Shown in pieces: positions 1 to 64,000 of a DNA stretch of 64,000 nt. Origin of the DNA: a virus (taxonomy: Duplodnaviria > Caudoviricetes). The translations under genes were made by a program, and so were the position numbers. The notes beneath the pieces are model-generated. The model was not told the DNA's origin and did not search any database. It worked only from the letters and a program-made list of their open reading frames with translations. Location of the stretch: positions 25,858 to 89,857 of the IMG/VR virus record IMGVR_UViG_3300032218_002851. The stretch is one strand, 5' to 3'. Within the stretch, counting starts at the first letter, position 1. Each line of letters starts with the position of its first letter.

Positions 1-1
1 G

Positions 2-409
2 ATTATCGAGAATGCTGTAAATTCCACCGCTGACCGGGGGTGTTTCCACATCTTCCACATACAGTTCAGCTTCGTGGCCACGAATCTTGATATCGTGTTC
101 ATCGTTCCAGATTTTTTTCTTGGCAGTATAGAATGCTTCTGCTAGGTCGTCACATTGCAAATCACTGTAACGTGTGACTACATGAATATCAAAGTCTGAA
201 TAATCAGTGTAGTTATAGTTAGCCATGCTGCCAGTCAGCACAATATCCAATGTTTCAAAATCAGGAATATCCAGTGATTCACGAAATACAGTGGCAATCT
301 GCATGAGTTTTTTGCGAACTTCAGGTCGTAGTTTTTCGCCCTGCCATGCCAAAGGACAAAGTTTACTGTGGTATTCTACATTGCTTTTGGTGTAATCATC
401 AAGTCTCAT
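2..409 (-). CDS. Pol-beta-superfamily nucleotidyltransferase (3' end runs off the window)
   Basis: Not in ORF track; manual translation MRLDDYTKSNVEYHSKLCPLAWQGEKLRPEVRKKL...IVLTGSMANYNYTDYSDFDIHV...ELYVED, with the GS...DxD NTase motif; frame open to the window edge. Confidence 0.75.
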   Translation of the reverse strand, partial: MRLDDYTKSNVEYHSKLCPLAWQGEKLRPEVRKKLMQIATVFRESLDIPDFETLDIVLTGSMANYNYTDYSDFDIHVVTRYSDLQCDDLAEAFYTAKKKIWNDEHDIKIRGHEAELYVEDVETPPVSGGIYSILDN

Positions 410-791
410 TGCGTAAATCTTTTAGTAAATCAGGATGTGCATGATCGAAATGACGCATAACAATACCAGCCACCGAATTTGCTTCGTTTTCTTGAGGACT
501 GCCAGTGTGACCAGCTTTTGGACCAAGTTCGCCGCGCAATTCTTGTCGCCAATGTACCAATTCATGTGCTAGAGTGCGAAGTACATCAATCACATGGCGA
601 TTGCCTGCTACAACTCTGATATTACCATCATGATACTTGCCGAAAGTTCCGTCTAGGCCAGTGTCTAGAAAAATAATTTTAGGCAGTTCTTTTATTCCCA
701 GTCTTTTTTGGGCAAAAGGTATAAATCTCACAAGAATTTTTTCTAATTTGGGGTGGCTTACACCTTCGATGCTGAAATCATTTGCTCTCAT
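399..791 (-). CDS. zincin-like metallopeptidase (HExxH)
   Basis: RTLAHELVHWRQ motif plus downstream ENEAN glutamate; TAAATA motif at 799-804. Confidence 0.7.
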   Translation of the reverse strand: MRANDFSIEGVSHPKLEKILVRFIPFAQKRLGIKELPKIIFLDTGLDGTFGKYHDGNIRVVAGNRHVIDVLRTLAHELVHWRQELRGELGPKAGHTGSPQENEANSVAGIVMRHFDHAHPDLLKDLRNET

Positions 792-801
792 AATGATATA
801 T

Positions 802-2679
802 TTAGTTTCGCTTACGCATTATATCAATTGCTTTGGCTGTTCGTTTGGTCATTTGTTCACGATCAATAAAATCTGTTATATCCATTGTTCGCAAGTCATA
901 GTCTGTTTGTTTTAGATTGTTGTCGTTAATAAATATTAATGCCTCAATGCGAGCCTCAGGCCAAATTGTACCGGGAAAATACGCAACAGCTTGCGTTGGG
1001 TTTGTCTTTTTAACTAATTTATATCCCTCTGATGCTTTTCCAGCAGTTTTTTCTCTGACCACTTCACTTGCCCAAAGCTTTTTAAATGTGCTGATGTTTA
1101 TTTTTTTAGAAAAGTATTGGCTGATCAGCGTGGACATATAGTTAGAAGGCACATCTGGCTGCAAAATTTTATACAGCTTTTTTGCATATTCTTCTTGGGC
1201 AGCATTTGGATCATTGGCAATTGTCATGGCTTTGGCAACTCTTAGTAACACAAAATTCAGTTTTTCTACATCATCAAAGTAGTTTGGAGCAGCACTAGCA
1301 GTGGGCTGGCCGTCTTTGGCTGCATCATACGCATGACCCACGCTGCGTATTTCTACATAGTCCTTTCGTGGATTAATACTGAAGTATTTGCCAAAATCAA
1401 ACTGTATCAAAGCTTGTTGTATACTTTGGTAATACCCATCGCGCAATGCTGAAATAGCCTGGTTTATGTTTTCAGTATTTTGAGATGCGAGTTTCTCAAC
1501 AAATGATTGTGTAAAGTTATTGCTTAGTCGTCTAAAAAGAGAGAGTATTTGTTTGTCGCCGAGAAATACAGCGAATTTCACCAAGTCTATATTCATCACA
1601 GGCAAGCTGACGTTTATGTGAAATCCTGTGCTGGGATTGCTTTTGCCGCCGCATTCTTTCACCCAATCAAAAAATTTAGGTAATATAGCAAGACAACTTT
1701 GCAGTGACATAGGTGGAGAAACAATCTCACACGGCAGTTCATTTGGCGCATAATCCTTGATACTGGAATCTGGTTCTATTATCCATGTATCTTTGATTCT
1801 TGGTATGCCGTGATAAGCACTACTGAAATCTACTTTTACACCTAGATATTCGCGCAAAGAATCAGCTATTGTGGCAGCATTGGCGTTGGAAAAACCTAAT
1901 GCAGAGTCAAGATTGCCACTCAGAGTTAAATATGGCCAAGGTAGATCTAATATATTGGCTGCACTCTTCATATCCACAATTCTTTTTGTCTCTAAAAAAT
2001 GCGTTAAAAATTCGGGTGCATCATACCGTTCATAATAGGATTCTGTAAATTTTTTCTTTACTCTTTGATATAATTCATTTTTCGTAGAAATAGCATCTTC
2101 AATTACATTTTCTAGTTCAACCAATGCATCCCGGCGTGCTTGAAGATATCTGTTAGCCAAGTCGTTTTGTTCAACATTTAGATTGTCGCTGCCATCGTTC
2201 TTCCAATTCTGATAAGATTGGTGCGCAAGTTTAATTTGTTTATCACTGAGCCCTTGAGATTTTAGTAGGTCGTGGGTTGTCTTTTCTCGTAATCCGTTGT
2301 TTCTAAGAACCTCGTCAAACACTTTTCGATATTCATGAAAGGCAAAATCTGATTCTATTTTATCCACGAACCAAGATTTATATAACAGCTTTAACGCATC
2401 GACTTTTTTTTGTACCAGTGAGCGTGGCGTGCGGACAGAACCGGTGGCTGATGAGAAAAAATCAATGATCTTATTCCAGCTTACGCCAGCCTCTGGATTT
2501 AATAATTTATTTTTAGAATAGTCTGGACTTTCTTTTTTTTGTAATCCGGTTTGAGTTAATATCAACTCTGCTTCAAATCCAACTTTAATACCTTCTGTTG
2601 CCTTGCCCTGAGCAAATTTTTCCAAAGTCTTTGGCGTAATTTTGATTTCACTCAGAGGTTTGATTTCACCATATCTCAT
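802..2679 (-). CDS. putative amidoligase (COOH-NH2 ligase, glutamine-synthetase fold), paralog 1
   Basis: Motifs GFEAEL, IEPDSSI, EIVSPP, STGFHINVS, KYFSIN, YVEIRS. Confidence 0.75.
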   Translation of the reverse strand: MRYGEIKPLSEIKITPKTLEKFAQGKATEGIKVGFEAELILTQTGLQKKESPDYSKNKLLNPEAGVSWNKIIDFFSSATGSVRTPRSLVQKKVDALKLLYKSWFVDKIESDFAFHEYRKVFDEVLRNNGLREKTTHDLLKSQGLSDKQIKLAHQSYQNWKNDGSDNLNVEQNDLANRYLQARRDALVELENVIEDAISTKNELYQRVKKKFTESYYERYDAPEFLTHFLETKRIVDMKSAANILDLPWPYLTLSGNLDSALGFSNANAATIADSLREYLGVKVDFSSAYHGIPRIKDTWIIEPDSSIKDYAPNELPCEIVSPPMSLQSCLAILPKFFDWVKECGGKSNPSTGFHINVSLPVMNIDLVKFAVFLGDKQILSLFRRLSNNFTQSFVEKLASQNTENINQAISALRDGYYQSIQQALIQFDFGKYFSINPRKDYVEIRSVGHAYDAAKDGQPTASAAPNYFDDVEKLNFVLLRVAKAMTIANDPNAAQEEYAKKLYKILQPDVPSNYMSTLISQYFSKKINISTFKKLWASEVVREKTAGKASEGYKLVKKTNPTQAVAYFPGTIWPEARIEALIFINDNNLKQTDYDLRTMDITDFIDREQMTKRTAKAIDIMRKRN

Positions 2680-4880
2680 CGGATTTGCCTGATATCCAGA
2701 TCATCGAATGTCATGTTAGCAAACATATCTGCTGGATAAGGTTTTTTGATTGCTGCTTGCCAAGCATCGTGTTCATTAGCAGCATCTACTTCTAGATAAC
2801 GAGTATCGTGATTAGTTCCTGCATAGCGTTTGAATCCCACCATATAGCGTTTTAGTTTGGTGGATGATTTTGGTTCGTCAGTCTTTTTTGAACTGCTGAT
2901 TTTTTGGGCTAGTAGTTGGCGCTGAGTAGCAAGATCACTGATTTCACTGCCTTCTGCCTTGTTGATTTCATAACCATATTTTAAAAAGTCTCGTAGTGAT
3001 CCATTGCCGTATTTGTTGAATGCTGCTCGCAATGCCTCCCACCCAATCATATCAGGTAAAAACATCACCTGCTCTTGATTTATATCAGATATAACCCAAT
3101 CATGTTTTTTAAAGTCTGATGTATCTTGTTGTTCTTTGGGCTTGACAGATGCAAGTACCTTGTCGGCCCATTCTTTTTTAAGAGTGTTTGAATTGATCAA
3201 CCCTACCATGTATTTGCAGAATAATCCAATGATATCATCCATTTCGGTTGGATCTACTGAAACTCTGGATCCTTTGGTTCTTACATCAGAAGAAGCAAAT
3301 TTTGTCTGATGATATTTCGTAAAGCCTTTTGCGGTAGACTCAGGATCAGTGTCTTTTGGATTCCAATATTTCAGAATGGTCGGTGATAATACTTTATACA
3401 ACTTCTTGAAGTATTCATTTCGTTCTGCTTCAGGATTTGCAGCAATATACATTGCCTGAGCATAGCGCATTAAAGTGTTTTTCAATTTGTCAATATCATC
3501 AAAATAATCTTTTCCGCCGGCGCTGCGAAATTCTACATAATTTGCTTTAGGATTAATACTGAAATATTTGCCAAATCCTTGGCCGCCAGCGGAACTCTGA
3601 TGTATCATAAAATGTGATGCATCGGTTATTCCCTTGCGCAAATCTTCAAATGCACGTATCAGCATTGCTGTGTCTCTGGCTGCATTGGCCGGGCTATGAT
3701 TGGACCTTATATTTTTGATTGTGGTTTTTATTCTTTTTAAAAAACTTTCTGCATATGTACTATTTTGTCTTTTAAACTGCTTTAGCACATATTCATCACC
3801 CAGAAATAATGCTAATTTAACGGTATCAAGATTTGCAGTAGTCTGACTAGACAAGCTGACACCCATGTGAAATCCTGTGCTTTTGTTTGAATAAGCATTA
3901 TTATCTTTTGCCCATGCAAAAAATTCAGGCAACCAATACTCTACTACTTCTTTCAACGGCTTGGGTGGACTTATAATTTCAATCGGTAAATCTCTCATAT
4001 CATCAACGATAATACTGCTATCTGCTTCAAATACCCAGTTATTCCCGTCTCTTGTGGCAGTATGATAGCCTGAACTGACTTTAACGGTTTCCTCACGGAA
4101 TGTGCGTCTAAAATCATCTGCCAAGTCTCTAGCAGAAGCTTCAACATATTCGCCCTGTTCATCACCGACGGCTATAAAAGGCCATTCAAGATCGTATGCA
4201 TTAGCTACTTCCATCATTGAATCATATGTCTGTTGTACCCAGTAATCTTCATCGAGATCAAACTCGTCGGTAAATTCATCTCTTGCTTGACTCCAGTATA
4301 CTCCTTGGGATCTTATCTCATCTTCTACTTTTTCTTCAAACTCTGCGTTAGCAGCGTCATATGCTTCATCATAAGTTTCTCGGTCCACGCTGTCACCACG
4401 CCGTAAGATGCGTTCAACATCTTCTTCTGAATATTTGTTGCGTAGTTTATCAGCAACTTCGATTTCTTCGTCCCATGATTCTTGGCGCATTAGTTCAGTA
4501 ACTAGTTCAAGTTCAGATTCTGCAAACGATTCATCAATTTGTTTATCAACCCAGACACGATATTCCTCTCGCATTTCATATTCTAATCTTTGTCTGCCAG
4601 TCCGCGCTAATCCAAGATTAAAATCATCATTTGAGAAGAAACGTAGTACGTCCGGGATGCTGACTGGTCTTTCATCCATTTCATAATCTGGCTCCCCTTG
4701 TATGTTTGAATCTTGCACACCCATTCCTTCAAATACCAATTCAGCTTCAAAGCCAGCCATCATGCCTTCAGCAGCAGGACTGTTCATGAACTTGGTAAGC
4801 GCGGTAGGATCCATGCGTACTTCATCTAAAATTTGCTCAGATTCTTTTTTTGGTGCTAACTTGAAGTCTTTAAATTTCAT
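2676..4880 (-). CDS. putative amidoligase, paralog 2, with a large acidic insertion
   Basis: Motifs GFEAEL, FEADSSI, EIISPP, STGFHMGVS, KYFSIN, YVEFRS; ATGA overlap with paralog 1. Confidence 0.75.
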   Translation of the reverse strand: MKFKDFKLAPKKESEQILDEVRMDPTALTKFMNSPAAEGMMAGFEAELVFEGMGVQDSNIQGEPDYEMDERPVSIPDVLRFFSNDDFNLGLARTGRQRLEYEMREEYRVWVDKQIDESFAESELELVTELMRQESWDEEIEVADKLRNKYSEEDVERILRRGDSVDRETYDEAYDAANAEFEEKVEDEIRSQGVYWSQARDEFTDEFDLDEDYWVQQTYDSMMEVANAYDLEWPFIAVGDEQGEYVEASARDLADDFRRTFREETVKVSSGYHTATRDGNNWVFEADSSIIVDDMRDLPIEIISPPKPLKEVVEYWLPEFFAWAKDNNAYSNKSTGFHMGVSLSSQTTANLDTVKLALFLGDEYVLKQFKRQNSTYAESFLKRIKTTIKNIRSNHSPANAARDTAMLIRAFEDLRKGITDASHFMIHQSSAGGQGFGKYFSINPKANYVEFRSAGGKDYFDDIDKLKNTLMRYAQAMYIAANPEAERNEYFKKLYKVLSPTILKYWNPKDTDPESTAKGFTKYHQTKFASSDVRTKGSRVSVDPTEMDDIIGLFCKYMVGLINSNTLKKEWADKVLASVKPKEQQDTSDFKKHDWVISDINQEQVMFLPDMIGWEALRAAFNKYGNGSLRDFLKYGYEINKAEGSEISDLATQRQLLAQKISSSKKTDEPKSSTKLKRYMVGFKRYAGTNHDTRYLEVDAANEHDAWQAAIKKPYPADMFANMTFDDLDIRQIR

Positions 4881-4893
4881 TTTTTATCTTCCT

Positions 4894-5703
4894 TTAGTCT
4901 GAGCTTGACCCACATTTCTGGCGCTTAAGATTAGTCAGCTGACCATAATCAACAGGCCATTCTTTGCCCGGCTGAAGCTCTATTGCGCCTTCGGGAAATG
5001 CAAACCGAACGCCAGCTGCTTGTTCGATTTGGGCAATGGGTAATCTGAACTTAGTAAGGTCTGTGCCTAACTTTTCTGCATGAGGAAATAACCAGCCTGC
5101 GACTTGTTTTGTTTGGTCATCTATTACAATCTTATAGAACGCATGAGGAACTACAACATGATTTTTTCCAATCTGCTTGTCTTGGGCATTGTAGATACCA
5201 CCTACATAAACAGTAAAGCTCTGATTTAACTGAACAGTCCATCCACGGACACTGGTTTCTAGTAACTTCCATATTGCCCTATTAAATCCAGGCAGCTGCG
5301 GACTCATATTAGTCATGAGAAATGATTCATATTCCACTTGTTGATCCCAGCTTAGATCTCCGTCTGGACTCATATGACCTTTATCATAGCCAGTACCTGC
5401 ATAATCGTCTGCAACAGCGCCGCCAGGTACACTTTGGTCAGCCACAAAAGCATTAGTGCGTGCAACACAGCCTAGTGCATTTTGTGGACGTAGAGAATAA
5501 GTTACGAACTTAGGTAGTTTTGCTGCAGCGTCATATCCCACCAGATATGCTTGACGACAAATCGGAGCAACATCTGCTGTTTGTGGAAATCCATAAGGAC
5601 TGTGTACCTGACATTCCTGTAAAGGCAAAGGCTGACGTTGAGTCCATGCGTGAACTGTTATTGTGCAAAACAATAACATAATAGAAACTACTAGATTTTT
5701 CAT
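4894..5703 (-). CDS. DNA/RNA non-specific endonuclease (NucA-like, His-Me finger), with signal peptide
   Basis: YDKGHMSP, FLMTNMSPQ, FNRAIWKLLE, VPHAFYKIV motifs; start moved to ATG 5703 after a GGAGA RBS. Confidence 0.9.
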   Translation of the reverse strand: MKNLVVSIMLLFCTITVHAWTQRQPLPLQECQVHSPYGFPQTADVAPICRQAYLVGYDAAAKLPKFVTYSLRPQNALGCVARTNAFVADQSVPGGAVADDYAGTGYDKGHMSPDGDLSWDQQVEYESFLMTNMSPQLPGFNRAIWKLLETSVRGWTVQLNQSFTVYVGGIYNAQDKQIGKNHVVVPHAFYKIVIDDQTKQVAGWLFPHAEKLGTDLTKFRLPIAQIEQAAGVRFAFPEGAIELQPGKEWPVDYGQLTNLKRQKCGSSSD

Positions 5704-5761
5704 ACTTGATTCTCCAATATAAAGTATCAAGTATTTATCTGCTAGCTACTGTCGGCTTATT

Positions 5762-6253
5762 CTAACATTTAGAGAGGTCCTGGTATTTGAACCATTTATG
5801 TGCGTCGTGCACTGTTTTTAAATATAATCCGTTCATGGCTAATCGCTCACGCCATGCAAAAAAACTAGGTCCATGTCCGTTGCCGCCAGTGTATATATCT
5901 CTCCCGTGCAGCTGACGATGTTCCCAACGATATATATCCCAAACAAATTGGTGAACCATTTCATGCGCTAGTATGTTAATAAGCCATTGTTGGCAGAACC
6001 ACTTGTCAGATAATCGCATCCAGCAATAGCTGCCAGTCTGTTGTAGATCATTTTCCCAATGACATACACCCCAAACCTTATGAATGCGACCGACAAATAT
6101 AACAGGAGATTTTAGCTGACCGTCAAAACAGTTTTGGTTAATCAACTCGTAATAATAATCGATTTCGTCAAGAGATGGACGATATTGCAGTTTGCGTTGA
6201 TAGGTCTTGCTGGGCAGTGGCTGTTGCATTAGCCTCTTGATAAGGTCAGACAT
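5762..6253 (-). CDS. SprT-like zinc metalloprotease
   Basis: ILAHEMVHQ and HGPSFFAW motifs. Confidence 0.8.
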   Translation of the reverse strand: MSDLIKRLMQQPLPSKTYQRKLQYRPSLDEIDYYYELINQNCFDGQLKSPVIFVGRIHKVWGVCHWENDLQQTGSYCWMRLSDKWFCQQWLINILAHEMVHQFVWDIYRWEHRQLHGRDIYTGGNGHGPSFFAWRERLAMNGLYLKTVHDAHKWFKYQDLSKC

Positions 6254-6255
6254 AT

Positions 6256-6293
6256 TGGTCCTCTTTGGTATTTACGTGAACCAAAGAGGACCA
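6256..6293 (-). promoter_or_regulatory. 14-bp hairpin that pairs the RBS and contains a TAAATA late-promoter motif
   Basis: Arms TGGTCCTCTTTGGT / ACCAAAGAGGACCA; TAAATA at 6269-6274; AGAGGA RBS lies in the 3' arm, just upstream of ATG 6253. Confidence 0.7.
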
Positions 6294-6306
6294 TAATGTA
6301 TGTAGT

Positions 6307-6468
6307 TTACGACATTCGTCGCTTGTAGTAAGTCACTGCGTCAACCAATGCCTGTTCGGCAGTCTTTTTGTCAGTATTGCCTTCAGTCATGATATATCGC
6401 ACAGCATCACGAGTGTTTAGCTGACGGTGAAAGGTAGCCTGGATAGCTGCATTTTCGATATTGTTCAT
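6307..6468 (-). CDS. small hypothetical protein (53 aa)
   Basis: Manual translation MNNIENAAIQATFHRQLNTRDAVRYIMTEG...; ATG overlaps the upstream stop; GGAGA RBS. Confidence 0.65.
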   Translation of the reverse strand: MNNIENAAIQATFHRQLNTRDAVRYIMTEGNTDKKTAEQALVDAVTYYKRRMS

Positions 6469-6722
6469 TTAGTCTTCTCCTTGTTGATAATACTTTTGGT
6501 CTTTAGTGCCTCGATAATAGTTTTGATATGTGACTTCAATACTGTATCGCTGATCTGATCAGGTATGCTAGATCGAGGCCATTCGATAAGAAATGGGCAG
6601 CAATCACGCCAGGATCCATTTTCAATATAGTGTTGAAACTCCTTGAGGTCCTCAAGATCATTGGGATTGAAATATCGTTTAGGTGCTGTAATCAGCACAC
6701 TTGCGCCGGCAGGTTTATACAT
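6465..6722 (-). CDS. hypothetical protein
   Basis: ORF track; coupled to its neighbours. Confidence 0.65.
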   Translation of the reverse strand: MYKPAGASVLITAPKRYFNPNDLEDLKEFQHYIENGSWRDCCPFLIEWPRSSIPDQISDTVLKSHIKTIIEALKTKSIINKEKTK

Positions 6723-6964
6723 TAGTTCCTCAAAAAAATATTACAGATACGTTGCGCATCACTGAGGTCCGTGACATTATCAGTCAATTCAAGCTCACGG
6801 ACTACTAGCTCGTTTTTAGCACGCTGAAGTAATTCCAGTGCATATTCTAGATCGTCTAAACTAACCACTGTGGCCCATGCCTGCCACTGAGTATCAGTGC
6901 GGAGGCTTTGAAGGAAACGGAGGTTACTGAGGTCATGTTCATTGAAAGAAGAATAAAGATACAT
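6722..6964 (-). CDS. hypothetical protein
   Basis: ORF track, start moved to MYLYSS to avoid overlap with the upstream small gene. Confidence 0.55.
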   Translation of the reverse strand: MYLYSSFNEHDLSNLRFLQSLRTDTQWQAWATVVSLDDLEYALELLQRAKNELVVRELELTDNVTDLSDAQRICNIFLRN

Positions 6965-6965
6965 T

Positions 6966-7145
6966 TTAGCACACCAAATATTTACCGAATGCATCATGAA
7001 GATCGATGTTTGCCTCAAACCATTCATCAGTTCCCCACATACATTGGTCTATAGCCGTCAACATGATTTGAAAATCATCTGACAGTTCAGTGGGGATCAG
7101 ATAATGATTACAGTCGTAATCACGAACCTGAATTGCATCAATCAT
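6966..7145 (-). CDS. small acidic hypothetical protein (59 aa)
   Basis: Manual translation MIDAIQVRDYDCNHYLIPTELSDDFQIML...GKYLVC; AAGGAA RBS. Confidence 0.6.
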   Translation of the reverse strand: MIDAIQVRDYDCNHYLIPTELSDDFQIMLTAIDQCMWGTDEWFEANIDLHDAFGKYLVC

Positions 7146-7164
7146 AATATATTTCCTTTAACTG

Positions 7165-7581
7165 TTATTTGTCTGAATCAATTGCTTCTGATAGTTTACG
7201 GAATTCATCCCGGTCATCATAATCTACAAACCATTCACCACGCCAAATGTAATTGTACTCTTCAAAATGGCAATTTTGCTGATAGTCATTGAAATCATCG
7301 TATTGCTTTGTTGCTACACCAGCTTCTCCGCGATCGCGGCCGTAGTATACGGTGCAATCTGTCTCTGGAAAACTAAAAGAGTGCTTTTCAGTTTTTGGCT
7401 CAATGTACTTGCCCAGAACACTGATGTCACCCAGTTTGACAAGCTCAGTTGCCAGATTCTGGCTGTTGTAATGTTTCAAGAGAATTAATCCGTTGTGAGA
7501 CAGGTAACCATCCCAATGACAATAGACCATTTGGATCTGTCCATTGTCGAGTTCAACTGCGATAGTACTACGTGTGGCCAT
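7165..7581 (-). CDS. phage early hypothetical protein (YCHWDGY motif)
   Basis: MATRSTIAV...VYCHWDGY; AAGGA RBS before ATG 7581. Confidence 0.7.
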   Translation of the reverse strand: MATRSTIAVELDNGQIQMVYCHWDGYLSHNGLILLKHYNSQNLATELVKLGDISVLGKYIEPKTEKHSFSFPETDCTVYYGRDRGEAGVATKQYDDFNDYQQNCHFEEYNYIWRGEWFVDYDDRDEFRKLSEAIDSDK

Positions 7582-7607
7582 TGTAATTGATCCTTTATTA
7601 ACAGGAG

Positions 7608-8021
7608 TTAGATGAGTGCGTAGGGTTTGTTCCACTTGCCGATGTTCACATCCACATACCAGCCCACATCAAAATAATCGCTCATGATATCACTGCGGTC
7701 ATGATTGCCTGCATTTAGGGCGGGCACAACTTCCATGAGGAAATTCAAGGCTTTGCCAGAGAAATGTTCGTGATACCAATACGGATTGACGCAGACGCTA
7801 CCCACCGCCTTGTTAAAAACGCGACCTTGGTCACGGAAGCGAGCAAGTTCACCAGCGATTTCGTTGAAGTTGCTGATAAAGTCGATTGGACCTTGAGTTA
7901 CCGTCAGCACCAAGGTCATGTGATTTTTAACGCTAATCGATCCTTTGAGGCCGTATTTCTTAAGGATAGCCTTGACCGTCGGCGCAATTTCCGCTTTCTT
8001 TTCTTGTGACATGTAAGCCAT
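7608..8021 (-). CDS. phage early hypothetical protein
   Basis: ORF track; GAGG RBS; directly downstream of an early promoter. Confidence 0.75.
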   Translation of the reverse strand: MAYMSQEKKAEIAPTVKAILKKYGLKGSISVKNHMTLVLTVTQGPIDFISNFNEIAGELARFRDQGRVFNKAVGSVCVNPYWYHEHFSGKALNFLMEVVPALNAGNHDRSDIMSDYFDVGWYVDVNIGKWNKPYALI

Positions 8022-8054
8022 TTTTGTGACCTCGTTCAGTGTTTCAGTGTGAAT

Positions 8055-8083
8055 ATATTAACAGATGAATGGTTGTTTGTCAA
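8055..8083 (-). promoter_or_regulatory. sigma70-type early promoter
   Basis: TTGACA, 17-bp spacer, TAATAT with upstream TG. Confidence 0.75.
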
Positions 8084-8088
8084 CCGTT

Positions 8089-8289
8089 TTAGAAAGTTCC
8101 TGAGCGAACCTTTTGATTGTACTGACTCATGAATGCGCAGATAAAATCTTCAACAGCCGCGTAGTCCAACTTGTCAGTGGGCTTCAGGCAGTGCCAGAAA
8201 CGATATGTCGCAGTAGGAAAGTCTGACCGGCGAACGTCGATGATATCAGTAACGCCACGCAGCTGGTCATAGCTAAAATCGTAGGACAT
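8089..8289 (-). CDS. hypothetical protein
   Basis: ORF track; GGAG RBS; own promoter. Confidence 0.65.
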   Translation of the reverse strand: MSYDFSYDQLRGVTDIIDVRRSDFPTATYRFWHCLKPTDKLDYAAVEDFICAFMSQYNQKVRSGTF

Positions 8290-8322
8290 GATTTGCGCTC
8301 CGTCGTTATTCAGTATGTGTGT

Positions 8323-8351
8323 ATATTACACGACCGAGCCAAATCTGTCAA
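8323..8351 (-). promoter_or_regulatory. sigma70-type early promoter
   Basis: TTGACA-17-TAATAT, extended TG. Confidence 0.75.
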
Positions 8352-8430
8352 CCGGCGGAAAGCAAAAAGTTTTGAAGCATTTGCAGCATCAATGTGCTGC
8401 TTGGTAAGCTGCCTTTCAAGTATTTTTCGC

Positions 8431-8499
8431 TAAGTGTTTGATATTGTTAGAAAAAGTGTCAGGACTGAGCCTGACACTTTTGTGTCTAAGTTGTTGATT
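8431..8499. promoter_or_regulatory. two IHF-consensus sites (8431-8443, 8487-8499) flanking a terminator
   Basis: Minus strand TATCAAACACTTA and AATCAACAACTTA both match WATCARNNNNTTR. Confidence 0.5.
8452..8481 (-). terminator. intrinsic terminator (possibly bidirectional)
   Basis: AAAAGTGTCAGG / CCTGACACTTTT 12-bp inverted repeat with T tracts. Confidence 0.7.
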
Positions 8500-8502
8500 T
8501 CT

Positions 8503-8718
8503 CTAGAGTTTTTCGCCGCAATGTTGACAACGTTTAGTGTTTTCATCTTTAATTGCTAGAATCAAATGCTTGAGTTCTTTGCATTCCTCAAGCATTCTTT
8601 TCAGATGCTGTTTCTTTCTATCTTTTTTAGGTTTCTTAATTTCTTCTTTAATCAACCCTTTGATCTTTTGAAACTGAGATTCCCAAACAGGAAGATAAGT
8701 TGGCAGCAACTTTTTCAT
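8503..8718 (-). CDS. hypothetical protein with C-terminal CxxC
   Basis: ORF track; ends CQHCGEKL. Confidence 0.6.
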   Translation of the reverse strand: MKKLLPTYLPVWESQFQKIKGLIKEEIKKPKKDRKKQHLKRMLEECKELKHLILAIKDENTKRCQHCGEKL

Positions 8719-8719
8719 A

Positions 8720-9667
8720 TTACTTAACCCATTCTTGTGCTTTTTGAGCTACTTTAGCGGGTAATGGAACATATCCATCTTTGACTACAATTTCTTGTCC
8801 AGTCTTTGATAGCACCATCTTCATAAATTCCTTTTCAAGAGGAGCAAGAGATTCATTAGGATGCTTGTTCACATAAACATACAAGTATCGAGCTAAAGGA
8901 TACTTACCGGAAATAGCATTTTCTGGTGTTGGTTCAATAGCCTCTCCACCGTCTTTACGAGAAAGAGGAAGAGCTTTAACGCTTGCAGTCTTATAACCAA
9001 TACCAGAGTACCCAATACCGTTCAATGATTTAGTAACACCTTGTACCACAGAAGCAGATCCGGGCTGCTCATTTACGTTACTCTTATAGTCGCCTTTACA
9101 AAGAGCAAACTCTTTAAAGTAACCGTATGTGCCTGATACTGAATTACGACCAAACATCTGAATGCGCTGATTGCCAAGATCACCAGTTACTCCTAGACCG
9201 CTCCACTGGCTAATGTCGTTATCGTGACCGCAAGCTCTTGTTGCAGAATAGATTGCATCAACTTGTGGGATAGAGATAGATGTGATCGGATTATCCTTAT
9301 GAACAAAGACGGCTAGAGCATCAATTGCTACTGGAATAGCCGTTGGCTTATATCCATACTTGCCTTCAAATGCCTCTACTTCTTCCGACTTCATCATACG
9401 ACTCATCGGACCTAGTGTTGCCGTGCCTTCAGTTAGAGCAGGAGGAGCCGTAGCTGAACCTGCTGCTTGAATCTGTACTGTGACATTAGGATAGAGACGT
9501 TTAAATTCTTCTGCCCAAAGTGACATAAGATTTGCAAGAGTATCAGACCCAACTGATGATAGCGTACCCGATACACCTTCTACTTTTTCGTAGGGAACAA
9601 TCTCCGCATCGATTGCTGATGCGGAGAAAGAGATTGTGGCAAGAATACTAAGTAATAGTTTTTTCAT
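8720..9667 (-). CDS. pstS: phosphate ABC transporter substrate-binding protein PstS
   Basis: Signal peptide; [38 protein letters not shown] motifs. Confidence 0.92.
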
Positions 9668-9676
9668 AAATGCTCC

Positions 9677-11083
9677 TTACCAGAATACTGCCATACGAGT
9701 AACGATTGCTGATGGTTCAGAACCAGCATACTTACCACCTTCTACATCAAGAACCTTGACATAGTTAGTCTGGAAGCGAACGTTCTGTACTGGAAACCAA
9801 TTAACGCCAACTGATAGATTCTTTTCACGACCACCAGTGATTAAATCGCTATTCAAGTCTGTATCCGAGAATCGACCAACAAGTTCCCAAGCACCCCATC
9901 CACCTTTACCAACAAGAGACTGTGGCTTGACTGAATCAAAGATACCTTCTTGAAACTTATATGGACGAGATTCACCAGTTAGGAACCAGCCAGCAGAGAC
10001 ATAATAACCTTGGAAGTAAGGATTGCCAGCAGCAGTATTCACTTGCATACCAAGATATTCACTTTGTAGAGTAAATGGTCCCTGTACTACAACAAACTCA
10101 CCGTTCCAGCGAAGTAGATGATCAGCACCAAATTTACCAGTATCAATTAGGCGAGTAGATGTTTCATTGACTTCCATTCTTTCGCGAAGCTGAACGTTGT
10201 TACCATCCTTAAATCCACGATAAGAGACACCAGAACCTAGATGAAGTACATGACCACCATCATGCCAAGGTGCCCAAGTTACACGTCCAGTAGCAGCATA
10301 ACCATCATTGAAGTCACGAGGATTGGTTTCATCTGCACCCTTATCGGAAATGGTTTCTTGCTGGCGAGTACCAAAGATACCCCCGCTATAGGTAAAGTGA
10401 TCTGTCCAAGTAGTTAGCTTGATACCGGGATTACGTTCACCAACATAGTTAGCAAGAGCATTGACTGGCATTGCACGTTCTACAAATAGACCATTGTTTG
10501 AGCTATTGATTAGATCAAAGCTAAATGGTTCGTGTGACTGACCAATCTTGACACTTGTAGGATGTGCTACTGCATCAATACCGGGAAGCTTACCAACATA
10601 TTCAACATAGGCATCCTTTAGACCTTCAATGCCTTTGTCTGATTCACGGAAATCGTATTCAGCTTTGAACTTCCAATTAGTATTCAGTGTACCAGCAACA
10701 CCAAGTCTTAGACGACGAAACTGACCTGCATCTGCCTGATTGAATCCACCGTCTTTATCAAAGAAGGCAGTATCATAATGAATACGACCAATTGTGCGCC
10801 AAGCAAAATCTCCGGGCTTGTCTTTTAGTTCAAACTTACCGGGAGTAAGACCGGGAGTACCTAGCTGAGCAAGAGACTGTTCGACCTTTTTACCAACTTC
10901 TGCGCCAGCAGCATTGTTAGTTTCTTCATCAGCTTGAGCGGCAGACTTAAGTTCCTCATACGATTTGGCGTCAAGGGTTCCTCTAGTCTTTAGAGTATCC
11001 AGTAGCTGGATCATCGCATCGTTTGCAGCAAATGCTGGCGCGCTTAATAGGCACGACAGTAATACTATTGTGGATTTTCTCAT
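9677..11083 (-). CDS. phosphate-selective porin, OprO/OprP family
   Basis: Signal peptide; FRRLRLGVAG, WKFKAEYDF, LKDAYVEY, GQSHEPFS, GAWELVGRFS, VGVNWF; C-terminal aromatic residue (FW). Confidence 0.88.
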   Translation of the reverse strand: MRKSTIVLLSCLLSAPAFAANDAMIQLLDTLKTRGTLDAKSYEELKSAAQADEETNNAAGAEVGKKVEQSLAQLGTPGLTPGKFELKDKPGDFAWRTIGRIHYDTAFFDKDGGFNQADAGQFRRLRLGVAGTLNTNWKFKAEYDFRESDKGIEGLKDAYVEYVGKLPGIDAVAHPTSVKIGQSHEPFSFDLINSSNNGLFVERAMPVNALANYVGERNPGIKLTTWTDHFTYSGGIFGTRQQETISDKGADETNPRDFNDGYAATGRVTWAPWHDGGHVLHLGSGVSYRGFKDGNNVQLRERMEVNETSTRLIDTGKFGADHLLRWNGEFVVVQGPFTLQSEYLGMQVNTAAGNPYFQGYYVSAGWFLTGESRPYKFQEGIFDSVKPQSLVGKGGWGAWELVGRFSDTDLNSDLITGGREKNLSVGVNWFPVQNVRFQTNYVKVLDVEGGKYAGSEPSAIVTRMAVFW

Positions 11084-11133
11084 AAATTCTCCTTAGTTTA
11101 ATTTAGAATATATCGTGAATATTTAATAATACT

Positions 11134-11162
11134 TGTACAGTGTTATTAAAATAGTGTGACAG
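11134..11162 (-). promoter_or_regulatory. putative pho box array upstream of porin-pstS
   Basis: CTGTCAC-acta-TTTTAAT-aaca-CTGTACA, half-sites in 11-bp register; consensus is CTGTCAT repeats. Confidence 0.45.
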
Positions 11163-11174
11163 CGGTCGCTTAGA

Positions 11175-11438
11175 TTAAAATTCTCTGCAAGGCACATAGA
11201 CAGGCACAAAATTGCAGTCCTGTTTCCTATAACGTCGTTTTTGTTCTTCTTTAGCGTATACGCTGATGAATAGATCGCCGTATGCATACGGCGATCCGTC
11301 ATTGTGAGACGGCCCAATAATGAACCACCCCACATGTTTCATATTTCTGTTATGATCCTCTAGATCGATATGTTTCGCGTAGCTCTCGTTGCTTACGCTC
11401 CTCAATTCTCCGTTGTTCTCTCTTAGCACATTTCTCAC
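11175..11438 (-). CDS. hypothetical protein
   Basis: ORF track; AAGGA upstream of the GTG. Confidence 0.5.
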   Translation of the reverse strand: MRNVLRENNGELRSVSNESYAKHIDLEDHNRNMKHVGWFIIGPSHNDGSPYAYGDLFISVYAKEEQKRRYRKQDCNFVPVYVPCREF

Positions 11439-11690
11439 AGTGTTTATCCTTGGATATCAAATGATCACATAGTCTATTTTTCATCACTGCCTCCTTTGCT
11501 GTTCAGCTACTGTTCAGCAAGTATTTATATTAGAGGCTCTGGTGATGGTAAACTACTAGAACGTATATTTATGTATCATTTCCAGTTGTTTCTCTGTTAA
11601 TCTTTGGTAATACTCAGTAAGTTGTTGTCTAATCATACTGCGTATTTGTTCTTTGCTCAGAGAAAATCATCTCTTGTCTAGTTTGAGACA

Positions 11691-12893
11691 TTACTTGATA
11701 GCCTTTAGTAACACGCAGTCTGCACCAATCCGACCATTGAACTTTTGCGATTTGGTCTTGATGCTGTCCATGAGCTTCTTCAATGTATTTTTATTACCGT
11801 CCAGCACCTGTTTGATAACAGCCTCAGGCTTGCGTACCTTTTTCTTGATGCTGCTGATTTCATCATAGTGGAGGATACTAGAACCCTTGATTGCCAACGT
11901 GGCAACGCCCAGATTGCCTGTGATATGATAAATCTGATTGGTCTTGGTGTTAAACACCCAGAGCTGGGTTGCCCCGATGATAGTCTCAGGAGGAATGCTC
12001 TTTATCTTGAGTTTGGCATATTCCTTCATGTAGTTCAGCTTGCTGATTTGCTTTTCTACACTCACTGGCTTTTTAGCCCGCGGCTTGCGTACCTTGGCTG
12101 CCTTGGCATTGCCAACAAAACGGTCAATATCGTCCAACACCGCCTTCAGCATGCGCAGGATTTCACGCTTGCTGGACAGCGGCAGATACTCATATGCTTC
12201 GTTCAACTGTTCATCCTTGAATCCCATCATCTCCTCATGCTCAGCTAGACGGTCTTCCACCACCTTGCGGATATGCTTGCATACATGAGTTGAAGGCTGG
12301 TGCTTCTGCAGATAGTTATAGAAGCTATAGTCAATCTTTTTCTTTCGGTCTTGAAACCATGAAGAGATTTCATCGTCTACCGCAATGATATGCGGCTCAG
12401 CACCGGCTTTGATGCGGTCTTGAATATTGATAACTTCTGCCATTGGTTTCAGCGCAACTTTTGCGCCATCGTTATCATCATCAAACACCTCATGACTATC
12501 ATATACTTCACTCAGAAGCAACGATTCAAGTTCGGAAACAATAACGTTTTCACATTCACCAGTGAACTTGGTACCAAGATCCTGCATGCGAATTAGCTTA
12601 CCCAAGGTGTCTTTTTTAACACTGCTGAGTTTTTTGAAATGTCGAATATCTGCCTTGTTGTAATTATTTTTACCCATCCAATTGATGACCCATTTTTCAT
12701 AGGTATCCGAATCAACGCTGGATATTGCATACCAATTCAAGGCACTGGCAAGAACAGCATCAGAACGGCTGCTGATTTCTCCCCAAGAAAGACTTTCGTC
12801 ACCCAGCTTGCCTGCTTCTCCGCGAATTTTTTCACGCTGTTGACGAGTGACGCGGATTCGTACTGGGTTTGATGATTTGCGTTTAACTGCCAT
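11691..12893 (-). CDS. conserved T4-like phage hypothetical protein
   Basis: 400-aa ORF; AGGAGA RBS; basic C-terminal domain LWVFNTK...RKPE...NGRI. Confidence 0.8.
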   Translation of the reverse strand: MAVKRKSSNPVRIRVTRQQREKIRGEAGKLGDESLSWGEISSRSDAVLASALNWYAISSVDSDTYEKWVINWMGKNNYNKADIRHFKKLSSVKKDTLGKLIRMQDLGTKFTGECENVIVSELESLLLSEVYDSHEVFDDDNDGAKVALKPMAEVINIQDRIKAGAEPHIIAVDDEISSWFQDRKKKIDYSFYNYLQKHQPSTHVCKHIRKVVEDRLAEHEEMMGFKDEQLNEAYEYLPLSSKREILRMLKAVLDDIDRFVGNAKAAKVRKPRAKKPVSVEKQISKLNYMKEYAKLKIKSIPPETIIGATQLWVFNTKTNQIYHITGNLGVATLAIKGSSILHYDEISSIKKKVRKPEAVIKQVLDGNKNTLKKLMDSIKTKSQKFNGRIGADCVLLKAIK

Positions 12894-12922
12894 GATTTAT
12901 CTCCTGGACTGAAGAATAACGA

Positions 12923-13051
12923 TTATTCGCCACGCTTGGGATGTTTGTCTTTTCGCACATATTTGGTGCGGTCGCGCTGAACCTTGTGACGGAACAGGTT
13001 TCCTGTGCAATACAGTTCGGTAGCTCTGATTCGTTGAGGCTTACTTTTCAT
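12923..13051 (-). CDS. ArfA-like basic peptide (42 aa)
   Basis: Not in ORF track; MKSKPQRIRATELYCTGNLFRHKVQRDRTKYVRKDKHPKRGE resembles the ArfA core LFRQRV...SYMRKGKH. Confidence 0.5.
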   Translation of the reverse strand: MKSKPQRIRATELYCTGNLFRHKVQRDRTKYVRKDKHPKRGE

Positions 13052-13086
13052 GTTTTTCACCAACTATTTAGTATAGCAGAAGTCTA

Positions 13087-13287
13087 TCAACGGCAATCAG
13101 CTGTGTCAAGCAGTTTATCCATGATCAGATTGCGCTCGATTATTTGCCAAACTTTGGCATCACGCTCTCGTTGTTCCACCTCGATTCTGGAACGCAAAAA
13201 TTCCAAGGCGTGTTCACCGATTTTATCCAAGTTGGATGCTATTAGACGATATGCTTGGTCCATATCCATTTCAACGCTTTGCATCAT
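13087..13287 (-). CDS. hypothetical protein
   Basis: 3' part of the track ORF, from MMQSVEMD. Confidence 0.45.
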   Translation of the reverse strand: MMQSVEMDMDQAYRLIASNLDKIGEHALEFLRSRIEVEQRERDAKVWQIIERNLIMDKLLDTADCR

Positions 13288-13456
13288 ATGCCTGATCCGA
13301 TTCCATGTCGCAGTGATCACAATGGCCATGTTTGGCGCCGTGCTTGCAGGGCTTGTGCCCACACGGCTTACACAAGGCATATGCCCACGTGTTAGCCCAT
13401 AATGCTTGTCCGCAGGACTGACAATAGTGCGTTGGGGCAGTGGGCTTGAATGCCAT
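13271..13456 (-). CDS. small Cys/His-rich putative metal-binding protein
   Basis: CQSC...CKPCGHKPCKH...HCDHC; AAGAGG RBS. Confidence 0.55.
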   Translation of the reverse strand: MAFKPTAPTHYCQSCGQALWANTWAYALCKPCGHKPCKHGAKHGHCDHCDMESDQAYDAKR

Positions 13457-13461
13457 GATAA

Positions 13462-13839
13462 TCAACCTCTTCTCATTTTAGCAACTTCTTCTGCTTCAGC
13501 CTGGCTAAAAACAGGTTGCAAACAGCTTTTATGCAGAACTGCAATGCCGATCAACCGATCACCAGTGTAAAACAATGTTTCTTTTTTGGTGCAGGTATTC
13601 ATGGTCATTTCGTGACTGGGAATCTTTGGTTTTTCCTCTCTAAATGAGCGAGGCGGCACATATGTGGCTACATTTTTTGTAGATTTTACTTTTTTCGTGT
13701 CTTGAATACCGTTTTCTTTCTTGTATTCTTCATAGTCACGAAAACGCTGAGCTTCAGCAGCAGAACGAAACTTTCGCTTGCGTCTGAATTTTTGCTTGCC
13801 AGTAGTAGTTAAAGCTGGATGTGTCAGATGAAAAGTCAT
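13462..13839 (-). CDS. conserved phage basic hypothetical protein
   Basis: Start moved to MTFHL; C-terminal YTGDRLIGIAVLHKS...PVFSQ. Confidence 0.7.
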   Translation of the reverse strand: MTFHLTHPALTTTGKQKFRRKRKFRSAAEAQRFRDYEEYKKENGIQDTKKVKSTKNVATYVPPRSFREEKPKIPSHEMTMNTCTKKETLFYTGDRLIGIAVLHKSCLQPVFSQAEAEEVAKMRRG

Positions 13840-13865
13840 AAAATTCTCTGAACTATCTGTTGTGA

Positions 13866-13902
13866 TGTGTGCAGTATATGCTACTGCACACAAGGTTGCC
13901 AA
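13866..13902 (-). promoter_or_regulatory. promoter (TTGGCA-18-TATACT) with an 11-bp inverted repeat over the -10 box
   Basis: Arms TGTGTGCAGTA / TACTGCACACA. Confidence 0.55.
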
Positions 13903-13907
13903 TTGAT

Positions 13908-14417
13908 TTATACGGCGTCTTCTTGTGTGTCTTCTTCCCACATTGCTTGAGAATTGACAATATCAAACTCTTGGTCGATGCATTCGGGCAGCATTTGGGC
14001 TGCGCTACCACTATCGCCCCACTCTTCATAATGCTGATCACTGCCATTGTGCCAAAGGCCAGCGAACTGCATGCCGGGCTCGTAGTAAAATGCACGAATA
14101 TCAAATCCTTCGTGATTCACGAGATAATCATAAAACCCAATTGGCGGCGCCCAGGCACTGTCAAACTTCAATGCAAGCCGCTGTTGTTCTTGATCAAGCC
14201 AATCTGCCCAATCGCTGCCGTCATTGCCACCAACATCCCACTTGGTGCCCCAATGATCAATACACCAACTAAACCAACCTTCACCGTCATACAGTTCCGA
14301 CGGGCAAGGCAAGAACTCTTGCATCATACGCCCTGCACGAAAAGCCGTGATCAGCCGATCAAGTTTCTCGCGGTCAACATGCGTGATATAAACACTGTTT
14401 GAACACCAATTTGGCAT
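13908..14417 (-). CDS. YubB/Api92-like ferredoxin-fold domain protein
   Basis: MPNWCSN...WCIDHWGTKWDV...FDSAWAPP...YYEPGMQFAG; GAGGA RBS. Confidence 0.75.
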   Translation of the reverse strand: MPNWCSNSVYITHVDREKLDRLITAFRAGRMMQEFLPCPSELYDGEGWFSWCIDHWGTKWDVGGNDGSDWADWLDQEQQRLALKFDSAWAPPIGFYDYLVNHEGFDIRAFYYEPGMQFAGLWHNGSDQHYEEWGDSGSAAQMLPECIDQEFDIVNSQAMWEEDTQEDAV

Positions 14418-14447
14418 TGCGGATTCCTCTGTGCTGTTGTTTAAGTA

Positions 14448-14484
14448 TGCGTGCAGTATAAGCTACTGCACGCAGTGCTGTCAA
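14448..14484 (-). promoter_or_regulatory. promoter (TTGACA-18-TATACT) with an 11-bp inverted repeat over the -10 box
   Basis: Arms TGCGTGCAGTA / TACTGCACGCA; second copy of the element at 13866. Confidence 0.6.
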
Positions 14485-14504
14485 GTCATCACCGAATTTT
14501 CTCC

Positions 14505-14582
14505 TTATCGGTTTCCGAAGACGTAGACCGCACAGTACACGGCTATCGCAACCCCAATCATCAGTTCAGACACGTATTCCAT
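14505..14582 (-). CDS. 25-aa single-TM peptide
   Basis: MEYVSELMIGVAIAVYCAVYVFGNR; strong AAGGAGA RBS. Confidence 0.5.
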   Translation of the reverse strand: MEYVSELMIGVAIAVYCAVYVFGNR

Positions 14583-14592
14583 GTTGTTCTCC

Positions 14593-14808
14593 TTAGATTT
14601 CGACAGAGATGTGACCGGCGAAGCTGAACTTCCGAGTACCGGGGATGTAGGCTAAGATATCGGTTTCGATATCGCCGTACTCGTCTTCCACACCGATGAT
14701 AGTAATTACATTCCACTGTTTGAATTCAGTGTCGAAGACGATGCGGTCGGCTTCAGGAAAGCGGCGCAGCAGGATGGCTTTTTGTTCTTCGCGAGTCAGG
14801 TTAGTCAT
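14593..14808 (-). CDS. hypothetical protein
   Basis: ORF track; downstream of an early promoter. Confidence 0.65.
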   Translation of the reverse strand: MTNLTREEQKAILLRRFPEADRIVFDTEFKQWNVITIIGVEDEYGDIETDILAYIPGTRKFSFAGHISVEI

Positions 14809-14840
14809 GATGTTTTCCTATTTTTCTGTTCAATATAAGG

Positions 14841-14869
14841 ATATTACACAACGACGAACCGTTTGTCAA
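14841..14869 (-). promoter_or_regulatory. sigma70-type early promoter, with IHF-consensus site at 14910-14922
   Basis: TTGACA-17-TAATAT; AATCAACAACTTA about 40 bp upstream of the -35 box. Confidence 0.75.
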
Positions 14870-14926
14870 CCGTTTTTGAGAGATTTTGCAGGATTTTTTT
14901 CTCCTGCAAAATCAACAACTTACGCT

Positions 14927-15208
14927 TTACTTGCGCATAGCCTTTTCAAACATCGAATCTAGACGACTCTTTTGTTCAGCGCAGCAACCCTGAGCAGCAT
15001 CGCCAGCAGCCTGGGCAGACGTAGCAGACTCCAGTGCCCTTCGGGCTAGCTTGTCAGTTTCGTTAACCTTGCTTGTTACTACGTCTAACTTGCCACCTAG
15101 CAATTCTACCTTGCTGCTAAGGACAGTAACGTCCTTTTGAGTAGCATAGCTACAACCACTGAGCGTAATAACACCTGTCAACACAGCGATACTAAACATC
15201 TTATTCAT
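14927..15208 (-). CDS. OprI/Lpp-like outer-membrane lipoprotein (alanine zipper)
   Basis: Lipobox LSGC, coiled coil, C-terminal MFEKAMRK similar to OprI RMLEKASRK; AAGGAGA RBS. Confidence 0.7.
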   Translation of the reverse strand: MNKMFSIAVLTGVITLSGCSYATQKDVTVLSSKVELLGGKLDVVTSKVNETDKLARRALESATSAQAAGDAAQGCCAEQKSRLDSMFEKAMRK

Positions 15209-15263
15209 AAATTTTCTCCTTTAAATGATGAGCTTGTTATCTTAGCTTGTTTTGAACTGATGT

Positions 15264-15470
15264 TCAAATATTTTGGTCATCATAAGAGTCAAAAAGAACG
15301 CTTGGATCTTGTAGCCCGATCAATGATCCGCCTGGACCTTTGCGAAGAATACCTTTTTCTAGCCCGTGTTGTTTGATATTTTTCCATTCTTCTTCTAGAA
15401 GGTTGGTGAAATCTTCTTCGGAACCTAAAAATTCTTCAGGCCATGGTTTGTTCTTTATTTTATTTTTCAT
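15264..15470 (-). CDS. hypothetical protein
   Basis: ORF track; start overlaps the end of the GT4 gene. Confidence 0.55.
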   Translation of the reverse strand: MKNKIKNKPWPEEFLGSEEDFTNLLEEEWKNIKQHGLEKGILRKGPGGSLIGLQDPSVLFDSYDDQNI

Positions 15471-16467
15471 TTGCTACACACTCCGCGTGTTCAATAAATT
15501 GTCGCGCTGAATACCGCCAAGTCCAGCGTTCAGCAGTATACCTAACTCGTCGTCTATCTATATTAGCGCATTGGTCTAAGGCTGTTTGCAAGTCCGTGTT
15601 TATCCATCCGTTTATTCCGTTTTCAATTACTTCCAGCGGCCCTGGTTCTGGATATGCAGCTACTGGAGTGCCAGAAGCAATGGCTTCTAGCAGCACAATC
15701 CCAAACGTATCAGATTTACTGGGAAACACAAATGCATCAGCATTGGCATACCATTTAGCCAATGCTGCACCTTCTTGATGACCCGGGAAAATAACATCTG
15801 GATATTTTCGCTTTAACGAAGCGAGATATGGGCCATCACCTACCAAAACTTTTTGGGAATGATTCAATCGACAAAAATCATCCAAGCCTTTTTCCTTGCT
15901 AGCCCTACTCACGCACAAAATATAGCCACCAGTTGTTTGGTCTCTTTTATCCAAGGAAAATAACTTTCCATCCACACCTCTAGTCCATATAGAAGTGTTG
16001 TACATTCCGTGCTGGTGCAAACACTGTGCTAAACCTACAGTAGGACAAAGAATCGCTTGGCTATTTCGATGAAACCAACGAAAGTAAGGATATGTCAAGT
16101 GTGTCGGTATTCCCCAACGACGCTTAATAAGATCAGGAAACAGTGTATGAAAACCTGTGGTAAAAGGTATGGTGTTGCGCTTACAAAATCGCCGAGTCAT
16201 GAGTCCGATAGGACCTTCGGTAGCTATGTGTATGTTCGTGTCGCTATCAACCCTTGATGAAAGTTCATTGGTTACTGCGGATAAATTACAAACATATTCG
16301 ATTTCAGGATATGCTTTTAATATTCTACGTTTGAAAGCCGGCAGATACGGATGAATCACATCACAAGTCACACCTAACTCTGAAAAATAAGGCAAAATAT
16401 TTTGATATGAGCGAATCACGCCATTTACTTGGGGAATCCAGGCATCAGTAGCTATCAATATTTTCAT
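15460..16467 (-). CDS. GT4 glycosyltransferase, Agt-like glycolipid synthase
   Basis: MKILIATDAWIPQVNGV, HIATEGPIG, WTRGVD, FVFPSKSDTFGIVLLEAIASGTPV; ATGA overlap with the plcP-like gene. Confidence 0.85.
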   Translation of the reverse strand: MKILIATDAWIPQVNGVIRSYQNILPYFSELGVTCDVIHPYLPAFKRRILKAYPEIEYVCNLSAVTNELSSRVDSDTNIHIATEGPIGLMTRRFCKRNTIPFTTGFHTLFPDLIKRRWGIPTHLTYPYFRWFHRNSQAILCPTVGLAQCLHQHGMYNTSIWTRGVDGKLFSLDKRDQTTGGYILCVSRASKEKGLDDFCRLNHSQKVLVGDGPYLASLKRKYPDVIFPGHQEGAALAKWYANADAFVFPSKSDTFGIVLLEAIASGTPVAAYPEPGPLEVIENGINGWINTDLQTALDQCANIDRRRVRYTAERWTWRYSARQFIEHAECVANEK

Positions 16468-17213
16468 GAACTCATGCTACTCCATTCGATAATACGCCAG
16501 TTGCCATTAAAATCTTCAACCAGTGCTGTGCAACTTTCCACAAAATCGCCGTCGTTCATGTATTCAACGCCATCAATCTGTTTGATTTCTGCATGGTGAA
16601 TGTGTCCACAAATAATACCGTCATAACCTTTGCGACGACAATACTCAGCCATGTTTTTCTCATAGCTTACAATATGACCTACTGCAGTTTTTACAGCCAA
16701 CTTCAAATACTTGCTTAGACTCCAATAGCCAAATCCAAATTTGCGACGAATCCAGTTGAACTGCGTGTTTAGTCCTAAAATCATTTCATAAAGGTAATCT
16801 CCTAAGTAACTAATCCAACGATGATAATTCAAGATGCCATCAAACATGTCGCCATGAATCAACAAATATCGTCGGCCATTAAGGGCAGTATATTCATAAC
16901 GATTGTGGATCTTGATCAATCCAAAACTTAAGTCTAGTCCTAGAGTGGCTCGTAAAAATTCATCATGATTTCCTACGATATAATGAACTTTGGTTCCTTT
17001 TTTAGCGTGACTTAGAATCTTGCGAACTACATTGGTATGAGTTTGATCCCATCGCCATTTCTTCTGCTGTATCTTCCATCCGTCGATGATATCTCCGATC
17101 AAGAATAGATTTTCTGCTTGATTGTGTTTGAGAAAATCTAAAAGCAATAAGGACTTGCAATCCTTACTGCCTAAGTGCAGATCGCTGATACAAATAGTCT
17201 TATATCTGTTCAT
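16464..17213 (-). CDS. plcP: PlcP-like metallophosphoesterase (phospholipase C; LpxH-related family)
   Basis: ISDLHLG, LIGDIIDGW, GNHDEFLR, IHGD, ICGHIH, NDGDFVESCTALVE; GNHD rather than the GNRD of canonical LpxH; adjacent GT4 gene. Confidence 0.75.
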   Translation of the reverse strand: MNRYKTICISDLHLGSKDCKSLLLLDFLKHNQAENLFLIGDIIDGWKIQQKKWRWDQTHTNVVRKILSHAKKGTKVHYIVGNHDEFLRATLGLDLSFGLIKIHNRYEYTALNGRRYLLIHGDMFDGILNYHRWISYLGDYLYEMILGLNTQFNWIRRKFGFGYWSLSKYLKLAVKTAVGHIVSYEKNMAEYCRRKGYDGIICGHIHHAEIKQIDGVEYMNDGDFVESCTALVEDFNGNWRIIEWSSMSS

Positions 17214-17237
17214 GATATTATTGACGAACTCTATAAG

Positions 17238-17417
17238 TCATTCTGTATCTTCCTCTATTACAACGTAGTGTTTGCCAATATGAATAAAACCAGCATAGGT
17301 TACTGCATTTTTTAGTGCCTGTGCTTCTCCACAAGCCTCAGCTATGCTAAGAAAAATCATAATCAGCACACCTAATGCTAAGCCAAGTAACACACTGTGC
17401 TTATCAAATTTAAACAT
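17238..17417 (-). CDS. small membrane protein
   Basis: One hydrophobic segment; start moved to MFKFDKHS. Confidence 0.55.
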   Translation of the reverse strand: MFKFDKHSVLLGLALGVLIMIFLSIAEACGEAQALKNAVTYAGFIHIGKHYVVIEEDTE

Positions 17418-17430
17418 TTCTCTGTCTGCT

Positions 17431-17598
17431 TTAGCTAATATTGTTATGTTCAGTGTTGCTATTTGATTCTTCACTTTCGTCTACAAGATCAAATACCCAA
17501 TTGATCGGAATATTTAAATTTTTCGCAATATCGCGAATTTTAACACCAGCTTGATATGCGCACACAACTTCGATATATAAATCAGACATATTGCTCAT
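17431..17598 (-). CDS. small HTH-like hypothetical protein
   Basis: GVKIRDIAKNLNIPINWV resembles a helix-turn-helix. Confidence 0.55.
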   Translation of the reverse strand: MSNMSDLYIEVVCAYQAGVKIRDIAKNLNIPINWVFDLVDESEESNSNTEHNNIS

Positions 17599-17815
17599 AG
17601 TTTTGATTCTCGTTAGGTTCAAACATAGTCGGAATTGAAGGCATTGTCATCCAATGCGTAATATCTAATGGTTTGTTATATTGATTATAAAAGGCAAAAG
17701 GCGTAACTCCCTTTACATCTCGGTATTGGAACCAAGCGATTTCAATAAATTCTCCATTGAACACCAAAAAATAACCGTTGAAGGTAGGTAGTCGATCTCT
17801 TACCTTAATCCACAT
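17582..17815 (-). CDS. DUF551-like protein
   Basis: MWIKVRDRLP...ITHWMTMP pattern. Confidence 0.75.
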   Translation of the reverse strand: MWIKVRDRLPTFNGYFLVFNGEFIEIAWFQYRDVKGVTPFAFYNQYNKPLDITHWMTMPSIPTMFEPNENQNYEQYV

Positions 17816-17863
17816 CGAAGTTTTCCATGGGTCTAATCCTTTTTTTGTTCAAGACCTATTTAG

Positions 17864-18037
17864 TCAATCGATGATAATATCAGTAATCTTTCGATCACGA
17901 AATATATAATAACTGTTAACTAGATCATGATTGATTCAAATACATTCATTGCCAGGTCAAATCTCATAGTCTTCGATGTTGTTTTTACGCAGATCTTCAA
18001 TGACCTTCAAGATATTAAATTCATTGTAATCTTGCAT
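17864..18037 (-). pseudogene. small gene interrupted by two in-frame TGA codons
   Basis: MQDYNEFNILKVIEDLRKNNIEDYEI*PGNECI*INHDLVNSYYIFRDRKITDIIID*; protein-like across both stops; AGGA RBS. Confidence 0.4.
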
Positions 18038-18140
18038 TTTCCTAACTCCAGTTCGTTGACTTCAAGTGTATATTACATCCATAACCTAGATTTGTAAATT
18101 ACAACGGTAAAAGATGTATAGAATGTCCTGGTCTAGAATG

Positions 18141-18168
18141 AAAAAGAGGCAGACTAATGTCTGCCTCT
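18141..18168 (-). terminator. intrinsic terminator downstream of pqqA
   Basis: AGAGGCAGAC / GTCTGCCTCT 10-bp stem followed by a T tract on the minus strand. Confidence 0.8.
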
Positions 18169-18194
18169 CATTTATCGAAAGTTTGTGCTAAATC

Positions 18195-18269
18195 TCACCG
18201 AAATGAGACATAAGCGGTGATTTCGAAACCATTGCGAAGGTCTTGAAAAGAAGGTGTAGTCCACTGCAT
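18195..18269 (-). CDS. pqqA: PqqA, pyrroloquinoline quinone precursor peptide (24 aa)
   Basis: Not in ORF track; MQWTTPSFQDLRNGFEITAYVSFR matches the PqqA pattern W-x-x-P-x-F-x-D-L-R-x-G-F-E-x-T-x-Y with the ExxxY core; AAGGAGA RBS; TAAATA at 18294-18299. Confidence 0.88.
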   Translation of the reverse strand: MQWTTPSFQDLRNGFEITAYVSFR

Positions 18270-18395
18270 GTTAGTTCTCCTTAAATGCACTATTATTTAC
18301 CGTTGCTCTTCAGATAAGCCAACACTATCATCACGGACACGAGTTTTGAATACCACATTAGGCACAATTTCAGTTGTCATCTTTTTCTTCTTGAT

Positions 18396-18677
18396 TTATC
18401 GATTTATGCCATTGATCATTTTGCGCAAATCTGTTGAACTCAGCGGTCTGTACTCATGAAACCGAGAAGGCTTGCCGAGCATCACATAGTTTTGAACATC
18501 AATTTTGCTCATATAACACCACGGTGTAAAATCTGGTTCAATAACTTCTCCAGATTCATCTAATACCAAATAGTGTCGTATACTAAATCCTTCAGTTGGT
18601 CCGCTTTTTTCTCTAGGTCTATAAGAATAATTTCCAACTCGAAATCGAACCGCAGGCAATTTATCAATTTTCTTCAT
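18396..18677 (-). CDS. hypothetical protein
   Basis: ORF track; ATGA overlap with the upstream gene. Confidence 0.65.
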   Translation of the reverse strand: MKKIDKLPAVRFRVGNYSYRPREKSGPTEGFSIRHYLVLDESGEVIEPDFTPWCYMSKIDVQNYVMLGKPSRFHEYRPLSSTDLRKMINGINR

Positions 18678-18871
18678 TTTATCTGTATGGTATAATCCAA
18701 GCCGCGCACACGAGTGCTAGCAATATTACATTTTGGAATTAAGCTATCAATTAAACTTAACACGATATTTTGATCATTTTCATCTAAGAGCTTGAGAGTC
18801 CGAAGGTTTCGCAATGTAGTTCGCACTGTTGCAGTTGCCCGATTGTTACCAATAGTAATCGTCAGATTCAT
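18674..18871 (-). CDS. hypothetical protein
   Basis: ORF track; AAGGAGA RBS; TTGACA promoter near 18926-18931. Confidence 0.65.
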   Translation of the reverse strand: MNLTITIGNNRATATVRTTLRNLRTLKLLDENDQNIVLSLIDSLIPKCNIASTRVRGLDYTIQIK

Positions 18872-18987
18872 GGTCAGTCTCCTTAGTTGATGTTAGAAAT
18901 TAATTCTAGATGATTAGAATAGCTTTGTCAACTCTGACTCAGCCAACTGTGCGACAGACGCCGCACAGTTATTTATTATGGATATGA

Positions 18988-19083
18988 TTATCCGATTAGT
19001 TTGACTACATTATGCATGTAGAAAGCCATTGCAGCAATGTCGATAAAAATAATCGAAATTAATGATGGGTTAAGCTTGTTCAT
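18988..19083 (-). CDS. 31-aa hydrophobic peptide
   Basis: MNKLNPSLISIIFIDIAAMAFYMHNVVKLIG; AAGGAGA RBS. Confidence 0.5.
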   Translation of the reverse strand: MNKLNPSLISIIFIDIAAMAFYMHNVVKLIG

Positions 19084-19097
19084 TTTATTCTCCTTTA

Positions 19098-19328
19098 TTA
19101 TTTGGTTTTGTCAGCTTTATTGGTTGTTGGAAACCACTGTTCAGTAATTGAGTCAGTAGTATACTTGCATAGATCCACGGCGTTGTTAACCAACATCTTG
19201 GCGAATGCTGTTTGGGCATCGATAAAAGCATTTGCTGCTTTGTTCAGTGTCTTGTCAGTGAAAACACGATTAGTCACTATTTTTTTAGTATCTTGGAAAG
19301 TGTCAATGAAAAACTCAGGTGTAAACAT
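19098..19328 (-). CDS. small helical protein, possibly phasin-like
   Basis: AAGGAGA RBS; amphipathic FIDAQTAFAKML helix. Confidence 0.6.
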   Translation of the reverse strand: MFTPEFFIDTFQDTKKIVTNRVFTDKTLNKAANAFIDAQTAFAKMLVNNAVDLCKYTTDSITEQWFPTTNKADKTK

Positions 19329-19480
19329 AACTATCTCCTTTTTTTTCTAATATAACTTTATTTATACAAATTATATGTTGCAGTGCAAAATAATACTAGT
19401 GTTTTGGAGAAAAATATATTTCTAAATTATATGGCTAAATATTGTCACATCCATTCAATCAATCAGACAGGAGATCAATC

Positions 19481-19846
19481 ATGGAAAATATTTTAGGTGT
19501 CATTTTTTCGTTGGCAATATTATTGTTAGCTTATATTTTGTATAGCTTTATTGCCAATCGTCTAACACAAGAACAATCAATCACCACACCAACAGAATCT
19601 GTAGTAACAGATGAGATACTTGAAGTATCTCAGCTTGAGACTGAAGTAAAACCAGCAGAAGAAGTTGTAGCTGAGTCTGTTGTAGAGAAACCCAAAGAAA
19701 TTCTAGTTGTAAAGGCTGCCAAGCCTAAGAAGACTAAGGTAATTGAACCTAAGAAGGAAAAAACTACCAAGACTTCCAAAGCACCTGTCACTAAAGCAAA
19801 ACAAACAGCCAATGCTAAAAGCAAAAAGAAATCAGACAATACCTAA
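19481..19846 (+). CDS. membrane-anchored protein with acidic then Lys-rich tail
   Basis: AGGAGA RBS before ATG 19481; N-terminal TM segment; E-rich then K-rich low-complexity region. Confidence 0.7.
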   Translation: MENILGVIFSLAILLLAYILYSFIANRLTQEQSITTPTESVVTDEILEVSQLETEVKPAEEVVAESVVEKPKEILVVKAAKPKKTKVIEPKKEKTTKTSKAPVTKAKQTANAKSKKKSDNT

Positions 19847-20863
19847 TTGTTCTGCACGCCTAGCTAGTTCTGCACTAGCTAGGTTCTTGCACTTACTTTC
19901 GGCTTGAATGTCAAACTCTGGCAAAAAACTCAAAGCCCAATCGTTTACTGCAGTGTTCCAATAGAAATCTGAATGCGCTCGCAGTTTGCTTTTACTAAAG
20001 CCATTGTTTAACAGAATTGTGTGGTCAGGCATCACATTTGTCTCATGATTTACCAGTACATCTTCACGACTTACGCTGTAATGCATGGCAGGACGTACAC
20101 CACGCCAGCTGTCTAGCACACGCTTAACTCGATTGTCATCGGGTTGAATGTATTCACCTTCTCGAATCCAATTATGATGAATATCTAGCACAATAGGCAA
20201 TAGATCAGACAGTGACAAACATTCTTCTAGTCCGTGACTCATTTCTTCATTTTCAATAGTGATGCAGTTGCGAGCCTCGGGCGAGAGTCTGGCATATGCT
20301 GTGCGAATACCTTCAGCACCTGCTCGGCCTGCAATATGCACGTTGATCTTAAAGTCTTGAAATGTCTTGCCATAGCCCATCCACCGAACCATGTTAGCGT
20401 GATATTCAAAATCTTCGATGCTGCGTTCTACAATTGCTGGTGTTTCGGATGCCAGCACTACAAATTGTCCAGGGTGAAAACTAAGACGTACATCATTAAC
20501 GCGAGCGATCTCACCAATTTCAGCAAAACCATGCTCACAATGAGCAATTACATCTGCACGTTGCCAGAAATATCGCCAGTCTGGATGCGTGTACATTGGC
20601 AGAAGATCACTGCCGATACGCATCATACGAAGATGCGACGGATTCTCGCCGACTAGTTTTACTAGCTTAAGAGTAACCGTGATATTTTCGGTCATTAAAT
20701 TCCATAGCTTTTGTTCAGCAATGTCTCGTTTTTGGCGAGACAACCAAGCTACGGTAGTTGAGCCAGTATTCAGTCCTTCCTTAGATTGAATACCTTTTTT
20801 AGGATGGCGTTCTACAAATTTGCAGCAGAAGCCGATTCGAGGAATGCGTTTTAGTGTAGTCAT
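19832..20863 (-). CDS. uvsE: UV damage endonuclease UvsE/UVDE
   Basis: RIGFCCK, MMRIGSDLLP, RLSFHPGQF, INVHIAG, ITIENEE, LDIHH, RPAMHYS, RAHSD motifs. Confidence 0.92.
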   Translation of the reverse strand: MTTLKRIPRIGFCCKFVERHPKKGIQSKEGLNTGSTTVAWLSRQKRDIAEQKLWNLMTENITVTLKLVKLVGENPSHLRMMRIGSDLLPMYTHPDWRYFWQRADVIAHCEHGFAEIGEIARVNDVRLSFHPGQFVVLASETPAIVERSIEDFEYHANMVRWMGYGKTFQDFKINVHIAGRAGAEGIRTAYARLSPEARNCITIENEEMSHGLEECLSLSDLLPIVLDIHHNWIREGEYIQPDDNRVKRVLDSWRGVRPAMHYSVSREDVLVNHETNVMPDHTILLNNGFSKSKLRAHSDFYWNTAVNDWALSFLPEFDIQAESKCKNLASAELARRAEQLGIV

Positions 20864-20907
20864 GCTGTTATGATAACATCATATAACCACACTGTCAACC
20901 TTTTTGG

Positions 20908-22170
20908 TTAATCAATGATACCAAAATTAGCCCAACGGGCAAGACCTAAACTTACCCAACCAATAGGCCCTCCTAAATTAGGATTACTGTTGAATACAAT
21001 TGCACCATTGGGAGCATCGTAGTTGGGCGGAATGGCACTACTACTTACCATGGTGTCACCGATCTTTATAGCATTGACTGCGATATTACCATCTGGGGTA
21101 CAAACAATGTTGTCTCGATTATTGCTACCCAATACTAAATTACTGCTACGCTGAGCAGCGATACGGGCAGTGTTCTGCTTTTGCTTACCGATAGCCAGTT
21201 CAACTTCTTCGTCCCAAATGCTCAACGCAGTGACAGGATCCATTGTATTCACGCCTACTCGATTTTTAGTAACATACAACGTCTCGCTGAGTAGATTTTC
21301 ACCCTGCGTTTGCAAATCTCTTAACATGCCAACAGATTGTAGATTACTATCGACGATGCCGTATGACAATTTCCTACCTTCTATTAGAGGTGAACCGTTG
21401 ACAATAAGATTATTGACTTCAATGCCTTCATTTTTAATACGATCAAACACACTCACTTGAAACGTATCAATAATCTCAGGCCCCATAATCTGTTTGACTC
21501 TGGCAGCAGAATCTCTTATCAAATCTTGAAATGCGCCACAAGATTCAGGAATTTTTCCTTTTATCAGCAAATCGCCGTCAATCACTACATCGCCTTTTAC
21601 TTCAATTCTTGAAGAATACAGCGTTTCTTCAAATACTACTCCTTGATCTAATATCGTCATTTTGCACGAATTTGCACGATCATCTATTCCAGAACTGCTG
21701 AAATTTTTAATTATGCCACCGTTGATATTATTTCCACTAATGACAAACCCTTCTTTGTTGATCGCAGACCCTGGAATATAGTTGTCTGGAAAAAAACTTT
21801 TGTTTATGCTGGATAAAAATGTTCCGATATGATCTCTAGCGATTCCTTTGACATCGATCGAGGTCAACATATTGTGTAGGGTTTTTTCTATCCTTTCGCG
21901 AGCTAGGGTATTCATTTGATCAACGATTACTAAAGACGCATTTTCTACTTTAGCATCAAACTTAGAAGGATCTGGCGCGAACTCATGAATACGCTGATCC
22001 ACTCGATTTATTATTGTTCGGAATATTAAATCTGGTGTTACTAGTTCAGATATTCTCTGAGCAACTATGTCATTGATACTATTTTGTACTTGATCTCTAA
22101 CTCTCGCTGTGACTTCTGTAGTCAACTCTCTTACTAGGGTATCAAAACTCTCATTTGTTGGCATTCTCAA
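20908..22170 (-). CDS. hypothetical, probably virion structural protein
   Basis: 420-aa ORF; helical N-half and beta-rich C-half ending in a GWV...W.NFG tail-fibre-like motif. Confidence 0.6.
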   Translation of the reverse strand: MRMPTNESFDTLVRELTTEVTARVRDQVQNSINDIVAQRISELVTPDLIFRTIINRVDQRIHEFAPDPSKFDAKVENASLVIVDQMNTLARERIEKTLHNMLTSIDVKGIARDHIGTFLSSINKSFFPDNYIPGSAINKEGFVISGNNINGGIIKNFSSSGIDDRANSCKMTILDQGVVFEETLYSSRIEVKGDVVIDGDLLIKGKIPESCGAFQDLIRDSAARVKQIMGPEIIDTFQVSVFDRIKNEGIEVNNLIVNGSPLIEGRKLSYGIVDSNLQSVGMLRDLQTQGENLLSETLYVTKNRVGVNTMDPVTALSIWDEEVELAIGKQKQNTARIAAQRSSNLVLGSNNRDNIVCTPDGNIAVNAIKIGDTMVSSSAIPPNYDAPNGAIVFNSNPNLGGPIGWVSLGLARWANFGIID

Positions 22171-22897
22171 ATCTCATGGTTATAACATGTTCGTAATTCT
22201 TACGACACAGACCTTTATACATGAGGTTTTTATGTACTAAAAATCCACTGGCTCCAGCATCACTGCTAAACTTAGCCAATTGTTTGAAATACATCGCTCG
22301 TCTATCAAAAGGTCCATGCACAGTTAACGAATCGTCTGGATCTATCTGGTATATCTTGCTTTTCCAAGCATTTCTATCAGAGATACTCCAATCATGTGAT
22401 TCAAGAAACACAGTAGTCAAATCCTTACTTTTAATGTTTATAGGAAAACTAAATTCTCGGTCTCGATAATCTTGATTTTTGTAATCTCTAAGTGTAGTTA
22501 TCACATATTCACATGACAGATCAGAAATTTCTTTCACAAGTTGTCTTTGATCTTCGTCAGATTGAGCATAAGTAAAAAATTCATCTGCAGCTACTACCAC
22601 ATCAAATTGTTTATGGTAACGAGCTAGATCAGAGCGGTTAAGTCTAACGCACTGCACATTTTTAGATTCTAGATAAGCGTAAGTTTCATCATCTATGTCA
22701 GTGATGAATTTTCTACCGACATATTCAGCAAATACAAAACTGCTGAAACCTATAAAAAGAATGTTAGTAGGATCTAATTCATAAAAATCAGAAATATCAT
22801 TTAATATTTCTTGTTTTTTAGATAGGATTTCTTCGCCACGCTGATTAGAAATATAAGCTTGGACGTTTAGTCGTGATATTTGTTGGAATATAGACAT
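22151..22897 (-). CDS. class I SAM-dependent methyltransferase-like protein (degenerate motif I)
   Basis: ILFIG...FDVVVAADEFFTY...YVITTLRD topology; TAAATA at 22905-22910. Confidence 0.45.
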   Translation of the reverse strand: MSIFQQISRLNVQAYISNQRGEEILSKKQEILNDISDFYELDPTNILFIGFSSFVFAEYVGRKFITDIDDETYAYLESKNVQCVRLNRSDLARYHKQFDVVVAADEFFTYAQSDEDQRQLVKEISDLSCEYVITTLRDYKNQDYRDREFSFPINIKSKDLTTVFLESHDWSISDRNAWKSKIYQIDPDDSLTVHGPFDRRAMYFKQLAKFSSDAGASGFLVHKNLMYKGLCRKNYEHVITMRFENANK

Positions 22898-23001
22898 AGT
22901 AGAGTATTTATATACAGCTTGCCTAAATCTAATTCCTAGCCGTTTTGCATAAATATTTGTATAATAATAACAATAACCTACAATATCAATAAGGAGCTAG
23001 C

Positions 23002-23283
23002 ATGGCAGATTTTTTCAAGCTAGTCGCAGAGGTGGGTTTTCCTATCGCCGCGTCTATAGCTGCGGGCTATTTCGTTTTTCTTACTATGAAATTCATACTG
23101 GCTGGAGTTACATCCAGCGTAAAAGGCATGGCAGGCATCATCACCGCTTTGGATAATCGAGTTAAAACTATGAACCACGATGTCATAAGAATCGATACAG
23201 TGGTCAGTAATGCACTCGGACTAAGGCCAGATGTAGAACGTATAGCTAGAGCTGATGGTAAATCAGACGCTAGAAGAGATTGA
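23002..23283 (+). CDS. small membrane protein, paralog A
   Basis: AAGGAG RBS; VGFPIAA TM segment then LDNRVKTMNHDVIRID. Confidence 0.75.
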   Translation: MADFFKLVAEVGFPIAASIAAGYFVFLTMKFILAGVTSSVKGMAGIITALDNRVKTMNHDVIRIDTVVSNALGLRPDVERIARADGKSDARRD

Positions 23284-23310
23284 TTTTTAAAAAAATATTA
23301 GGTAAATCAA

Positions 23311-23472
23311 ATGAAAAACGAAGACTGTGTTATTCAACTTCATAATATCGCTCGACTAATAGACGCTGAATATGGTTCTGGCGATAAAAGCCAAGGTGGA
23401 CAATTGGCACCGGACATCAGAGCTGTTGCAGACAAACTAGCAGCCCTAATAAAAAAAAGTGAAGATAGTTAA
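23311..23472 (+). CDS. small hypothetical protein (53 aa)
   Basis: Manual translation MKNEDCVIQLHNIARLIDAEYGSG...ADKLAALIKKSEDS. Confidence 0.6.
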   Translation: MKNEDCVIQLHNIARLIDAEYGSGDKSQGGQLAPDIRAVADKLAALIKKSEDS

Positions 23473-23678
23473 TGATGTATATAGATTACCTGTGGGATCT
23501 AACACCCGCTGGTTTAATAATTGATAAAGAATTAAACACTAAAAAAATAGGTTGGAATCCAGGTGACTATTTTTGTTTGGTAGTTGATCAAGATGGACAG
23601 CAACGACTTGCTCGCCTTAACGTATTAGAAAATTTTTTGATTGATGGCGTATTAAAAAAAGATAACAACAAAGATTAA
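23472..23678 (+). CDS. hypothetical protein
   Basis: ORF track; TAATG coupling. Confidence 0.65.
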   Translation: MMYIDYLWDLTPAGLIIDKELNTKKIGWNPGDYFCLVVDQDGQQRLARLNVLENFLIDGVLKKDNNKD

Positions 23679-23699
23679 AGATGAATTCAGGAGCTAGAA

Positions 23700-23843
23700 A
23701 TGATTTTAAAAAAAGAAGGTGTACCCCTCCACACTAAAACTTGGCTGATCCGACAACCATTATGGTACGACCGAGATCTGTTGGCTTGTTCACTTATAAG
23801 TCTGACTGTTGGAATTATAGTGGGTGTCATGTATGGGCTCTGA
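23700..23843 (+). CDS. small membrane protein (47 aa)
   Basis: MILKKEGVPLHTKTWLIRQPLWYDRDLLACSLISLTVGIIVGVMYGL; AGGAG RBS. Confidence 0.55.
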   Translation: MILKKEGVPLHTKTWLIRQPLWYDRDLLACSLISLTVGIIVGVMYGL

Positions 23844-24156
23844 ACTTGCAGATTTAATAAACAAATACGGTTTTCCTATTGTAGCTGCTGGTGGAATGGC
23901 TTATTTTGTATTTTTCACATGGGAATGGGCGACAAAAGAAATAAAACCAGTATTAAGCGAAGCTAATTCTATTCTAATTGCGTTAATAGATAGAATCAGA
24001 ATGTTGGATAACGATCTTATTCGACTTAACCAAAAAGTAAACACCGTGTTGCATTTACGAGGTAAAACTATCGAATATGAACGAGTCCAAGCTGAGAAGA
24101 AAATCAATACTATTCATACAGAAGAAGATGCTGAAGCTGGTGCAGGCAGTTCGTAG
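23833..24156 (+). CDS. small membrane protein, paralog B
   Basis: YGFPIVAA TM segment then LIDRIRMLDNDLIRLN, similar to paralog A. Confidence 0.75.
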   Translation: MGSELADLINKYGFPIVAAGGMAYFVFFTWEWATKEIKPVLSEANSILIALIDRIRMLDNDLIRLNQKVNTVLHLRGKTIEYERVQAEKKINTIHTEEDAEAGAGSS

Positions 24157-24162
24157 GAGTCA

Positions 24163-24384
24163 ATGATGAATAAAAATAACATAATGCAGCCTTATTGTAA
24201 AGTTGAGAAATGGAAAGGCGATGAACATATAGCGATTAGCTGTAACGGAGAAAATTTTTTAATCGAGACACCAGAAGGACCAAGAATTATCTTCATTGGA
24301 GATTGGACAATGGGGCCTGGACCTGATGGAGAATTTTGGGTAGTTCCTGAAGATATATTTCAAAACAAATACAGTTTTTACTGA
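24163..24384 (+). CDS. PGDYG-like hypothetical protein
   Basis: GDWTMGPGPDGEFWVVPEDIFQNKY pattern; AGGAG RBS. Confidence 0.55.
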   Translation: MMNKNNIMQPYCKVEKWKGDEHIAISCNGENFLIETPEGPRIIFIGDWTMGPGPDGEFWVVPEDIFQNKYSFY

Positions 24385-24575
24385 TTATTTTTCTTAGGTT
24401 TAAAATTTTTCCCTGAATCCCACACATCAATGTATGAACCTTTTGGCAGGTCAGGTTCTTGCAATGCTCCCATTGCTTGTATCATTGCTTTGACTGGTTT
24501 GTAACGCTGGGTAGTTAAAACTTTATTATCGCTAGGTTTAATCTGTTTATTATTGTCAAAATCTTTAAATCTCAT
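24378..24575 (-). CDS. small hypothetical protein
   Basis: ORF track; ATGA overlap with the cyclase; MRFKDF N-terminal motif. Confidence 0.6.
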   Translation of the reverse strand: MRFKDFDNNKQIKPSDNKVLTTQRYKPVKAMIQAMGALQEPDLPKGSYIDVWDSGKNFKPKKNNQ

Positions 24576-25591
24576 TTACTTGTTGCCCTATACGTTCCGT
24601 CCCAATCTTCTGGTTTACCTTCTTCCATACGTTCAATCATCGCTTCATAATACTTCTTCATTTCTTTATTTGTTTTAGAAAGCTTCTTCGCTATATTGAT
24701 AGCTTCAGCCCAGCTACCTGCATAGTATTCTGAAAGGAATTTCTCTTGCATTGGTTCTTCCCCAAGAGTATATATCTTAACTCCCAACTTCTTACCTTTG
24801 ACGGCAATACAATCTAACTCTACTACTTTGAATTCGTCTTTGACTTGTTCCGCTGTAATTGGCCCCAATATAATTCGAACTCCATACGGTTTGGATTGAC
24901 CTTCCAACCTTGAAGCAAGATTGACAGAATCGCCGAGACAGGTATAATCAAAACGCTGAACGCTACCCATATTGCCAACGACAACAGTCCCAGTGTTAAT
25001 ACCCAAACCCATTCCAAAAGCAGGAATACCTTCAGGCTCAATTTGTCGATTAAATTCATCAAGACTCTCCATCATTTGTATTGCTGTTCTTACTGCATTT
25101 TTGGCGTGTTGTGGATCGTCTAAAGGAGCATTCCAAAATGCCATCTGAGCGTCACCAATATACTTGTCAAGCGTACCATTGTTCTCAATAATCTTCTCTG
25201 TCATCGCCGTCATATATCGATTCATAATAGAGGTTAGACCTTGAACGTCTGCGCCATAATGCTCAGAGATCGCAGTAAACCCACGAACGTCTGTAAACAT
25301 AATAGACAATTCTTTAGATTCACCACCGAGCTTCAATAGATCTGGATTCTTCTGTAGTTTCTCTACTAGTGCTGGACTTAAATATGTACCAAACTGCTTC
25401 TTTATTTGCAGTTTTTGATTCAATTCGGTTATAAAACGCACAATATTGATATGCAAAGACACCAATATCACCGCAATGGTAGGAAGTGTAATATCTAACA
25501 GCATTCGGTATTCGTGATATGCATATCTAGACCCACTGTATAACGCTGCCACGAACAGTACAGGCAATATATAACTCAAATGCTTGTTCAT
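24572..25591 (-). CDS. class III adenylate cyclase with two N-terminal TM helices
   Basis: MFTDVRGFT, LDKYIGDAQMAFW, FDYTCLGDSVNLASRLE; start moved to ATG 25591 (GGAGG RBS, ATGA overlap). Confidence 0.9.
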   Translation of the reverse strand: MNKHLSYILPVLFVAALYSGSRYAYHEYRMLLDITLPTIAVILVSLHINIVRFITELNQKLQIKKQFGTYLSPALVEKLQKNPDLLKLGGESKELSIMFTDVRGFTAISEHYGADVQGLTSIMNRYMTAMTEKIIENNGTLDKYIGDAQMAFWNAPLDDPQHAKNAVRTAIQMMESLDEFNRQIEPEGIPAFGMGLGINTGTVVVGNMGSVQRFDYTCLGDSVNLASRLEGQSKPYGVRIILGPITAEQVKDEFKVVELDCIAVKGKKLGVKIYTLGEEPMQEKFLSEYYAGSWAEAINIAKKLSKTNKEMKKYYEAMIERMEEGKPEDWDGTYRATSK

Positions 25592-26598
25592 CGACGCCTC
25601 CATACTGCAAAAAATACTAACAACAGTCCCATAACTAGCATGGCTAGTATTTCTGCACCATCTGCCCAATCAGGACGTTTTATATTAGATCCTGCGATCA
25701 TGGTAGAAATCACAGCAGCTTGTAAATCCTGTGGCCATACACTACCTACTGCTGTTGGAACTGGATTGGATATGCCAGCCGCACTAACGCCTACAATTAC
25801 AACTGCACCTTCAAAGTTTTCTAATAAGTCAACTGCTGATACAGATTGAGCACGCTGACTCCAGTCGATCCATACACGCCCTAAGTTGTCAGTAGCTATT
25901 GGACCAAACTTAGGTATACGCATTTTTTCCACGCCAAGTGCATTTAGTTTAACTTGGAAGGTAGTATCGCCGGCAGCAGCACGTAGAGCTTCCATTGCTA
26001 ATGAAGGATATAGTTTCTTATCTACGGTGGCAATCAATGGTGCTCTACGAACAACGCCATCAACTTCTGGTAATGTATTAACGGTTCCTACACCGTATGC
26101 TCGATCTTCTAATAAGGATACATTAGATATGAGTCCTGGATATTCTATTATGCGATCAAGAAACTCTGGCCCCATCACTGCGCTACCCGGCACATGCGCT
26201 TTGTTTTTGCTTTTTTCTGCGGGCATGTTAGCAAGCACCACTGGATTTTCATCTAGTACAGCAGCTAACGCTTTATCGCCGCCTTGACGATCTGTTTCAG
26301 GCATCATAACGTCCCATACTACTAATCCAGCTTTTCGGGCGTAGAGATCGCTGATTAGATCGGCGTATATTTCTCGATTAAAAGGCCACTGTCCATATTT
26401 GTCCAGTGTTGCTTCGTCTATGTTGATTGTGAATATATTTGTTGGTTTAGAGGGTTCACTGGTTATCAATGTGTCAAAATAACGCAGTCTTACTGATTCA
26501 ACAAAGTTTGGATCTGCGATTCTAACTGATAATACTATGCCTAGTGTTGCTAGTGCTAGCCAAGGACTTACTAAAATTTTCAATAGTATTTTTTTCAT
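25588..26598 (-). CDS. CHASE2 periplasmic sensor protein (cyclase domain encoded separately)
   Basis: INIDEATLDKYGQWPFNR, EVDGVVRRAPL, LYPSLAMEALR, GRVWIDW, PTAVG motifs; TM helices at both ends. Confidence 0.88.
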   Translation of the reverse strand: MKKILLKILVSPWLALATLGIVLSVRIADPNFVESVRLRYFDTLITSEPSKPTNIFTINIDEATLDKYGQWPFNREIYADLISDLYARKAGLVVWDVMMPETDRQGGDKALAAVLDENPVVLANMPAEKSKNKAHVPGSAVMGPEFLDRIIEYPGLISNVSLLEDRAYGVGTVNTLPEVDGVVRRAPLIATVDKKLYPSLAMEALRAAAGDTTFQVKLNALGVEKMRIPKFGPIATDNLGRVWIDWSQRAQSVSAVDLLENFEGAVVIVGVSAAGISNPVPTAVGSVWPQDLQAAVISTMIAGSNIKRPDWADGAEILAMLVMGLLLVFFAVWRRR

Positions 26599-26613
26599 CT
26601 ATACTATTTATTG

Positions 26614-27729
26614 TTAATTTCCTTGCGTTACGGTTATCTTAGGGCAACCTCCAGTTGTTGCGCAATTGAATTGAATACTATAGAACTGTTGAGTAGATCC
26701 AGATTGAGATAAGCTGAGGTCTACCGGCAATCCACTTAGACTAATGCTGGCCATATGTGAAGCAGAACCTTGTTGAGTGATATCAACATTTTTATTTCCA
26801 CCACTGAGATTTATTTCAGCATAATGACTACCTGAGTCTTTTTGAGTAACTATAAGACTATTATTATCATCGATTACTGTGGCAAATACACCTTTAGCTC
26901 CGCCAGTGCTTTGTTGTAAAAGTGTTGCAGTATTAGTATCACCGGTAATAGTAAGATCTGCATAATTAACTTGTGTACTGTTATTTCCTGATTGTGTTAT
27001 AGATACTATATCGTTACTGCCATTGCCGGAATACTTTGCATAGTTATTTTTAGTTCCAGTTTGTTCCACGGTTACAATATTTTGATTTCCTACTTGTTCA
27101 ACATAGACCTGGCTGTCTTGAGTCGTTCTTCCAACAAATGACATAACCTTATTAACATTTTGTGAACTGGCACTGAATATACTTGCACTGCCTCCGCAGC
27201 ACAAAGCAGGGACAGCGTTATAGTTTGTATCATATAAGAATGCAACTTCTGCTATCTGCATACTGTTAGAAGCATTGTCTTTGATCGTGGGAAAGATAAT
27301 ACGATAATAAAGAAAACTGGTGCTGTTAGTCAATGTATAAACAGAGCTTTCTGCATATCTGCTGTTACTGAGACTGATAGATTGATTAGCTGTCAATGTG
27401 GTCCATGTAGATCCATCATTTGAACCGTAAAGAGTAAAGCTGGTTGGATCTCGGCCTGGACTATCGTTTGCTGTTGTAAACTGCATTCCTTGCACTACTT
27501 CAGCTTGGCTGAGTTGCACAGTAAATCCAGCATTAAATTTGTCAAAGTTTAGATATTTACTGCCAACGTTGCCATCTACTGCATTTGGTGATCTTTCTGA
27601 AGCCGGACTATTTGAGCTAGTTGGTGTCACAGATGTAATAAATGATCTTACATTTGCATAGTTAGGTTCGGTAGCTGATGCATTAATGCAGATAATTAAC
27701 AATAACAATAACATTAACAGTGTTTTCAT
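26614..27729 (-). CDS. secreted discoidin/F5-8-like domain fused to curlin-like repeats
   Basis: Signal peptide; NAVDGN..SKYLNF, FTTANDSPGRDPTSFTLYGSNDG..WT, MQIAEV; C-terminal repeats such as VEQVGNQN, VEQTG..N, ITQSGNN, ITQQG. Confidence 0.7.
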   Translation of the reverse strand: MKTLLMLLLLLIICINASATEPNYANVRSFITSVTPTSSNSPASERSPNAVDGNVGSKYLNFDKFNAGFTVQLSQAEVVQGMQFTTANDSPGRDPTSFTLYGSNDGSTWTTLTANQSISLSNSRYAESSVYTLTNSTSFLYYRIIFPTIKDNASNSMQIAEVAFLYDTNYNAVPALCCGGSASIFSASSQNVNKVMSFVGRTTQDSQVYVEQVGNQNIVTVEQTGTKNNYAKYSGNGSNDIVSITQSGNNSTQVNYADLTITGDTNTATLLQQSTGGAKGVFATVIDDNNSLIVTQKDSGSHYAEINLSGGNKNVDITQQGSASHMASISLSGLPVDLSLSQSGSTQQFYSIQFNCATTGGCPKITVTQGN

Positions 27730-28817
27730 TGTGGTCTTAACACACCTGTATTTTGTTTAATGTTAATTGCGTTACCGCCCGGTCCGCCGTCACCGATGAT
27801 TTTAAATGCAGTGTTATCGTCTTGTGTAATACTTACATATGTGTTTGAACTATATCCAAGTGTCTTTACTTCTGCATAATGTTGAGTTTCAACGATTCGA
27901 TATGCAATTCCTTTTCCTCGTCCTTTAATATCGTTGTTAGGCATTTCCCACGCTACACAGACATTTTTATGTGGGTCGCATGATGGTTCATTAGGTGCTT
28001 GCATACGATTTAGTACCTCTGCTCTTTCGCTATTAGTGTGAGCAGCTTGACTTGCAAAATGTCTGACAAATTCTTCTAGATCTGCTTCAGTTTCCTTATC
28101 TTTATCTTTACCTGCACTGTCATGTCGTGCCTGTGTAATTTCTGGAGGCTGAGATAAGATCAAAAAGTTGTTGATTTTGCCTTCCGTGATATTCAGTATG
28201 CGAGGAGGTGTAGGCACGGTAGTTGGGTTAGCGGCAAACGTACCTTGAAATGCTTGGTCTAGCGTTACCTTACCAGCTAGTGTTTCCACATCTATTTTGC
28301 CTACCTTGCAGGTATTTTCTTCTAGTTCGTATTCTTTCTTTTTCTCACCATCTTTACAACTGGGTAATAACACTATTAGGCTTTGCCCGGCTTCATCAAC
28401 TGTCATTGTAAAGTCAGTGCCACGAACAGCAATGCTTGCAGCAGGTGTTTTTATATTAACTTTTTGCGGATTGTTTTTGGCGATTTGTCCGCTAGCATAA
28501 CGAACCGTTCCCATACCTACTTTTAAGGCTAGTTTTCCAGCATCACTTTGTTTTGGATCAAACACAAAATCGTCAATGAGTAATCTACTATTCTCGTTGA
28601 CTTTCACCTTTGTATCATCTGTAAATGTAATATCGCTTTCACATTTCCCGGTAACATAAGTGTCCATGCTTTCAATGCTGGCACCTTTGTCACCGGGTAG
28701 CTGCGACTTGTCTCTCTCAATTGAACAACTTGATCCTTTAGTTTCAGTAACAGAACCAATAGCACCCCAAGCTGGACCGGATAATAATATCAAGGCCAGT
28801 ATTAGGGTGCGCATCAT
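27726..28817 (-). CDS. FecR-domain protein
   Basis: Signal peptide; ITFTDDTKVKVNENSRLLIDDFVFDP, GTVRYASG, IKTPAASIAVRGTDF. Confidence 0.85.
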   Translation of the reverse strand: MMRTLILALILLSGPAWGAIGSVTETKGSSCSIERDKSQLPGDKGASIESMDTYVTGKCESDITFTDDTKVKVNENSRLLIDDFVFDPKQSDAGKLALKVGMGTVRYASGQIAKNNPQKVNIKTPAASIAVRGTDFTMTVDEAGQSLIVLLPSCKDGEKKKEYELEENTCKVGKIDVETLAGKVTLDQAFQGTFAANPTTVPTPPRILNITEGKINNFLILSQPPEITQARHDSAGKDKDKETEADLEEFVRHFASQAAHTNSERAEVLNRMQAPNEPSCDPHKNVCVAWEMPNNDIKGRGKGIAYRIVETQHYAEVKTLGYSSNTYVSITQDDNTAFKIIGDGGPGGNAINIKQNTGVLRPQ

Positions 28818-29611
28818 TATCTAATCACTGCTGATACAGGGTTAGTAATTAAGGAGTTACTGGTCCTCACAGTGATAGTGTTGTGACTACCAGTTGTATC
28901 AATGTTTACCGTGGTATCATTGAATCCTTGTTGTTGTGTGGTTATGCTGTTGTAGTCACCGGTTGTGTTTAACCACAGTGTATGACCAGTTGCACCAGCC
29001 GAATCAATTTGTTCTGATACAACAACATTATAGTTACCGTGAATCACATCATCGCTAGTGCCATTAGTGCTAAGGAAATTGTTTGTAATTTGATTTCCGT
29101 TGCCAACAGCAGTGATATTATCAGTAATATCGTTGCCGGTGACCTGTTGCAGCACCAAGTTATTGCTGCCAGTTAAAAACTCTGTAAACACGTTCCTGAG
29201 ATTAGTAGGATGGGTTATGTCACCTACACTTAGATGTGTTTGGTTGTTATTGCCGATTACGAGGCTGGTATAGTTGTTGTTACTGCCTAGAATTTTATAC
29301 TGTGCGCTGTTGGTGTCGCCATGTTGTGTCATGGTCAATATGTTATTGCTACCGTTAATAGTGCCGTAGTTTGTTGGACTCGGTACAGTAGGGCTTAGTG
29401 TAGTTAAATTGGTTTGTGTAGCTACACTTAGATTATCATTGGCTACGCCACCGATATTGTTTCCGCCGCCTACTTGTTCAATGGTCAGCAAGTTACTGTT
29501 ACCTATTTGTTCAATATATACGTTATTTGGCCCCGAGCTTCCTGCAGCTGCAACTGCGACTGATAACAGTATACCAGCAAAGATCGCTGTCACTTTAAAT
29601 ATATTTTTCAT
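28817..29611 (-). CDS. curlin-like repeat protein (CsgA/CsgB-like)
   Basis: Signal peptide; N/Q/G/T-rich repeats NNVYIEQIGNSN, TIEQVGGGNN, TQHGDTN, TTGDYNSITTQQQG. Confidence 0.7.
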   Translation of the reverse strand: MKNIFKVTAIFAGILLSVAVAAAGSSGPNNVYIEQIGNSNLLTIEQVGGGNNIGGVANDNLSVATQTNLTTLSPTVPSPTNYGTINGSNNILTMTQHGDTNSAQYKILGSNNNYTSLVIGNNNQTHLSVGDITHPTNLRNVFTEFLTGSNNLVLQQVTGNDITDNITAVGNGNQITNNFLSTNGTSDDVIHGNYNVVVSEQIDSAGATGHTLWLNTTGDYNSITTQQQGFNDTTVNIDTTGSHNTITVRTSNSLITNPVSAVIR

Positions 29612-29634
29612 TTTATCCTGGCTCCTTTTTTATT

Positions 29635-30477
29635 CTAATTATTTTTGTTTTCTTTATAAGACCAATGTCCTTTACGGGCACCTTCTTTTATAGTTTCAAT
29701 CACTGCTGCTTGTATAGCAATGTCTGTTGCTTTATTAATACTTTCATTAATACTGCCGCCTGCTTCGCCTTCAAATGCACTGGTATCTGCACCTATGGGC
29801 AATTTTCCATCGTCCACAAATCTTAATACCGTTAACTTATCCAAATAACTTAGAACAGTTTTTGTAATTGTAACTGTAGTCAATATTTCTCCTGATGCCA
29901 CTGACACTGCGCGAAGAGAAACAGTTACAGTATCGCTTTGATATTGCGTATTACCCCCAATACCAAAAACCCTAGCACCAATACCTCCTGTGGCAGTATT
30001 AGAATCATAACCTACAATACTGCCTTCCATTATAACACCAGCAAAAATCATAGGAGGCAAAGGTTTAGCGTCCTTGCCGTTATATTGTTCACGCATCTGG
30101 CGTATCATCTGTCTTTCTTTAATCAAATTATCTAGGCCCACACGTTCTACTACAGTAAACCAACGTGCATTTCCCACATCCTGCAATGCTTTTATCAAGA
30201 ATGTTTCAGCGCCTTGCGTAACTGCTGAACTTAAGCTGGCAACATTAGGCAACGATTTACGCTGTCCAGTGCGATCTTGGAAACTGTAGACCGCTACAGG
30301 TATTGGTCCATCTAACGGTGCAGGCAGTGTGGCCGATTTTTTTTTCAAGTAGCTCGATTGCTCAGCTACTGGTTCGTCAAACTGTTTGCCTGTTGCCTTT
30401 TCCCTCAGTGTGCTAGTCGTCGCGCAGCCACCAAGGAGGAATGGCAACATAACCAATCCTAATATGATTCTTCTCAT
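29635..30477 (-). CDS. csgG: curli secretion channel lipoprotein CsgG
   Basis: Lipobox LGGC; VAVYSFQDRTGQRK, LSSAVTQGA, WFTVVERVGLDNLIKERQMIR, EGSIVGYDSN. Confidence 0.9.
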   Translation of the reverse strand: MRRIILGLVMLPFLLGGCATTSTLREKATGKQFDEPVAEQSSYLKKKSATLPAPLDGPIPVAVYSFQDRTGQRKSLPNVASLSSAVTQGAETFLIKALQDVGNARWFTVVERVGLDNLIKERQMIRQMREQYNGKDAKPLPPMIFAGVIMEGSIVGYDSNTATGGIGARVFGIGGNTQYQSDTVTVSLRAVSVASGEILTTVTITKTVLSYLDKLTVLRFVDDGKLPIGADTSAFEGEAGGSINESINKATDIAIQAAVIETIKEGARKGHWSYKENKNN

Positions 30478-30486
30478 TCATCGCTC

Positions 30487-30990
30487 CTAGAATCCAAAAG
30501 ATCCTACTGGCACAGTCATATTCGTATACTGGCTAGGATCTATGTTGTTAACCACACTGATCACGATATTTTTATTGTCGCTACTTAATGACCAAGTTAT
30601 GGTATTTCCACCTACATCTAACGTACCCGTCGGACAAGTTGTAACTCCACCGGCACTAGTGCAACTCAATCCACCAGAAGAGCCAAACAAACTATCAGTA
30701 ATCTGCTTACTGAGCTGGGCATAAATTCTTGACTGGAGATTGGTCACAAATTGAGCTTGTGGAGTATTAGCAGCAGCATTTTCAGCTGCTGATTTTAGTG
30801 CGTCTGCGGCCGCTGTATTCTTTTCACGCTGTTGATCTTCTAGTTGTTTGAGCGTGAGAACATAGCTACCATATCCGCTGCCGTTAAACGACGGACTACT
30901 AAATTGGTACTGAAGCTCTGCTCCCTCCGAGGTGAAAGGTACACCCAGGAGGAAGCTAGAAATCAGCAGAGTTATTTTTATTTTTTTCAT
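30487..30990 (-). CDS. csgF: curli assembly protein CsgF
   Basis: Signal peptide; AELQYQFSSPSFNG, FVTNLQSRIYAQLSKQI; adjacent to csgG. Confidence 0.8.
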   Translation of the reverse strand: MKKIKITLLISSFLLGVPFTSEGAELQYQFSSPSFNGSGYGSYVLTLKQLEDQQREKNTAAADALKSAAENAAANTPQAQFVTNLQSRIYAQLSKQITDSLFGSSGGLSCTSAGGVTTCPTGTLDVGGNTITWSLSSDNKNIVISVVNNIDPSQYTNMTVPVGSFGF

Positions 30991-30992
30991 TA

Positions 30993-31025
30993 CTCTAGCT
31001 CCCTTAATATTTAAGGGAGCTAGAG
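30993..31025 (-). promoter_or_regulatory. 15-bp hairpin that pairs the csgF RBS and contains a TAAATA late-promoter motif
   Basis: Arms CTCTAGCTCCCTTAA / TTAAGGGAGCTAGAG; TAAATA at 31008-31013. Confidence 0.7.
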
Positions 31026-31067
31026 CGATAGATATATAGGTGTGTTATTTATTTGGAAATTAGAATT

Positions 31068-31595
31068 TTATTTAATTCCAAGGTCTCGATAAATCTTCTG
31101 TACAGCTTTAGCTTGACTGATACAATCAGCTAATGCGTTATGCAGATCTTCAGATAATTTATCACGAGGATCTCCGTGTACTCCAAATAAAGTTCGACTA
31201 TCACGAATTTGCCAGTAATTCCATGGTGTAGGCCAACCATATTGATTGTACAGATTCTCTAGAATCATAATATCAAAAACTGCACCTTGTGCCCAGATAA
31301 TATCTACGCCTACTAAAAACTTATTGAGTTGACGATATGTATCTTCTAGACTGTTGCGACCTTCATCACTGAAAGCCTCGATACGACTGGAATCACTTTG
31401 CTTAAGCCACCAAGACATTGTAGTTTCAGATGCATCTCGACCGTCAGCTAGTTGTTGATCTACATCAGGTCTAAGATAGATTCCTGGTCCTGGTTCTCGG
31501 AGAGAATAAGGATCAAATTTTACTGCACCAACAGTAAGTACTACTGCATTGGGTTTGGTACTGAGAGTTTCAATATCTAACATGCAAGTAATCAT
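31068..31595 (-). CDS. DEDDh 3'-5' exonuclease (DexA/Rv2179c-like)
   Basis: MLDIETL, WAQGAVFD, RDSRT, HNALADC motifs. Confidence 0.85.
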   Translation of the reverse strand: MITCMLDIETLSTKPNAVVLTVGAVKFDPYSLREPGPGIYLRPDVDQQLADGRDASETTMSWWLKQSDSSRIEAFSDEGRNSLEDTYRQLNKFLVGVDIIWAQGAVFDIMILENLYNQYGWPTPWNYWQIRDSRTLFGVHGDPRDKLSEDLHNALADCISQAKAVQKIYRDLGIK

Positions 31596-31605
31596 ATATT
31601 ACTCC

Positions 31606-32073
31606 TTATCGAAGAATTTTAGATTCGGAGGCAACTACTCGTTTACGTAGATTACTACTGGAAAATGAATGATCTCGACCGTTGAATATCAGTTGAATTC
31701 CTCGTTTTTGACATTCTTCCCTGCCAGTAAAATCTTTATCTTGATATTCTGTACCTAGTATACGCACATCTACAGGTAAAATCAATAATAGATCTGTCAA
31801 ATCTTGTTCAGTTTGATAAACTACAATTTCATCCACGAAGCGTGTAGCACTAAGCTGTATTTGTCGTTCTACTATACTTTGAATAGGATAATTTTTAGTG
31901 TCCGGTCTATCGATTGTAGGATCAGTTTGTAACGCAGCAATAAGGTAATCGCAATGATTTTTAGCTTCTGATAGCATGGCTATGTGTCCGGCATGAAGTA
32001 AATCGAAGCAAGAAAATGTGATGCCAATCTTTAGGCCTTGTTCTTTAAGTTGTTTTACTTTATTGAATATCAT
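31606..32073 (-). CDS. cytidylyltransferase (TagD/glycerol-3-phosphate CTase-like)
   Basis: GITFSCFDLLHAGH (HxGH), ERQIQL, FVDEI, SSSNLR. Confidence 0.85.
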   Translation of the reverse strand: MIFNKVKQLKEQGLKIGITFSCFDLLHAGHIAMLSEAKNHCDYLIAALQTDPTIDRPDTKNYPIQSIVERQIQLSATRFVDEIVVYQTEQDLTDLLLILPVDVRILGTEYQDKDFTGREECQKRGIQLIFNGRDHSFSSSNLRKRVVASESKILR

Positions 32074-32390
32074 TCTTGTTCTATCTTGATCTGCAAAGGG
32101 AAACCATGATTTCTAGCTAATAATGTTGCTTCTACGCCTTTTTGTTCAGCAATTTCATACGGCAAAGTAGCAACCACTGCAGAATTTTCTTCATGAATTC
32201 GCATGGTCAACTCTTCAGCTATTTCTTGAGAATGATTGAATATACCAGTCAATGTCTCTATTACAAAATCCATTGTAGTCACACTGTCATTCAAATAAAT
32301 CACATTGTAACTTTTGGGAGATGATAGATCTGTATTTGGTGTAATTCGAGGACGAACTTCTGTCTTATCTTTAATTTTAGCTTCTGACAT
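32070..32390 (-). CDS. clpS: ATP-dependent Clp protease adaptor ClpS
   Basis: YNVIYLNDSVTTMDFVIETL, IHEENSAVV, EIAEQK, FPLQIKIE. Confidence 0.9.
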   Translation of the reverse strand: MSEAKIKDKTEVRPRITPNTDLSSPKSYNVIYLNDSVTTMDFVIETLTGIFNHSQEIAEELTMRIHEENSAVVATLPYEIAEQKGVEATLLARNHGFPLQIKIEQE

Positions 32391-32408
32391 ATAATACCTA
32401 TAGTTTGA

Positions 32409-32435
32409 TGTGGAGGCAGATTATCTGCCTCCACA
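32409..32435 (-). terminator. stable hairpin between hsp20 and clpS (terminator or processing stem)
   Basis: TGTGGAGGCAGA / TCTGCCTCCACA 12-bp inverted repeat; weak U tract. Confidence 0.5.
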
Positions 32436-32445
32436 ATTATGAACA

Positions 32446-32889
32446 TCACTTGGTATAAGTGATAGCGATCTTACGAGGTTTCTTCTCGTCGGGAAGCACA
32501 TGTTCTACAGCAATCGAGAGGATACCATTTTTTACCACTGCGCCACGAACTTCATGGTCTGGACCAAGAGTAAAGACTCGTTCCCAATCTCGTGCACTAA
32601 TGCCACGATGTAGATACTCAGCAGCAGAGTCTGGCTCAGCTTTTTTTCCAGTTACCGTCAATCGCTGATCATTCAAAGACACATCCAATTCGTTTTCAGC
32701 AAATCCTGCAACTGCTACTTCCACAAGGAAATGAGTCTCGTCTAGTTTACTGATGTTATACGGAGGATATGTGCCAGCATTTCGGCTATTAGAAAATGTA
32801 CGATTAATTTCATCAAACACTCGATCAAAGCCGATTACATGACGGTGAAGAGTAGGTAGGTCTAGGGTTTTAAATTCAAATTGTGTCAT
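32446..32889 (-). CDS. hsp20: small heat shock protein Hsp20 (IbpA-like)
   Basis: IGFDRVFD, YPPYNI, VEVAVAGF, EYLHRGISARDW, NGILSI. Confidence 0.92.
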   Translation of the reverse strand: MTQFEFKTLDLPTLHRHVIGFDRVFDEINRTFSNSRNAGTYPPYNISKLDETHFLVEVAVAGFAENELDVSLNDQRLTVTGKKAEPDSAAEYLHRGISARDWERVFTLGPDHEVRGAVVKNGILSIAVEHVLPDEKKPRKIAITYTK

Positions 32890-32960
32890 CTTTATTCTCC
32901 TTTCATTTTAAGCAAGAATGACTTGTAGACCCCAATCGGGCATCTACGTTATTATTTATA
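32890..32960 (-). promoter_or_regulatory. full T4-type late promoter TATAAATA followed by a ROSE-like 5' UTR
   Basis: TATAAATA at 32953-32960; 5' hairpin GTAGATGCCC-GATT-GGGGTCTAC; then UCUUGCU able to pair with the AGGAGA RBS. TAAATA also precedes genes at 799, 5732, 18294, 22905, 33498, 38134, 38687, 48582, 50764, 51830, 52817, 58657, 62539. Confidence 0.6.
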
Positions 32961-32972
32961 CACGAATAATTC

Positions 32973-33251
32973 TTACGTTTCAATCTTTTTGGGTATATCG
33001 CGGGCTAACTCTAATAAAATTTTGTATTGTTCCCAAGCAGCACGAACACCGAGATTTTGTGCACGAATTTCTCTATCTACTTTATATTCTTCGTAGACCT
33101 GTTCTTTTTCAAGTAATTCGATCCAATAATGATTGTCAGATGTATTAACTGTAATTGTACCAGTATTAGTCATTGATCCGTTCATATGTATATAATCTGG
33201 CGTCAACGAAATTGTATAGTTTGGATCAACGTCAAAATCGTACATAGACAT
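32973..33251 (-). CDS. hypothetical protein
   Basis: ORF track; TAATG coupling with rpsU. Confidence 0.65.
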   Translation of the reverse strand: MSMYDFDVDPNYTISLTPDYIHMNGSMTNTGTITVNTSDNHYWIELLEKEQVYEEYKVDREIRAQNLGVRAAWEQYKILLELARDIPKKIET

Positions 33252-33490
33252 TAGTAGTTTTTCTTTGGTAGAGTTTGCTGTTCTACTTGTTTCTGCCAGC
33301 GACGCTTGGCTTGATTTTTAGCTTTACGACGAGCTGTAGTGGGTTTTTCATAAAACTCTCGCTCACGTAATTCCTGCAGTATACCGCTTTCCATGACTTT
33401 TTTCTTAAATTTGCGTAGTGCCTTTTCAAATTGTCCATTGATAACTGGAACTACTTTACCCTTGAGATTTGATTTGTTAAATGTTGACAT
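33251..33490 (-). CDS. rpsU: 30S ribosomal protein S21
   Basis: [34 protein letters not shown]. Confidence 0.92.
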
Positions 33491-33523
33491 AGTACTGTAT
33501 TTAGTTAATAAAGTTGGGTTATA

Positions 33524-35221
33524 TTAAAATTCTGTGTTTTTATTTATTGATTGAATGTTTTGTAGTTCAAGTTCATTGAGGTCATCTAGACTATATTCAC
33601 CTGAGCTAATCTTTTCTGCTAAAAAATTGATGTACTGCTCATTATAACTATACGCATCAGTACTGTTCTTGTTGACTTCAATCCATTTTACACTATTCCA
33701 TTTGAATAGTCTGCTAGGCTTAAAGTCTACTCGCATACACATGTCGCCACGCTTTGGATTAGCTGGAAATACTAGTCCAAAATCTACGCTTGGTTTTTCC
33801 AAGGGCAAAATGACAGTGGGTTCTGCAAGTGGTTCAACTATCGACATAGATTCAACTACTGATTCAGGTTCGATCTGCATCTCAGAATTGTTAACCCGAT
33901 TTGACTGTAACTCTAGTTCAATAGCCAATGAATCTGCTCGAACCATTTCGTGACTGTGCGCAGCAAATAATAAATCTCGTTCTTCCAATAAGCGTGAGTT
34001 TTCAAGTAAAAGATTTTTAACCTGTTCTGCTAGATTGTCTGAACGTGCTGCATACCAAACCTCAGTATCAACTTCTAAGCGAGTTTCTACGAGTTGCTCT
34101 TCAAGTTTATCTATCTTTTCTTGTAGCTTTAGATTACGACTCAGGGAAATATTGTGTTGTTCTTCCAATTGCTGGTAATCATTTCCAAGACTGGATAAAA
34201 TATTTTCAGTTGCTTCGATTTTTTCACGCTGTGCATCAAGCTCAGCTAATAATTCTAAATTATCTTGAATTGATTGATCAGTGTCTCCAGATTCTGATTC
34301 ATTTTGCTGCTCAGATTCAGATTGCTGTACAGGTTCAGATTTTATGTACATAGGGGGCACACCATATGCATTTCCATCTAGGCCAGCTAGATACAAATTA
34401 TTTGCATCATCATTTGATTTTTCTTCTGGAACGGTTAATATTGTATCAGATTTTTCTTTCTTTTCAGATTTAGTCAATTCGATTTGCTTGATACCGGCCA
34501 AGATCAAAATGATAGCCAGTGGATCAAATACAATAACAATTAAGATAATAACCCAACGTACTGCATGTTCTAGTACGTTAGTGTCAGGATTGTCGCTGTA
34601 TATAAGTGCGGCAATATATTTAATTGGTCCAACATCAGCTTCTACTTTTCGTACCTCCGCTGCAAGTGGCGCACGTTCTTCGCTAAGGGCAGAAATAGTT
34701 TTCTGTTCAGCCGCAAGCTCGGATTGAAGGCGGACACGTTCTTTTTGCTGTCCTCTACGTATAGCAATGGCTTTGTCAGCACCTTTTTCATCACTGCTTC
34801 GACCCATAACTTGGTCCACAGCTTCATCCATCTGTTTAAGCGCCCGACGATTTGCATCAATATTAGCCTTTGAGATTTTAATCTTTTCGTCGAATATGGC
34901 GACCCGAGCCATTGCGTCTCCTGACACAAGACTCTGATCACCGTGTGCTTTGCTTAGGAAACCAAAGATACCCATACTAGTCAGTAGCATGAGAAATACA
35001 ATAGCAGGAACTAGGTACAGTTTGAATGCTACTCCCGCTCGCTTCCAGTTGTTATGGAGCCAAACAGTTGCAACGATCTTGCCTGCTTCCAGTGCGCCTC
35101 CCATGATCATCACGGGGATCACAGCGGCTGCAAAAATGGCAGCAAGCCCGGCGATTGAGTACCAGGCCGCGATAGACGAAATGATTACTGCAATGATTAG
35201 TATTAGATATCCAAATAGCAT
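33524..35221 (-). CDS. multi-TM membrane protein with long coiled coil
   Basis: Three N-terminal TM helices, coiled coil, a further TM (VIVFDPLA), acidic region, C-terminal FPANPKRGD...FKWNSVKWIEV domain. Confidence 0.75.
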   Translation of the reverse strand: MLFGYLILIIAVIISSIAAWYSIAGLAAIFAAAVIPVMIMGGALEAGKIVATVWLHNNWKRAGVAFKLYLVPAIVFLMLLTSMGIFGFLSKAHGDQSLVSGDAMARVAIFDEKIKISKANIDANRRALKQMDEAVDQVMGRSSDEKGADKAIAIRRGQQKERVRLQSELAAEQKTISALSEERAPLAAEVRKVEADVGPIKYIAALIYSDNPDTNVLEHAVRWVIILIVIVFDPLAIILILAGIKQIELTKSEKKEKSDTILTVPEEKSNDDANNLYLAGLDGNAYGVPPMYIKSEPVQQSESEQQNESESGDTDQSIQDNLELLAELDAQREKIEATENILSSLGNDYQQLEEQHNISLSRNLKLQEKIDKLEEQLVETRLEVDTEVWYAARSDNLAEQVKNLLLENSRLLEERDLLFAAHSHEMVRADSLAIELELQSNRVNNSEMQIEPESVVESMSIVEPLAEPTVILPLEKPSVDFGLVFPANPKRGDMCMRVDFKPSRLFKWNSVKWIEVNKNSTDAYSYNEQYINFLAEKISSGEYSLDDLNELELQNIQSINKNTEF

Positions 35222-35288
35222 GATTGTATTTACCCTAGGTTTACTGGGACAGTTTACAATAGCGTCTGGACGATGTCAAGCGTTTTGG

Positions 35289-35546
35289 TTAAGCTTCTTC
35301 AAGATAGTATCCGCAGCCGGGATATACTTGTCTTTGTAGGTTTTCCACTGTGGGGTAAATTTTACAACCGCTGAATCTGGTTTCGTATATCTTGCATTTC
35401 AATGCAACCGTATCCAGATATTCGCAGGGTTCTACTGTGTAGTTGCCTTGTGAATCAAATACTCGAACTTGGCAACATCCAGCACCACATCGACCGGAAT
35501 CACAAGAGCCTTGGACCACAGGGTTGATCCAAATGACTTCCATCAC
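35289..35546 (-). CDS. YkgJ-like Cys-cluster (CxxxCxxCC-type) protein
   Basis: CDSGRCGAGCC...CEYLD...CKIYETRFSGCKIYP. Confidence 0.65.
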   Translation of the reverse strand: MMEVIWINPVVQGSCDSGRCGAGCCQVRVFDSQGNYTVEPCEYLDTVALKCKIYETRFSGCKIYPTVENLQRQVYPGCGYYLEEA

Positions 35547-37765
35547 ACAAAGGCAAAGTAGTTGATGTCCAGTGTGACACTAACGGCGCCGCCACTGTTG
35601 TTGGCATATTCAATGCTGACTGTGTTTAGGGCACTGGCCCAGGCCGCTGTTATGCTGAACTGGCGATCAGGCGTTACAGTACCAGAGGATATGATGATCT
35701 TGTGACTGGTAGTCAATCCGGTTATGGTGTATGTCACTGTGGCTACGGAGTTTTTAGGAACGCTGCCAGTGGCTGCAGACAGTTTTCCTGCCAGGAATGT
35801 TCCTATCGCTGTTGTACCTGCTGTGGCCAACTGTGTGGCTTTACCAACAACATTACCATAATGTGCTGTGGCAATAACATTGCCTGCTGTGATATTACCG
35901 GTGGTATTGATTGTGGCAGTGGTTAGGTATGCGGCTGTGTTGGCATTGGCGCCTGTGGACAAACTGTTGATAGCTGTGTTGGCCGCTGTGATGTTAGCAC
36001 GGAGTGCAGAAATGTATGTGTCTGTTTCGATGCCCAGTAGTGTACCAGCAATGGTAGTAAATGTACCTTTGGTACCTGATACATTGCCTGTGGTAACATT
36101 GCCTGTGACTGCTAGACTGGTTAGCGTACCAACGCTTGTGATATTGGTCTGTGCGCTTGCTGTAACTGTGGCGGCTGTGACTGCTGATGTTGCCTGTCCA
36201 CTCAGTGCGGCTGTGATCACGTTGGCTGAGAAGTTGCCTGACGCATCACGACTCACAATAGCACCGGCTGTGTACGCACTGGTAGCATCTGTTGAAATAG
36301 TGATGGCACCAGTGGGCTGGTTAACTGATAGGTGTGTGCCAGCAGTTAGGCTGGTGAACAGGCCAAATGGTGGTACATAACTCCAAACAGAGCCGTTGTA
36401 TATAACAAAGCCGCCTTGTGCATAGGCCTGACTACCGGCGCCTAGGTTTTGTGTGCCAGCCACGCTGATAGAATATTCCCAACCTGCTGTGCCTGATCCA
36501 TTGGCCAACTCAGGAGTATTGGTGCTGGCATCCCAGGCACCTTTGTAGAGCACTCCTCCGATCAGGCTTGGTGGAATCTGTGCGGCTGTCAAGTAACCAT
36601 TGCTGTCCAGGGTGGCCACACCCAGGCTGTTGCCTTTTTGTGTGAGTGGAATACCTGCTGTGGTCTGTGTTGTGTCATCAGTGACAAATGTAATAGCGTT
36701 GGCAGAGATGCCAGTAGTAGTAATACTGGCCACTTGTTGACTCACATTACTGCCTATGGGTGTAGTCCAGAAGTTGATCTTTGAACCTTTGGCTGAGTCT
36801 GTGAAGTTTTCAACAGCCACTGATTCTATGCGTGTGCCGCCTGTACCCCATGTTGTTGCACCAAATCCATTTGAACTCAAACGACTTAGAATGTCATTTT
36901 GTTTTATTGCAGCAGGTGCAGCCACTGTGCCACGGGCCGCATAACTGCCCCATACTGCATAACTGTTGTTGCCGCCAATGCTGTCAGTAGCACCATAGGC
37001 TCTCTGAATTACACGACTGTTTTTGTTAGGACGACCTACGGTCTGCATCACAGTGTCGGGTAAGATGGTCACAGGATCTGCTCCACCTGACGCATTCATG
37101 CTGACCATGGGTTCAGTTGGACTATATGTGGTATTGTCAAACTGTGCTTTACGCTTGATATAGAAAAATCCTGTGTCGTCGATAGCGCCAATTGAGATGT
37201 CGAGATTGTTGGTAGCACTGGTCAAGGTGGTGTCAACAATCACCAGGTTGCCCACTGCCAGGTTCTGTGCGCCGTTTAGATACAGTGTACCGTTGTTAAC
37301 AGTAAACGCAACATCAGCTCCGGTGGTTTCATCCTGCATGTGTAGACTGGCACGGCCAATCCATATATCACCCCAGCGATGACTACTGTTACCAATGCTT
37401 AGATTGCCATTGGTATATGCTGGCACCAGGTTATTAACCAAGCTGCTTGGCAGGTAAGGAACTGTTTGCGGATCAGGATAATCGCTGCCGTCAAAATAGA
37501 TACCACCGTCGCCTAGATGAATATGATTCCAGCGCAGTGCACCAGTGCCAATGCCATAGATGTTGTCTGTCCCTGGAACCAGCGTGTCTGTAATAATGTT
37601 AACCGCTTCGATGCCAATTGGTTGTCCGCCGGGTGTAACGCCATCACTTAATCGTAATACACCGGTGGCTTCGTCGTAGAAAAGTCGACCCTTCTCACCT
37701 ATGTAGGTGTTACGGACGCCATTGATTCTAGTGCTCCAAACTTTTTGTAACTTAGCCACTGGCAA
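35543..37765 (-). CDS. tail fibre / virion adhesin-like protein
   Basis: N-terminal GEKGRLFYD...LRLSDGVTPGG module typical of phage fibres; T/A/G/N-rich beta repeats. Confidence 0.7.
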   Translation of the reverse strand: MPVAKLQKVWSTRINGVRNTYIGEKGRLFYDEATGVLRLSDGVTPGGQPIGIEAVNIITDTLVPGTDNIYGIGTGALRWNHIHLGDGGIYFDGSDYPDPQTVPYLPSSLVNNLVPAYTNGNLSIGNSSHRWGDIWIGRASLHMQDETTGADVAFTVNNGTLYLNGAQNLAVGNLVIVDTTLTSATNNLDISIGAIDDTGFFYIKRKAQFDNTTYSPTEPMVSMNASGGADPVTILPDTVMQTVGRPNKNSRVIQRAYGATDSIGGNNSYAVWGSYAARGTVAAPAAIKQNDILSRLSSNGFGATTWGTGGTRIESVAVENFTDSAKGSKINFWTTPIGSNVSQQVASITTTGISANAITFVTDDTTQTTAGIPLTQKGNSLGVATLDSNGYLTAAQIPPSLIGGVLYKGAWDASTNTPELANGSGTAGWEYSISVAGTQNLGAGSQAYAQGGFVIYNGSVWSYVPPFGLFTSLTAGTHLSVNQPTGAITISTDATSAYTAGAIVSRDASGNFSANVITAALSGQATSAVTAATVTASAQTNITSVGTLTSLAVTGNVTTGNVSGTKGTFTTIAGTLLGIETDTYISALRANITAANTAINSLSTGANANTAAYLTTATINTTGNITAGNVIATAHYGNVVGKATQLATAGTTAIGTFLAGKLSAATGSVPKNSVATVTYTITGLTTSHKIIISSGTVTPDRQFSITAAWASALNTVSIEYANNSGGAVSVTLDINYFAFV

Positions 37766-37768
37766 TCC

Positions 37769-38116
37769 TTAAACGATGTCGTTTTCTTCGCCGCCGATAT
37801 CCTGTATGATTACAGGAAGTCCGGCGTTTTGTTTGATAATATCTAATTCGTCGGGTTCGCACTCACAAGGATCGCAGCCGCAGTGTTCGCAGGATGCGTG
37901 TTCGTTATCATAGTAACTGTCAACCCCAGCAGCCTTCTTTAACAATTCGTGCTTTTGTTGTAGCGGAGCAATCATCACTGTGGTATCAGTGTGATCTTCG
38001 TGATCTGCTGACATAGGTGTTAGTTTTGCTTGATTTGGACTAGCGTGTGATTGTCTGCCCATTTCTGCTTTGGCTACTATATCCGACAAGTTTCTTAGAA
38101 TTTCTGAGGCTTTCAT
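37769..38116 (-). CDS. hypothetical protein with CxxCxCxxCxC cluster
   Basis: MKASEIL N-terminal motif; CEHCGCDPCEC; AGGA RBS. Confidence 0.7.
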   Translation of the reverse strand: MKASEILRNLSDIVAKAEMGRQSHASPNQAKLTPMSADHEDHTDTTVMIAPLQQKHELLKKAAGVDSYYDNEHASCEHCGCDPCECEPDELDIIKQNAGLPVIIQDIGGEENDIV

Positions 38117-38142
38117 ATTTTATCCTGTTTGTATATTTATTA

Positions 38143-38562
38143 CTATGGCAGTTTCCATGGGCGACCAACAACCAGTTTTACACCAGGATTGTCTACTATG
38201 GTATCTCCAGAATATTTTGTAGGTAGATCGTTGATGGTTAAAGTATGCCTTTTTCCGGACTCTGCGCGATCCAGTCCAGCTAGTGCTAATTTGGCTTCTT
38301 GACGTAGTTGACGAGTAGCAAGTCTAGCAATCTTGTTGTGTATCCTTAGCTTTGAACCTTCCACTATACCATAGGAGCCAATTGTTTGTGCTGTGTCCAA
38401 CACATGACCATTGAACACTAGGTCAAACCAAGTTGCCGAATATGAAAAATTGGTTTCCATAGCAGTTTTTAAATCGCCAATTGTACCTGCGGTGTCCACT
38501 GTTTGTAGATCATAAACTGCTGTGTTTAGTAGGCTTTGAACTGTGATGTTTATTGTGGCCAT
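38143..38562 (-). CDS. ubiquitin-like (beta-grasp) domain protein
   Basis: TIGDLK...LVFNGHVLDTAQTIGSYGIVEGSKLRI aligns by eye with ubiquitin TIENVK...[27 protein letters not shown]; no terminal GG. Confidence 0.6.
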   Translation of the reverse strand: MATINITVQSLLNTAVYDLQTVDTAGTIGDLKTAMETNFSYSATWFDLVFNGHVLDTAQTIGSYGIVEGSKLRIHNKIARLATRQLRQEAKLALAGLDRAESGKRHTLTINDLPTKYSGDTIVDNPGVKLVVGRPWKLP

Positions 38563-38669
38563 TATCGCATTCCTGCTTGGAACCTTGGATACATGCTCAG
38601 AGCAGTAAATTCATTTTCTGCACTGTCAATCAAATTCAATACACCGTGTATAATATCAGACACTTTCAT
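38562..38669 (-). CDS. 35-aa hypothetical peptide
   Basis: MKVSDIIHGVLNLIDSAENEFTALSMYPRFQAGMR; late motif at 38687; TAATG coupling to the Ubl gene. Confidence 0.5.
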   Translation of the reverse strand: MKVSDIIHGVLNLIDSAENEFTALSMYPRFQAGMR

Positions 38670-38716
38670 TGCTAATCTCTTTTAGGTATTTATCAGATTT
38701 CCTGGATTCAAGACAA

Positions 38717-38741
38717 AGAAAAACCCGCATTGCGCGGGTTT
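38717..38741 (-). terminator. intrinsic terminator
   Basis: AAACCCGC / GCGGGTTT stem with T tract on the minus strand. Confidence 0.75.
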
Positions 38742-38766
38742 GAATTACAGCAAATAAAGAGTTTGT

Positions 38767-39105
38767 CTATACGATCAATCGTTGTTCCGTTTCTCTACCG
38801 TCGAATATACAAGTTCCTCTTTCACGAATCATGTTGACTATCTGTTGTGGCATGGATTCAAAAGATTCTTGAACGTCTTCCAGTGTGACACTTTCATCAG
38901 TCTGAATCGTGTAAATCTCATAATTACGCTGATTGTTTATTCGCGCCCGCATCAACATGGAGTTGAGAGTGCGAGACATAGAATTTGCCAGTAAGCTAGG
39001 CTCGCCTTTCAACCTGCACCAAACTTGGTCTTGTTCGACGTCATGTAGGTTGGTGATATATTCTAATCCATAACAATCCCACATCACCAGAAACAAGTTG
39101 TTCAT
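38767..39105 (-). CDS. hypothetical protein
   Basis: ORF track; LVMWDCYGLE motif; TAATG coupling. Confidence 0.7.
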   Translation of the reverse strand: MNNLFLVMWDCYGLEYITNLHDVEQDQVWCRLKGEPSLLANSMSRTLNSMLMRARINNQRNYEIYTIQTDESVTLEDVQESFESMPQQIVNMIRERGTCIFDGRETEQRLIV

Positions 39106-39593
39106 TAAGTATAAGCTTCTTCAGTGTTCTCGATGCGAGCAAGTTCCTGATTGATTTCATCAAGACGCGCACGAGCAGCAGGATTATATTGAATCGTTTC
39201 TTGCAAAATCATACGTTCTTCCAGAAGATTGCCGATGTCACGAACTGATGCATGTTCCGACTCAACCTTCTGAATGCGAGCCTTGGCTTCAGCCACTTCA
39301 AGGAGTTGTCCGGCATAGATTTCAATCTTGCTTTGACCGTTTTTCATCGGTGCCCGCCAGTAAGCTATTTGCTTTGCAGAAAGATATCCGTTACGTTCAT
39401 AGAACTTAGCCATGCTAGTTCCCATGCGAGCATGACACGGACGGAAACCTCTGCCGTTGCTGTGGCGTGTGCCTTCGGTCATCTGTTCGTCAGCAGTTTG
39501 TCGCTGATTAAGCGCAATTAATGCGCGGGCAATAGCTTTGTCGTTGGTGCGAAGAAGTTCCACAATCTGAGTTTTGGTAACCATTTTCATCAC
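39105..39593 (-). CDS. phage early hypothetical protein
   Basis: ORF track; GGAG RBS; downstream of an early promoter. Confidence 0.75.
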   Translation of the reverse strand: MMKMVTKTQIVELLRTNDKAIARALIALNQRQTADEQMTEGTRHSNGRGFRPCHARMGTSMAKFYERNGYLSAKQIAYWRAPMKNGQSKIEIYAGQLLEVAEAKARIQKVESEHASVRDIGNLLEERMILQETIQYNPAARARLDEINQELARIENTEEAYT

Positions 39594-39615
39594 TCCGTTC
39601 GTTCAGTATGTGAAT

Positions 39616-39684
39616 ATATTACACAATTTTACGAAAGTTGTCAACCTTTTTCATGAAATTTTTGTTTCTCGTAAGTTACTGATT
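39616..39684 (-). promoter_or_regulatory. sigma70-type early promoter (39616-39644) with IHF-consensus site (39672-39684)
   Basis: TTGACA-17-TAATAT; AATCAGTAACTTA matches WATCARNNNNTTR. Confidence 0.7.
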
Positions 39685-39691
39685 TTATTGA

Positions 39692-39901
39692 TTAACTTTT
39701 AGGTACGCAGATATATTCTTGCTGATATTTCAGCGTAGTCCTGATAGCTTCTTGTACTGCAGGGCTAGACAATGATTCTGGCGCTAGCATTATAGTATAT
39801 CGGCTTTGAATTGCCTCTTGACAAGACTTCAGTGAATCAAATTCGCCCATGTAACCTGCATGTACAGTACTGTTTATAAGCGCCCAAAGTATGTATTTCA
39901 T
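39692..39901 (-). CDS. small hypothetical protein
   Basis: ORF track; TTGACA promoter near 39931. Confidence 0.6.
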   Translation of the reverse strand: MKYILWALINSTVHAGYMGEFDSLKSCQEAIQSRYTIMLAPESLSSPAVQEAIRTTLKYQQEYICVPKS

Positions 39902-39945
39902 ATTACTATCCTAGCACATAGCCTGCTAAGTGTCAAGTAGGCAGG

Positions 39946-40629
39946 CTACAGCTTCCCACGATAGAACACATTATGACCAGGAGAATTGATCTTGGTCATT
40001 TTCTTAGACCAGTTAGATCGAATTTTCTTATGATGAAAATACATGACATTAGCGTATTTGATTTTGTAAACATCATATCGATCGTCTCCAGCCAATAATT
40101 CATGCGCGATACGTACACTATCACTCCATTGCTTGCCTTTATAGTTTGGTGAATGCATTTTCATACAATTCCAACTGAACTGACATGTACCCTGAACTCG
40201 TTGACGTACTACCGCACATACAGTTTTAGGAAATTTCCAATCTGCCATTCTATTCAATGTGACTAGACCTACTGCAATTTTTCCCTCAGTAGGTTCATGC
40301 CCAGCTTCATAATAAATGTTGTGTGCCAAACAATCTATTTCTCGTTTATCTGGTTTCTCATTCTCGATAGGATCGTTATATCCTTGAGGCCTGGGCCAAA
40401 TATCTGTTTTGTTTAGCGTGTTAGATAATACAAATTGTTCATTGTAAAAATTGTTAATTATCCTTGATAATTGCTCATCTTCGGAAACCTTTCTTAATAT
40501 CTTCGATTCTTTCCAATCTAAAAAAGAAATCGTTGAGTTGTCTGTCTCAGCGTGACCGAGTTGTGTTGCCACTGTTACGGTCAGGGCGACTGTGACAATG
40601 ATTTGATGTAGTCTCTTCATTGTTCGCAT
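39946..40629 (-). CDS. cell wall hydrolase, SleB/Hydrolase_2 family
   Basis: CLAHNIYYEAGHE..GKIAVGLVTLNR, FPKTVCAVV.Q, CQFSW, HNVFY; GGAGG RBS before ATG 40629. Confidence 0.88.
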   Translation of the reverse strand: MRTMKRLHQIIVTVALTVTVATQLGHAETDNSTISFLDWKESKILRKVSEDEQLSRIINNFYNEQFVLSNTLNKTDIWPRPQGYNDPIENEKPDKREIDCLAHNIYYEAGHEPTEGKIAVGLVTLNRMADWKFPKTVCAVVRQRVQGTCQFSWNCMKMHSPNYKGKQWSDSVRIAHELLAGDDRYDVYKIKYANVMYFHHKKIRSNWSKKMTKINSPGHNVFYRGKL

Positions 40630-40791
40630 GGTTCGTCCTCCTATTGCGATCGTGGACAATATGTCCACTACGGACTTTTTACGGTCCGTCTAGTATATAC
40701 CAACAGAAATCAATAGATAACGGCTGTTATAACTTATTATATAGTGTTATTATGACAAAATATCAGAAAAAATAAAGATAAACGGCGTTGT

Positions 40792-42546
40792 TTATGCAAG
40801 TGGATTGCCTGATGCCATTCGATTTAATGATCCTAGCTTAGCCTGAGCCCTTGCTAATAAGTCAGCGTTTTCAGGACTTCCATCTCGTGCAGCAGCCGTT
40901 GCCTGAGCTACAGCAGTCTGTGCGCTGTCTAATGATGCTTTTGCTGTAGCTTGATTAGTAGAACTTTGATCTGCAACTGAACTAGTTATCTTGCCGACAA
41001 AGGTTGATCTATTAAGATTTCGTCCCTCTAGCATCGCACTGTTCAGTGCATCACCATAAAGATTATCTGCTGCTACTGAACCCAGTACATCATTATAACC
41101 TACACCCATTTTATCTACACCAAAAGTATGCAGTTTACTAGCAAAGTTCATCACTGGCATTACAGATGCGGTTGGAGTTGGTAAGGATGATAAATCTTTA
41201 CCGGCTAGTAACATATTGCTAGATTCTTTGACGAGATGATCAGCACTGTCTGTAATAGAACTGTTGGCTTTGTTTACCATAGATTGCATAGATGTAGAAG
41301 ATTCAGTATAGCTGTTAAAGCTACTAACTGAAGAATTAAGGGCACTTTGAGCTGCAGCTATTTCACCGCTATCGCCGCCCTGTACTGCTGCTTTCATATT
41401 TGCTAACTTTTGATTTAAATCTGAACCAGAAGAAGTGCCTACCACACTACCTAGTGTATCATGTATGTTCTTAAATGATGCTGTATGTGCACCTGATACA
41501 GATCCCATCATATCATTCAAAGTTGGGTTACCAAACATTCCGTTACCGGTGCCGAGCAAAGGTTTTAATGATGATGCGACACTGCTCGGTAAAGGTGTAC
41601 TAAGAGCATCTAAGTGTGGAAAATCTTTAAACTCTGAACTAGACATTAATCCTTTGAGCTTAGCAGAATCCATCGGAGATCCTAGATTATTCAATGTGTT
41701 ACCTAATCCAGCAATTGAGCCTGTTGTGCCGGCTTTTATACCCAAACTACTTACTACAGTTGGATGTAACATTTTGCCAGCATCAGTCATATCTGCTAGA
41801 CTAGTTAAAGATCCATAAGGCTTAGCACCAGTCATATTCAATACATGTTTCAGATCATTGCCTTGTACATTGGATAAAACACCGTGTAGGACAGAATCTG
41901 GTACATGCGATAGATTATTAATATCATAACCGGCACCTGCTAGCGCATCATTAATACCAACTTTGTTGCTAAGACCTTGCTTATTAAGAGTCTCGATAAG
42001 ATTTTTAGCTCCAAAATTTGCTGGACTTTTGAAATCATATGCTGATCCAAAATTGCTTAAATTACTTCCTAGCATTTTAGTAGCTACACCAAGAGACGCC
42101 GCAGTTTTAAGTTTAGGAAATGCATTACTCACATTGTTGCTTAGAATGCTTTTATAGCTGTTAGCTCCTACTCCTAGATCTGCAAAAGATTTACCACTAT
42201 ATTGTGCTATAGCTGCGCTATATTCCGCACTCATGCTTCCTAAGCTGCTTGCACTGCCGAACACACTGATAAATGATTGAGTGCCTGCTGCACCTTGAGG
42301 TAAAATAGCCTGGGCTCTAGCTGTGGCGTTGTCTATAGTGCTCTGTGAATCGGTCATAAACGACGGCAAAGATGCAACCGAACTGCCGTAACCATTGGCT
42401 TTAAGATATTCAATATTACTAACTATCGGATGACTCGATACCTTATTAAACACGCCGGTCATCACTGAGTTTATACTCAGAGCTTGTCCACTTATTAAAC
42501 CTTTGGTAGCTATTAATACTGCTGGTGTTATTGCCATATCAACCAC
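40792..42546 (-). CDS. large Gly/Ser/Ala-rich virion (baseplate/tail) protein
   Basis: 584-aa ORF coupled to the PAAR gene; low-complexity helical composition. Confidence 0.6.
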   Translation of the reverse strand: MVDMAITPAVLIATKGLISGQALSINSVMTGVFNKVSSHPIVSNIEYLKANGYGSSVASLPSFMTDSQSTIDNATARAQAILPQGAAGTQSFISVFGSASSLGSMSAEYSAAIAQYSGKSFADLGVGANSYKSILSNNVSNAFPKLKTAASLGVATKMLGSNLSNFGSAYDFKSPANFGAKNLIETLNKQGLSNKVGINDALAGAGYDINNLSHVPDSVLHGVLSNVQGNDLKHVLNMTGAKPYGSLTSLADMTDAGKMLHPTVVSSLGIKAGTTGSIAGLGNTLNNLGSPMDSAKLKGLMSSSEFKDFPHLDALSTPLPSSVASSLKPLLGTGNGMFGNPTLNDMMGSVSGAHTASFKNIHDTLGSVVGTSSGSDLNQKLANMKAAVQGGDSGEIAAAQSALNSSVSSFNSYTESSTSMQSMVNKANSSITDSADHLVKESSNMLLAGKDLSSLPTPTASVMPVMNFASKLHTFGVDKMGVGYNDVLGSVAADNLYGDALNSAMLEGRNLNRSTFVGKITSSVADQSSTNQATAKASLDSAQTAVAQATAAARDGSPENADLLARAQAKLGSLNRMASGNPLA

Positions 42547-42808
42547 CTATATCCACATTATCACTGCCTTCGACAAGTGAATGACCACATTCATATTGAT
42601 CACCTTTTCGTGCTGCAGATTTTCCTTCGATGAATACTGTGCTGCTGCCCTGGTTTATTGATGAAGGATCATGATCGTCGTCGTGAGCTTGATTAGTACT
42701 GCCCACTATCGCGGCTGCAATACCGTTTATAAACACTGTTGAGGCTACATCACTGCTAACCGTGCTTCCGCCATTATCTGCATCTCCTTGTCGTGCTGCT
42801 GCTGGCAT
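42539..42808 (-). CDS. PAAR-repeat spike tip protein (gp5.4-like)
   Basis: PAAARQGD, VFINGIAAA, VFIEGKSAARKGD, CGH, GSDNVDIG. Confidence 0.88.
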   Translation of the reverse strand: MPAAARQGDADNGGSTVSSDVASTVFINGIAAAIVGSTNQAHDDDHDPSSINQGSSTVFIEGKSAARKGDQYECGHSLVEGSDNVDIGG

Positions 42809-43116
42809 TATTTGATAATGCCACTTACAGGCTTGATTCCTGTTGTAGTCTGAATGTAATGGCTCTGCATTTTATCGATTACTGGCGCAAGCATCATCAC
42901 ATGATTTTTACTTAGTTCTACTTCGACATCACTATCAGCAGCAAACATCGATTGAATTAATCCTAATCCTTGGGCACTGGGCATTACTGTGCATGGTCGA
43001 TGCAACAGATAAAAGATATCAGTAATAGTAACAACTTTTGCCACTACTTCATCTCCATTTACCAATTTAAACGTTGCAATATCACCTTCACTGACCTTAG
43101 ATTTTGATATTAACAT
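42808..43116 (-). CDS. conserved T4-like hypothetical protein (Sm-like fold suspected)
   Basis: TFKLVNGDEVVAKV...YIQTTTGI. Confidence 0.7.
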   Translation of the reverse strand: MLISKSKVSEGDIATFKLVNGDEVVAKVVTITDIFYLLHRPCTVMPSAQGLGLIQSMFAADSDVEVELSKNHVMMLAPVIDKMQSHYIQTTTGIKPVSGIIK

Positions 43117-43118
43117 GA

Positions 43119-43364
43119 TTATCCTTTAAGTGTTTCAAAAAATGCAGTATTTTGTTTGGCTAGACCCTGATAACCACCCTCTACCAATAACTTTCCATTT
43201 TGGTAAATTTGCGGCACAGTGCGATGACCTTCAGCAATTAAAAATTCTCGTGCACTTGGAACTTGTTCTATATTTACCTCGTCAAATGTGATGCCTCGCA
43301 TATTCAGCATAGCCTTGGCTTGCACACAATATGGGCAATTGTTCTTGGTGTACATAATAATCAT
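43119..43364 (-). CDS. glutaredoxin (NrdC/NrdH-like)
   Basis: CPYC active site, RTVPQIY; next to nrdB. Confidence 0.92.
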   Translation of the reverse strand: MIIMYTKNNCPYCVQAKAMLNMRGITFDEVNIEQVPSAREFLIAEGHRTVPQIYQNGKLLVEGGYQGLAKQNTAFFETLKG

Positions 43365-43477
43365 TATTATTTTCCTCGTATTTGATTTTTGTTTGATACG
43401 ATCATAGCATGCCAGGAATCAGTTCTCTAAGCCCTCTGGTGCTTCTGTTATCCATGTGGTATTGAAATCTTGCCTAC

Positions 43478-44578
43478 TCATAAATCTGGCAACTCCGTGA
43501 AGTCTACTTCATTGCTCATCACACCAATCACATAGTTGGTGCTTTCTGATTCTTGCAATGCTGTTTGTTTCTTGCTGATGTTGCTGTGCTTGTTGAACCA
43601 CGGAATTGGATTCAGCTTTGGGTGATCTTCCAAATACTTGATGCGAATGTCCTTGAGTTTGGTAAATGCTGTGTAGTCCACAAAGTCTCGCAGGATTGCT
43701 GCGTTCAGACCAATCACCACACCCTTTTGAAACAGATAATCTGCCCAAGATTTTTCTTCTTGGATCACTTCAATGTACATGGCATAAACTTCATCTGCAC
43801 ATTCTGTTTCCAGCTGCAAAAAATCAGGATCATCTTTGGTGACGTTGTTGATCAACCAGGCGGTCCACTCAGAATGCAACATTTCATCTTGTAGAATCAA
43901 GCTGATGATATTACCGTTACCGATGAAGATCTTGTTTTCAACCATAGCCAGGCTAGTAGCAAAACTCACCATAAAACGCAGTGCTTCCAATGCATAACTG
44001 GCATGTAATGCTAGCCAAATAGCTCTCTTGTGGTCATAAATCGGAACATCTTCACCTAGTTCTTTACGACAGTTCAGTTGATGCAATTGTTCGTAGTATC
44101 TGCCAATATTGGCAGCCATTTTTACAATTTCATCAGTGTTGTGAATTGTGTTGAACTCTTCTTTGGGCACGCTGTAGATATTGCGAATGATATGGCTATA
44201 ACTCTTGCTGTGAATGTTGGTTTCAAACATTGTCCAAATCAACGTCAAAGCTTCCAATTCTGGCAAACTACATACTGGACTAAAAATCTGATAGGGCGCA
44301 CGGCCTTGGATACTATCCAATGCAGTTTGTCGCAACAGATTGCTGGTAAAAATGTGCTTTACTGCTTCGCTGGCTTCTTTGTGGTCAATCTTGTCTTTGG
44401 TCAGACTGATTTCTTCTGGTACCCAGAAAAAGCCACGCTGCAGTTCTTCAAACTTCTGCAGCTTGTTGTATTTGACCTCTTCAAACCTCTGGACCGTTAC
44501 CGGGCCTGCAGGATCCAGAAACATCTTGCGCTTTAGGTAATCCGTTGGTTTTGAAATATCGTATTGTGCTTTAGACAT
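43478..44578 (-). CDS. nrdB: ribonucleotide reductase class Ia beta subunit
   Basis: FFWVPEEI, LDSIQGR, ETNIHSKSY, ALEALRFMVSF, QDEMLH, ESESTNY. Confidence 0.95.
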   Translation of the reverse strand: MSKAQYDISKPTDYLKRKMFLDPAGPVTVQRFEEVKYNKLQKFEELQRGFFWVPEEISLTKDKIDHKEASEAVKHIFTSNLLRQTALDSIQGRAPYQIFSPVCSLPELEALTLIWTMFETNIHSKSYSHIIRNIYSVPKEEFNTIHNTDEIVKMAANIGRYYEQLHQLNCRKELGEDVPIYDHKRAIWLALHASYALEALRFMVSFATSLAMVENKIFIGNGNIISLILQDEMLHSEWTAWLINNVTKDDPDFLQLETECADEVYAMYIEVIQEEKSWADYLFQKGVVIGLNAAILRDFVDYTAFTKLKDIRIKYLEDHPKLNPIPWFNKHSNISKKQTALQESESTNYVIGVMSNEVDFTELPDL

Positions 44579-45224
44579 TTGTAGATTTCCATTGTTCAAA
44601 TAAAGGATATAAAGAAATCCTTTTGAATTCCATTATATCAAAGGAATGTTTTAGTCCTAGATATATTTTTTTGTTTTCTGATAACACAAAGATATATTTA
44701 GAATAGCTGTGATCGCCAATGAACTTTGATAAATCTTGTTTATCTTTCACTAATGATAACACATATTGATTTTTTTCAGTATCATAAACGGATATCTTCT
44801 TACCTCGCCCAACCATGCCTCTCCATAATCTAGCAGCATCATCACTCAGCAATGCATCACTAGTAAACACCAGATTCATTTCATCTATATCTTCTTTTAT
44901 ACGCAAATATAAATCACTGGCATATGGCGTAGATTTTTTGGCGATCTCCGGATTTTTAGATGTCAACACCACTTTGCAAAATGCACCATTGGTTTCAGTG
45001 TCCACTATGATTGCAACTTTGGATGCATCACGATCTCCTAACCAATAAGTGCGTTGATTGCCTAGATCTGCGCAAAAAACATTCTGGTCGATTTCACGAA
45101 TATCTACACCTTCCGTCAAGTTTTCTCGGAGCATTTCTAGTTGAGCTAGGAAGTCATTGCCTCCTTGTACCAGCCAAGGAGACTCTGCTAGAAATGTTTT
45201 AAAGAAAATGTGGTAGGTATCCAT
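44571..45224 (-). CDS. hypothetical protein inserted between nrdA and nrdB
   Basis: ORF track; 217 aa. Confidence 0.7.
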   Translation of the reverse strand: MDTYHIFFKTFLAESPWLVQGGNDFLAQLEMLRENLTEGVDIREIDQNVFCADLGNQRTYWLGDRDASKVAIIVDTETNGAFCKVVLTSKNPEIAKKSTPYASDLYLRIKEDIDEMNLVFTSDALLSDDAARLWRGMVGRGKKISVYDTEKNQYVLSLVKDKQDLSKFIGDHSYSKYIFVLSENKKIYLGLKHSFDIMEFKRISLYPLFEQWKSTNV

Positions 45225-45227
45225 ATT

Positions 45228-47561
45228 CTATAACTTGCAAGATTCACATGAATCTTCTTCAATGACATCTATTATAACAGGAACTAACTCTGAGTTCACA
45301 GTATTCTGGTTATCTAGAACACTCTTGGCACCTGTTTTGTTTATTAATGAATAGTATATTGTCTTTAACCCATACTTGTGAGCTAACATCAGATTTTTAG
45401 CAATCAATGTGCCTGGCACTTTACCATCAGCAAAGTGCTTGGGTGAATAGAATGTGTTGGTACTGATGCTTTGGTCAATATACGCAGCTAGCACTGCTGC
45501 TGTTTTCAAATAATCAATACAGTCAGTTTGATCCCACATCAGTTGGTAACGATTGCGCAGTCTCTTGTATTCTGGCACAACCTGCACAAAGCTGCCAGCC
45601 TTGCTTTCCTTCACTGAAATCAGTTCCATAGGCATTTCAATGCCATTGGTGCTGTTCAAGGCAACGCTACTGCTTTCTACAGGTGCAACTGCCATAAGCG
45701 TAGCGTTGCGAATTCCATATTGCTTTAATCTTTCACGCAGAGTTTCCCAATCAAGTGTCGGTGTGAAATCCGTGAGTGTATCAACATTTGCATTGCGACG
45801 TTCCCATGGGAACACACCACGACCATACCAAGTGTTGGCGCTGCGTTCACAAGCACCGCGTTCTTTGGCTAGGTCGATACTGGCTTCTGTGAGATAATAA
45901 GCCTGATGTTCCATGAATCTCTTTACCATGGCCAGTGCTTCTGGTTCACCGTATTTAAGATTACGCTTGGCTAGAAAAAAAGCAAGATTAGTGATACCAA
46001 TGCCTAATGGTTCAAAGTCCTTATTTGCCAAACGACTTTGTACACTGAGAAAATCTTGATAGCCCAGCAGATTACTCAGACTGCGCACCAAGATTCTGCA
46101 AGCCTTGCGCATTTCTTGCGGATTTCGGAAACTTCCCCAATTTATTGAGCCGAGTGTGCACAGGGCTATCCTGCCCGTCGGATCTTCAATACGTTGGAAC
46201 GGCTTGGTGGGCAGCAGAATCTCTTGACACAAATTGCTTTGATAAATTGGATCTGTTGCTGTATCAAATGGTCCTTGGTTGATCACATTATCGATATTGA
46301 CCAAATAAATACGACCAGTGTCAGTGCGTTCCTTGAGAATACCGTTCTTGAATATTTCTTCAGCACGAACAGTTTTCTTTTTTATCTCAGGCGTTGTTTC
46401 ATATTTGACATACAGTTCTTCAAATCTCTGAGTATCACGATAAAAGGCTTCATATAAATCAGGCACATCGTGTGGGTCAAACAGTGTGATGTTTTCACCG
46501 TTCTTATAGCGGCGCCAAAACATTGCATTGACAACAACACTATAATCCATTTGACGAACACGAGTTTCTTCTGTGCCTTGATTGTTTTTCAGCACGATCA
46601 AATCTTCAAACTGATAATGCCAAATTGGAAAAGTCACCGTGCAACTTGCATTGCGCAGGCCACCCTGGCTGCAACTGCGCAGATCAGCAAACCATTTTTT
46701 CAAGAAGGGAATCAACCCAGTATGCTTGATTTCACCGTTACGAATCGGTGCACCCACTGGTCTGATCCTGCCTATTTCTAGACCAATGCCTGCGCGTTTA
46801 CTGGCATACTTGGCCATCATCTCGCCAGCAGCAAATATACTGTCCAGAGTATCATCACTGCTTATCAACACGCAACTGCTAAATTGCTTAGTAGGTGTGC
46901 CTAATCCTGCCAAAACTGGAGTAGCCAGCGTAAAATGGCCTTCACTAGCGCATTCATAATATTCTTTGACTAATTTTAGTCGAGTATCAGCAGATTCAGC
47001 GTGAAATGCAGTGGCAGCAGCAACAGCATAACGTACCTGAGGTGTTTCATAAATTTGACCAGTAGCTCGATTCTGAACCAAATACTTTTCAGTCAACTGA
47101 GCAATAGCAGCATAAGCGTAGTTTTCATCTTTGCTGTGGTCTATAAACAAATCAATGATATTCCATTCATCTTCTGTATACCATTGCAGCAATTCCGGCG
47201 TGTACATGCCGACTTCTACGTTGCGACGCACGATTTCATATAATTTGGGCGGATCATACGTACCATAAACTTCTTTGCGTAACATGCTAACTCGCTGACG
47301 ACCAGCAACATACTGATAGTTGGTGTTGTTGATTTCAGGATTTTCTGATTCATCAATCAAATTCACCATTGCTTTCAATAATAGTTCGTCAATAACTTCA
47401 GTGCTGATGCCATCATGTAGTTCGATCTGAGCCTTGATTTCAATCATACTGGGACTCACACCTTCTATGCCTCTGCAATCATGGGCTACTTGTCTTTGAA
47501 TTTTGCTGATGTCTAATGGAACACGCTCACCGTTGCGTTTGATAACTTGAATATAACTCAT
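45228..47561 (-). CDS. nrdA: ribonucleotide reductase class Ia alpha subunit with ATP cone
   Basis: VIKRNG ATP cone, ATPVLAG, FSSC, SNLCQEI, CTLGSINW, APVESSS, C-terminal CESCKL. Confidence 0.97.
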   Translation of the reverse strand: MSYIQVIKRNGERVPLDISKIQRQVAHDCRGIEGVSPSMIEIKAQIELHDGISTEVIDELLLKAMVNLIDESENPEINNTNYQYVAGRQRVSMLRKEVYGTYDPPKLYEIVRRNVEVGMYTPELLQWYTEDEWNIIDLFIDHSKDENYAYAAIAQLTEKYLVQNRATGQIYETPQVRYAVAAATAFHAESADTRLKLVKEYYECASEGHFTLATPVLAGLGTPTKQFSSCVLISSDDTLDSIFAAGEMMAKYASKRAGIGLEIGRIRPVGAPIRNGEIKHTGLIPFLKKWFADLRSCSQGGLRNASCTVTFPIWHYQFEDLIVLKNNQGTEETRVRQMDYSVVVNAMFWRRYKNGENITLFDPHDVPDLYEAFYRDTQRFEELYVKYETTPEIKKKTVRAEEIFKNGILKERTDTGRIYLVNIDNVINQGPFDTATDPIYQSNLCQEILLPTKPFQRIEDPTGRIALCTLGSINWGSFRNPQEMRKACRILVRSLSNLLGYQDFLSVQSRLANKDFEPLGIGITNLAFFLAKRNLKYGEPEALAMVKRFMEHQAYYLTEASIDLAKERGACERSANTWYGRGVFPWERRNANVDTLTDFTPTLDWETLRERLKQYGIRNATLMAVAPVESSSVALNSTNGIEMPMELISVKESKAGSFVQVVPEYKRLRNRYQLMWDQTDCIDYLKTAAVLAAYIDQSISTNTFYSPKHFADGKVPGTLIAKNLMLAHKYGLKTIYYSLINKTGAKSVLDNQNTVNSELVPVIIDVIEEDSCESCKL

Positions 47562-47573
47562 TGATGCCCTTTT

Positions 47574-48023
47574 TTAGTATTGTTTTAGTTTTAGATCGTC
47601 ACTACTGAATCTGTATAAGAGTTTCAGCGTATTATCGATATGTGAGTTATTTACGACTTCACCAGGAATCATATTAATAACATATTTTCCATCGTTAAAA
47701 AAAGCTAAATTGTAATTGTAACGACTAACCAAATCTTGATATATCCTCAATTCAGCATTTAACTGAGATCCGTGTTCACTAAAGCAAATAGTATAAATTA
47801 TTCCTAATGCTTTTGCAATATCACAGTAGTAATTATCGGTAATTAAAGTCCACGGATCAGGCCAATCTTCATTTTTTTCAGAATCTAAATAATATGGCGT
47901 GAAAGGAGCAGTGTCCCATAGCTGAACTGTCTCTATGAGCGCATCATCCAGGCTCATTACACCTAGATTATTTCGAAAATCACGCCAACGAATAAGTCGC
48001 TCGTCGGCTTTTAGTTTCCACAT
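47574..48023 (-). CDS. conserved phage hypothetical protein
   Basis: ORF track; WPDPWTL...YCDIAKALG. Confidence 0.7.
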   Translation of the reverse strand: MWKLKADERLIRWRDFRNNLGVMSLDDALIETVQLWDTAPFTPYYLDSEKNEDWPDPWTLITDNYYCDIAKALGIIYTICFSEHGSQLNAELRIYQDLVSRYNYNLAFFNDGKYVINMIPGEVVNNSHIDNTLKLLYRFSSDDLKLKQY

Positions 48024-48026
48024 ACT

Positions 48027-48560
48027 TTAAGTCGGTGTGTGTACCGTATATGTAATAGTAGTTGATGTTGTAGTTGAATAATTCAAATTAGCATAAGAAC
48101 TATTAGAGTCCATTGTAAATGTTATGTCAGTATCTGCAGGTTCAGTATATTCTTCATCATATGCAATCGAGGTTGAGTTATGTGATACCCTTAGTAATCC
48201 TGTTCTTCTGTTTGCACCTTGATATAGGGAATAGCTTACAGTAGCAGCATTTGCATATAATCCGATTAACAATCCAGAGCTGGCAGCGGCGAGCGTTACG
48301 GTATTGGTCACTGGTACTTGAGCTGCCAGAACACCTACATTTGCGTTTAGATTATTAATTTGAGTTGTGATATCAACAATTGAATGTTCGGTCAATATTT
48401 CAGTTAGGCCTAGTGCGGGTGCGCCTTCTTCTAATGTACCGTTGCCGATATATAACTGTTGCGTGTCTACGCTCCAACCAAGTTCTGCACTAGATAACTG
48501 TGGTAGATCTTGTTGAAGACCTCTACGGTGTTGTATTTTTGAAATCTGAACTACAGCCAT
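48027..48560 (-). CDS. virion structural protein with fibre-type N-terminal domain
   Basis: MAVVQISKIQHRRG...AELGWSVDTQQLYIGNG; AAGGA RBS; late motif. Confidence 0.65.
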   Translation of the reverse strand: MAVVQISKIQHRRGLQQDLPQLSSAELGWSVDTQQLYIGNGTLEEGAPALGLTEILTEHSIVDITTQINNLNANVGVLAAQVPVTNTVTLAAASSGLLIGLYANAATVSYSLYQGANRRTGLLRVSHNSTSIAYDEEYTEPADTDITFTMDSNSSYANLNYSTTTSTTITYTVHTPT

Positions 48561-48580
48561 GACAATAATCCTTTATTACA

Positions 48581-49285
48581 CTATTTATTCATCAACAAAT
48601 AGTATGTCTCTACTCTACTATGCATTTCCTGTTCATAAAATTTCCATTCATTTCCTTCAATCGTAAATTCTTGATATCGGGGAGTTGCATCTGGATTCTC
48701 TGGTTGGGCACACATCAGAATTACGCCTGTTTTTATTTCTGTATTAAACATATGGTTATGTGCTGTTGCATAAAATAAAAGCTGTAGAAAATAATCGTCA
48801 ATCCATTCCTTCTTTTTGGGCTTATTTGTTTGTTTGAAGTCTAAAATAGCAGGTTTTCCCTTCCAAATACCCACACAATCAGTAGTGCCAGCATAAAGAC
48901 CACTGTAGTATACAGGCACCTCGGTTCCCCAAAATTCATCCACGTGCTGTAGACCTTCAAGGATCACTTGGGCAGCCATGTACCAGCTTGGCTGTGCATA
49001 AGGATTAGTAGGCAGAGGTTTCATATCATCCGAAAGAATGTAATTCTCTAAATATGAGTGCATACGAGTACCTCGATTAGCAGCTTCTGTTACTATCTGC
49101 TGCGCTTTCTCCTCTCCCATTCTTTTTTTCCATTGATTGAGTGCTTGCTTCTTTTCTTCAGGCTTTGTCTTGTCGAGGATAGTAGTAACCGAGGGAACTT
49201 TTGATCCATCAGGTAAACAATAGTGTCTTTTACCGTCTATTGTGGTTCTGTCTAGTGGTGAATAATCATATTTTTTAGTTATCAT
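48581..49285 (-). CDS. PD-(D/E)XK exonuclease (Cas4/RecB-like)
   Basis: PSVTTIL, RGTRMH, YAGTTDC, ILDFKQ, QLLFY. Confidence 0.85.
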   Translation of the reverse strand: MITKKYDYSPLDRTTIDGKRHYCLPDGSKVPSVTTILDKTKPEEKKQALNQWKKRMGEEKAQQIVTEAANRGTRMHSYLENYILSDDMKPLPTNPYAQPSWYMAAQVILEGLQHVDEFWGTEVPVYYSGLYAGTTDCVGIWKGKPAILDFKQTNKPKKKEWIDDYFLQLLFYATAHNHMFNTEIKTGVILMCAQPENPDATPRYQEFTIEGNEWKFYEQEMHSRVETYYLLMNK

Positions 49286-49578
49286 TGATTTGGTACTAAT
49301 AGTGTTTTATAGCAATAGCAATAGTTATCCCAAATCGTTACATAATGATAAACATATGAATACGGATTAGGGAACGTCGGAGCTACATAAACTGCTGGGG
49401 GGACGTATACTTGTGGAGGCGAATAGTATGGGCGACTCAGACCATATCCTATTAGGCTACCGATGATAGCAGGTGCTACCCAATCAGATTGTCCGGTATA
49501 ACGATAATATCCGCGAGCTTGAACTTGATTGCAAAAGACTAAAGTACCTAACAGTAAAGAAAAAATAAACTTTTTCAT
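49282..49578 (-). CDS. small secreted Tyr/Pro-rich protein
   Basis: Signal peptide; WVAPAIIGSLIGY; AGGAGGA RBS before ATG 49578. Confidence 0.7.
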   Translation of the reverse strand: MKKFIFSLLLGTLVFCNQVQARGYYRYTGQSDWVAPAIIGSLIGYGLSRPYYSPPQVYVPPAVYVAPTFPNPYSYVYHYVTIWDNYCYCYKTLLVPNQ

Positions 49579-49630
49579 TTGTGAATCCTCCTGTATTGAT
49601 AATACTATCAAGAGGATTATATGTCAAGTC

Positions 49631-50056
49631 TTAGGCGCTGCGGGCTGCCCTTTTTGCCATGCTAGAGACAGTTTTTTCTGGCGCAGTTTTAATGGCTTCA
49701 GCTTCATCTCCAGTCTCAGGAGTTTCCGCATTCGATTCAATCGGCTTGATAAAGACATATTTGATTCCTTCGTCGTTGTCCTTTATATCACCGATGATAT
49801 TTTGGACTGTTTCGTTATTTTTCTTAGCATCCATCAATGCATCTAGATCGAACGCTTCTCCGCCAGGCTGTGATTTCACCAGTTCTAACAACGCATCTAC
49901 TCGGATTTTGGGTATTTCTGCATGATCTGCGTTAAATTGCAGTTCATGCAGAATGTTAATCAAAGCAGAATCAGAAATACGATCAGCGTCATCTTCTATA
50001 TAATCGCCAATTTCACGAGATTCATTGACTGCGTTTAAAATTTCAAAAAAACGCAT
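49631..50056 (-). CDS. acidic hypothetical protein
   Basis: ORF track; MRFFEIL N-terminal motif. Confidence 0.7.
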   Translation of the reverse strand: MRFFEILNAVNESREIGDYIEDDADRISDSALINILHELQFNADHAEIPKIRVDALLELVKSQPGGEAFDLDALMDAKKNNETVQNIIGDIKDNDEGIKYVFIKPIESNAETPETGDEAEAIKTAPEKTVSSMAKRAARSA

Positions 50057-50739
50057 TAGCGACGCTCTCTTCCTAGTTCTTGGGTACCGCCTGCAGCAGC
50101 AGCTTCGGCGCCAAATTCATCTTCTGCGGATGCACCTTGTACTTCTCCTGCAGCTATTTCAGTTGGCATCCCCATTTCAGTTCCAGGTAATGCCATTTCA
50201 GCACCGCCAACCTCTTCACCAGCCAGTGTGCGAGCAGCAGTATCTGCTTGTTCGCGGCCAGTAGTAATAGCATCATACAGATTTTTTAACACCGGCGAAA
50301 TAGCACCCTTGAATTGTTCAGCTTTGTCAGTTCCGATCTGATCACGAATAGCATCGATCAATGCTGGCATTTGCTCATTCTGCATCTTGCTAACTTTTTC
50401 TAGCATGTCTTGTACACTATCTACCATATCTTTGGCAGCTAGAATAGCTTCGCTTTTGGCTAATTCGCTTTCCATAATGAACTTACTTTCATTGGAAATC
50501 ATCCAGCGATGTAGATTTTCACGAACCATCACCATTTCCATATAGCTTGGATCACGCTCAGCTTTATGAATCTTGTGAGTACGTTTATACGCATCTAAGC
50601 CTTCTGTGATACCTTTGGCTAGAGCAACAGCATTTTTCATAGTCAAGTTATCGAAATCAATCTTGAATCCAAAACGACTTTCCATAATGCGATTAATTTT
50701 TTTCACATCAATATTTTTATTCATTTCATTTAGTAGCAT
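50056..50739 (-). CDS. acidic helical protein, possible prohead core/scaffold
   Basis: Late motif at 50764; several I/L-x-E sites; acidic Gly/Ala tail; start moved to MLLNEM. Confidence 0.55.
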   Translation of the reverse strand: MLLNEMNKNIDVKKINRIMESRFGFKIDFDNLTMKNAVALAKGITEGLDAYKRTHKIHKAERDPSYMEMVMVRENLHRWMISNESKFIMESELAKSEAILAAKDMVDSVQDMLEKVSKMQNEQMPALIDAIRDQIGTDKAEQFKGAISPVLKNLYDAITTGREQADTAARTLAGEEVGGAEMALPGTEMGMPTEIAAGEVQGASAEDEFGAEAAAAGGTQELGRERR

Positions 50740-50741
50740 GG

Positions 50742-51293
50742 TCAATGTTCCCACAGTTTAATATATTTAGCACTCTTTATTGTTTTTCGCAATTGATCTT
50801 CAGAAGAGTACAGTTTCATGGCAGAATGCTGATGCCTTGATCTATAAAGTGTTATATTAAAGTCATCTTTTGCAGTCATAGCTCTTTTTATACAGTTTTC
50901 ATATGTTTTTATATCATTTCTGAGTTTTACTATATCTCGACTTAGCCTGCTTAATTTCATGGCAGTAGTAATATAACCCATCTGTTGACATAAGCTATAG
51001 AAAATAGCTGATTGATGATCTGGAAATATCTGTTTCTTTTCATCGTTTCTATCATATCTCTGCCAAATTCCTGCTTCTTCTTTTAATTTATCGTTGCCTA
51101 TGCGATATCCACCACACTCTAAAGGCCAACAGACTGGTAATTTTTTATTATCGATTAAATTTTTAAGTTCTAACTGAGTCCATTGAGCAATATATTCAGC
51201 TGCTGCAGATATTATTTGATCTGCTTGTGCTTTGGATACGCCTGTAGATTCTGTATTTTTATTGTATTTTTTTCTTGAAGTATGTTTTGCCAT
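50742..51293 (-). CDS. hypothetical protein
   Basis: ORF track; start uncertain. Confidence 0.6.
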   Translation of the reverse strand: MAKHTSRKKYNKNTESTGVSKAQADQIISAAAEYIAQWTQLELKNLIDNKKLPVCWPLECGGYRIGNDKLKEEAGIWQRYDRNDEKKQIFPDHQSAIFYSLCQQMGYITTAMKLSRLSRDIVKLRNDIKTYENCIKRAMTAKDDFNITLYRSRHQHSAMKLYSSEDQLRKTIKSAKYIKLWEH

Positions 51294-51468
51294 CTTTTTT
51301 CGATCGTTTCAGTACATCCTTATTGACTAACTGATTGGCTATTACCTGTTGTCTTTCGTCTAGATCGGTGCGCTTGATTTCGACGTTTTCATCAAAAATT
51401 TGAAGAACATCTGCTTCTTCGTTGTTCAATGGTAAAGCTATCTTATTTAAGAGTTCTACGATCTTCAT
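51259..51468 (-). CDS. small hypothetical protein
   Basis: ORF track; MKIVEL motif. Confidence 0.65.
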   Translation of the reverse strand: MKIVELLNKIALPLNNEEADVLQIFDENVEIKRTDLDERQQVIANQLVNKDVLKRSKKDGKTYFKKKIQ

Positions 51469-51470
51469 GA

Positions 51471-51788
51471 TTATTTAGAAAAATGAACTAGTGATGTGAT
51501 TATACCGGTGATCAAAACACCTATAATAGTAGTACCAATGGTGATGATTGTCTTGTAGCTGCCACTTTCACTACCGTCGAGTTTGTTACTTATATCCACT
51601 AGATATTTCTCGAACTTCTCCATTCTAGATTCTAGACTGTTTAATTTATTTTCCAAGTTCGTATACCTCTCGGCACATAATTCTACATGCGCTTCAAGGC
51701 TCTTTTTTTCTATTTGAGTAGATGACATGGCTTTATTTTTCCTTTTTTTCTCTCGATGCTCGTTTAAGTTGCCTATGTTATTTGCCAT
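51471..51788 (-). CDS. coiled-coil protein with C-terminal TM helix
   Basis: SLEAHVELCAERY coiled coil; TIITIGTTIIGVLITGII TM segment. Confidence 0.7.
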   Translation of the reverse strand: MANNIGNLNEHREKKRKNKAMSSTQIEKKSLEAHVELCAERYTNLENKLNSLESRMEKFEKYLVDISNKLDGSESGSYKTIITIGTTIIGVLITGIITSLVHFSK

Positions 51789-51842
51789 GATTTAAGAGCC
51801 TAATTAGTGTCAAGTTGCATCTAGTGATGTATTTATCAAGTA

Positions 51843-52265
51843 TTATACTATTCCTGTAGGTCTGAAAATGATATTCTTGATCGCTCCTTCACAATAAAAT
51901 ATAGGCAGCAAAAACTTCGCAGTTTCATCTAAGCCAGTTATAACAGGTACTTGATTAAAGCAATTTTTTAATCTACCTAATGAATCATCGTGTTGAGCAA
52001 ATACATTTTCATGTTCAACTGCAAATCTAAAACTCCATATCTTTTGAACTCCTGTATACATTTCACCAAAGTTTAAATTTTTTAATTCATGTTCTAAAAC
52101 AAAACCCTGCTCAATATTAAATGGCTGGGACAAGATACTGATAGTCTGGATTACTGTTTCCCAGTTACGTTGTTGGTCACGACGATGATTATCCCCCTTT
52201 GAGCGAGTCACGCCCGTGTTGGTAATGTCTACCAATGTCGCCGCAAAATACGTTTGATAACTCAT
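51843..52265 (-). CDS. conserved phage hypothetical protein
   Basis: TLVDITNTG...RDQQRNWETVIQ; start moved to MSYQTY. Confidence 0.7.
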   Translation of the reverse strand: MSYQTYFAATLVDITNTGVTRSKGDNHRRDQQRNWETVIQTISILSQPFNIEQGFVLEHELKNLNFGEMYTGVQKIWSFRFAVEHENVFAQHDDSLGRLKNCFNQVPVITGLDETAKFLLPIFYCEGAIKNIIFRPTGIV

Positions 52266-52281
52266 ACAGATACTTATACCG

Positions 52282-52311
52282 AAAAAAAAGCGCATCAATG
52301 ATGCGCTTTTT
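52282..52311 (-). terminator. intrinsic terminator
   Basis: AAAAAGCGCAT / ATGCGCTTTTT with a long T tract on the minus strand. Confidence 0.8.
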
Positions 52312-52331
52312 CGTAGTAGATTTTCACTACA

Positions 52332-52769
52332 TTAGGCTAGCTTGATACCGCCTGTGCTGCTGACTGCTGTGCCACCACCGACATAGCAGTTGCCATATGC
52401 GCCGATGTTGCCAGTTGGCAGAGAAGCAAGTAGGGTTGCATCAGACCAGCTGCTGCGTTCTAGTAGAACGCTCAACTGAGCATTGGCATCTACCTGATAG
52501 GCAAGGATGCTTGCATTTGCAGAAATTGCACGTAGAATTGTTTCTACAGCGCCAGACACGCCTGAACCATTTGGGCTGCCTAATTCAGCAGCTAGATTAC
52601 CTAGGCCAAGTCCTGCGCCAGCCGAATCGCCGTTAAGACCAGTGATTTTTACTGCGCTCAGAGGAGCAGCAATACCAGTGTTGATAATTTTAGCATTAGC
52701 TTGATTGTAACCAGCGTCTACATTAACTACGCCGATTGAGTTACCGTTTACACGATTAAAAGTTGCCAT
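52332..52769 (-). CDS. probable abundant virion structural protein
   Basis: Own late motif, AGGAGA RBS and terminator; Ala/Gly/Asn-rich. Confidence 0.65.
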   Translation of the reverse strand: MATFNRVNGNSIGVVNVDAGYNQANAKIINTGIAAPLSAVKITGLNGDSAGAGLGLGNLAAELGSPNGSGVSGAVETILRAISANASILAYQVDANAQLSVLLERSSWSDATLLASLPTGNIGAYGNCYVGGGTAVSSTGGIKLA

Positions 52770-52838
52770 TTTATTTTTCTCCTAAAAATGATGAGCGATT
52801 GATCGCTACATGCTAATATTTATACCGATACGATAAAA

Positions 52839-53951
52839 TCAAGGGTTTCTAGCAAAATTGGCTGCAGAAAAAGTTGCTCTGTTTACTAGTTTGATCAGAC
52901 CTTGTGATGTAGCAAAAACATATCCTTCACCGCCAAGTTGATTTCCTATACGGGCGTGAACTGTTTTCTGTTGCGAATCTAATTGTTTGATATAGTCATC
53001 TTTGATATTTAGAATAGTTTGAAATATACTCAGTGTACCATTCAACCCAGCAGCGTGTTGATATAAATAACCTTCATTATCTGAACCGACCAACATCTTT
53101 AGTTTATTTTCTGTGACGTTGCCAGGTAGCCAGTCGATAAAACTGCGAGTTTCACCGCGAACACGAGCATTAATGTATTTTTGAAGTAATGCGCCTAAAT
53201 CTTTAATTTTGAGATTAGTTAATGTAGTAATGTCCAGCATCTTGTCTACTGCTGGACCGTAACTATTTATCGCTTTTTCTGCAGATTTTACTAACTGTAC
53301 AGGTTCTTTTAACGTGATTTGATCTGGCATGTTAGGTGTAAGGATACATAGTGGTCCATCCAGTTTTAATTCACCTGTTCCTTTTAATATTTGTGGTTCA
53401 ACATCAAAGTCTGGAAAAAATTGATGAACCACAATACCACCCACGCTTTTAGAAATTCTACGACCAAGGTCTGATTGTACAGCCACTGTATAAGTCACAG
53501 TATTGGGTGTGAACTGATAATGATCTCGTTGTGGTGTCAATTTACCTGTCCATAATAAATCTCCCCAATAATAACCTTTGCTAGTTTTAGGTACAGCCTG
53601 CTCAAACGCAGGCCAAAGAATCTGCAGCTTCTGATACAAATCACCACGATTTGCACCACGATTCACATCATATTGCACAAAATCTTTGACGCTGGTTACC
53701 CTTCCTGAACCATCTTTTTTGGTAAACATATGCTTGTCTGCTACTACTAACTGACCATCTGCATTGCGACCAAATACCAATGCTGGAAATCCATCCCATT
53801 TAATGGTGAGATCATTGGTCTTAGCAGGCACTTCTTTTAATGCAGACAGTGCTTGTCGAGCGCCATTTGAACCATCACTGAAAATAAGATCTTCTGGATG
53901 ATCAATACGAGCACCCTCATTCAGCGTTTGAATGAACTCAAGCATCATCAT
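52839..53951 (-). CDS. ligase/capping-enzyme-fold protein with KxDG motif (DUF6267-like)
   Basis: IDHPEDL, LTIKWDGFPALVFG, YYWGDLLW, GGEGYV, IKLVNRATFS. Confidence 0.65.
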   Translation of the reverse strand: MMMLEFIQTLNEGARIDHPEDLIFSDGSNGARQALSALKEVPAKTNDLTIKWDGFPALVFGRNADGQLVVADKHMFTKKDGSGRVTSVKDFVQYDVNRGANRGDLYQKLQILWPAFEQAVPKTSKGYYWGDLLWTGKLTPQRDHYQFTPNTVTYTVAVQSDLGRRISKSVGGIVVHQFFPDFDVEPQILKGTGELKLDGPLCILTPNMPDQITLKEPVQLVKSAEKAINSYGPAVDKMLDITTLTNLKIKDLGALLQKYINARVRGETRSFIDWLPGNVTENKLKMLVGSDNEGYLYQHAAGLNGTLSIFQTILNIKDDYIKQLDSQQKTVHARIGNQLGGEGYVFATSQGLIKLVNRATFSAANFARNP

Positions 53952-54963
53952 TCGCAAATAACTCCTTTACATGTGCTAGACCATGCATGATTTTTTTCTT
54001 GTCTTCTTCTGCGCGAGCAATTGCTTCGGGTGTATGAGCCTTGTCTCGTTTTTTAGCTTGGATTTCTTTTAAAGCTTTTCCTTGGTAGATTTCCCAGAAT
54101 CTGTCTAAAAAGTCATTCTTGTCGCGATAGTTAGCTAGATCGCCTTTGCCGTACATACGATTGATTTCAAAGCTCTCAGCCATGCCTTTGATTGCTTTAA
54201 CTAGATTACTGATCTTGATTTCTTCAATATCACTGCCAGGATGTTGTTTTAGCAATGTGGATATGCGAGGTTTTTCTATAGCCATCATTTCAGCTTCATG
54301 TTTGAAAATATCTAAAACAAAATTTTCGATATCAGTGGTCAAAGTAACCAATTCATAATTCTTGCGAGTAGAAGAATAAGGCTGCTTGACTCGATCTCTG
54401 ACTTTAAATTGAACGCCAGCGTGTTGAATACTCATAGTCAACATCTCACCTAATACACTGAACATGTTGCCGTTTAACAACCCCTTCACCCCACGTTCGG
54501 GTGTGACACGATAACGTCCCCATTTCTCTAATCTTTGTGGGTGAATCATCATGTCTACCTGAACCCATGCATCATCGCCAACTTTCAAAATTGGATGACC
54601 GGGTTCACTATCTGAATGTATGTAATCCGGCTGTGTTTCTTTCACAAACTGATCTTCAAGTTTGTACCATTCGCCTTGCATTTGACTAGTTGTTTTATCT
54701 TCAGCAGAATCTGCAACTATAATCTGTAGATCAATGTCACCGTAGATTTTATCTTCCGGATCAACATTATGATAAGTGCTTGAGCCAGTTGGAGCACCAA
54801 TTCTCACAGGTTGCTGGCCTTTGCTCTTCAGCCAATAGTTAAATTGATTGATAAAATGCTGCATATTTTGCAATGCGATTTTAACAATTTTTGGCGTGAT
54901 TACTGTTTTTTGTGTTACTTCAGTGTCCCATCCACCTTCTAATATTATTTCATGAAATCTCAT
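53938..54963 (-). CDS. Pol-beta-like nucleotidyltransferase
   Basis: PTGSSTY...YGDIDLQ...VQVDMM. Confidence 0.6.
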   Translation of the reverse strand: MRFHEIILEGGWDTEVTQKTVITPKIVKIALQNMQHFINQFNYWLKSKGQQPVRIGAPTGSSTYHNVDPEDKIYGDIDLQIIVADSAEDKTTSQMQGEWYKLEDQFVKETQPDYIHSDSEPGHPILKVGDDAWVQVDMMIHPQRLEKWGRYRVTPERGVKGLLNGNMFSVLGEMLTMSIQHAGVQFKVRDRVKQPYSSTRKNYELVTLTTDIENFVLDIFKHEAEMMAIEKPRISTLLKQHPGSDIEEIKISNLVKAIKGMAESFEINRMYGKGDLANYRDKNDFLDRFWEIYQGKALKEIQAKKRDKAHTPEAIARAEEDKKKIMHGLAHVKELFANDDA

Positions 54964-55715
54964 ATTTTATCCAATAAATTTCTAAACCAATCAGCAGTAC
55001 CAATTCGGCGTGATTCATGTAGTTTAATTAGTCCTTTAGCTTCATCATCTCGTGCTTGAGCTAGTTTAGCATCTCGATCTGGATCGCTCGCCAATGCTTG
55101 TAATATAGATTTTACACTGTCTAAATCCGAAGGTTTAGCATTTTTATTTAATAGTATTTTGGCAGCATCAGCACGATTGTCAGCGACCACAGTGTTGTCA
55201 TCTCTGCGCATAACTTTGCCTGCGAATGCGTCAGTTTTTAATCCTAAGAATTTGCCAATACTGTTCAACAATATAAACAAATGTGAAGCAGCAAAATCTG
55301 GATCATCATACATGCCGCGAGGACCATGTTGATGCCAGTCTGCTACACGCTTGGCATCAACTATCACCATTAGATCTACTTGGGCACGACGTTCACCACT
55401 TGGAGTATCATAAGGTACTTCAACGTGAACATTTCGGCCTACAGTTTTCGCAGGATAACCCTTGTGTTTCATGAATGCTTCTAATTCTTTCTTGGCTGTT
55501 TTTTCATCAGCAGCTTTGAAATAAGCCATGACATCATTGGCATCTAAGAAAATGTCTATATCACCGCTTTCTACTTTATAACCAGCAGAACCAATATCAG
55601 CAACTGACGAAATTTGACTTGGCAGTTCTGACTGAACTTTTTTGACTATACCTTTGATGTATTCTCGTTTGACTGCACCGTCACCGAATACATTTCCGCT
55701 TTCAGTTAATTTCAT
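54960..55715 (-). CDS. Pol-beta-like nucleotidyltransferase
   Basis: IGSAGYKVESGDIDIFLD...AQVDLM. Confidence 0.65.
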   Translation of the reverse strand: MKLTESGNVFGDGAVKREYIKGIVKKVQSELPSQISSVADIGSAGYKVESGDIDIFLDANDVMAYFKAADEKTAKKELEAFMKHKGYPAKTVGRNVHVEVPYDTPSGERRAQVDLMVIVDAKRVADWHQHGPRGMYDDPDFAASHLFILLNSIGKFLGLKTDAFAGKVMRRDDNTVVADNRADAAKILLNKNAKPSDLDSVKSILQALASDPDRDAKLAQARDDEAKGLIKLHESRRIGTADWFRNLLDKI

Positions 55716-57457
55716 TAGCTTCTAGCCTTCTTCAATTTCTTGCAAAAATTACTATATTCGTTTTCTTCATGAATATATTTTTTTGCGATTAAATTTTTAT
55801 TTTCATATGCGCTAACGGCTAATCCTAATGCTTGTTTAGCTGCCATAAGATCTGGTAACCTAATTTTGTTCTCTGGTGTGCCTGCAGCTAATTGATCTAG
55901 AACCTTGGCTACTGCTTCAGGAACAGCGTTGCCGGAATCGTCTAGCCATTTTCTTGGTACATCAACTTGAAACATAGGCTTTTCTTCTACATCTGCCTTA
56001 ACTTGAAACATAGGCTTTTCTTCTACATCTGCCTTAACTTGAAATAATATAGGCATTTCTTCTTTATCTACCGATGCTTCAGCTGGAATACCCATATTCT
56101 TGTACAATGTATCGATAATCGTTGGATCCACGCCCACATCTTGTAAAACTTTGTGTATTTTAACACTGTCTGTTGGATTGCCAGCTTTCTTTAGAGCTTG
56201 TTGCAATTTATCTGGTGTAACTTTTTGAGTTAGATTTTGACCTTTGGTTTTGAGCCAATTACCAATGCTACCGGTGATATCTTTGAGAGCTTCGTTTGTT
56301 AGTTGGAAACCGTTGCGTGGTTTTCCCAGAGTTTCATTCAAATGCCACATCTTAATGGTAAGGTCGCGATCAATATATTTCTTTGGATTGAAGAATATTG
56401 ATTCTTTAAAGTCTTCAACGTTCTCACGAGAACTAGCAGTGGACACTTGCTGCTGGGCAGTCAATGCCTGCCCGGATGCGAATTCGCGGGCTTGCCGCAG
56501 GGACTGTAATTGTTCCGGCGTATAAAGTTCTTGAGGCACAGGTTTCCTGTCAATTTCGACCGGAACGTCACCAACTAATCGTGCATTATGGTTAAGACCA
56601 TTCAATCCCATCCTCTCAGCAAAATCGTTAATAAGCGCAGAGTCAGCTTCTGATTTAGCAGCATCGCGTTCCAGCTGGCGACGAGATGACTTCCACCGTG
56701 TATCAGATTCTGGCGGTTGTTCGCTGGATTGTTGATCAGCATCAGATTTTCCTTGCGTCTGATCCAGTGCACCACTGACTGCTGCACCAGCCATATTGCC
56801 TAATGCACCACCTGCTGCGCCAACAACTGCTCCGGCAACGCCTGATTTTAATGCTGATTTCCAATCTTGACCTTGTAATTTAGCAGCAGCTATTGCCAAT
56901 AAACCGCCGGTGACGCCACCAGCCAATGCTGCTCCAGCAGGACCGGCAAACATCATTCCGAGTTTACCGGCAACAGGCGCTGCTGCACCACCAATAGCAG
57001 CCAAAATCATTTTTTGTGCCATCGGTGATTTCATGCCTTGTTGGATCATCTGCATAGCAGATTTTTTAGCTGCTGGATCTTTAATATTATTGACTGCTGC
57101 TGTTGCCTTACTTTCAAATTCGCTGACTTTGCCAGCATCAGCTGGCGGTAGCTCATCATAAAACTTTTTCTTTATAGCGTCTGGTAATAACCTGCCTACC
57201 TTAGTAGAATTAGGGAGGTATGCTTGTGTAGCTTGAGCAGCACCGATAACTAAATGATTTATTTGTTCTTGTGATAACTCTGCTTCTGTCAAAAATACAT
57301 TTTCAGAAAGATATTTGATATATGGCACAACAAAATTTTCGTGCATATTTTTAAGATATCGTTGTGTTAAGCGATCTGTGTTGCTGCCTAAATTTTCAAA
57401 TAGTTCTAGACTATGTTGTTCTGACAACATTTGTTTTATAATTGTTTTCGTATTCAT
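55715..57457 (-). CDS. large glycine-zipper protein, probable virion internal protein
   Basis: Start moved to MNTKTII; AIGGAAA..GAALAGGVTGG..GAVVGAAGG glycine zipper; internal 12-aa repeat. Confidence 0.65.
   Translation of the reverse strand: MNTKTIIKQMLSEQHSLELFENLGSNTDRLTQRYLKNMHENFVVPYIKYLSENVFLTEAELSQEQINHLVIGAAQATQAYLPNSTKVGRLLPDAIKKKFYDELPPADAGKVSEFESKATAAVNNIKDPAAKKSAMQMIQQGMKSPMAQKMILAAIGGAAAPVAGKLGMMFAGPAGAALAGGVTGGLLAIAAAKLQGQDWKSALKSGVAGAVVGAAGGALGNMAGAAVSGALDQTQGKSDADQQSSEQPPESDTRWKSSRRQLERDAAKSEADSALINDFAERMGLNGLNHNARLVGDVPVEIDRKPVPQELYTPEQLQSLRQAREFASGQALTAQQQVSTASSRENVEDFKESIFFNPKKYIDRDLTIKMWHLNETLGKPRNGFQLTNEALKDITGSIGNWLKTKGQNLTQKVTPDKLQQALKKAGNPTDSVKIHKVLQDVGVDPTIIDTLYKNMGIPAEASVDKEEMPILFQVKADVEEKPMFQVKADVEEKPMFQVDVPRKWLDDSGNAVPEAVAKVLDQLAAGTPENKIRLPDLMAAKQALGLAVSAYENKNLIAKKYIHEENEYSNFCKKLKKARS
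55964..56044. repeat. 36-bp tandem repeat, about 2.25 copies (FQVKADVEEKPM)
   Basis: Unit AACTTGAAACATAGGCTTTTCTTCTACATCTGCCTT, exact copies, in frame. Confidence 0.9.
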
Positions 57458-57482
57458 ATTATATCTTTTCCAATCTATACGC

Positions 57483-58394
57483 TCATGGATTATATGTAAA
57501 CGTTTTTCCACCAAACGCATTGGGTGTAAGTTTTGTACCTGGCGCTGGTGTTACAGGTGCAGCAGGCGTAGTTGTACCTGGCGCTGGTGTTACAGGTGCA
57601 GCAGGCGTAGTTGTACCTGGCGCTGGTGTTACAGGTGCAGCAGGCGTAGTTGTACTTGGAGATGCTGCTCGGCCTGCTGCACCCATGCCTGCTAGCATTG
57701 CATTGCTGGCTGCAGATTTTTGTGCCTGGCGGCCTGCTGCACCCATGCCTGCTAGCATTGCATTGCTGGCTGCAGATTTTTGTGCCTGGCGGCCTGCTGC
57801 ACTCATACCTGGTACCATCTGATTGCTGGCTGCAGTTGTCTGTACTTGTTGCGCTGGCTGCGTTGTTTGGCTTCCAGCGCTTGATTGCATTGCCTTATTT
57901 GCATCTAATGCTTGGCCCAACTGAGTTGCTCCCATGCCGCGAGCAACTGCAGCTGAAAAACTTTTGTTTGATTGTGCGCTATCACCAGCAGCTGCGGTAG
58001 GACTTCCGATAACTTTTGCATTTAAAGCTTGCCCAACTACTTGTGTTATGTATTTGTTGACTGATTTTTGATCTACTATCTGATCTGTTGCTGGGTCTGT
58101 ATTTATTCCAGCTGTAGCTGGATCAAGTGCAGTAATATTAGTTCCAGATATTCGACCTGCCATATTAGTGGCGTAGTTTCGAAGATTGTCTAGTGTATTT
58201 CCTTGAGGATATCTACCTACTGTCATGTTCCATTGTTTAATCCAAGGTTTAGCAGCTTTATTAGCTTCATCTTGCCCTTGACCTTTTTGATATTCTCCAC
58301 TAAAAGTTTTTCCGCTGCGTACTGCACCAGCAATGCCTTTGCCTAGATTAGATACTACACCTTCTTGTACACTAGAAAATTCATTATATTTCAT
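57483..58394 (-). CDS. Ala/Gln/Pro/Thr-rich repeat protein
   Basis: MKYNEF..QEG N-terminal motif; C-terminal tandem repeats. Confidence 0.7.
   Translation of the reverse strand: MKYNEFSSVQEGVVSNLGKGIAGAVRSGKTFSGEYQKGQGQDEANKAAKPWIKQWNMTVGRYPQGNTLDNLRNYATNMAGRISGTNITALDPATAGINTDPATDQIVDQKSVNKYITQVVGQALNAKVIGSPTAAAGDSAQSNKSFSAAVARGMGATQLGQALDANKAMQSSAGSQTTQPAQQVQTTAASNQMVPGMSAAGRQAQKSAASNAMLAGMGAAGRQAQKSAASNAMLAGMGAAGRAASPSTTTPAAPVTPAPGTTTPAAPVTPAPGTTTPAAPVTPAPGTKLTPNAFGGKTFTYNP
57533..57655. repeat. 39-bp tandem repeat, 3 copies (TTTPAAPVTPAPG)
   Basis: Unit TTGTACCTGGCGCTGGTGTTACAGGTGCAGCAGGCGTAG, exact copies. Confidence 0.92.
57670..57802. repeat. 60-bp tandem repeat, about 2.2 copies (AAGRQAQKSAASNAMLAGMG)
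   Basis: Consecutive 60-nt sequence lines are identical over this span. Confidence 0.92.
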
Positions 58395-58635
58395 TGTTAG
58401 ATGCTTTCCTTATACCGCGAATGAATTTTTTTGGATCTTGCGCACGTATGCTATTAAGAAAACGTCGTTCTAATTCTTCAGAAACGTTCGTCTCGTAGTT
58501 TTCCCTGATATAATTGATCAGGTTTATAGCACCTGCTATAACGTTACTGGCACGACTCTCAATGAGCTTGTTTTTATCTCGCTCTACTAGAAGGCTATCT
58601 AGTTCATCAAGAATACTGCGAGTGCGTTTTTGCAA
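58384..58635 (-). CDS. conserved phage hypothetical protein
   Basis: RTRSILDELD...IESRASNVIAGAINL...DPKKFIRGI; TTG start with GAGG RBS. Confidence 0.7.
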   Translation of the reverse strand: MQKRTRSILDELDSLLVERDKNKLIESRASNVIAGAINLINYIRENYETNVSEELERRFLNSIRAQDPKKFIRGIRKASNNEI

Positions 58636-58691
58636 GATTTCACCTCGGTTTAGATGTATTTATGGGTTCTGTTTATAAATGAAACCTATAC

Positions 58692-58892
58692 TTATTTTTG
58701 TATCATGATCCATACAGAGTTTCCACGGTCCCAGATTCGGTCATACCCATTGGCTGCCATATTCTGCCATTCTGTCATCTCAGGGTTAAAAACTTCTAAC
58801 AAATTTTTCAGTTTATGTTTCTGATATTTCATGCGAGAACTTAACTTAATCCGAGATTCAATATAATAATAACTAGGTTCCGAATATAGCAT
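58692..58892 (-). pseudogene. C-terminal remnant of a Hef-like homing endonuclease
   Basis: PSYYYI...SRMKYQKHKLKNLLEVFNPEMTEWQNMAANGYDRIWDRGNSVW resembles the RIWDCG tail of jumbo-phage HEGs; no N-terminal domain. Confidence 0.5.
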
Positions 58893-58919
58893 TGACTTTT
58901 TATAATTTCAATATTTGTT

Positions 58920-60335
58920 TCATGCGTCATTATTTTTCTTTAATCCCGCTAACATCTGTTTTAGTTTGCTGCTTTGTGCAGAACCTGTTACCTCAACGCG
59001 GGTCATTTCACCAGTATTTTTGTTTACAGCATCAACCGAACTAGTAGTTTTGATTTGATTCAAAATATTACTAGCTGTTTTGCTACTGCTGTAGCCTTCT
59101 TGAGCTTCTTCTCCTGGGTCCGTAATACGTAAGCTCTCAATGTTAAATTCAAGATCCACTTTCTGCCCTACTCCTGAGCTAGAACGAGTTTTCATTAACT
59201 GAATCTGATATCTCCCTCGTTCTCGCATAGCCCTACTAGTAAAAATACCAAACACGTTATCAGCAGTATTTATCTTACTAATACCACCTGAAATATGGCT
59301 ATGATCAAATTCAATTTCTTCCACTGCACTACGATTCAACTGTGATGCCGTGATCATCAGAATATTAAATTCTCTTGCTAGATTTCTGAGTTCCTCACTT
59401 ACATATTTGTCTTTGACGAACAAATCGTTTGGACTTACCTTGGCACTGACTGGCATGACCAAATCTAGATAATCTACCATGATAAAGTCTGTTTTCTTGC
59501 CTGTCTGCACTTCTAGTTCTTTCAAATATGCACGAATCTGGTTGACATTGCTTTGTGCTGGCATGTACTTGATACGCAGATTGCCTGCTTTCTTTCCAGC
59601 CATCTTGACTTTCATTTCTACAGTGTCTAAATCCTTGAATACTTCACGAGTACTGATATTTGCTACCATGCTGTCCATTCGCATAGCACACAGTTCTTCA
59701 CTGAGTTCTAGACTCAGAAACACGCCATTTAGGCCTTGCGTGATCCAGTTGATTGCAATATTTTGCATAAACAAACTCTTGCCTGAGCCTGAACCGCCAG
59801 CAAAGATATTCAGTTCGCCTCTGTTCATACCACCGAACAGTTTTTTGTCCATCGAAGGCCAACCTGTGCTTACCTGACCGTTGTTTTCCTTTATTTTAAG
59901 AAGTCTGCTGCGAGGATCTGAGAAATAGTCTGTACCCATGTCTTTGGTCAGACTGATCTGAACTGCATCCTTGATCAGTTTTTCCACAGGATCATAATCA
60001 CCTTTTTCTAACAGATCTGCTGCTTTGAGAATTGCTCGTTCTAATTCTTGTCTACGACTGAATCCTTCAAACTCCTGCATAAACCAGTCATAATGACCTT
60101 CATTAAGTTCAGGCACTGGTCGAAGCTCGGTGCTGGTGATTGCTTGTATCTGTTCATACGTCGGAAGAGTTTTATAGTCGTTTGTATGCTGCTGAATAAA
60201 TTTGGCGCAATTACGCAGACTGCGATCAAAATTGTCAGGATTATAGATGTTCTGGACTCGCACAAACATTGTTGCGTCCGACATCATCATTTCTAGAAAA
60301 AGTTTTTGTAGATCGACGCTGTATTCTTTATTCAT
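58920..60335 (-). CDS. dnaB: replicative DNA helicase, DnaB/gp41-like
   Basis: Walker A GGSGSGKS, FLSLEL, MVDYLD, SEELRNLA, TASQLNRS, QLMKTRSS. Confidence 0.93.
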   Translation of the reverse strand: MNKEYSVDLQKLFLEMMMSDATMFVRVQNIYNPDNFDRSLRNCAKFIQQHTNDYKTLPTYEQIQAITSTELRPVPELNEGHYDWFMQEFEGFSRRQELERAILKAADLLEKGDYDPVEKLIKDAVQISLTKDMGTDYFSDPRSRLLKIKENNGQVSTGWPSMDKKLFGGMNRGELNIFAGGSGSGKSLFMQNIAINWITQGLNGVFLSLELSEELCAMRMDSMVANISTREVFKDLDTVEMKVKMAGKKAGNLRIKYMPAQSNVNQIRAYLKELEVQTGKKTDFIMVDYLDLVMPVSAKVSPNDLFVKDKYVSEELRNLAREFNILMITASQLNRSAVEEIEFDHSHISGGISKINTADNVFGIFTSRAMRERGRYQIQLMKTRSSSGVGQKVDLEFNIESLRITDPGEEAQEGYSSSKTASNILNQIKTTSSVDAVNKNTGEMTRVEVTGSAQSSKLKQMLAGLKKNNDA

Positions 60336-60338
60336 ATC

Positions 60339-61328
60339 TTAATTATGTAATTTTTTGCGCTTTAGTTCAATTTTCAATCGACCTGATTCCTTAGCATCAA
60401 TAATAGATTTTAATACAAACAATCGACCTAAGTTTGCCACTGCTTCATTTACATCTTTGTATTTTTCAAACCATATTGGATATGAAACATTCCAGCCAAA
60501 CTTTAGTGCTGTATCAATTAATTTTATTCCGGCTCGGTCAGCATCGGGCACTACAATAACTTCCCGGCCTAGACTGTCAATTATGTCGGCCTGTATTTCA
60601 CTACACTCGTTACTAAGGATGGCAACACCATCAATGCTCATGGCATCAAACGGACCTTCACACACTATGACAAACTTCGAGTCCGGCAGTTGTCGATCTA
60701 CATTGAAAACATAGTTTGGTTCGTATTGACTGAAGTATTTGGGTTTGATGCCGTCCTCGATCGCTCTTGCAGTATATCCAATTATATTATTGCGCCAGGT
60801 AAATGGTATTATTACCCTACGATGTAAGTTATATGCCTGTTCATCTGTGTGATAAAAATCATAACGGTCGGTATCTATCTTCCGTGCATTTAGATAATCT
60901 AACAACCGTTGTTCGGCATGTTCTCTCAAAAGCCTCGCATTACTTGGCACTGGCCTCGGTGAAAAAACTATTTCAGTTTCCTGTACTTGTTGTATCTTTT
61001 CTGGAGAGATAAGATCTTTAACACGTATAGCATCAATCACTAATCGCTTAACTTCAGATTCACTAGCTCCTAACCAACTTAATAGTTTTCGGAAATTATA
61101 AGTTAAATGACGACCGGGAATGTAGCTGGCTTTGAAGTTACAGTTGAAACAATGATAGCTTACTCCGCCATCGGAATTGGACACCAATCCACCACGCCCG
61201 CGAGTGTCGGCTGACTCCCCGTTATGATGACAACAAGGTGCATTAAAACTCGTCCACCCAGACGTAGCATTGGTTTTATGTTTTGCAGGCAGCAGAAGTT
61301 TTACTGCATCTTGTATTGTGTTCAGCAT
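60339..61328 (-). CDS. DNA primase (gp61-like, Zn finger + TOPRIM)
   Basis: NAPCC...YHCFNC zinc finger; RVIIPF, GYTAR; CEGPFDA, PDADRAG, KDVNE. Confidence 0.88.
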   Translation of the reverse strand: MLNTIQDAVKLLLPAKHKTNATSGWTSFNAPCCHHNGESADTRGRGGLVSNSDGGVSYHCFNCNFKASYIPGRHLTYNFRKLLSWLGASESEVKRLVIDAIRVKDLISPEKIQQVQETEIVFSPRPVPSNARLLREHAEQRLLDYLNARKIDTDRYDFYHTDEQAYNLHRRVIIPFTWRNNIIGYTARAIEDGIKPKYFSQYEPNYVFNVDRQLPDSKFVIVCEGPFDAMSIDGVAILSNECSEIQADIIDSLGREVIVVPDADRAGIKLIDTALKFGWNVSYPIWFEKYKDVNEAVANLGRLFVLKSIIDAKESGRLKIELKRKKLHN

Positions 61329-61402
61329 CTAGTAATTATACAGAGCCCAGCTAGGAATAGCAAATATTTTGGGCTTGATAGTTTTCAAATAAGTACATTA
61401 CT

Positions 61403-62065
61403 ATGACTGATATCCTCACACCACACGAACATTTTCCTAGCCTAATCTATTCTGTTGAAAAACCTGAATTCTTAGATGCTGTGCGAAAAGTAAGCCAGAA
61501 GTATTTGGCTTTAAGAAAAAACAGTGAACCTAAAATTGATCCTCTCTATCCTGTGCAGACTGCAGGTTATGCACATGAATCAGAACTGTCAGAGTTCACT
61601 GGCTACGTTGCACAAGCAGCATGGACTATACTAGACAGTCAAGGACATGATATGAAAAATCTTGGTACATATATTCAAGAAATGTGGACACAGGAACACA
61701 ACCAATACCACGGGCATGAAGAACACATACACAATCGTGGTGCTCAAATCACTGGAGTTTACTTCTTAGATTGTCCACCAAACAGTTGTAAAGTGGCCAT
61801 ACATGATCCACGCTATGGACGCAATCAAATTAACTTGCCCGAAGCAGACTTAAACAAAATTACCTTGGCCAGCAGCACAGTATTATTCATTCCTGAACCT
61901 GGCAGAATGTATTTCTTCAACTCTTGGCTACCACACAGTGTTACACGTAATCCTGTCAAGAGTCCAACTCGCTTGGTACATTTTAACTTGGGTGTTCGAG
62001 AACTTCCACCTATGCAGGCACAGGATCCTGCATCAACCACCATCTCAACTGCCACAGTGATCTAA
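61403..62065 (+). CDS. 2OG-Fe(II) oxygenase (TIGR02466-like)
   Basis: HEEHIH, ITGVYFL, PEPGRMYFFNSWLPHSV, RLVHFN. Confidence 0.85.
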   Translation: MTDILTPHEHFPSLIYSVEKPEFLDAVRKVSQKYLALRKNSEPKIDPLYPVQTAGYAHESELSEFTGYVAQAAWTILDSQGHDMKNLGTYIQEMWTQEHNQYHGHEEHIHNRGAQITGVYFLDCPPNSCKVAIHDPRYGRNQINLPEADLNKITLASSTVLFIPEPGRMYFFNSWLPHSVTRNPVKSPTRLVHFNLGVRELPPMQAQDPASTTISTATVI

Positions 62066-62066
62066 C

Positions 62067-62315
62067 ATGAACAAGTATCATATTAGATTTAACAAGAGTC
62101 GCGGACAACCTGGACGCGGAACCGTAGATCATGCATGGCGTGTGTTTGAGAATGGGAAAGAATATCTCGTTAAACATGTAAAGATTAACGTGCCGGTACA
62201 TGATGAAGTTACCGGTAACGGGGCAGGTGGGGATGATTGGAATTTTGCCTGCGAAGGTTATATGACCGTGGACAAAGAATCATCCACGGTCATTATAAAT
62301 GCTAATAAAGATTAA
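62067..62315 (+). CDS. conserved phage hypothetical protein
   Basis: YHIRFNKSRGQPGRGTVDHAWRVFENG; directly after the oxygenase. Confidence 0.7.
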   Translation: MNKYHIRFNKSRGQPGRGTVDHAWRVFENGKEYLVKHVKINVPVHDEVTGNGAGGDDWNFACEGYMTVDKESSTVIINANKD

Positions 62316-62515
62316 ACTGCTGTAGCGTGACCAACCCAGTCCCAAACACCTTCGTGGTCTTCGTGACATAGGCTCTTAGCATACTTGTCAGCGTTGGCTT
62401 GTGCTAATTCTTGTGTGTCAAAATTAGCAGGACTTGGGTGACGCTTGGTATCTGTGTTGCTAACAGTCATTCCTTCTTTTTTAGCTGAAGTTGCTGTGAT
62501 AGTAAATTGTGCCAT
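62312..62515 (-). CDS. small hypothetical protein
   Basis: ORF track; GAGGA RBS; late motif at 62539. Confidence 0.65.
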   Translation of the reverse strand: MAQFTITATSAKKEGMTVSNTDTKRHPSPANFDTQELAQANADKYAKSLCHEDHEGVWDWVGHATAV

Positions 62516-62549
62516 TTTTGGTTTCCTCTATATAAAGTTATTTATCTGA

Positions 62550-63998
62550 TTAGGTCTGGATCATCCAGCGATCTGTGTCAATTTTAAGCATTGTGACATA
62601 GGTGTCTGCAGGAACATTGATGCTGGCATCTGCTCCAAACTTGCTTAGAATCAAGGTAGTTGTTCCTGCATTAACTGGCTGTATCGTTGTTGAATTTGTT
62701 GAACCAGTGACCAGGGTAACCAGGCTACCAATTGGGAACGCTACATTAGCGTTGATGTCGATATACACATTACCAGTGCTGCCAGTTTTGTAAACATGCT
62801 TGCCAGCATCACTCAGTACCAGTGTGTAATCACCTGCGCCTGCTTGTAGATTCTGTGGCAAACTAATTGCAATAGGATCTGCATAGGTTAGTTCTTTGGA
62901 TGTGGTGTTGTAGTATACAGAATGTGAAGTGCTGGAAGCATTAGCACGAACAGGGTTGATGTACAAACCTGCCTCGCCTGGATTCAATGAATCACTGCTG
63001 GCATTGATTGCGATACTGTTTGCAACCTGACTTATGTAGCCAGCTTGGTAACCAATGGCAACTGAGTAGTTGCCCTGTGATGAGCCACAGCAAGCATTTC
63101 CATAACCTGCATAGTATCCAATGGCCACAGCATATTGACCTTGATCGCATGAGCCTGCATAGTAACCAATTGCAATGGCTTCACAGCATTGGCAATAACG
63201 ACCTGCAAAGTTACCAATAGCAACTGCATTGTTTCCTTGGCAGTTATAACCTGCATTTTTACCCACTGCCACAGCACCGTGACCTTGACAGCAATTACCA
63301 GCACTACGACCAATGGCCACAGCACTGAATCCCTGGGAGTCGTTGCCCGCACCGGCACCAATGGCAACTGCATGATATTGTTGGTAACATTCACCTGCAT
63401 AGCTACCTATCGCAACAGAACCACCATTGCCCCATCCTGGGCTTTGACCCTGGCAGTATTCACCTGCATAGTAACCGATAGCCACTGACTCTTCGTACTG
63501 GCAATAACGTCCTGCATAGTTACCAACGGCAACTGAGTTGATGCCCTGACAGCAGTAACCAGACTGTTTACCCACTGCCACAGCACCATGGCCTTGATTG
63601 TTATTACCTGCACTGCGACCAATGGCCACAGCACTGAATCCTTGATCACAGTTACCTGCGTCGCGTCCAATAGCAACGGCATGATACTGTTGGCAACATT
63701 CACCTGCATAGCTACCTATTGCAATGGCACCACCACTGCTGGAGCAATTATATGAAATGCCCTGACAGCATTGTCCTGCATAGCGACCAATAGCAACTGA
63801 ACCGCAACTCTGGCAGTATTCAGCGGCATAGTAACCAATGGCCACTGCTTCACAGTATTGATTGTATCGTCCTGCGTAGTTACCAATGGCAACTGCATTG
63901 TTTTCTTGATCGCAATAGCCAGCATTCTTGCCAATGGCCACTGAACCGTGTCCTTGACGATAATTACCTGCGGCACGACCAATGGCCACTGCACTGAA
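62550..63998 (-). CDS. tail fibre with Cys-rich 14-aa beta-roll repeats (5' end off the window)
   Basis: About 20 AVAIG..AG...Q repeats; C-terminal YTLVLSDAGK...FPIG...W tail domain; frame open to the window edge. Confidence 0.8.
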   Translation of the reverse strand, partial: FSAVAIGRAAGNYRQGHGSVAIGKNAGYCDQENNAVAIGNYAGRYNQYCEAVAIGYYAAEYCQSCGSVAIGRYAGQCCQGISYNCSSSGGAIAIGSYAGECCQQYHAVAIGRDAGNCDQGFSAVAIGRSAGNNNQGHGAVAVGKQSGYCCQGINSVAVGNYAGRYCQYEESVAIGYYAGEYCQGQSPGWGNGGSVAIGSYAGECYQQYHAVAIGAGAGNDSQGFSAVAIGRSAGNCCQGHGAVAVGKNAGYNCQGNNAVAIGNFAGRYCQCCEAIAIGYYAGSCDQGQYAVAIGYYAGYGNACCGSSQGNYSVAIGYQAGYISQVANSIAINASSDSLNPGEAGLYINPVRANASSTSHSVYYNTTSKELTYADPIAISLPQNLQAGAGDYTLVLSDAGKHVYKTGSTGNVYIDINANVAFPIGSLVTLVTGSTNSTTIQPVNAGTTTLILSKFGADASINVPADTYVTMLKIDTDRWMIQT

Positions 63999-64000
63999 TC

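Follow-up and report, generated by a model that had tools for sequence, protein, structure and literature searches.

The closest described counterparts of the locus analysed here are the PlcP-Agt lipid-renovation pairs of bacteria, examples of which come from Sinorhizobium meliloti (SMc00171), Phaeobacter sp. MED193, SAR11 HTCC7211 (PlcP and GTcp), Agrobacterium (the Agt Atu2297), P. aeruginosa and Methylosinus trichosporium OB3b (PMC4796936, PMC8231724, PMC9239053). A plcP gene followed by agt is the arrangement that has been characterised experimentally in bacteria (PMC9239053, PMC8231724, PMC4796936). A second family of related architecture is LpxH, the UDP-2,3-diacylglucosamine diphosphatase of the lipid A pathway, in which a calcineurin-like core carries an inserted helical lipid-binding cap (PDB 5K8K, 5B49, 6PH9). 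Finally, cyanophages and pelagiphages carry pstS and phoH, and the pair described below resembles these in consisting of host-derived genes that bear on phosphorus supply in large aquatic phages.

The window, by which we mean the whole stretch of 64,000 nucleotides that was analysed, takes up the final 64 kb of an 89,857-bp virus record in IMG/VR. CheckV estimates the completeness of this record at 25%, which implies a full carrier genome of several hundred kb, roughly 360 kb. The carrier contig is viral; phage-type genes in the window include a ribonucleotide reductase (RNR), a DnaB-type helicase, a primase, matches to tail proteins and several strong phage-only PHROG families, such as phrog_35576 (3.7e-101) and, 2.6 kb from the pair of interest, phrog_11903 (1.5e-62). 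The features on which the argument turns are the following:

16464 to 17213, minus strand: plcP, encoding a 249-aa protein (P0001; Pfam Metallophos) of the PlcP family with an LpxH-like fold, predicted to be a phospholipase C acting on glycerophospholipids.
15460 to 16467, minus strand: agt, encoding a 335-aa GT4 glycosyltransferase (P0002; GT-B, retaining) of the plcP-linked Agt/GTcp group, predicted to glycosylate diacylglycerol.
16464 to 16467, minus strand: ATGA stop/start overlap of plcP and agt, read off the sequence and indicating translational coupling.
9677 to 11083, minus strand: gene for an OprO/P-type phosphate-selective porin (Pfam Porin_O_P, E 8.7e-66), part of the context and in a separate operon.
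8720 to 9667, minus strand: pstS, for a PstS-type phosphate-binding protein (Pfam PBP_like_2, E 7.6e-36), likewise context and in a separate operon.

The initial annotation had described a metallophosphoesterase with the motifs GDIIDGW, GNHDEFLR and ESCTALVE, coupled through an ATGA to a GT4 enzyme, and both parts of this description hold: the three motifs are found in the 249-aa reading frame, the coupling overlap is at 16464-16467, and the downstream product, with the N-terminal motif ATDAWIPQVNGV, is a GT4 by Pfam. The same four-base overlap between plcP and the glycosyltransferase (GT) gene is present in L005, the nearest relative at the DNA level. The locus is like a bacterial PlcP-Agt operon in having the same two families, in the order plcP then GT4 and closely coupled. 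Unlike the bacterial systems it is phage-borne, and its two proteins belong to virus-only clades with at most 55% (PlcP) or 42% (GT) identity to the sampled bacterial copies. A link to pstS and the porin had also been drawn. What stands of it is proximity, since the two genes lie 4.4 kb from plcP-agt on the same strand; they do not share an operon with it, and no Pho box could be detected. Immediately downstream of the pair is a gene for an Lpp/OprI-like outer-membrane lipoprotein. The small flanking ORFs at 15264-15470, 17238-17474 and 17582-17815 gave no family matches, and those flanking ORFs that passed a 50-aa ORF screen had no counterpart in related loci. PADLOC returned no matches for P0001, P0002 or the small neighbours, a match to the Pfam family GT4-conflict was sub-threshold and spanned just the 50-residue nucleotide-sugar motif, and a defence-system reading was rejected.

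We compared what follows plcP in bacteria and in phages. A GT4 homologous to P0002 comes directly after plcP in 39 of 80 bacterial loci and lies within the flank in 51 of 80; in some others the post-plcP position is held by a GT28 MGDG synthase or a patatin-like lipase. Among the viral loci, 28-34 of 82 have a GT4 just downstream on the same strand, and in 36 of 82 that place is taken by a 239-aa GT2/GT21-like glycosyltransferase, a gene not seen after plcP in the sample of 80 bacterial loci. The use of two unrelated glycosyltransferases after plcP would fit a pathway that glycosylates the diacylglycerol product. Other genes near plcP in related viral loci encode PhoH, PstS, a fatty-acid desaturase, Hsp20, NifU and curlin repeats. 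Homologues also occur in isolated phages, where they are annotated as LpxH: that of Pelagibacter phage Mosig is 50% identical to P0001 and adjoins pstS, with no GT gene, and that of Synechococcus phage S-SRM01 is 37% identical. This survey of phage databases, which the initial annotation had proposed, showed the pair to be widespread in phage contigs.

We consider it likely that in this pair the phage has its own version of the PlcP-Agt pathway by which bacteria renovate their lipids, the most probable role being to make phosphorus from lipids available for building nucleotides. PlcP would most likely work on the cytoplasmic side of the host's inner membrane, because P0001 has no signal peptide and combines a two-metal site with an LpxH-like helical cap. 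Its action there would split glycerophospholipids (PE, PG, PC) into diacylglycerol and a phosphorylated head group. Agt, which would be made together with PlcP because the two genes are translationally coupled, would then use a UDP-sugar to attach glucose or glucuronic acid to the diacylglycerol, yielding phosphorus-free glycolipids and keeping the bilayer intact. We infer these substrates and products in the infected cell from the bacterial pathway. PlcP releases phospho-head groups and not orthophosphate, so a further phosphatase would be required to obtain orthophosphate from them; no candidate for a phage phosphatase acting on the head groups was identified. As to purpose, we infer that lipid phosphorus would go into phage DNA synthesis, its release acting alongside the phage's own porin and PstS, which agrees with the porin and pstS genes close by and with how large the genome is. 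On a rough estimate, close to a million phosphorus atoms go into a genome of several hundred kb, and a small cell holds a few million phospholipids; the phosphorus in the phospholipids of a small cell is, on the same rough footing, about equal to that in a few genomes of roughly 360 kb.

The same biochemistry could instead serve to change the envelope: it might keep other phages from superinfecting, hold the membrane together while a very large phage goes through a long infection, or shift how susceptible the cell is to grazers or antimicrobial peptides. This we hold to be unlikely, though it is a serious contender. Earlier studies do connect the remodelling of lipids with how phages attach, with grazing and with tolerance of polymyxin (PMC9804370, PMC9938194, PMC9457565). 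Whereas the bacterial operons are induced by phosphate starvation, no Pho box was detected near plcP using an E. coli-type consensus, from which that of the host may differ; with this consensus, matches across the window numbered 6 against 8.7 expected, and 5 against 5.1 expected in another count. Phosphate-dependent control of the pair is therefore not supported here, and that no Pho box was found here is a point in favour of an envelope function. So are the Lpp/OprI-like lipoprotein gene just downstream and the pairing of plcP with a GT2 in related phages, which suggests selection on the glycolipid product. On the other hand, plcP sits among phosphate-acquisition genes both here and in Mosig, PhoH and PstS are encoded near it in related loci, and incoming phages do not directly meet inner-membrane lipids. 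Promoter and terminator patterns around the pair showed no excess over shuffled sequences. A weak CTGTCAC-N15-CTGTACA, at 11162-11134 on the minus strand, precedes the porin gene but falls outside the Pho-box criteria.

A quite different reading takes P0001 for an LpxH-type UDP-2,3-diacylglucosamine hydrolase, accompanied by a GT acting on LPS, capsule or another glycan, so that lipid A or the cell surface would be altered. The automatic annotation of P0001 homologues in databases as LpxH speaks for it, as do the closest solved fold, which is that of LpxH, and the frequent modification of O-antigen by phage glycosyltransferases (PMC7029224); we nevertheless regard this reading as largely refuted and very improbable. 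P0001 matches Pfam Metallophos (E 1.2e-13), but its scores with the LpxH equivalog models of NCBIfam are far below the cut-offs: 51.4 bits against 134 for NF003743, and 38.5 bits against 190.35 for TIGR01854; the genome search gave 36.9 bits. The LpxH sequences in PDB align with it at an E of about 1e-4, over the N-terminal half only, and where they read GNRD P0001 reads GNHD. A search with the LpxH model found a true LpxH (239-341 bits) in all five named bacterial genomes that have a P0001 homologue, and in four of the five it scored the P0001-type paralogue, at a separate locus, at 39-51 bits. The LpxH proteins extracted from four of those genomes have GNRD. GNHDE was one of the search patterns of the locus scans, which makes GNHD counts among the fetched loci partly circular; the GNRD on the LpxH side (four genomes and the PDB chains) is independent of that pattern.

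Residue-level comparison of P0001 covered the metal ligands and family-wide conservation. The two-metal ligand set is complete (D11, H13, D41, N82, H120, H204 and H206) and, like H83 of the GNHD, is invariant in 48 viral and bacterial homologues. The same holds for cap residues such as Y142, N149, N153, R156, S165, K171 and K175. Because the metal ligands, H83 and many cap residues are invariant, the alignment argues for a substrate common to the viral and bacterial homologues. An AF2 model of P0001 (pLDDT 85) has a calcineurin-like core with a helical insertion, the cap, at residues 121-195, and the PDB structures closest to it are LpxH-lipid X complexes (TM about 0.56, 16-23% identity). On this model, P0001 is built like LpxH for handling a lipid substrate, yet its family is a different one.

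Bacterial relatives point the same way. The PlcP orthologue of SAR11 is 50% identical to P0001 over 245 residues, and the best 80 bacterial homologues, at 46-55% identity, come from Pseudomonas, Pelagibacteraceae, Caulobacter, Rhizobiales, Rhodospirillales, Burkholderiales and others, which are the lineages where PlcP has been studied (PMC9239053). Relatives of P0001 were present in 599 of 600 candidate stretches from a scan of species-representative genomes. The initial annotation had favoured PlcP over LpxH and named phylogeny as the check. In the trees, with orthologues from the same genera or families as the characterised PlcP proteins as references, P0001 groups with PlcP orthologues, among them plcP genes that precede agt in Pseudomonas, SAR11, Caulobacter and Rhizobiales relatives, while LpxH forms a distant, long-branch outgroup. 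Together with the sub-threshold scores, the GNHD in place of GNRD and the coexistence of a true LpxH with the paralogue, this led us to reject LpxH as the identity of P0001, for which another substrate is predicted. Its assignment to the PlcP family, distinct from LpxH, is well supported by these sequence comparisons.

The second protein, P0002, begins MKILIATDAWIPQVNGV and matches Glycos_transf_1 (E 4e-20) and Glyco_transf_4 (E 5e-11) in Pfam. Its AF2 model (pLDDT 94.5) has the GT-B fold of a GT4, with BshA and MshA as the top PDB matches. Bacterial GTs encoded directly after plcP, including those of SAR11 and Pseudomonas, are 37-42% identical to it over the full length of P0002. For the GTcp of SAR11, mutation of the catalytic dyad His104 and Asp256 abolishes activity, and further essential residues have been mapped at the donor site (Gly16, Gly82, Gly85, Arg190, Lys195, Thr257, Phe258, Gly259 and Glu264) and at the diacylglycerol contacts (Thr162, Arg163 and Trp320) (PMC8231724). 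We compared P0002 with GTcp in an alignment whose SAR11 row carried the published numbering. All 14 essential residues are matched, by G16, G85, G88, H107, T162, R163, R188, K193, D253, T254, F255, G256, E261 and W317, in line with the Agt-type enzyme that had been proposed. D253 is an Asp replacing the usual Glu of GT4 enzymes and marks the Agt/GTcp group apart from them. The motif FPSxTDTFG appears as FPSKSDTFG. Unlike in bacterial Agt, the first UDP-sugar motif, GRVAxEKN, has diverged to SRASKEKG, which retains the Arg, Glu and Lys but differs at three further positions. In having a complete metal site, a conserved PlcP cap and all GTcp essentials, the phage proteins are like their bacterial counterparts. 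P0002 is well supported as an Agt/GTcp-type enzyme, predicted to be a diacylglycerol glycosyltransferase, and its retention of the GTcp residues that contact diacylglycerol also speaks against a GT partnering an LpxH.

In favour of a PlcP-Agt pair that belongs to phages, a scan of IMG/VR found at least 521 contigs that encode a PlcP relative. The best 80 of these are 59-63% identical to P0001, nearer than any bacterial copy, and many of the viral loci have further genes in common with the carrier phage, among them RNR (68-82% identity). When the PlcP tree is rooted with LpxH, the window sequence groups with 81 IMG/VR and 10 metagenomic sequences in a single clade that has no bacterial members, supported at 98 by FastTree and at 98 (SH-aLRT) in an IQ-TREE mixture-model tree that took in the ten best Burkholderiales matches as well. 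Within this clade, the window PlcP joins L005 and P0003-P0014 in an 11-member subclade (support 100). In the GT tree, a split supported at 99 separates all 26 bacterial Agts from every viral and metagenomic GT, and the window GT adjoins L005 and P0122-P0128. The nearest members of the P0001 subclade and the nearest relatives of P0002 are on contigs of matching sizes, 1,944 to 64,164 bp, which suggests that the nearest plcP and GT relatives sit on shared contigs. Because the GT tree mirrors the PlcP tree, we conclude that the pair has been inherited together within phages. Bacterial sampling was consistent with this separation: 401 Burkholderiales genomes yielded 200 homologues with a top identity to P0001 of 55%, 401 Alphaproteobacteria and 400 Gammaproteobacteria genomes held no copy scoring better than 1e-90, and no viral-type plcP was found in the about 1,200 proteobacterial genomes sampled. 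Purifying selection acts on both genes inside the viral clade, with dN/dS values of 0.03-0.11 (plcP) and 0.08-0.25 (GT). That the pair is host DNA, whether joined on in a chimeric assembly, picked up recently as a passenger or left as a decaying copy that plays no part in infection, is the reading to which we give least credence: the contig is an uncultured metagenomic fragment and some IMG/VR records can include host DNA, but the pair lies more than 15 kb inside both contig ends with phage genes on either side, its GC content (0.38 and 0.42 for the two genes) matches that of the phage genome (0.405), its nearest relatives are on viral contigs with more genes in common, and it combines a virus-only clade and purifying selection with a best bacterial identity of 55%.

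The initial annotation had regarded the pair as uncharacterised in phages. Our literature searches agree, in that they found no papers describing plcP or plcP-agt in phages, even though homologues have been deposited as LpxH in the isolated phages Mosig and S-SRM01. A Lake Baikal viral metatranscriptome has "lpxH" as a table entry, and a pelagimyophage survey makes no mention of plcP or lpxH. Neither the enzyme families nor the bacterial pathway is new; its occurrence in phages is undescribed in the literature searched. On a broader scale, the chances seem to us evenly balanced that lipid renovation is widespread among very large aquatic phages and has long been resident there as an auxiliary function, in which a virus-specific PlcP and a GT4 or GT2 synthase would convert phospholipids to glycolipids and turn the membrane into a phosphorus reserve inside the cell for replicating several hundred kilobases of DNA, a function overlooked because its gene is annotated as lpxH.

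Phosphorus is often limiting for bacteria and phages in lakes and oceans, and the known phage phosphorus genes (pstS, phoH, phoA) concern uptake from outside the cell. Unlike pstS and phoH, plcP-agt would tap an internal pool, the membrane lipids. The phage described here probably remodels the membrane of its host and may draw phosphorus from it. If this is true, phages gain an internal source of phosphorus by replacing phospholipids with glycolipids, "lpxH" entries in viral gene surveys would be misassigned, and the reading of virocell stoichiometry and of lipid biomarkers would change.

Downstream of agt, at a distance of ~250 bp, lies a gene for a small lipoprotein, and a pair of heptamers is found ~50–80 bp upstream of the porin-pstS genes:

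14927-15208, (-): lipoprotein of 93 aa with a signal peptide, an LSGC lipobox and a match to Pfam Alanine_zipper (E 9.6e-9)
11162-11134, (-): CTGTCAC-N15-CTGTACA, two heptamers 22 bp apart

Alanine_zipper is the Pfam family of the Lpp/OprI-type major lipoproteins of the outer membrane, and a phage-encoded outer-membrane lipoprotein could have a role in superinfection exclusion or envelope tethering. By sequence, the heptamer pair resembles a degenerate Pho box; it falls outside the 3-mismatch criterion for such a box and is not above chance. The phage also encodes a UvdE UV-damage endonuclease (19832-20863, (-), E 1.6e-39) and a protein with a class III adenylate/guanylate cyclase domain (24572-25669, (-), E 3e-22).

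PlcP-family genes are also carried by two isolated phages:

L001:8001-8738: Pelagibacter phage Mosig
L002:4995-5699: Synechococcus phage S-SRM01

Both are labelled UDP-2,3-diacylglucosamine hydrolase or diphosphatase in the database, which is probably wrong. In Mosig the gene adjoins pstS in divergent orientation, and no glycosyltransferase accompanies it at the locus. The closest 'bacterial' PlcP (L089, 55% identity) sits together with Mosig beside the viral clade in the tree; its source, a 348,090-bp contig of a Pseudomonadota MAG (JBCCBQ010000005.1), could be bacterial or a binned large phage.

Among the bacterial loci examined, the gene after plcP encodes a patatin-like phospholipase in Campylobacterota and a GT28 MGDG-synthase-type enzyme in some Burkholderiales (L104:4734-5489 and L106:1394-2614), showing that the partner of plcP is variable among bacteria as well. 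In 36 of the 82 related viral loci (L020 and 35 others from IMG/VR), the GT4 is replaced by a different enzyme:

L020:6904-7620, (+): GT2/GT21-like glycosyltransferase of 239 aa (Glycos_transf_2, E 3e-18)

No such gene follows plcP in any of the best 80 bacterial loci. The GT2/GT21-like enzyme encoded after viral plcP may be an alternative glycolipid synthase.

Follow-up and report, generated by a model that had tools for sequence, protein, structure and literature searches.

Position and identity of the pqqA gene

The window analyzed here is a stretch of 64,000 nucleotides corresponding to bases 25858 to 89857 of an 89,857-bp virus record in IMG/VR, for which CheckV estimates a completeness of ~25%. 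Nearly all genes lie on the minus strand. A reading frame of 24 codons for the precursor peptide PqqA is found between a gene for a 93-aa protein and a DUF551 gene. The features of this locus, numbered from the first letter of the window, are as follows.

18396 to 18677, minus strand: upstream gene for a 93-aa protein with no Pfam or PHROG match, used as the synteny anchor for pqqA loci
18291 to 18299, minus strand: TAAATAATA box, a possible promoter element of the phage located ~21 nt 5′ of the ATG
18276 to 18282, minus strand: ribosome-binding site AAGGAGA, read directly, 6 nt before the ATG
18195 to 18269, minus strand: pqqA, 24 codons plus TGA, identified by PF08042, TIGR02107, and syntenic orthologs
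18139 to 18169, minus strand: intrinsic terminator with an 11-bp G+C-rich stem, a 4-nt loop, and a T run (hairpin at 18169 to 18144)
17582 to 17815, minus strand: downstream DUF551 gene (PF04448, 35.8 bits), in the same order on the related contigs L443 and L444

The reading frame begins with the ATG at 18269 to 18267 and ends with its last codon at 18200 to 18198, followed by the TGA at 18197 to 18195. A first-pass annotation of this DNA had described the 24-codon reading frame, its 24-residue translation, and the AAGGAGA site; all three hold, the last at 18282 to 18276, with the correction that the gene lies on the minus strand. An alternative GTG start 21 nt upstream of the ATG leads to a product of 31 aa. 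Because AAGGAGA falls inside this extension, the ATG at 18269 rather than the upstream GTG is the likely start of pqqA.

The 24-aa peptide reaches 33.8 bits with PF08042 (gathering cutoff of 21.1) and 36 bits with the equivalog model TIGR02107 (cutoff of 20), so that the search with the PqqA family model proposed in the first-pass annotation is passed. By both curated models, the reading frame is a genuine PqqA. A custom profile built from 158 distinct peptides finds one significant PqqA-like segment in the six frames of the 89.9-kb record, with an E value of 5e-14 compared to 3 for the next best segment. Since this single segment matches the PqqA profile in the whole record, the match is not due to chance. 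The peptide contains the leader residues Trp3, Pro6, Phe8, Asp10, Leu11, Arg12, Gly14, and Phe15 as well as the core pair Glu16-x3-Tyr20. Glu16 and Tyr20 are invariant in the orthologs described below and in 367 other collected PqqA peptides, for which the search motif required both residues. In the PqqA of M. extorquens, PqqE cross-links the glutamate and tyrosine that match Glu16 and Tyr20, and PqqD binds to the N-terminal part of PqqA (PMC10906245).

Viral record and gene neighborhood

The pqqA gene is located in a true phage genome and not in host contamination. Among the products encoded in the window are tail proteins, a DnaB-like helicase, a ribonucleotide reductase, and families known only from PHROG. 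The record is interpreted as a fragment of a very large phage because relatives of its UvdE protein are found on viral contigs of 200 to 400 kb. The stretch is present only in contigs of one study, with no RNA run listed among the holders in the sequencing-run search. A Logan contig covering pqqA is identical at a depth of 12.9; it probably derives from the source run of this DNA and is thus not independent. A megablast search of the 10 kb around pqqA against GenBank phages gives no match.

The absence of pqqB to pqqE, noted in the first-pass annotation for the window, extends to the whole 89.9-kb record (~25% of the genome), in which PqqB, PqqC, PqqD, and PqqE have no match at an E value of ≤1. 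The same threshold and the same record yield no member of the PQQ alcohol/methanol dehydrogenase family and no radical SAM/SPASM or PqqD-like gene. As a control, the search for PqqC was run on five bacterial genomes and was positive in all of them. The missing ~75% of the genome could contain further pqq genes or a methanol dehydrogenase. No association of pqqA with pqqBCDE is seen in the 89.9-kb record, as is also the case for the orphan copies of Methylophilaceae and for the copies of other phages; this limits a description as part of a pqq operon, not the identification as a PqqA.

Several further genes of the neighborhood were recorded. A 27-codon reading frame on the minus strand (18297 to 18380) lies between the 93-aa gene and pqqA; its counterpart in L443 (~7397 to 7495) has a 13-residue core in common with two conservative changes, and L444 contains no counterpart. 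On the minus strand at 15460 to 17213, a calcineurin-like (PlcP-like) phosphoesterase gene overlaps a gene for a GT4 glycosyltransferase, a pair that also follows pqqA in L443; LpxH models match this phosphoesterase only far below their cutoffs. A PstS-family phosphate-binding protein is encoded at 8720 to 9667 on the minus strand (TIGR02136, 279.7 bits; cutoff of 206.6), and the 468-aa gene upstream of it shows no NCBIfam match.

Orthologous loci and selection

The 93-aa neighbor has four relatives at 60 to 69% identity and none in IMG/VR. In three of the four contigs (L443, L444, and L445, the last cut off at the contig end), pqqA lies directly downstream. L443 (18.4 kb) and L444 (8.8 kb) show the gene order of the window, with UvdE, small genes, the 93-aa gene, a gap, DUF551, the PlcP-like phosphoesterase, and GT4, and in both contigs the gap between the 93-aa gene and DUF551 holds pqqA. 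The two copies reach 32.2 bits (L443:7532-7600) and 37.5 bits (L444:7732-7803) with TIGR02107 (cutoff of 20), and the ATG of each is preceded by AAGGAGA or AGGAGA. L445, a contig of 731 bp, encodes a 93-aa protein identical to that of L444 and carries the 5′ part of the same pqqA. These orthologs were overlooked by gene callers: a spurious antisense reading frame was called over the L443 copy, and nothing was called in L444. Among 80 contigs of more distant jumbo phages, none carries pqqA within 6 kb of UvdE.

Among the three orthologs from the window, L443, and L444, dN amounts to 0.24 to 0.31, and dS is saturated. Arg12 is encoded by CGC, AGA, and CGT across the three copies, and synonymous changes preserve Pro6, Phe8, and Phe15 between the window and L444 and Tyr20 between the window and L443. 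Glu16, Ile17, Val21, and Arg24 are likewise retained through synonymous changes. Read qualitatively and from only three orthologs, this pattern places the peptide under purifying selection: silent changes have accumulated to saturation, yet Glu16, Tyr20, and the leader residues persist. Between the three orthologs, 21 to 42% of the residues differ, whereas cellular PqqA subtypes are nearly identical across orders. Judged by these alignments, the PqqA of this phage clade is evolving faster than cellular PqqA.

Terminator and candidate promoter

The terminator hairpin begins 25 nt after the pqqA stop codon and contains 6 G-C pairs among the 11 bp of its stem. Its folding energy is −19.3 kcal/mol, with a z score of −5.7, and none of 200 shuffled sequences is as stable. 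Equivalent hairpins with the same stem core are found 3′ of pqqA in L444 (−15.2 kcal/mol) and L443 (−22.3 kcal/mol). A search with Rfam detects no known RNA family between 17000 and 19500.

On the 5′ side, the motif TAAATA occurs as GTAAATAATA at 18300 to 18291, and the nine bases of TAAATAATA are invariant in the alignment of the window, L443, and L444. A scan upstream of pqqA finds no promoter of the sigma-70 type. With one mismatch allowed, the 10-mer GTAAATAATA is not enriched in the window (10 copies found compared to 9.0 expected). Over the whole record, 32 of the 62 TAAATA copies on the coding strand are intergenic, with intergenic DNA making up 12% of the sequence; this is the highest intergenic share among 15 hexamers of the same composition, which reach 24% when pooled. 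ATAAAT, at about 51% on the minus (coding) strand of the record, is, like TAAATA, among the most intergenic of the 15. All six copies of TATAAATA on the coding strand of the record lie 15 to 91 nt upstream of the start of a reading frame. This pattern of TAAATA and TATAAATA presumably resembles the late promoters of T4-like phages, which would suggest that this phage has a promoter class of the T4-late type.

A dedicated pqqA promoter at the TAAATAATA box is plausible because TAAATA is largely intergenic, TATAAATA precedes reading frames, and TAAATAATA is invariant. Alternatively, pqqA may be the last cistron of the codirectional string of genes upstream, closed by the terminator. The TAAATA motif and the strong terminator of the first-pass annotation are both present near pqqA. 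Its assignment of the gene to a transcription unit of its own keeps the terminator at the 3′ end; at the 5′ end, the promoter is reduced to a conserved AT-rich box with no sigma-70 match.

Related peptides and unusual residues

A full HMMER scan with the 31-aa reading, covering 1.84 billion representatives, gives 88 matches. The most similar peptides are 62 to 79% identical over 24 residues and have a Met-Gln-Trp-Thr-Thr-Pro start and a Gly-Phe-Glu-Ile-Thr core; the one named organism among the closest is Trinickia violacea (WP_254700086.1; Burkholderiaceae), and the rest are metagenomic. This cellular subtype resembles the window peptide in its N terminus and in Ile17, and its best match also has the Tyr-Val-Ser ending. 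It differs in having Phe or Leu at position 13 and Met at position 19, in contrast to Asn13 and Ala19 of the window peptide. As the closest cellular peptides are mostly metagenomic, they name no host. The subtype is absent from five methylotroph genomes (Methylobacillus, Novimethylophilus, Methylophaga, a Methylophilaceae metagenome-assembled genome [MAG], and Methyloversatilis), and a pattern search finds it in no other IMG/VR contig.

Database proteins with three to six PqqA-like repeats in one frame were also encountered, including P0129 (822 aa) and P0133 (1,094 aa). P0126 (120 aa) has three tandem PqqA-like units, in which the leader contains Trp-Thr-Arg-Pro and the core reads Glu-Val-Thr-Ala-Tyr. 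Such proteins may be read-through tandem pqqA arrays or true multicore precursors.

The first-pass annotation had pointed to Asn and Ala at normally bulky hydrophobic positions. This is true of Asn13: position 13 is occupied only by Phe, Leu, Ile, Tyr, or Met in the 367 other collected PqqA peptides, and searches of viral contigs, metagenome records, and species genomes with the same PqqA motif carrying Asn13 find no match. It is not true of Ala19, a common residue carried by more than 240 bacterial and metagenomic PqqA peptides among the matches listed, including those of Marinobacter, Stutzerimonas, Dechloromonas, Methylophaga, Methylophilaceae, and Hyphomicrobium. A sequencing error behind Asn13 is unlikely, as the AAT codon of the window differs at 2 to 3 bases from the TTG (Leu) and CAG (Gln) codons of the orthologs. 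The nearest ortholog has the canonical Leu13. In L443, both position 11 (Asn11) and position 13 are polar, within a stripe of positions 11, 13, and 15 that is usually hydrophobic in PqqA; L444 has Val in place of the nearly invariant Thr18. A literature search found no published data on PqqA position 13. The variants of this clade are read as a sign of relaxed or host-specific constraint on the junction between leader and core, not of a decoy, and the efficiency with which these peptides are processed could be reduced.

Distribution of pqqA among phages and in methylotrophs

The occurrence of pqqA in viruses is not limited to this record. A degenerate DNA pattern detects the pqqA motif in at least 119 IMG/VR contigs, a number that is an undercount given the exclusion of Ala8 from the pattern. 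Every match is a reading frame of 23 to 25 codons starting from Met, and nearly all are preceded by a purine-rich binding site. None of the 50 longest pqqA-bearing IMG/VR records contains PqqC or a PQQ alcohol dehydrogenase.

The tblastn search for unannotated phage pqqA suggested in the first-pass annotation was productive among GenBank phages, with matches in nine Methylophilales/Methylophilaceae records, namely, four of Melnitz and one each of Venkman, P19250A, MEP301, MEP401, and MEP402. At least five of the nine (Melnitz, Venkman, P19250A, MEP301, and MEP402) contain an unannotated canonical pqqA for 23 to 24 aa with a binding site, and the peptides of Melnitz and Venkman pass TIGR02107. 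Nothing is annotated under the match in the five non-Melnitz records. In Melnitz-1, the annotated "hypothetical protein" Melnitz1EXVC043M_151 (MZ577095.1, 74848 to 74943; L447:2467-2562) is antisense to pqqA and probably a miscall; the gene itself has 24 codons (L447:2501-2572) and an AAGGAGG binding site and lies between a coding sequence and a tRNA-Leu gene. The other three Melnitz records likewise have a "hypothetical protein" annotated at the place of the match. Two further matches, in "Acinetobacter phage MD-2021a," were rejected as phage pqqA, as the match lies in a bacterial pqqABCDE operon. The 144-kb entry CAKLQF020000010.1 under this name (L449) contains ppk along with the full pqqABCDE and looks like a bacterial chromosome.

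Viral PqqA was described by Coutinho et al. (2020, Microbiome 8:163, PMC7678222) in phages of Lake Baikal methylotrophs as a helper gene for PQQ-dependent methanol oxidation. The publication on the Melnitz phage mentions PQQ only as a medium supplement. Phage pqqA was thus already reported in 2020, and it is frequent both among viral contigs and among cultured methylophages; the novelty implied in the first-pass annotation is overstated. Both the Baikal phage and the window carry a gene for the precursor peptide in a phage genome, open to the same reading as a methylotroph helper gene. The Baikal contig contains a methanol dehydrogenase, whereas the incomplete record of the window has none and encodes hps and phi instead; the window peptide also belongs to a different subtype, with the unique Asn13. 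The cultured Methylophilales phages, in the regions read, share with the window a stand-alone pqqA of 23 to 24 codons with a purine-rich binding site before it. Their peptides have a nearly identical core with Phe13, Val17, and Met19, along with Ala8. The window peptide is 48 to 50% identical to those of the OM43 phages and comes from a far larger phage of another lineage.

The same separation of precursor gene and enzyme genes is found in cellular genomes. Methylophilaceae contain 3 to 12 pqqA copies and a single pqqBCDE set (PMC4109929), and the separate copies are individually transcribed (PMC9851590). All 61 genomes examined from the family of a Methylophilaceae-titled MAG (G055) contain pqqA, with 1 to 12 matches each. 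These orphan copies resemble that of the window in lying away from pqqBCDE; they differ in being chromosomal, in contrast to the viral location of the window gene. It follows from the number of unannotated or miscalled copies in phages that pqqA is undercounted, both by annotation pipelines and by inventories of viral metabolic genes; few phage helper genes seem to be as widespread and at the same time as rarely annotated.

Host and C1 metabolism

Two genes of the same record bear on the host. The genes hps (TIGR03128, 226.6 bits; cutoff of 200) and phi (TIGR03127, 165 bits; cutoff of 160) are adjacent on the minus strand at 19351 to 20530 of the whole record (G000; L362:4355-5531), ~5.3 kb before the start of the window and ~24 kb from pqqA. 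They encode 3-hexulose-6-phosphate synthase and 6-phospho-3-hexuloisomerase, which open the RuMP pathway of formaldehyde fixation as its first and second enzymes. The formaldehyde taken up by Hps and Phi is the product of the PQQ-dependent methanol dehydrogenase. Relatives of Hps at 73 to 95% identity are encoded on metagenomic contigs of up to 63 kb, which probably belong to related phages.

The first-pass annotation had proposed a methylotroph or methanotroph as the host. A methylotroph agrees with the presence in this phage of hps and phi, each of which exceeds its equivalog cutoff, and the host is probably an RuMP methylotroph. A more specific assignment was not obtained from either of two candidate markers. 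Among named organisms, the nearest homologs of the phage Hps, from Methylococcaceae, Methylobacillus, and Methylotenera, are equidistant at ~63% identity. The record also encodes a permuted two-piece tmRNA on the minus strand (G000, 18522 to 18912; L362:3523-3913), whose tag peptide ends in ALAA. It reaches 122.5 bits with RF04321 and 102 bits with the betaproteobacterial two-piece model RF01850 (cutoff of 84). None of 31 Methylophilaceae genomes, which lack the permuted type, exceeds the RF01850 cutoff, and Dechloromonas agitata scores 331 bits; the tmRNA is not usable for a host call. The host does not obviously appear to be an OM43- or LD28-like member of the Methylophilaceae, since the tmRNA type is absent from these 31 genomes and the PqqA subtype is distant.

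Proposed function and alternative explanations

The best explanation of the locus is a functional phage copy of pqqA, acting as an auxiliary metabolic gene that would feed PQQ synthesis of the host. A probability of about 0.72 is assigned to this reading, which builds on comparative sequence data. As the first-pass annotation had claimed, the phage gene is a true PqqA according to the two curated models, and it stands alone in a record that contains no further pqq gene. During infection, the PqqA peptide would be made in quantity and passed to PqqD and PqqE of the host, after which host PqqB, PqqC, and peptidases would convert one peptide into one PQQ. A single tiny gene could in this way sustain or raise the output of PQQ, since its synthesis consumes the precursor but not the enzymes. 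The periplasmic PQQ-dependent dehydrogenases for methanol (or other alcohols or sugars) would stay loaded, energy and formaldehyde would continue to flow, and Hps and Phi of the phage would channel the formaldehyde into sugar phosphates. In this scheme, the peptide would be consumed stoichiometrically and the dehydrogenase-driven energy supply boosted, as the first-pass annotation had proposed. The arrangement would copy that of the Methylophilaceae, with many scattered pqqA genes and one set of enzymes. The phage would then act on methanol oxidation through its cofactor and on formaldehyde assimilation through its first two reactions, which together would make a coherent C1 program of the virocell.

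The pqqA gene might instead be a drifting passenger, a host-derived gene that can still be recognized although selection on it is relaxed and this phage lineage gains little from it. The divergence of the orthologs, far beyond that among cellular PqqA subtypes, would fit such drift, as would the unusual residues at positions 11, 13, and 18, the lack of pqqA within 6 kb in the more distant UvdE-bearing jumbo phages, and the absence of the subtype from all other IMG/VR contigs. Under drift, however, a 72-nt reading frame would not be expected to remain open and in register by chance over such divergence, and every signature residue survives at saturated dS and a dN of 0.24 to 0.31, along with the conserved binding site and terminator; the passenger explanation is therefore considered unlikely. 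A role as the substrate of another phage enzyme, or as a signaling or regulatory peptide, instead of a feed into host PQQ synthesis draws on the roughly three-quarters of the genome that are not seen and on the many genes of the record without known function, the direct neighbors of pqqA included. The record contains no radical SAM/SPASM or PqqD-like gene at an E value of ≤1, the whole PqqA signature is kept, and supply of the precursor, which matches the host habit of many pqqA copies, is the simplest reading. Such a different role is regarded as very improbable.

The first-pass annotation had also left room for a decoy that sequesters PqqD. In its wider form, the variant peptide would bind PqqD or PqqE of the host unproductively and thereby shut down or retune PQQ synthesis. 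Asn13, seen in none of the other PqqA peptides examined and missing under the same motif from three large collections, speaks for this idea, as do the two polar residues of L443 in the normally hydrophobic stripe. Against it stand the ordinary Ala19 and the canonical Leu13 of the nearest ortholog, and Glu16 and Tyr20, which a substrate needs, are kept in three orthologs through synonymous changes. Moreover, hps and phi use the product of methanol oxidation, so that a block of PQQ synthesis would work against them, and the OM43 phages carry fully canonical copies. The decoy is accordingly given very little weight, and the proposal is not supported. Somewhat less remote, but still improbable, is a remodeling of PqqA in this clade as a whole, in which polar residues at positions 11 and 13, adjacent to the site of cross-linking, and Val18 in one member would make the peptide no longer an ordinary substrate; it would act as a competitive blocker of PqqD/PqqE or be tuned to a divergent PqqD/PqqE pair. 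If true, the remodeled PqqA would reveal, as a natural experiment, which features the PQQ machinery recognizes. Asn13, Gln13, Asn11, and Val18 are natural variants at otherwise almost fixed positions, which would show how much PqqD and PqqE tolerate.

Follow-up and report, generated by a model that had tools for sequence, protein, structure and literature searches.

A ubiquitin-family domain lacking di-Gly is fused to a modular handle beside the fibre genes of a large uncultured phage

Results

Gene organization of the locus

The stretch of DNA analysed here (the window; 64,000 nucleotides, positions 25,858 to 89,857 of the IMG/VR record IMGVR_UViG_3300032218_002851) carries on its minus strand a gene whose product joins an N-terminal ubiquitin-like (Ubl) domain to a short tail that we call the handle. 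The gene lies at the head of an operon that runs on into a tail-fibre-like gene. In the direction of transcription, the features of the region are:

38721..38741, minus strand: intrinsic-terminator-like hairpin AAACCCGCG-CAA-CGCGGGTTT followed by a T run, which ends the upstream transcription unit
38687..38694, minus strand: GATAAATA, a T4-type late-promoter-like motif, 18 nt before the first start codon of the operon
38562..38669, minus strand: unannotated 35-codon ORF (MKVSDIIHGVLNLIDSAE...SMYPRFQAGMR), hmmsearch E 4e-7 against the profile of a neighbour family
38143-38562, minus strand: Ubl-handle gene, an ATG-to-stop ORF of 139 aa
38335..38562, minus strand: ubiquitin-family domain, residues 1-76, found with Pfam, phmmer, AlphaFold2 (AF2) and Foldseek
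38146..38334, minus strand: tail or handle module, residues 77-139 (its proper start is at about N76), which occurs alone elsewhere
38134..38141, minus strand: AATAAATA, another late-promoter-like motif, placed 18 nt before the 115-aa ORF
37769..38116, minus strand: 115-aa acidic Cys-rich ORF (CEHCGCDPCEC) with an N-terminal helix and an AGL motif
35543..37765, minus strand: 740-aa tail-fibre-like protein (phrog_31460, tail protein; phrog_13892, minor tail protein)
35289..35546, minus strand: 85-aa Cys-rich ORF, the end of the variable cassette, with no family found
33524..35221, minus strand: 565-aa protein, hydrophobic at its N-terminus and in part coiled coil, which forms the conserved flank downstream of the cassette

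The 35-codon ORF is an internally deleted form of an acidic protein of about 100 residues that neighbours the gene in related phages (see below), and it keeps the N-terminal helix and the SMYPxFQ end of that protein. The Ubl gene is translationally coupled to this ORF, whose TAA stop shares bases with the ATG that follows (TAATG). The 115-aa ORF resembles the same acidic family in its N-terminal helix and AGL motif, and in the search with that family it was the top match among the window ORFs (E 2.5e-4). A complex prediction for the Ubl-handle protein with the product of the 35-codon ORF gave a score of 0.00; controls were not run, and the result counts neither way.

The consensus of T4 late promoters is TATAAATA. 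The likeness of the first motif to this consensus, together with its position 18 nt ahead of the first start codon, makes late expression plausible. The coding strand of the window has 20 copies of ATAAATA, against 4 on the opposite strand; 14 of the coding-strand copies are intergenic, while intergenic DNA makes up 8.8% of the window, an enrichment that could be inflated by AT-rich intergenic composition. A preliminary description of this DNA, made from its letters, had spoken of a late gene, a label that appears plausible from the placing of the motif and from this strand and intergenic bias.

The N-terminal domain belongs to the ubiquitin family

The preliminary description had also read a ubiquitin pattern in residues 1-75, nearer to ubiquitin and UBL domains than to ThiS/MoaD and without di-Gly, and had proposed to check its significance against PF00240, its fold with AlphaFold and Foldseek, and its distribution in phages. 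These readings held at every point that could be examined. Residues 6-75 match PF00240 (ubiquitin) in Pfam with E 1.2e-7 and 31.9 bits, above the curated gathering cut-off of 25.4 for that family, and the lower-scoring Pfam matches of the 139-aa protein were Rad60-SLD, DUF2604 and Ubiquitin_4. Neither ThiS nor MoaD was among the Pfam families matched at E <= 10. The marks of a ThiS/MoaD sulfur carrier were absent: no such model match, no di-Gly and no ThiF-family gene in the records searched. When a profile of the phage family was run against all PDB sequences, only ubiquitin chains, and no bacterial Ubl, were retrieved at E <= 0.01.

A word-indexed search returned at least 228 proteins of about 138 aa that are 59-91% identical to the window protein across 98-100% of its length, and a match to ubiquitin shared by such a family is therefore not due to chance. 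The sources call these proteins hypothetical or leave them unnamed, apart from two labels that are evidently misapplied, and some of them sit on contigs of 200-380 kb. Among 81 relatives that are extended at the C-terminus, 23 match PF00240 at E <= 1e-3, the best with 1.8e-14.

The AF2 model, built from an input of 33 homologues, has a mean pLDDT of 85.7 and a pTM of 0.74, with pLDDT above 90 at residues 1-80. In it, residues 1-76 form a beta-grasp, which is followed by a helix (84-102), a small hairpin (116-123) and a disordered end. The best 50 matches of the model in a Foldseek search of the PDB were ubiquitin, ISG15, NEDD8, SUMO or UBL domains and no others, superposing with an rmsd of 1.1-1.4 A over about 76 columns, a target TM of about 0.9 and an identity of 20-25%. 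Sequence and fold both place the N-terminal domain of the 139-aa protein in the ubiquitin family. A search of the viral structure library BFVD gave two uncultured Caudovirales proteins as the only whole-length matches. Next best were baculovirus v-ubi, giant-virus ubiquitin-domain proteins and pestivirus ubiquitin inserts, which are likewise ubiquitin-family domains carried by viruses; their hosts, however, are eukaryotes with a ubiquitin system, whereas the host of the window phage is a bacterium.

Residue equivalences were taken from a gap-free phmmer alignment in which residues 22-74 of the query correspond to ubiquitin 17-69. Ubiquitin I44 is V49 here, a residue invariant in the family, and K48 is H53, at a variable position. 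The site of ubiquitin 71-76 (LRLRGG) reads N76-K77-I78-A79-R80-L81 and contains no di-Gly; N76, K77 and I78 are invariant or nearly so in the family, and past NKIARL the chain runs directly into the helix. The GG found in most relatives sits about 50 residues beyond the di-Gly site and is missing from the 139-aa protein. Lacking the terminal Gly-Gly of conjugatable modifiers such as ubiquitin, NEDD8, SUMO, ISG15 and BilA-type proteins, it falls, as judged from its sequence, outside that class. The beta1-beta2 loop (L8 in ubiquitin) is near-invariant in the family (Q9, S10, L11 and N13) and, by our reading of model and sequence, appears longer here than in ubiquitin.

The tail is an independent module and the Ubl is optional

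The tail that the preliminary description had seen behind the domain (LPTKY...DNP...GRPW) is present and strongly conserved, L113, Y117, R134, P135 and W136 being invariant in 33 homologues. What that description had overlooked is that the tail is an independent and more widespread module. The handle extends from N76 to W136, its start coinciding with the site of ubiquitin's own C-terminal tail, and it consists of a helix rich in R, K and Q (NKIxRLATRQLRQEAKLALAxLDR), the LPTxY motif, the small hairpin and an almost invariant GRPW at its end. The residues after GRPW vary: the window protein ends in Lys-Leu-Pro, many relatives have Ser, and others continue into whole domains. Folded alone, the handle again gives a helix and a hairpin (pLDDT 78.7). 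The best VIA-align hit of this lone model had Z 2.8 and Foldseek returned nothing at E <= 0.001, a missing structural match that does not establish a new fold; an ESM Atlas search with the handle gave no usable match.

A profile search of 1.84 billion representative proteins (50%-identity representatives) gave 790 matches, in which eukaryote-type polyubiquitins align with the Ubl part only. The 150 best of the 790 were sorted by architecture with separate HMMs for the Ubl and the tail, and include the following:

40 of the best 150: handle at residues 2-3 and a C-terminal extension, without Ubl
35 of the best 150: Ubl, handle and a C-terminal extension
29 of the best 150: Ubl and handle alone, the type found in the window
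11 of the best 150: handle alone (68-106 aa)

Since the handle occurs alone, behind a Ubl or ahead of lectin-type domains, it is a module in its own right. The extensions behind GRPW are mainly beta-sandwiches of carbohydrate-binding or adhesin type. In the 81 extended members the C-terminal cargo was Laminin_G_3 in 29, PA14/GLEYA in 14 and ILEI in 7, with rarer cases of a sialidase N-terminal domain (two) and of Calx-beta or SPRY (single cases). In jumbo phages, concanavalin-fold lectin domains such as Laminin G3 and SPRY have been reported on tail fibres and on other parts of the virion (PMC7824862). On a tree of 107 handle modules, 54 have a Ubl and 50 do not, and the Ubl is clustered yet changes state at least four times. 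About half of the orthologous proteins that fill the genomic slot described below have no Ubl. What is conserved in the slot is the handle; the Ubl is an N-terminal accessory that may be present or absent.

A conserved slot at the edge of a swappable cassette

Genomic context was compared over 77 IMG/VR loci and several long metagenome contigs, with neighbouring proteins clustered. The order of the slot is an acidic protein of about 100 aa, the handle protein and a large structural protein. The acidic protein, which precedes the Ubl/handle gene in 48 loci, has the motifs MKxTEIIRxLLDLID at its N-terminus and KxPADIR..SMYPxFQ towards its C-terminus, and some members have a CGCxxxCxCPxC insert similar to the Cys-rich motif of the 115-aa ORF. 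The structural protein adjoins the handle gene in 52 loci, usually across a gap of 0-40 nt. In most loci it is a member of phrog_1645 that opens with the conserved motif NSTxYxHPxExNLLNLHKAMEY, and the rest of such proteins is about 50% identical to a "virion structural protein" of T4-like cyanophages, an annotation found in more than 100 of their genomes. Proteins made of the handle only and proteins made of handle and LamG fill the same slot between the same neighbours. Five large related records, two of them CheckV-complete at 357-360 kb, have exactly one handle each.

The closest cultured relatives of the structural neighbour are the T4-like cyanophages. A Terminase_6-type TerL, a RecA/UvsX-like gene and a faint match to gp32 are also present in related loci. 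In cyanophage S-CAM9 a small ORF lies upstream of the virion structural protein and has no visible similarity to the handle. Neither the Ubl protein nor the 115-aa and 112-aa neighbours nor the acidic neighbour family matched any family in PHROGs. The sequencing runs listed for the sequence were four DNA runs of a single study, one of which may be the source sample, and none of RNA. A tblastn search of 50,697 GenBank phage records with the whole protein and with a 68-aa tail-only member gave no match, as did megablast of 20 kb of the window, and no description of the family or of the handle was found in the literature on phage ubiquitin and PF00240 in phages or in jumbo-phage reviews.

In one lineage terL follows the handle gene, either directly or after the structural protein; it comes immediately after in loci L019 and L021, in loci of identical layout and in L085. 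With the R/K/Q-rich helix, these loci would suit a packaging accessory or small-terminase-like protein whose basic handle helix binds DNA or TerL. We regard such a role as highly improbable: terL is not adjacent in the window's own lineage, a structural protein of 450-860 aa stands between the handle gene and terL in most loci, LamG, PA14 and ILEI fusions are unexpected for a small terminase, and the 139-aa protein matches no small-terminase family in Pfam or PHROGs. The small-terminase idea was set aside on the lectin fusions and on the placing of terL in the lineage of the window.

The closest long relative, L091, has a Ubl-handle protein 85% identical to that of the window. Upstream, a 614-aa protein of L091 matches the 584-aa protein of the window, and downstream its 569-aa protein is 44% identical to the 565-aa protein of the window. 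In the interval from the Ubl gene to this downstream flank, L091 has phrog_1645-type and LamG proteins in place of the three genes of the window. With flanks conserved and interior different, the Ubl-handle gene lies at the fixed edge of a swappable fibre/adhesin cassette, and a fixed edge with a variable interior is the pattern typical of host-range cassettes behind a conserved adaptor. The 740-aa fibre is a variable cargo gene, not homologous to the protein at the same position in close relatives. By BLASTP it shows no relationship to the protein encoded downstream in L002, and it matches that of L005 in low-complexity repeat only (E 0.002). A search of the 89.9-kb record for phrog_1645 found no member, and control genomes likewise gave none.

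That the gene stands so close to a large fibrous or structural one (gaps of 0-40 nt) is also what would be seen if the Ubl-handle protein were a non-virion chaperone that binds the downstream fibre or structural protein transiently, aids its folding or oligomerisation and is not incorporated. Ubiquitin serves as a chaperone in ubiquitin-ribosomal protein fusions, and the Ubl might likewise help, in cis, to keep the protein soluble or to fold it, in the way of ubiquitin in the eL40 and eS31 fusions. A ubiquitin domain followed by a short basic extension mirrors these fusions, an eL40 fusion chain is among the weak PDB sequence matches, and the handle is small, with its final residues predicted to be disordered. 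We nevertheless consider a chaperone unlikely. The known assembly factors T4 gp38, gp57A and Tfa (of Mu, P2 and lambda) usually have their genes behind that of the fibre and are not known to be fused to lectins; more than 50 of the 81 extended members bear glycan-binding domains, which make sense on the surface of a particle; and the handle persists though the downstream gene is swapped.

At the start of the window (1-4880) lies a cluster of amidoligases (COOH-NH2 ligases of PafA-like fold), for which the preliminary description had suggested the Ubl as a substrate; the reading weighed here is that of a substrate or tag. Co-occurrence in the genome fragment is the sole observation in favour. 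The ligase genes are more than 30 kb from the Ubl-handle gene, and the 734-aa amidoligase-like protein has homologues in two of the five large related records. One complete relative (G001; 359.6 kb, CheckV-complete) has a Ubl-handle gene and no homologue of the 734-aa protein, which weakens the suggestion. The residues past GRPW are not conserved, so that a PafA-like ligation would have no fixed C-terminal carboxylate, and we hold this role to be barely credible.

Comparison with known ubiquitin-like and modular virion proteins

Within the setting of a phage structural cassette, the phage Ubl most resembles eukaryotic integral-UBL proteins and ubiquitin-extension fusions. Rad23 and Dsk2/ubiquilin share with it an N-terminal PF00240 domain followed by a functional C-terminal part, as do the ubiquitin-ribosomal fusions Ub-eL40 and Ub-eS31, and the UBL of Dsk2, of the same fold, is among its Foldseek matches. 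In Rad23 and Dsk2, as in the phage protein, there is no cleavable di-Gly and the domain stays attached. Ub-eL40 and Ub-eS31, by contrast, are cut after Gly-Gly, which cannot happen in the phage protein. The phage Ubl further differs in its identity to ubiquitin of 20-25%, in its C-terminal partner, which is a novel 65-aa module rather than a UBA domain or a ribosomal protein, and in belonging to a tailed phage of bacteria, whose related complete genomes encode neither a proteasome nor an E1 or DUB.

Tailed phages have another ubiquitin-like protein. Iyer, Burroughs and Aravind (2006, PMC1779556) describe lambda-type TAPI (gpI) as a ubiquitin-like beta-grasp whose gene lies among those of the tail tip or fibre, with a proposed role in tail assembly. 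On that account, TAPI and the phage Ubl are both ubiquitin-like beta-grasps in tailed-phage proteins encoded among tail or fibre genes. The window protein nevertheless does not appear to be a TAPI by its sequence. Lambda_tail_I was not listed by Pfam at E <= 10 for the 139-aa protein (weak matches may be lost to the HMMER filters) and there was no PHROG match, and no Prok-JAB or NlpC/P60 partner, such as the gpK-like one of TAPI, was found in genomes related to the window phage. On one side the phage Ubl has a small acidic neighbour and on the other a member of phrog_1645 or a fibre protein, not a gpJ-type setting, the genome is of the large T4-like myovirus type rather than that of a lambda-like siphovirus, and the phage Ubl scores as ubiquitin proper.

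Bil (ISG15-like) and Bub systems likewise tie ubiquitin-like proteins to phage tail fibres, and Bil systems are reported to attach the Ubl to the central tail fibre of the phage (bioRxiv 10.1101/2023.09.04.556158). The Ubls of Bil and Bub are host-encoded, processed to a Gly end and found in operons with E1, E2 and DUB, whereas the phage Ubl is phage-encoded, without di-Gly and permanently fused, with no E1 or JAB partner found. Searches for E1 (PF00899) and JAB (PF14464) gave no match in the 89.9-kb record of the window (a genome about 25% complete) and four related records (two of them CheckV-complete); control genomes gave matches in 12 of 14 and 8 of 14, respectively.

That the phage Ubl sits beside fibre genes while Bil conjugation is reported to target the central tail fibre would fit a counter-defence decoy, as the preliminary description had proposed for host E1/E2-like enzymes: a non-conjugatable Ubl that binds or jams the E1, E2 or DUB of Bil-type systems, or Cap2/Cap3 of CBASS. 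In keeping with such a part, the equivalent of the Ile44 patch is conserved, with V49 invariant, and a Ubl without di-Gly could not itself be transferred. Nothing specific came to support the proposal, and we judge it decidedly improbable. The Ubl is missing in about half of the orthologous slot proteins, with at least four changes of presence on the handle tree, and of the enzymes of conjugation and deconjugation, neither E1 nor JAB was found in the two CheckV-complete relatives. In every case the Ubl is joined to the handle, and in many to lectins as well, neither of which a soluble enzyme inhibitor needs; it resembles eukaryotic ubiquitin, with no bacterial Ubl retrieved from the PDB sequences at E <= 0.01; and the late-promoter-like motif suggests late expression, whereas an early gene would better suit an immune inhibitor. 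It is very doubtful, too, that the phage displays the ubiquitin domain on the particle or on fibre intermediates against host Ubl-conjugation immunity, where it would occupy or mimic the Bil-tagged site of the fibre or trap E1, E2 or DUB. If true, this would be the first phage-encoded ubiquitin mimic serving as an anti-defence device built into the virion.

The decoration proteins T5 pb10 and T4 Hoc are modular, with a small anchor and displayed Ig-like binding domains. The logic they may have in common with the handle proteins is that of a small virion-binding module with variable, surface-exposed binding domains. The handle gene, too, is single-copy and looks dispensable, and by analogy the handle could be an anchor. 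Unlike pb10 and Hoc, to which it has no similarity of sequence or fold, the handle carries LamG, PA14, ILEI or a Ubl rather than Ig-like domains.

Discussion

The DNA comes from a large uncultured freshwater-type phage and encodes a genuine ubiquitin-shaped domain that, by its sequence, could not be conjugated. The reading that we favour, and to which we give about an even chance, is that the protein is a late accessory of the virion or of fibre assembly, in which a Ubl unfit for conjugation is joined to a novel handle that docks on the virion or the fibre. As an optional add-on to a module that heads swappable fibre and adhesin genes, the Ubl is probably a part of the virion or of fibre assembly and not a signalling tag. 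A virion module was among the options of the preliminary description, and it fits the head of an operon with a tail-fibre-like gene, the virion-structural neighbour and the handle-lectin fusions.

The handle would dock the protein on a virion component, most likely the downstream structural or fibre protein or its attachment site. As the handle has no detectable structural relative, architecture and context are what suggest a docking module, and no single specific partner is obvious, since the fibre of the window is of a different family from the downstream protein of most relatives. The Ubl may act as an integral, non-removable UBL, that is, as a fixed interaction domain or a folding helper, using the equivalent of the Ile44 patch and the long beta1-beta2 loop. 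With about half of the family lacking it, its contribution is not essential to the core function of the slot. In sister phages the handle would present LamG, PA14/GLEYA or ILEI at its C-terminus and so form a small modular adhesin; lectin-type domains occur in non-virion proteins too. The function we propose for the Ubl-handle protein is thus one that its context suggests.

The assignment of the fold is solid, and what is new is the modular anatomy. Ubiquitin-fold domains have been known in phage tail genes since 2006, as the distant TAPI type only. The present family scores as ubiquitin proper and counts hundreds of members among large uncultured phages, and two things can now be told apart in it, a new 65-residue handle module and an optional ubiquitin domain. 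The handle marks the head of a swappable fibre/adhesin cassette, a position by which receptor-binding genes could usefully be located in uncultured phages of the T4-like and jumbo kinds. Should the Ubl do no more than help folding, a prokaryotic virus would offer a parallel to the ubiquitin-ribosomal protein fusions. Should it be on the virion or encounter the Ubl-conjugation defences of the host, phage structure would be linked to the recently discovered ubiquitin-like immunity of bacteria.

An acidic neighbour family upstream of the Ubl gene

The gene carrying the handle, the C-terminal module of the ubiquitin-like (Ubl) protein, is preceded in 48 related loci by one for an acidic protein of about 100 aa. 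This acidic family, which includes the upstream genes of loci L036, L048, L053, L058 and L068, follows the pattern MKxTEIIRxLLDLID ... LxxIAGL ... KxPADIR..SMYPxFQ, with a CGCxxxCxCPxC insert in some members, and no family was found for it in Pfam or PHROG. Two ORFs of the window bear on this family:

38562-38669, (-): unannotated 35-codon ORF, translationally coupled to the Ubl gene via TAATG
37769-38116, (-): 115-aa ORF

The former is the acidic protein with an internal deletion, reduced to its N-terminal helix and, at the C-terminal end, the SMYPxFQ motif. The latter resembles the family in its Cys cluster and N-terminus and is without the C-terminal motif. In many loci, the position one gene farther upstream is taken by a family of paralogues, about 90 aa long, that have an LKKLAGI-type motif.

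Distant and unusual members of the Ubl-handle family

The most distant Ubl-handle group, at 45% identity, is represented by locus L078, where the following gene lies upstream:

L078:2921-5977, (+): fibre-like protein of 1019 aa

This protein matches the Pfam E1 FCCH domain at 24.8 bits, below the cut-off of 29.5. The Pfam intramolecular-chaperone domain Peptidase_G2 is likewise matched below threshold. Chance probably explains the hit to E1_FCCH, which is nonetheless curious given the adjoining Ubl gene. Two other homologues (P0022 and P0113) carry an acidic repeat (...IGNADAFILLENGDTLIAENNDNLITE) beyond the GRPW motif in place of a lectin domain.

Genomic setting and late-promoter-like motifs

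Synteny of the RNR genes, a PAAR-motif protein and a SleB-type hydrolase is kept in L002 and in the close relative L091. The cassette described below is followed a few kb downstream, in relatives, by genes for ClpS, HSP20, HSP70 and a homologue of ribosomal protein S21 (L002:12818-13054, L091:11979-12224). The window has:

39946-40668, (-): SleB-type cell-wall hydrolase (PF07486), extended at its N-terminus by a segment containing a hydrophobic stretch
32446-32889: HSP20 gene

Across the window, NATAAATA motifs favour intergenic DNA, mostly 2-128 nt before start codons, and number 20 on the coding strand versus 4 on the other. Examples are:

62546, 58664, 52824, 51837, 38694, 38141, 32960, 31053, 22912, 11529 and 5739, (-): NATAAATA motif

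This distribution is consistent with T4-type late promoters throughout the window.

A variable cassette beside the Ubl gene

Between the Ubl gene and a conserved 565-aa protein, gene content differs from that of the close relative L091:

35289-38116, window: 115-aa ORF, 740-aa fibre and 85-aa ORF
L091:7421-9823: phrog_1645-type (large structural) protein and LamG protein

The difference looks like a swap of host-range cassettes.
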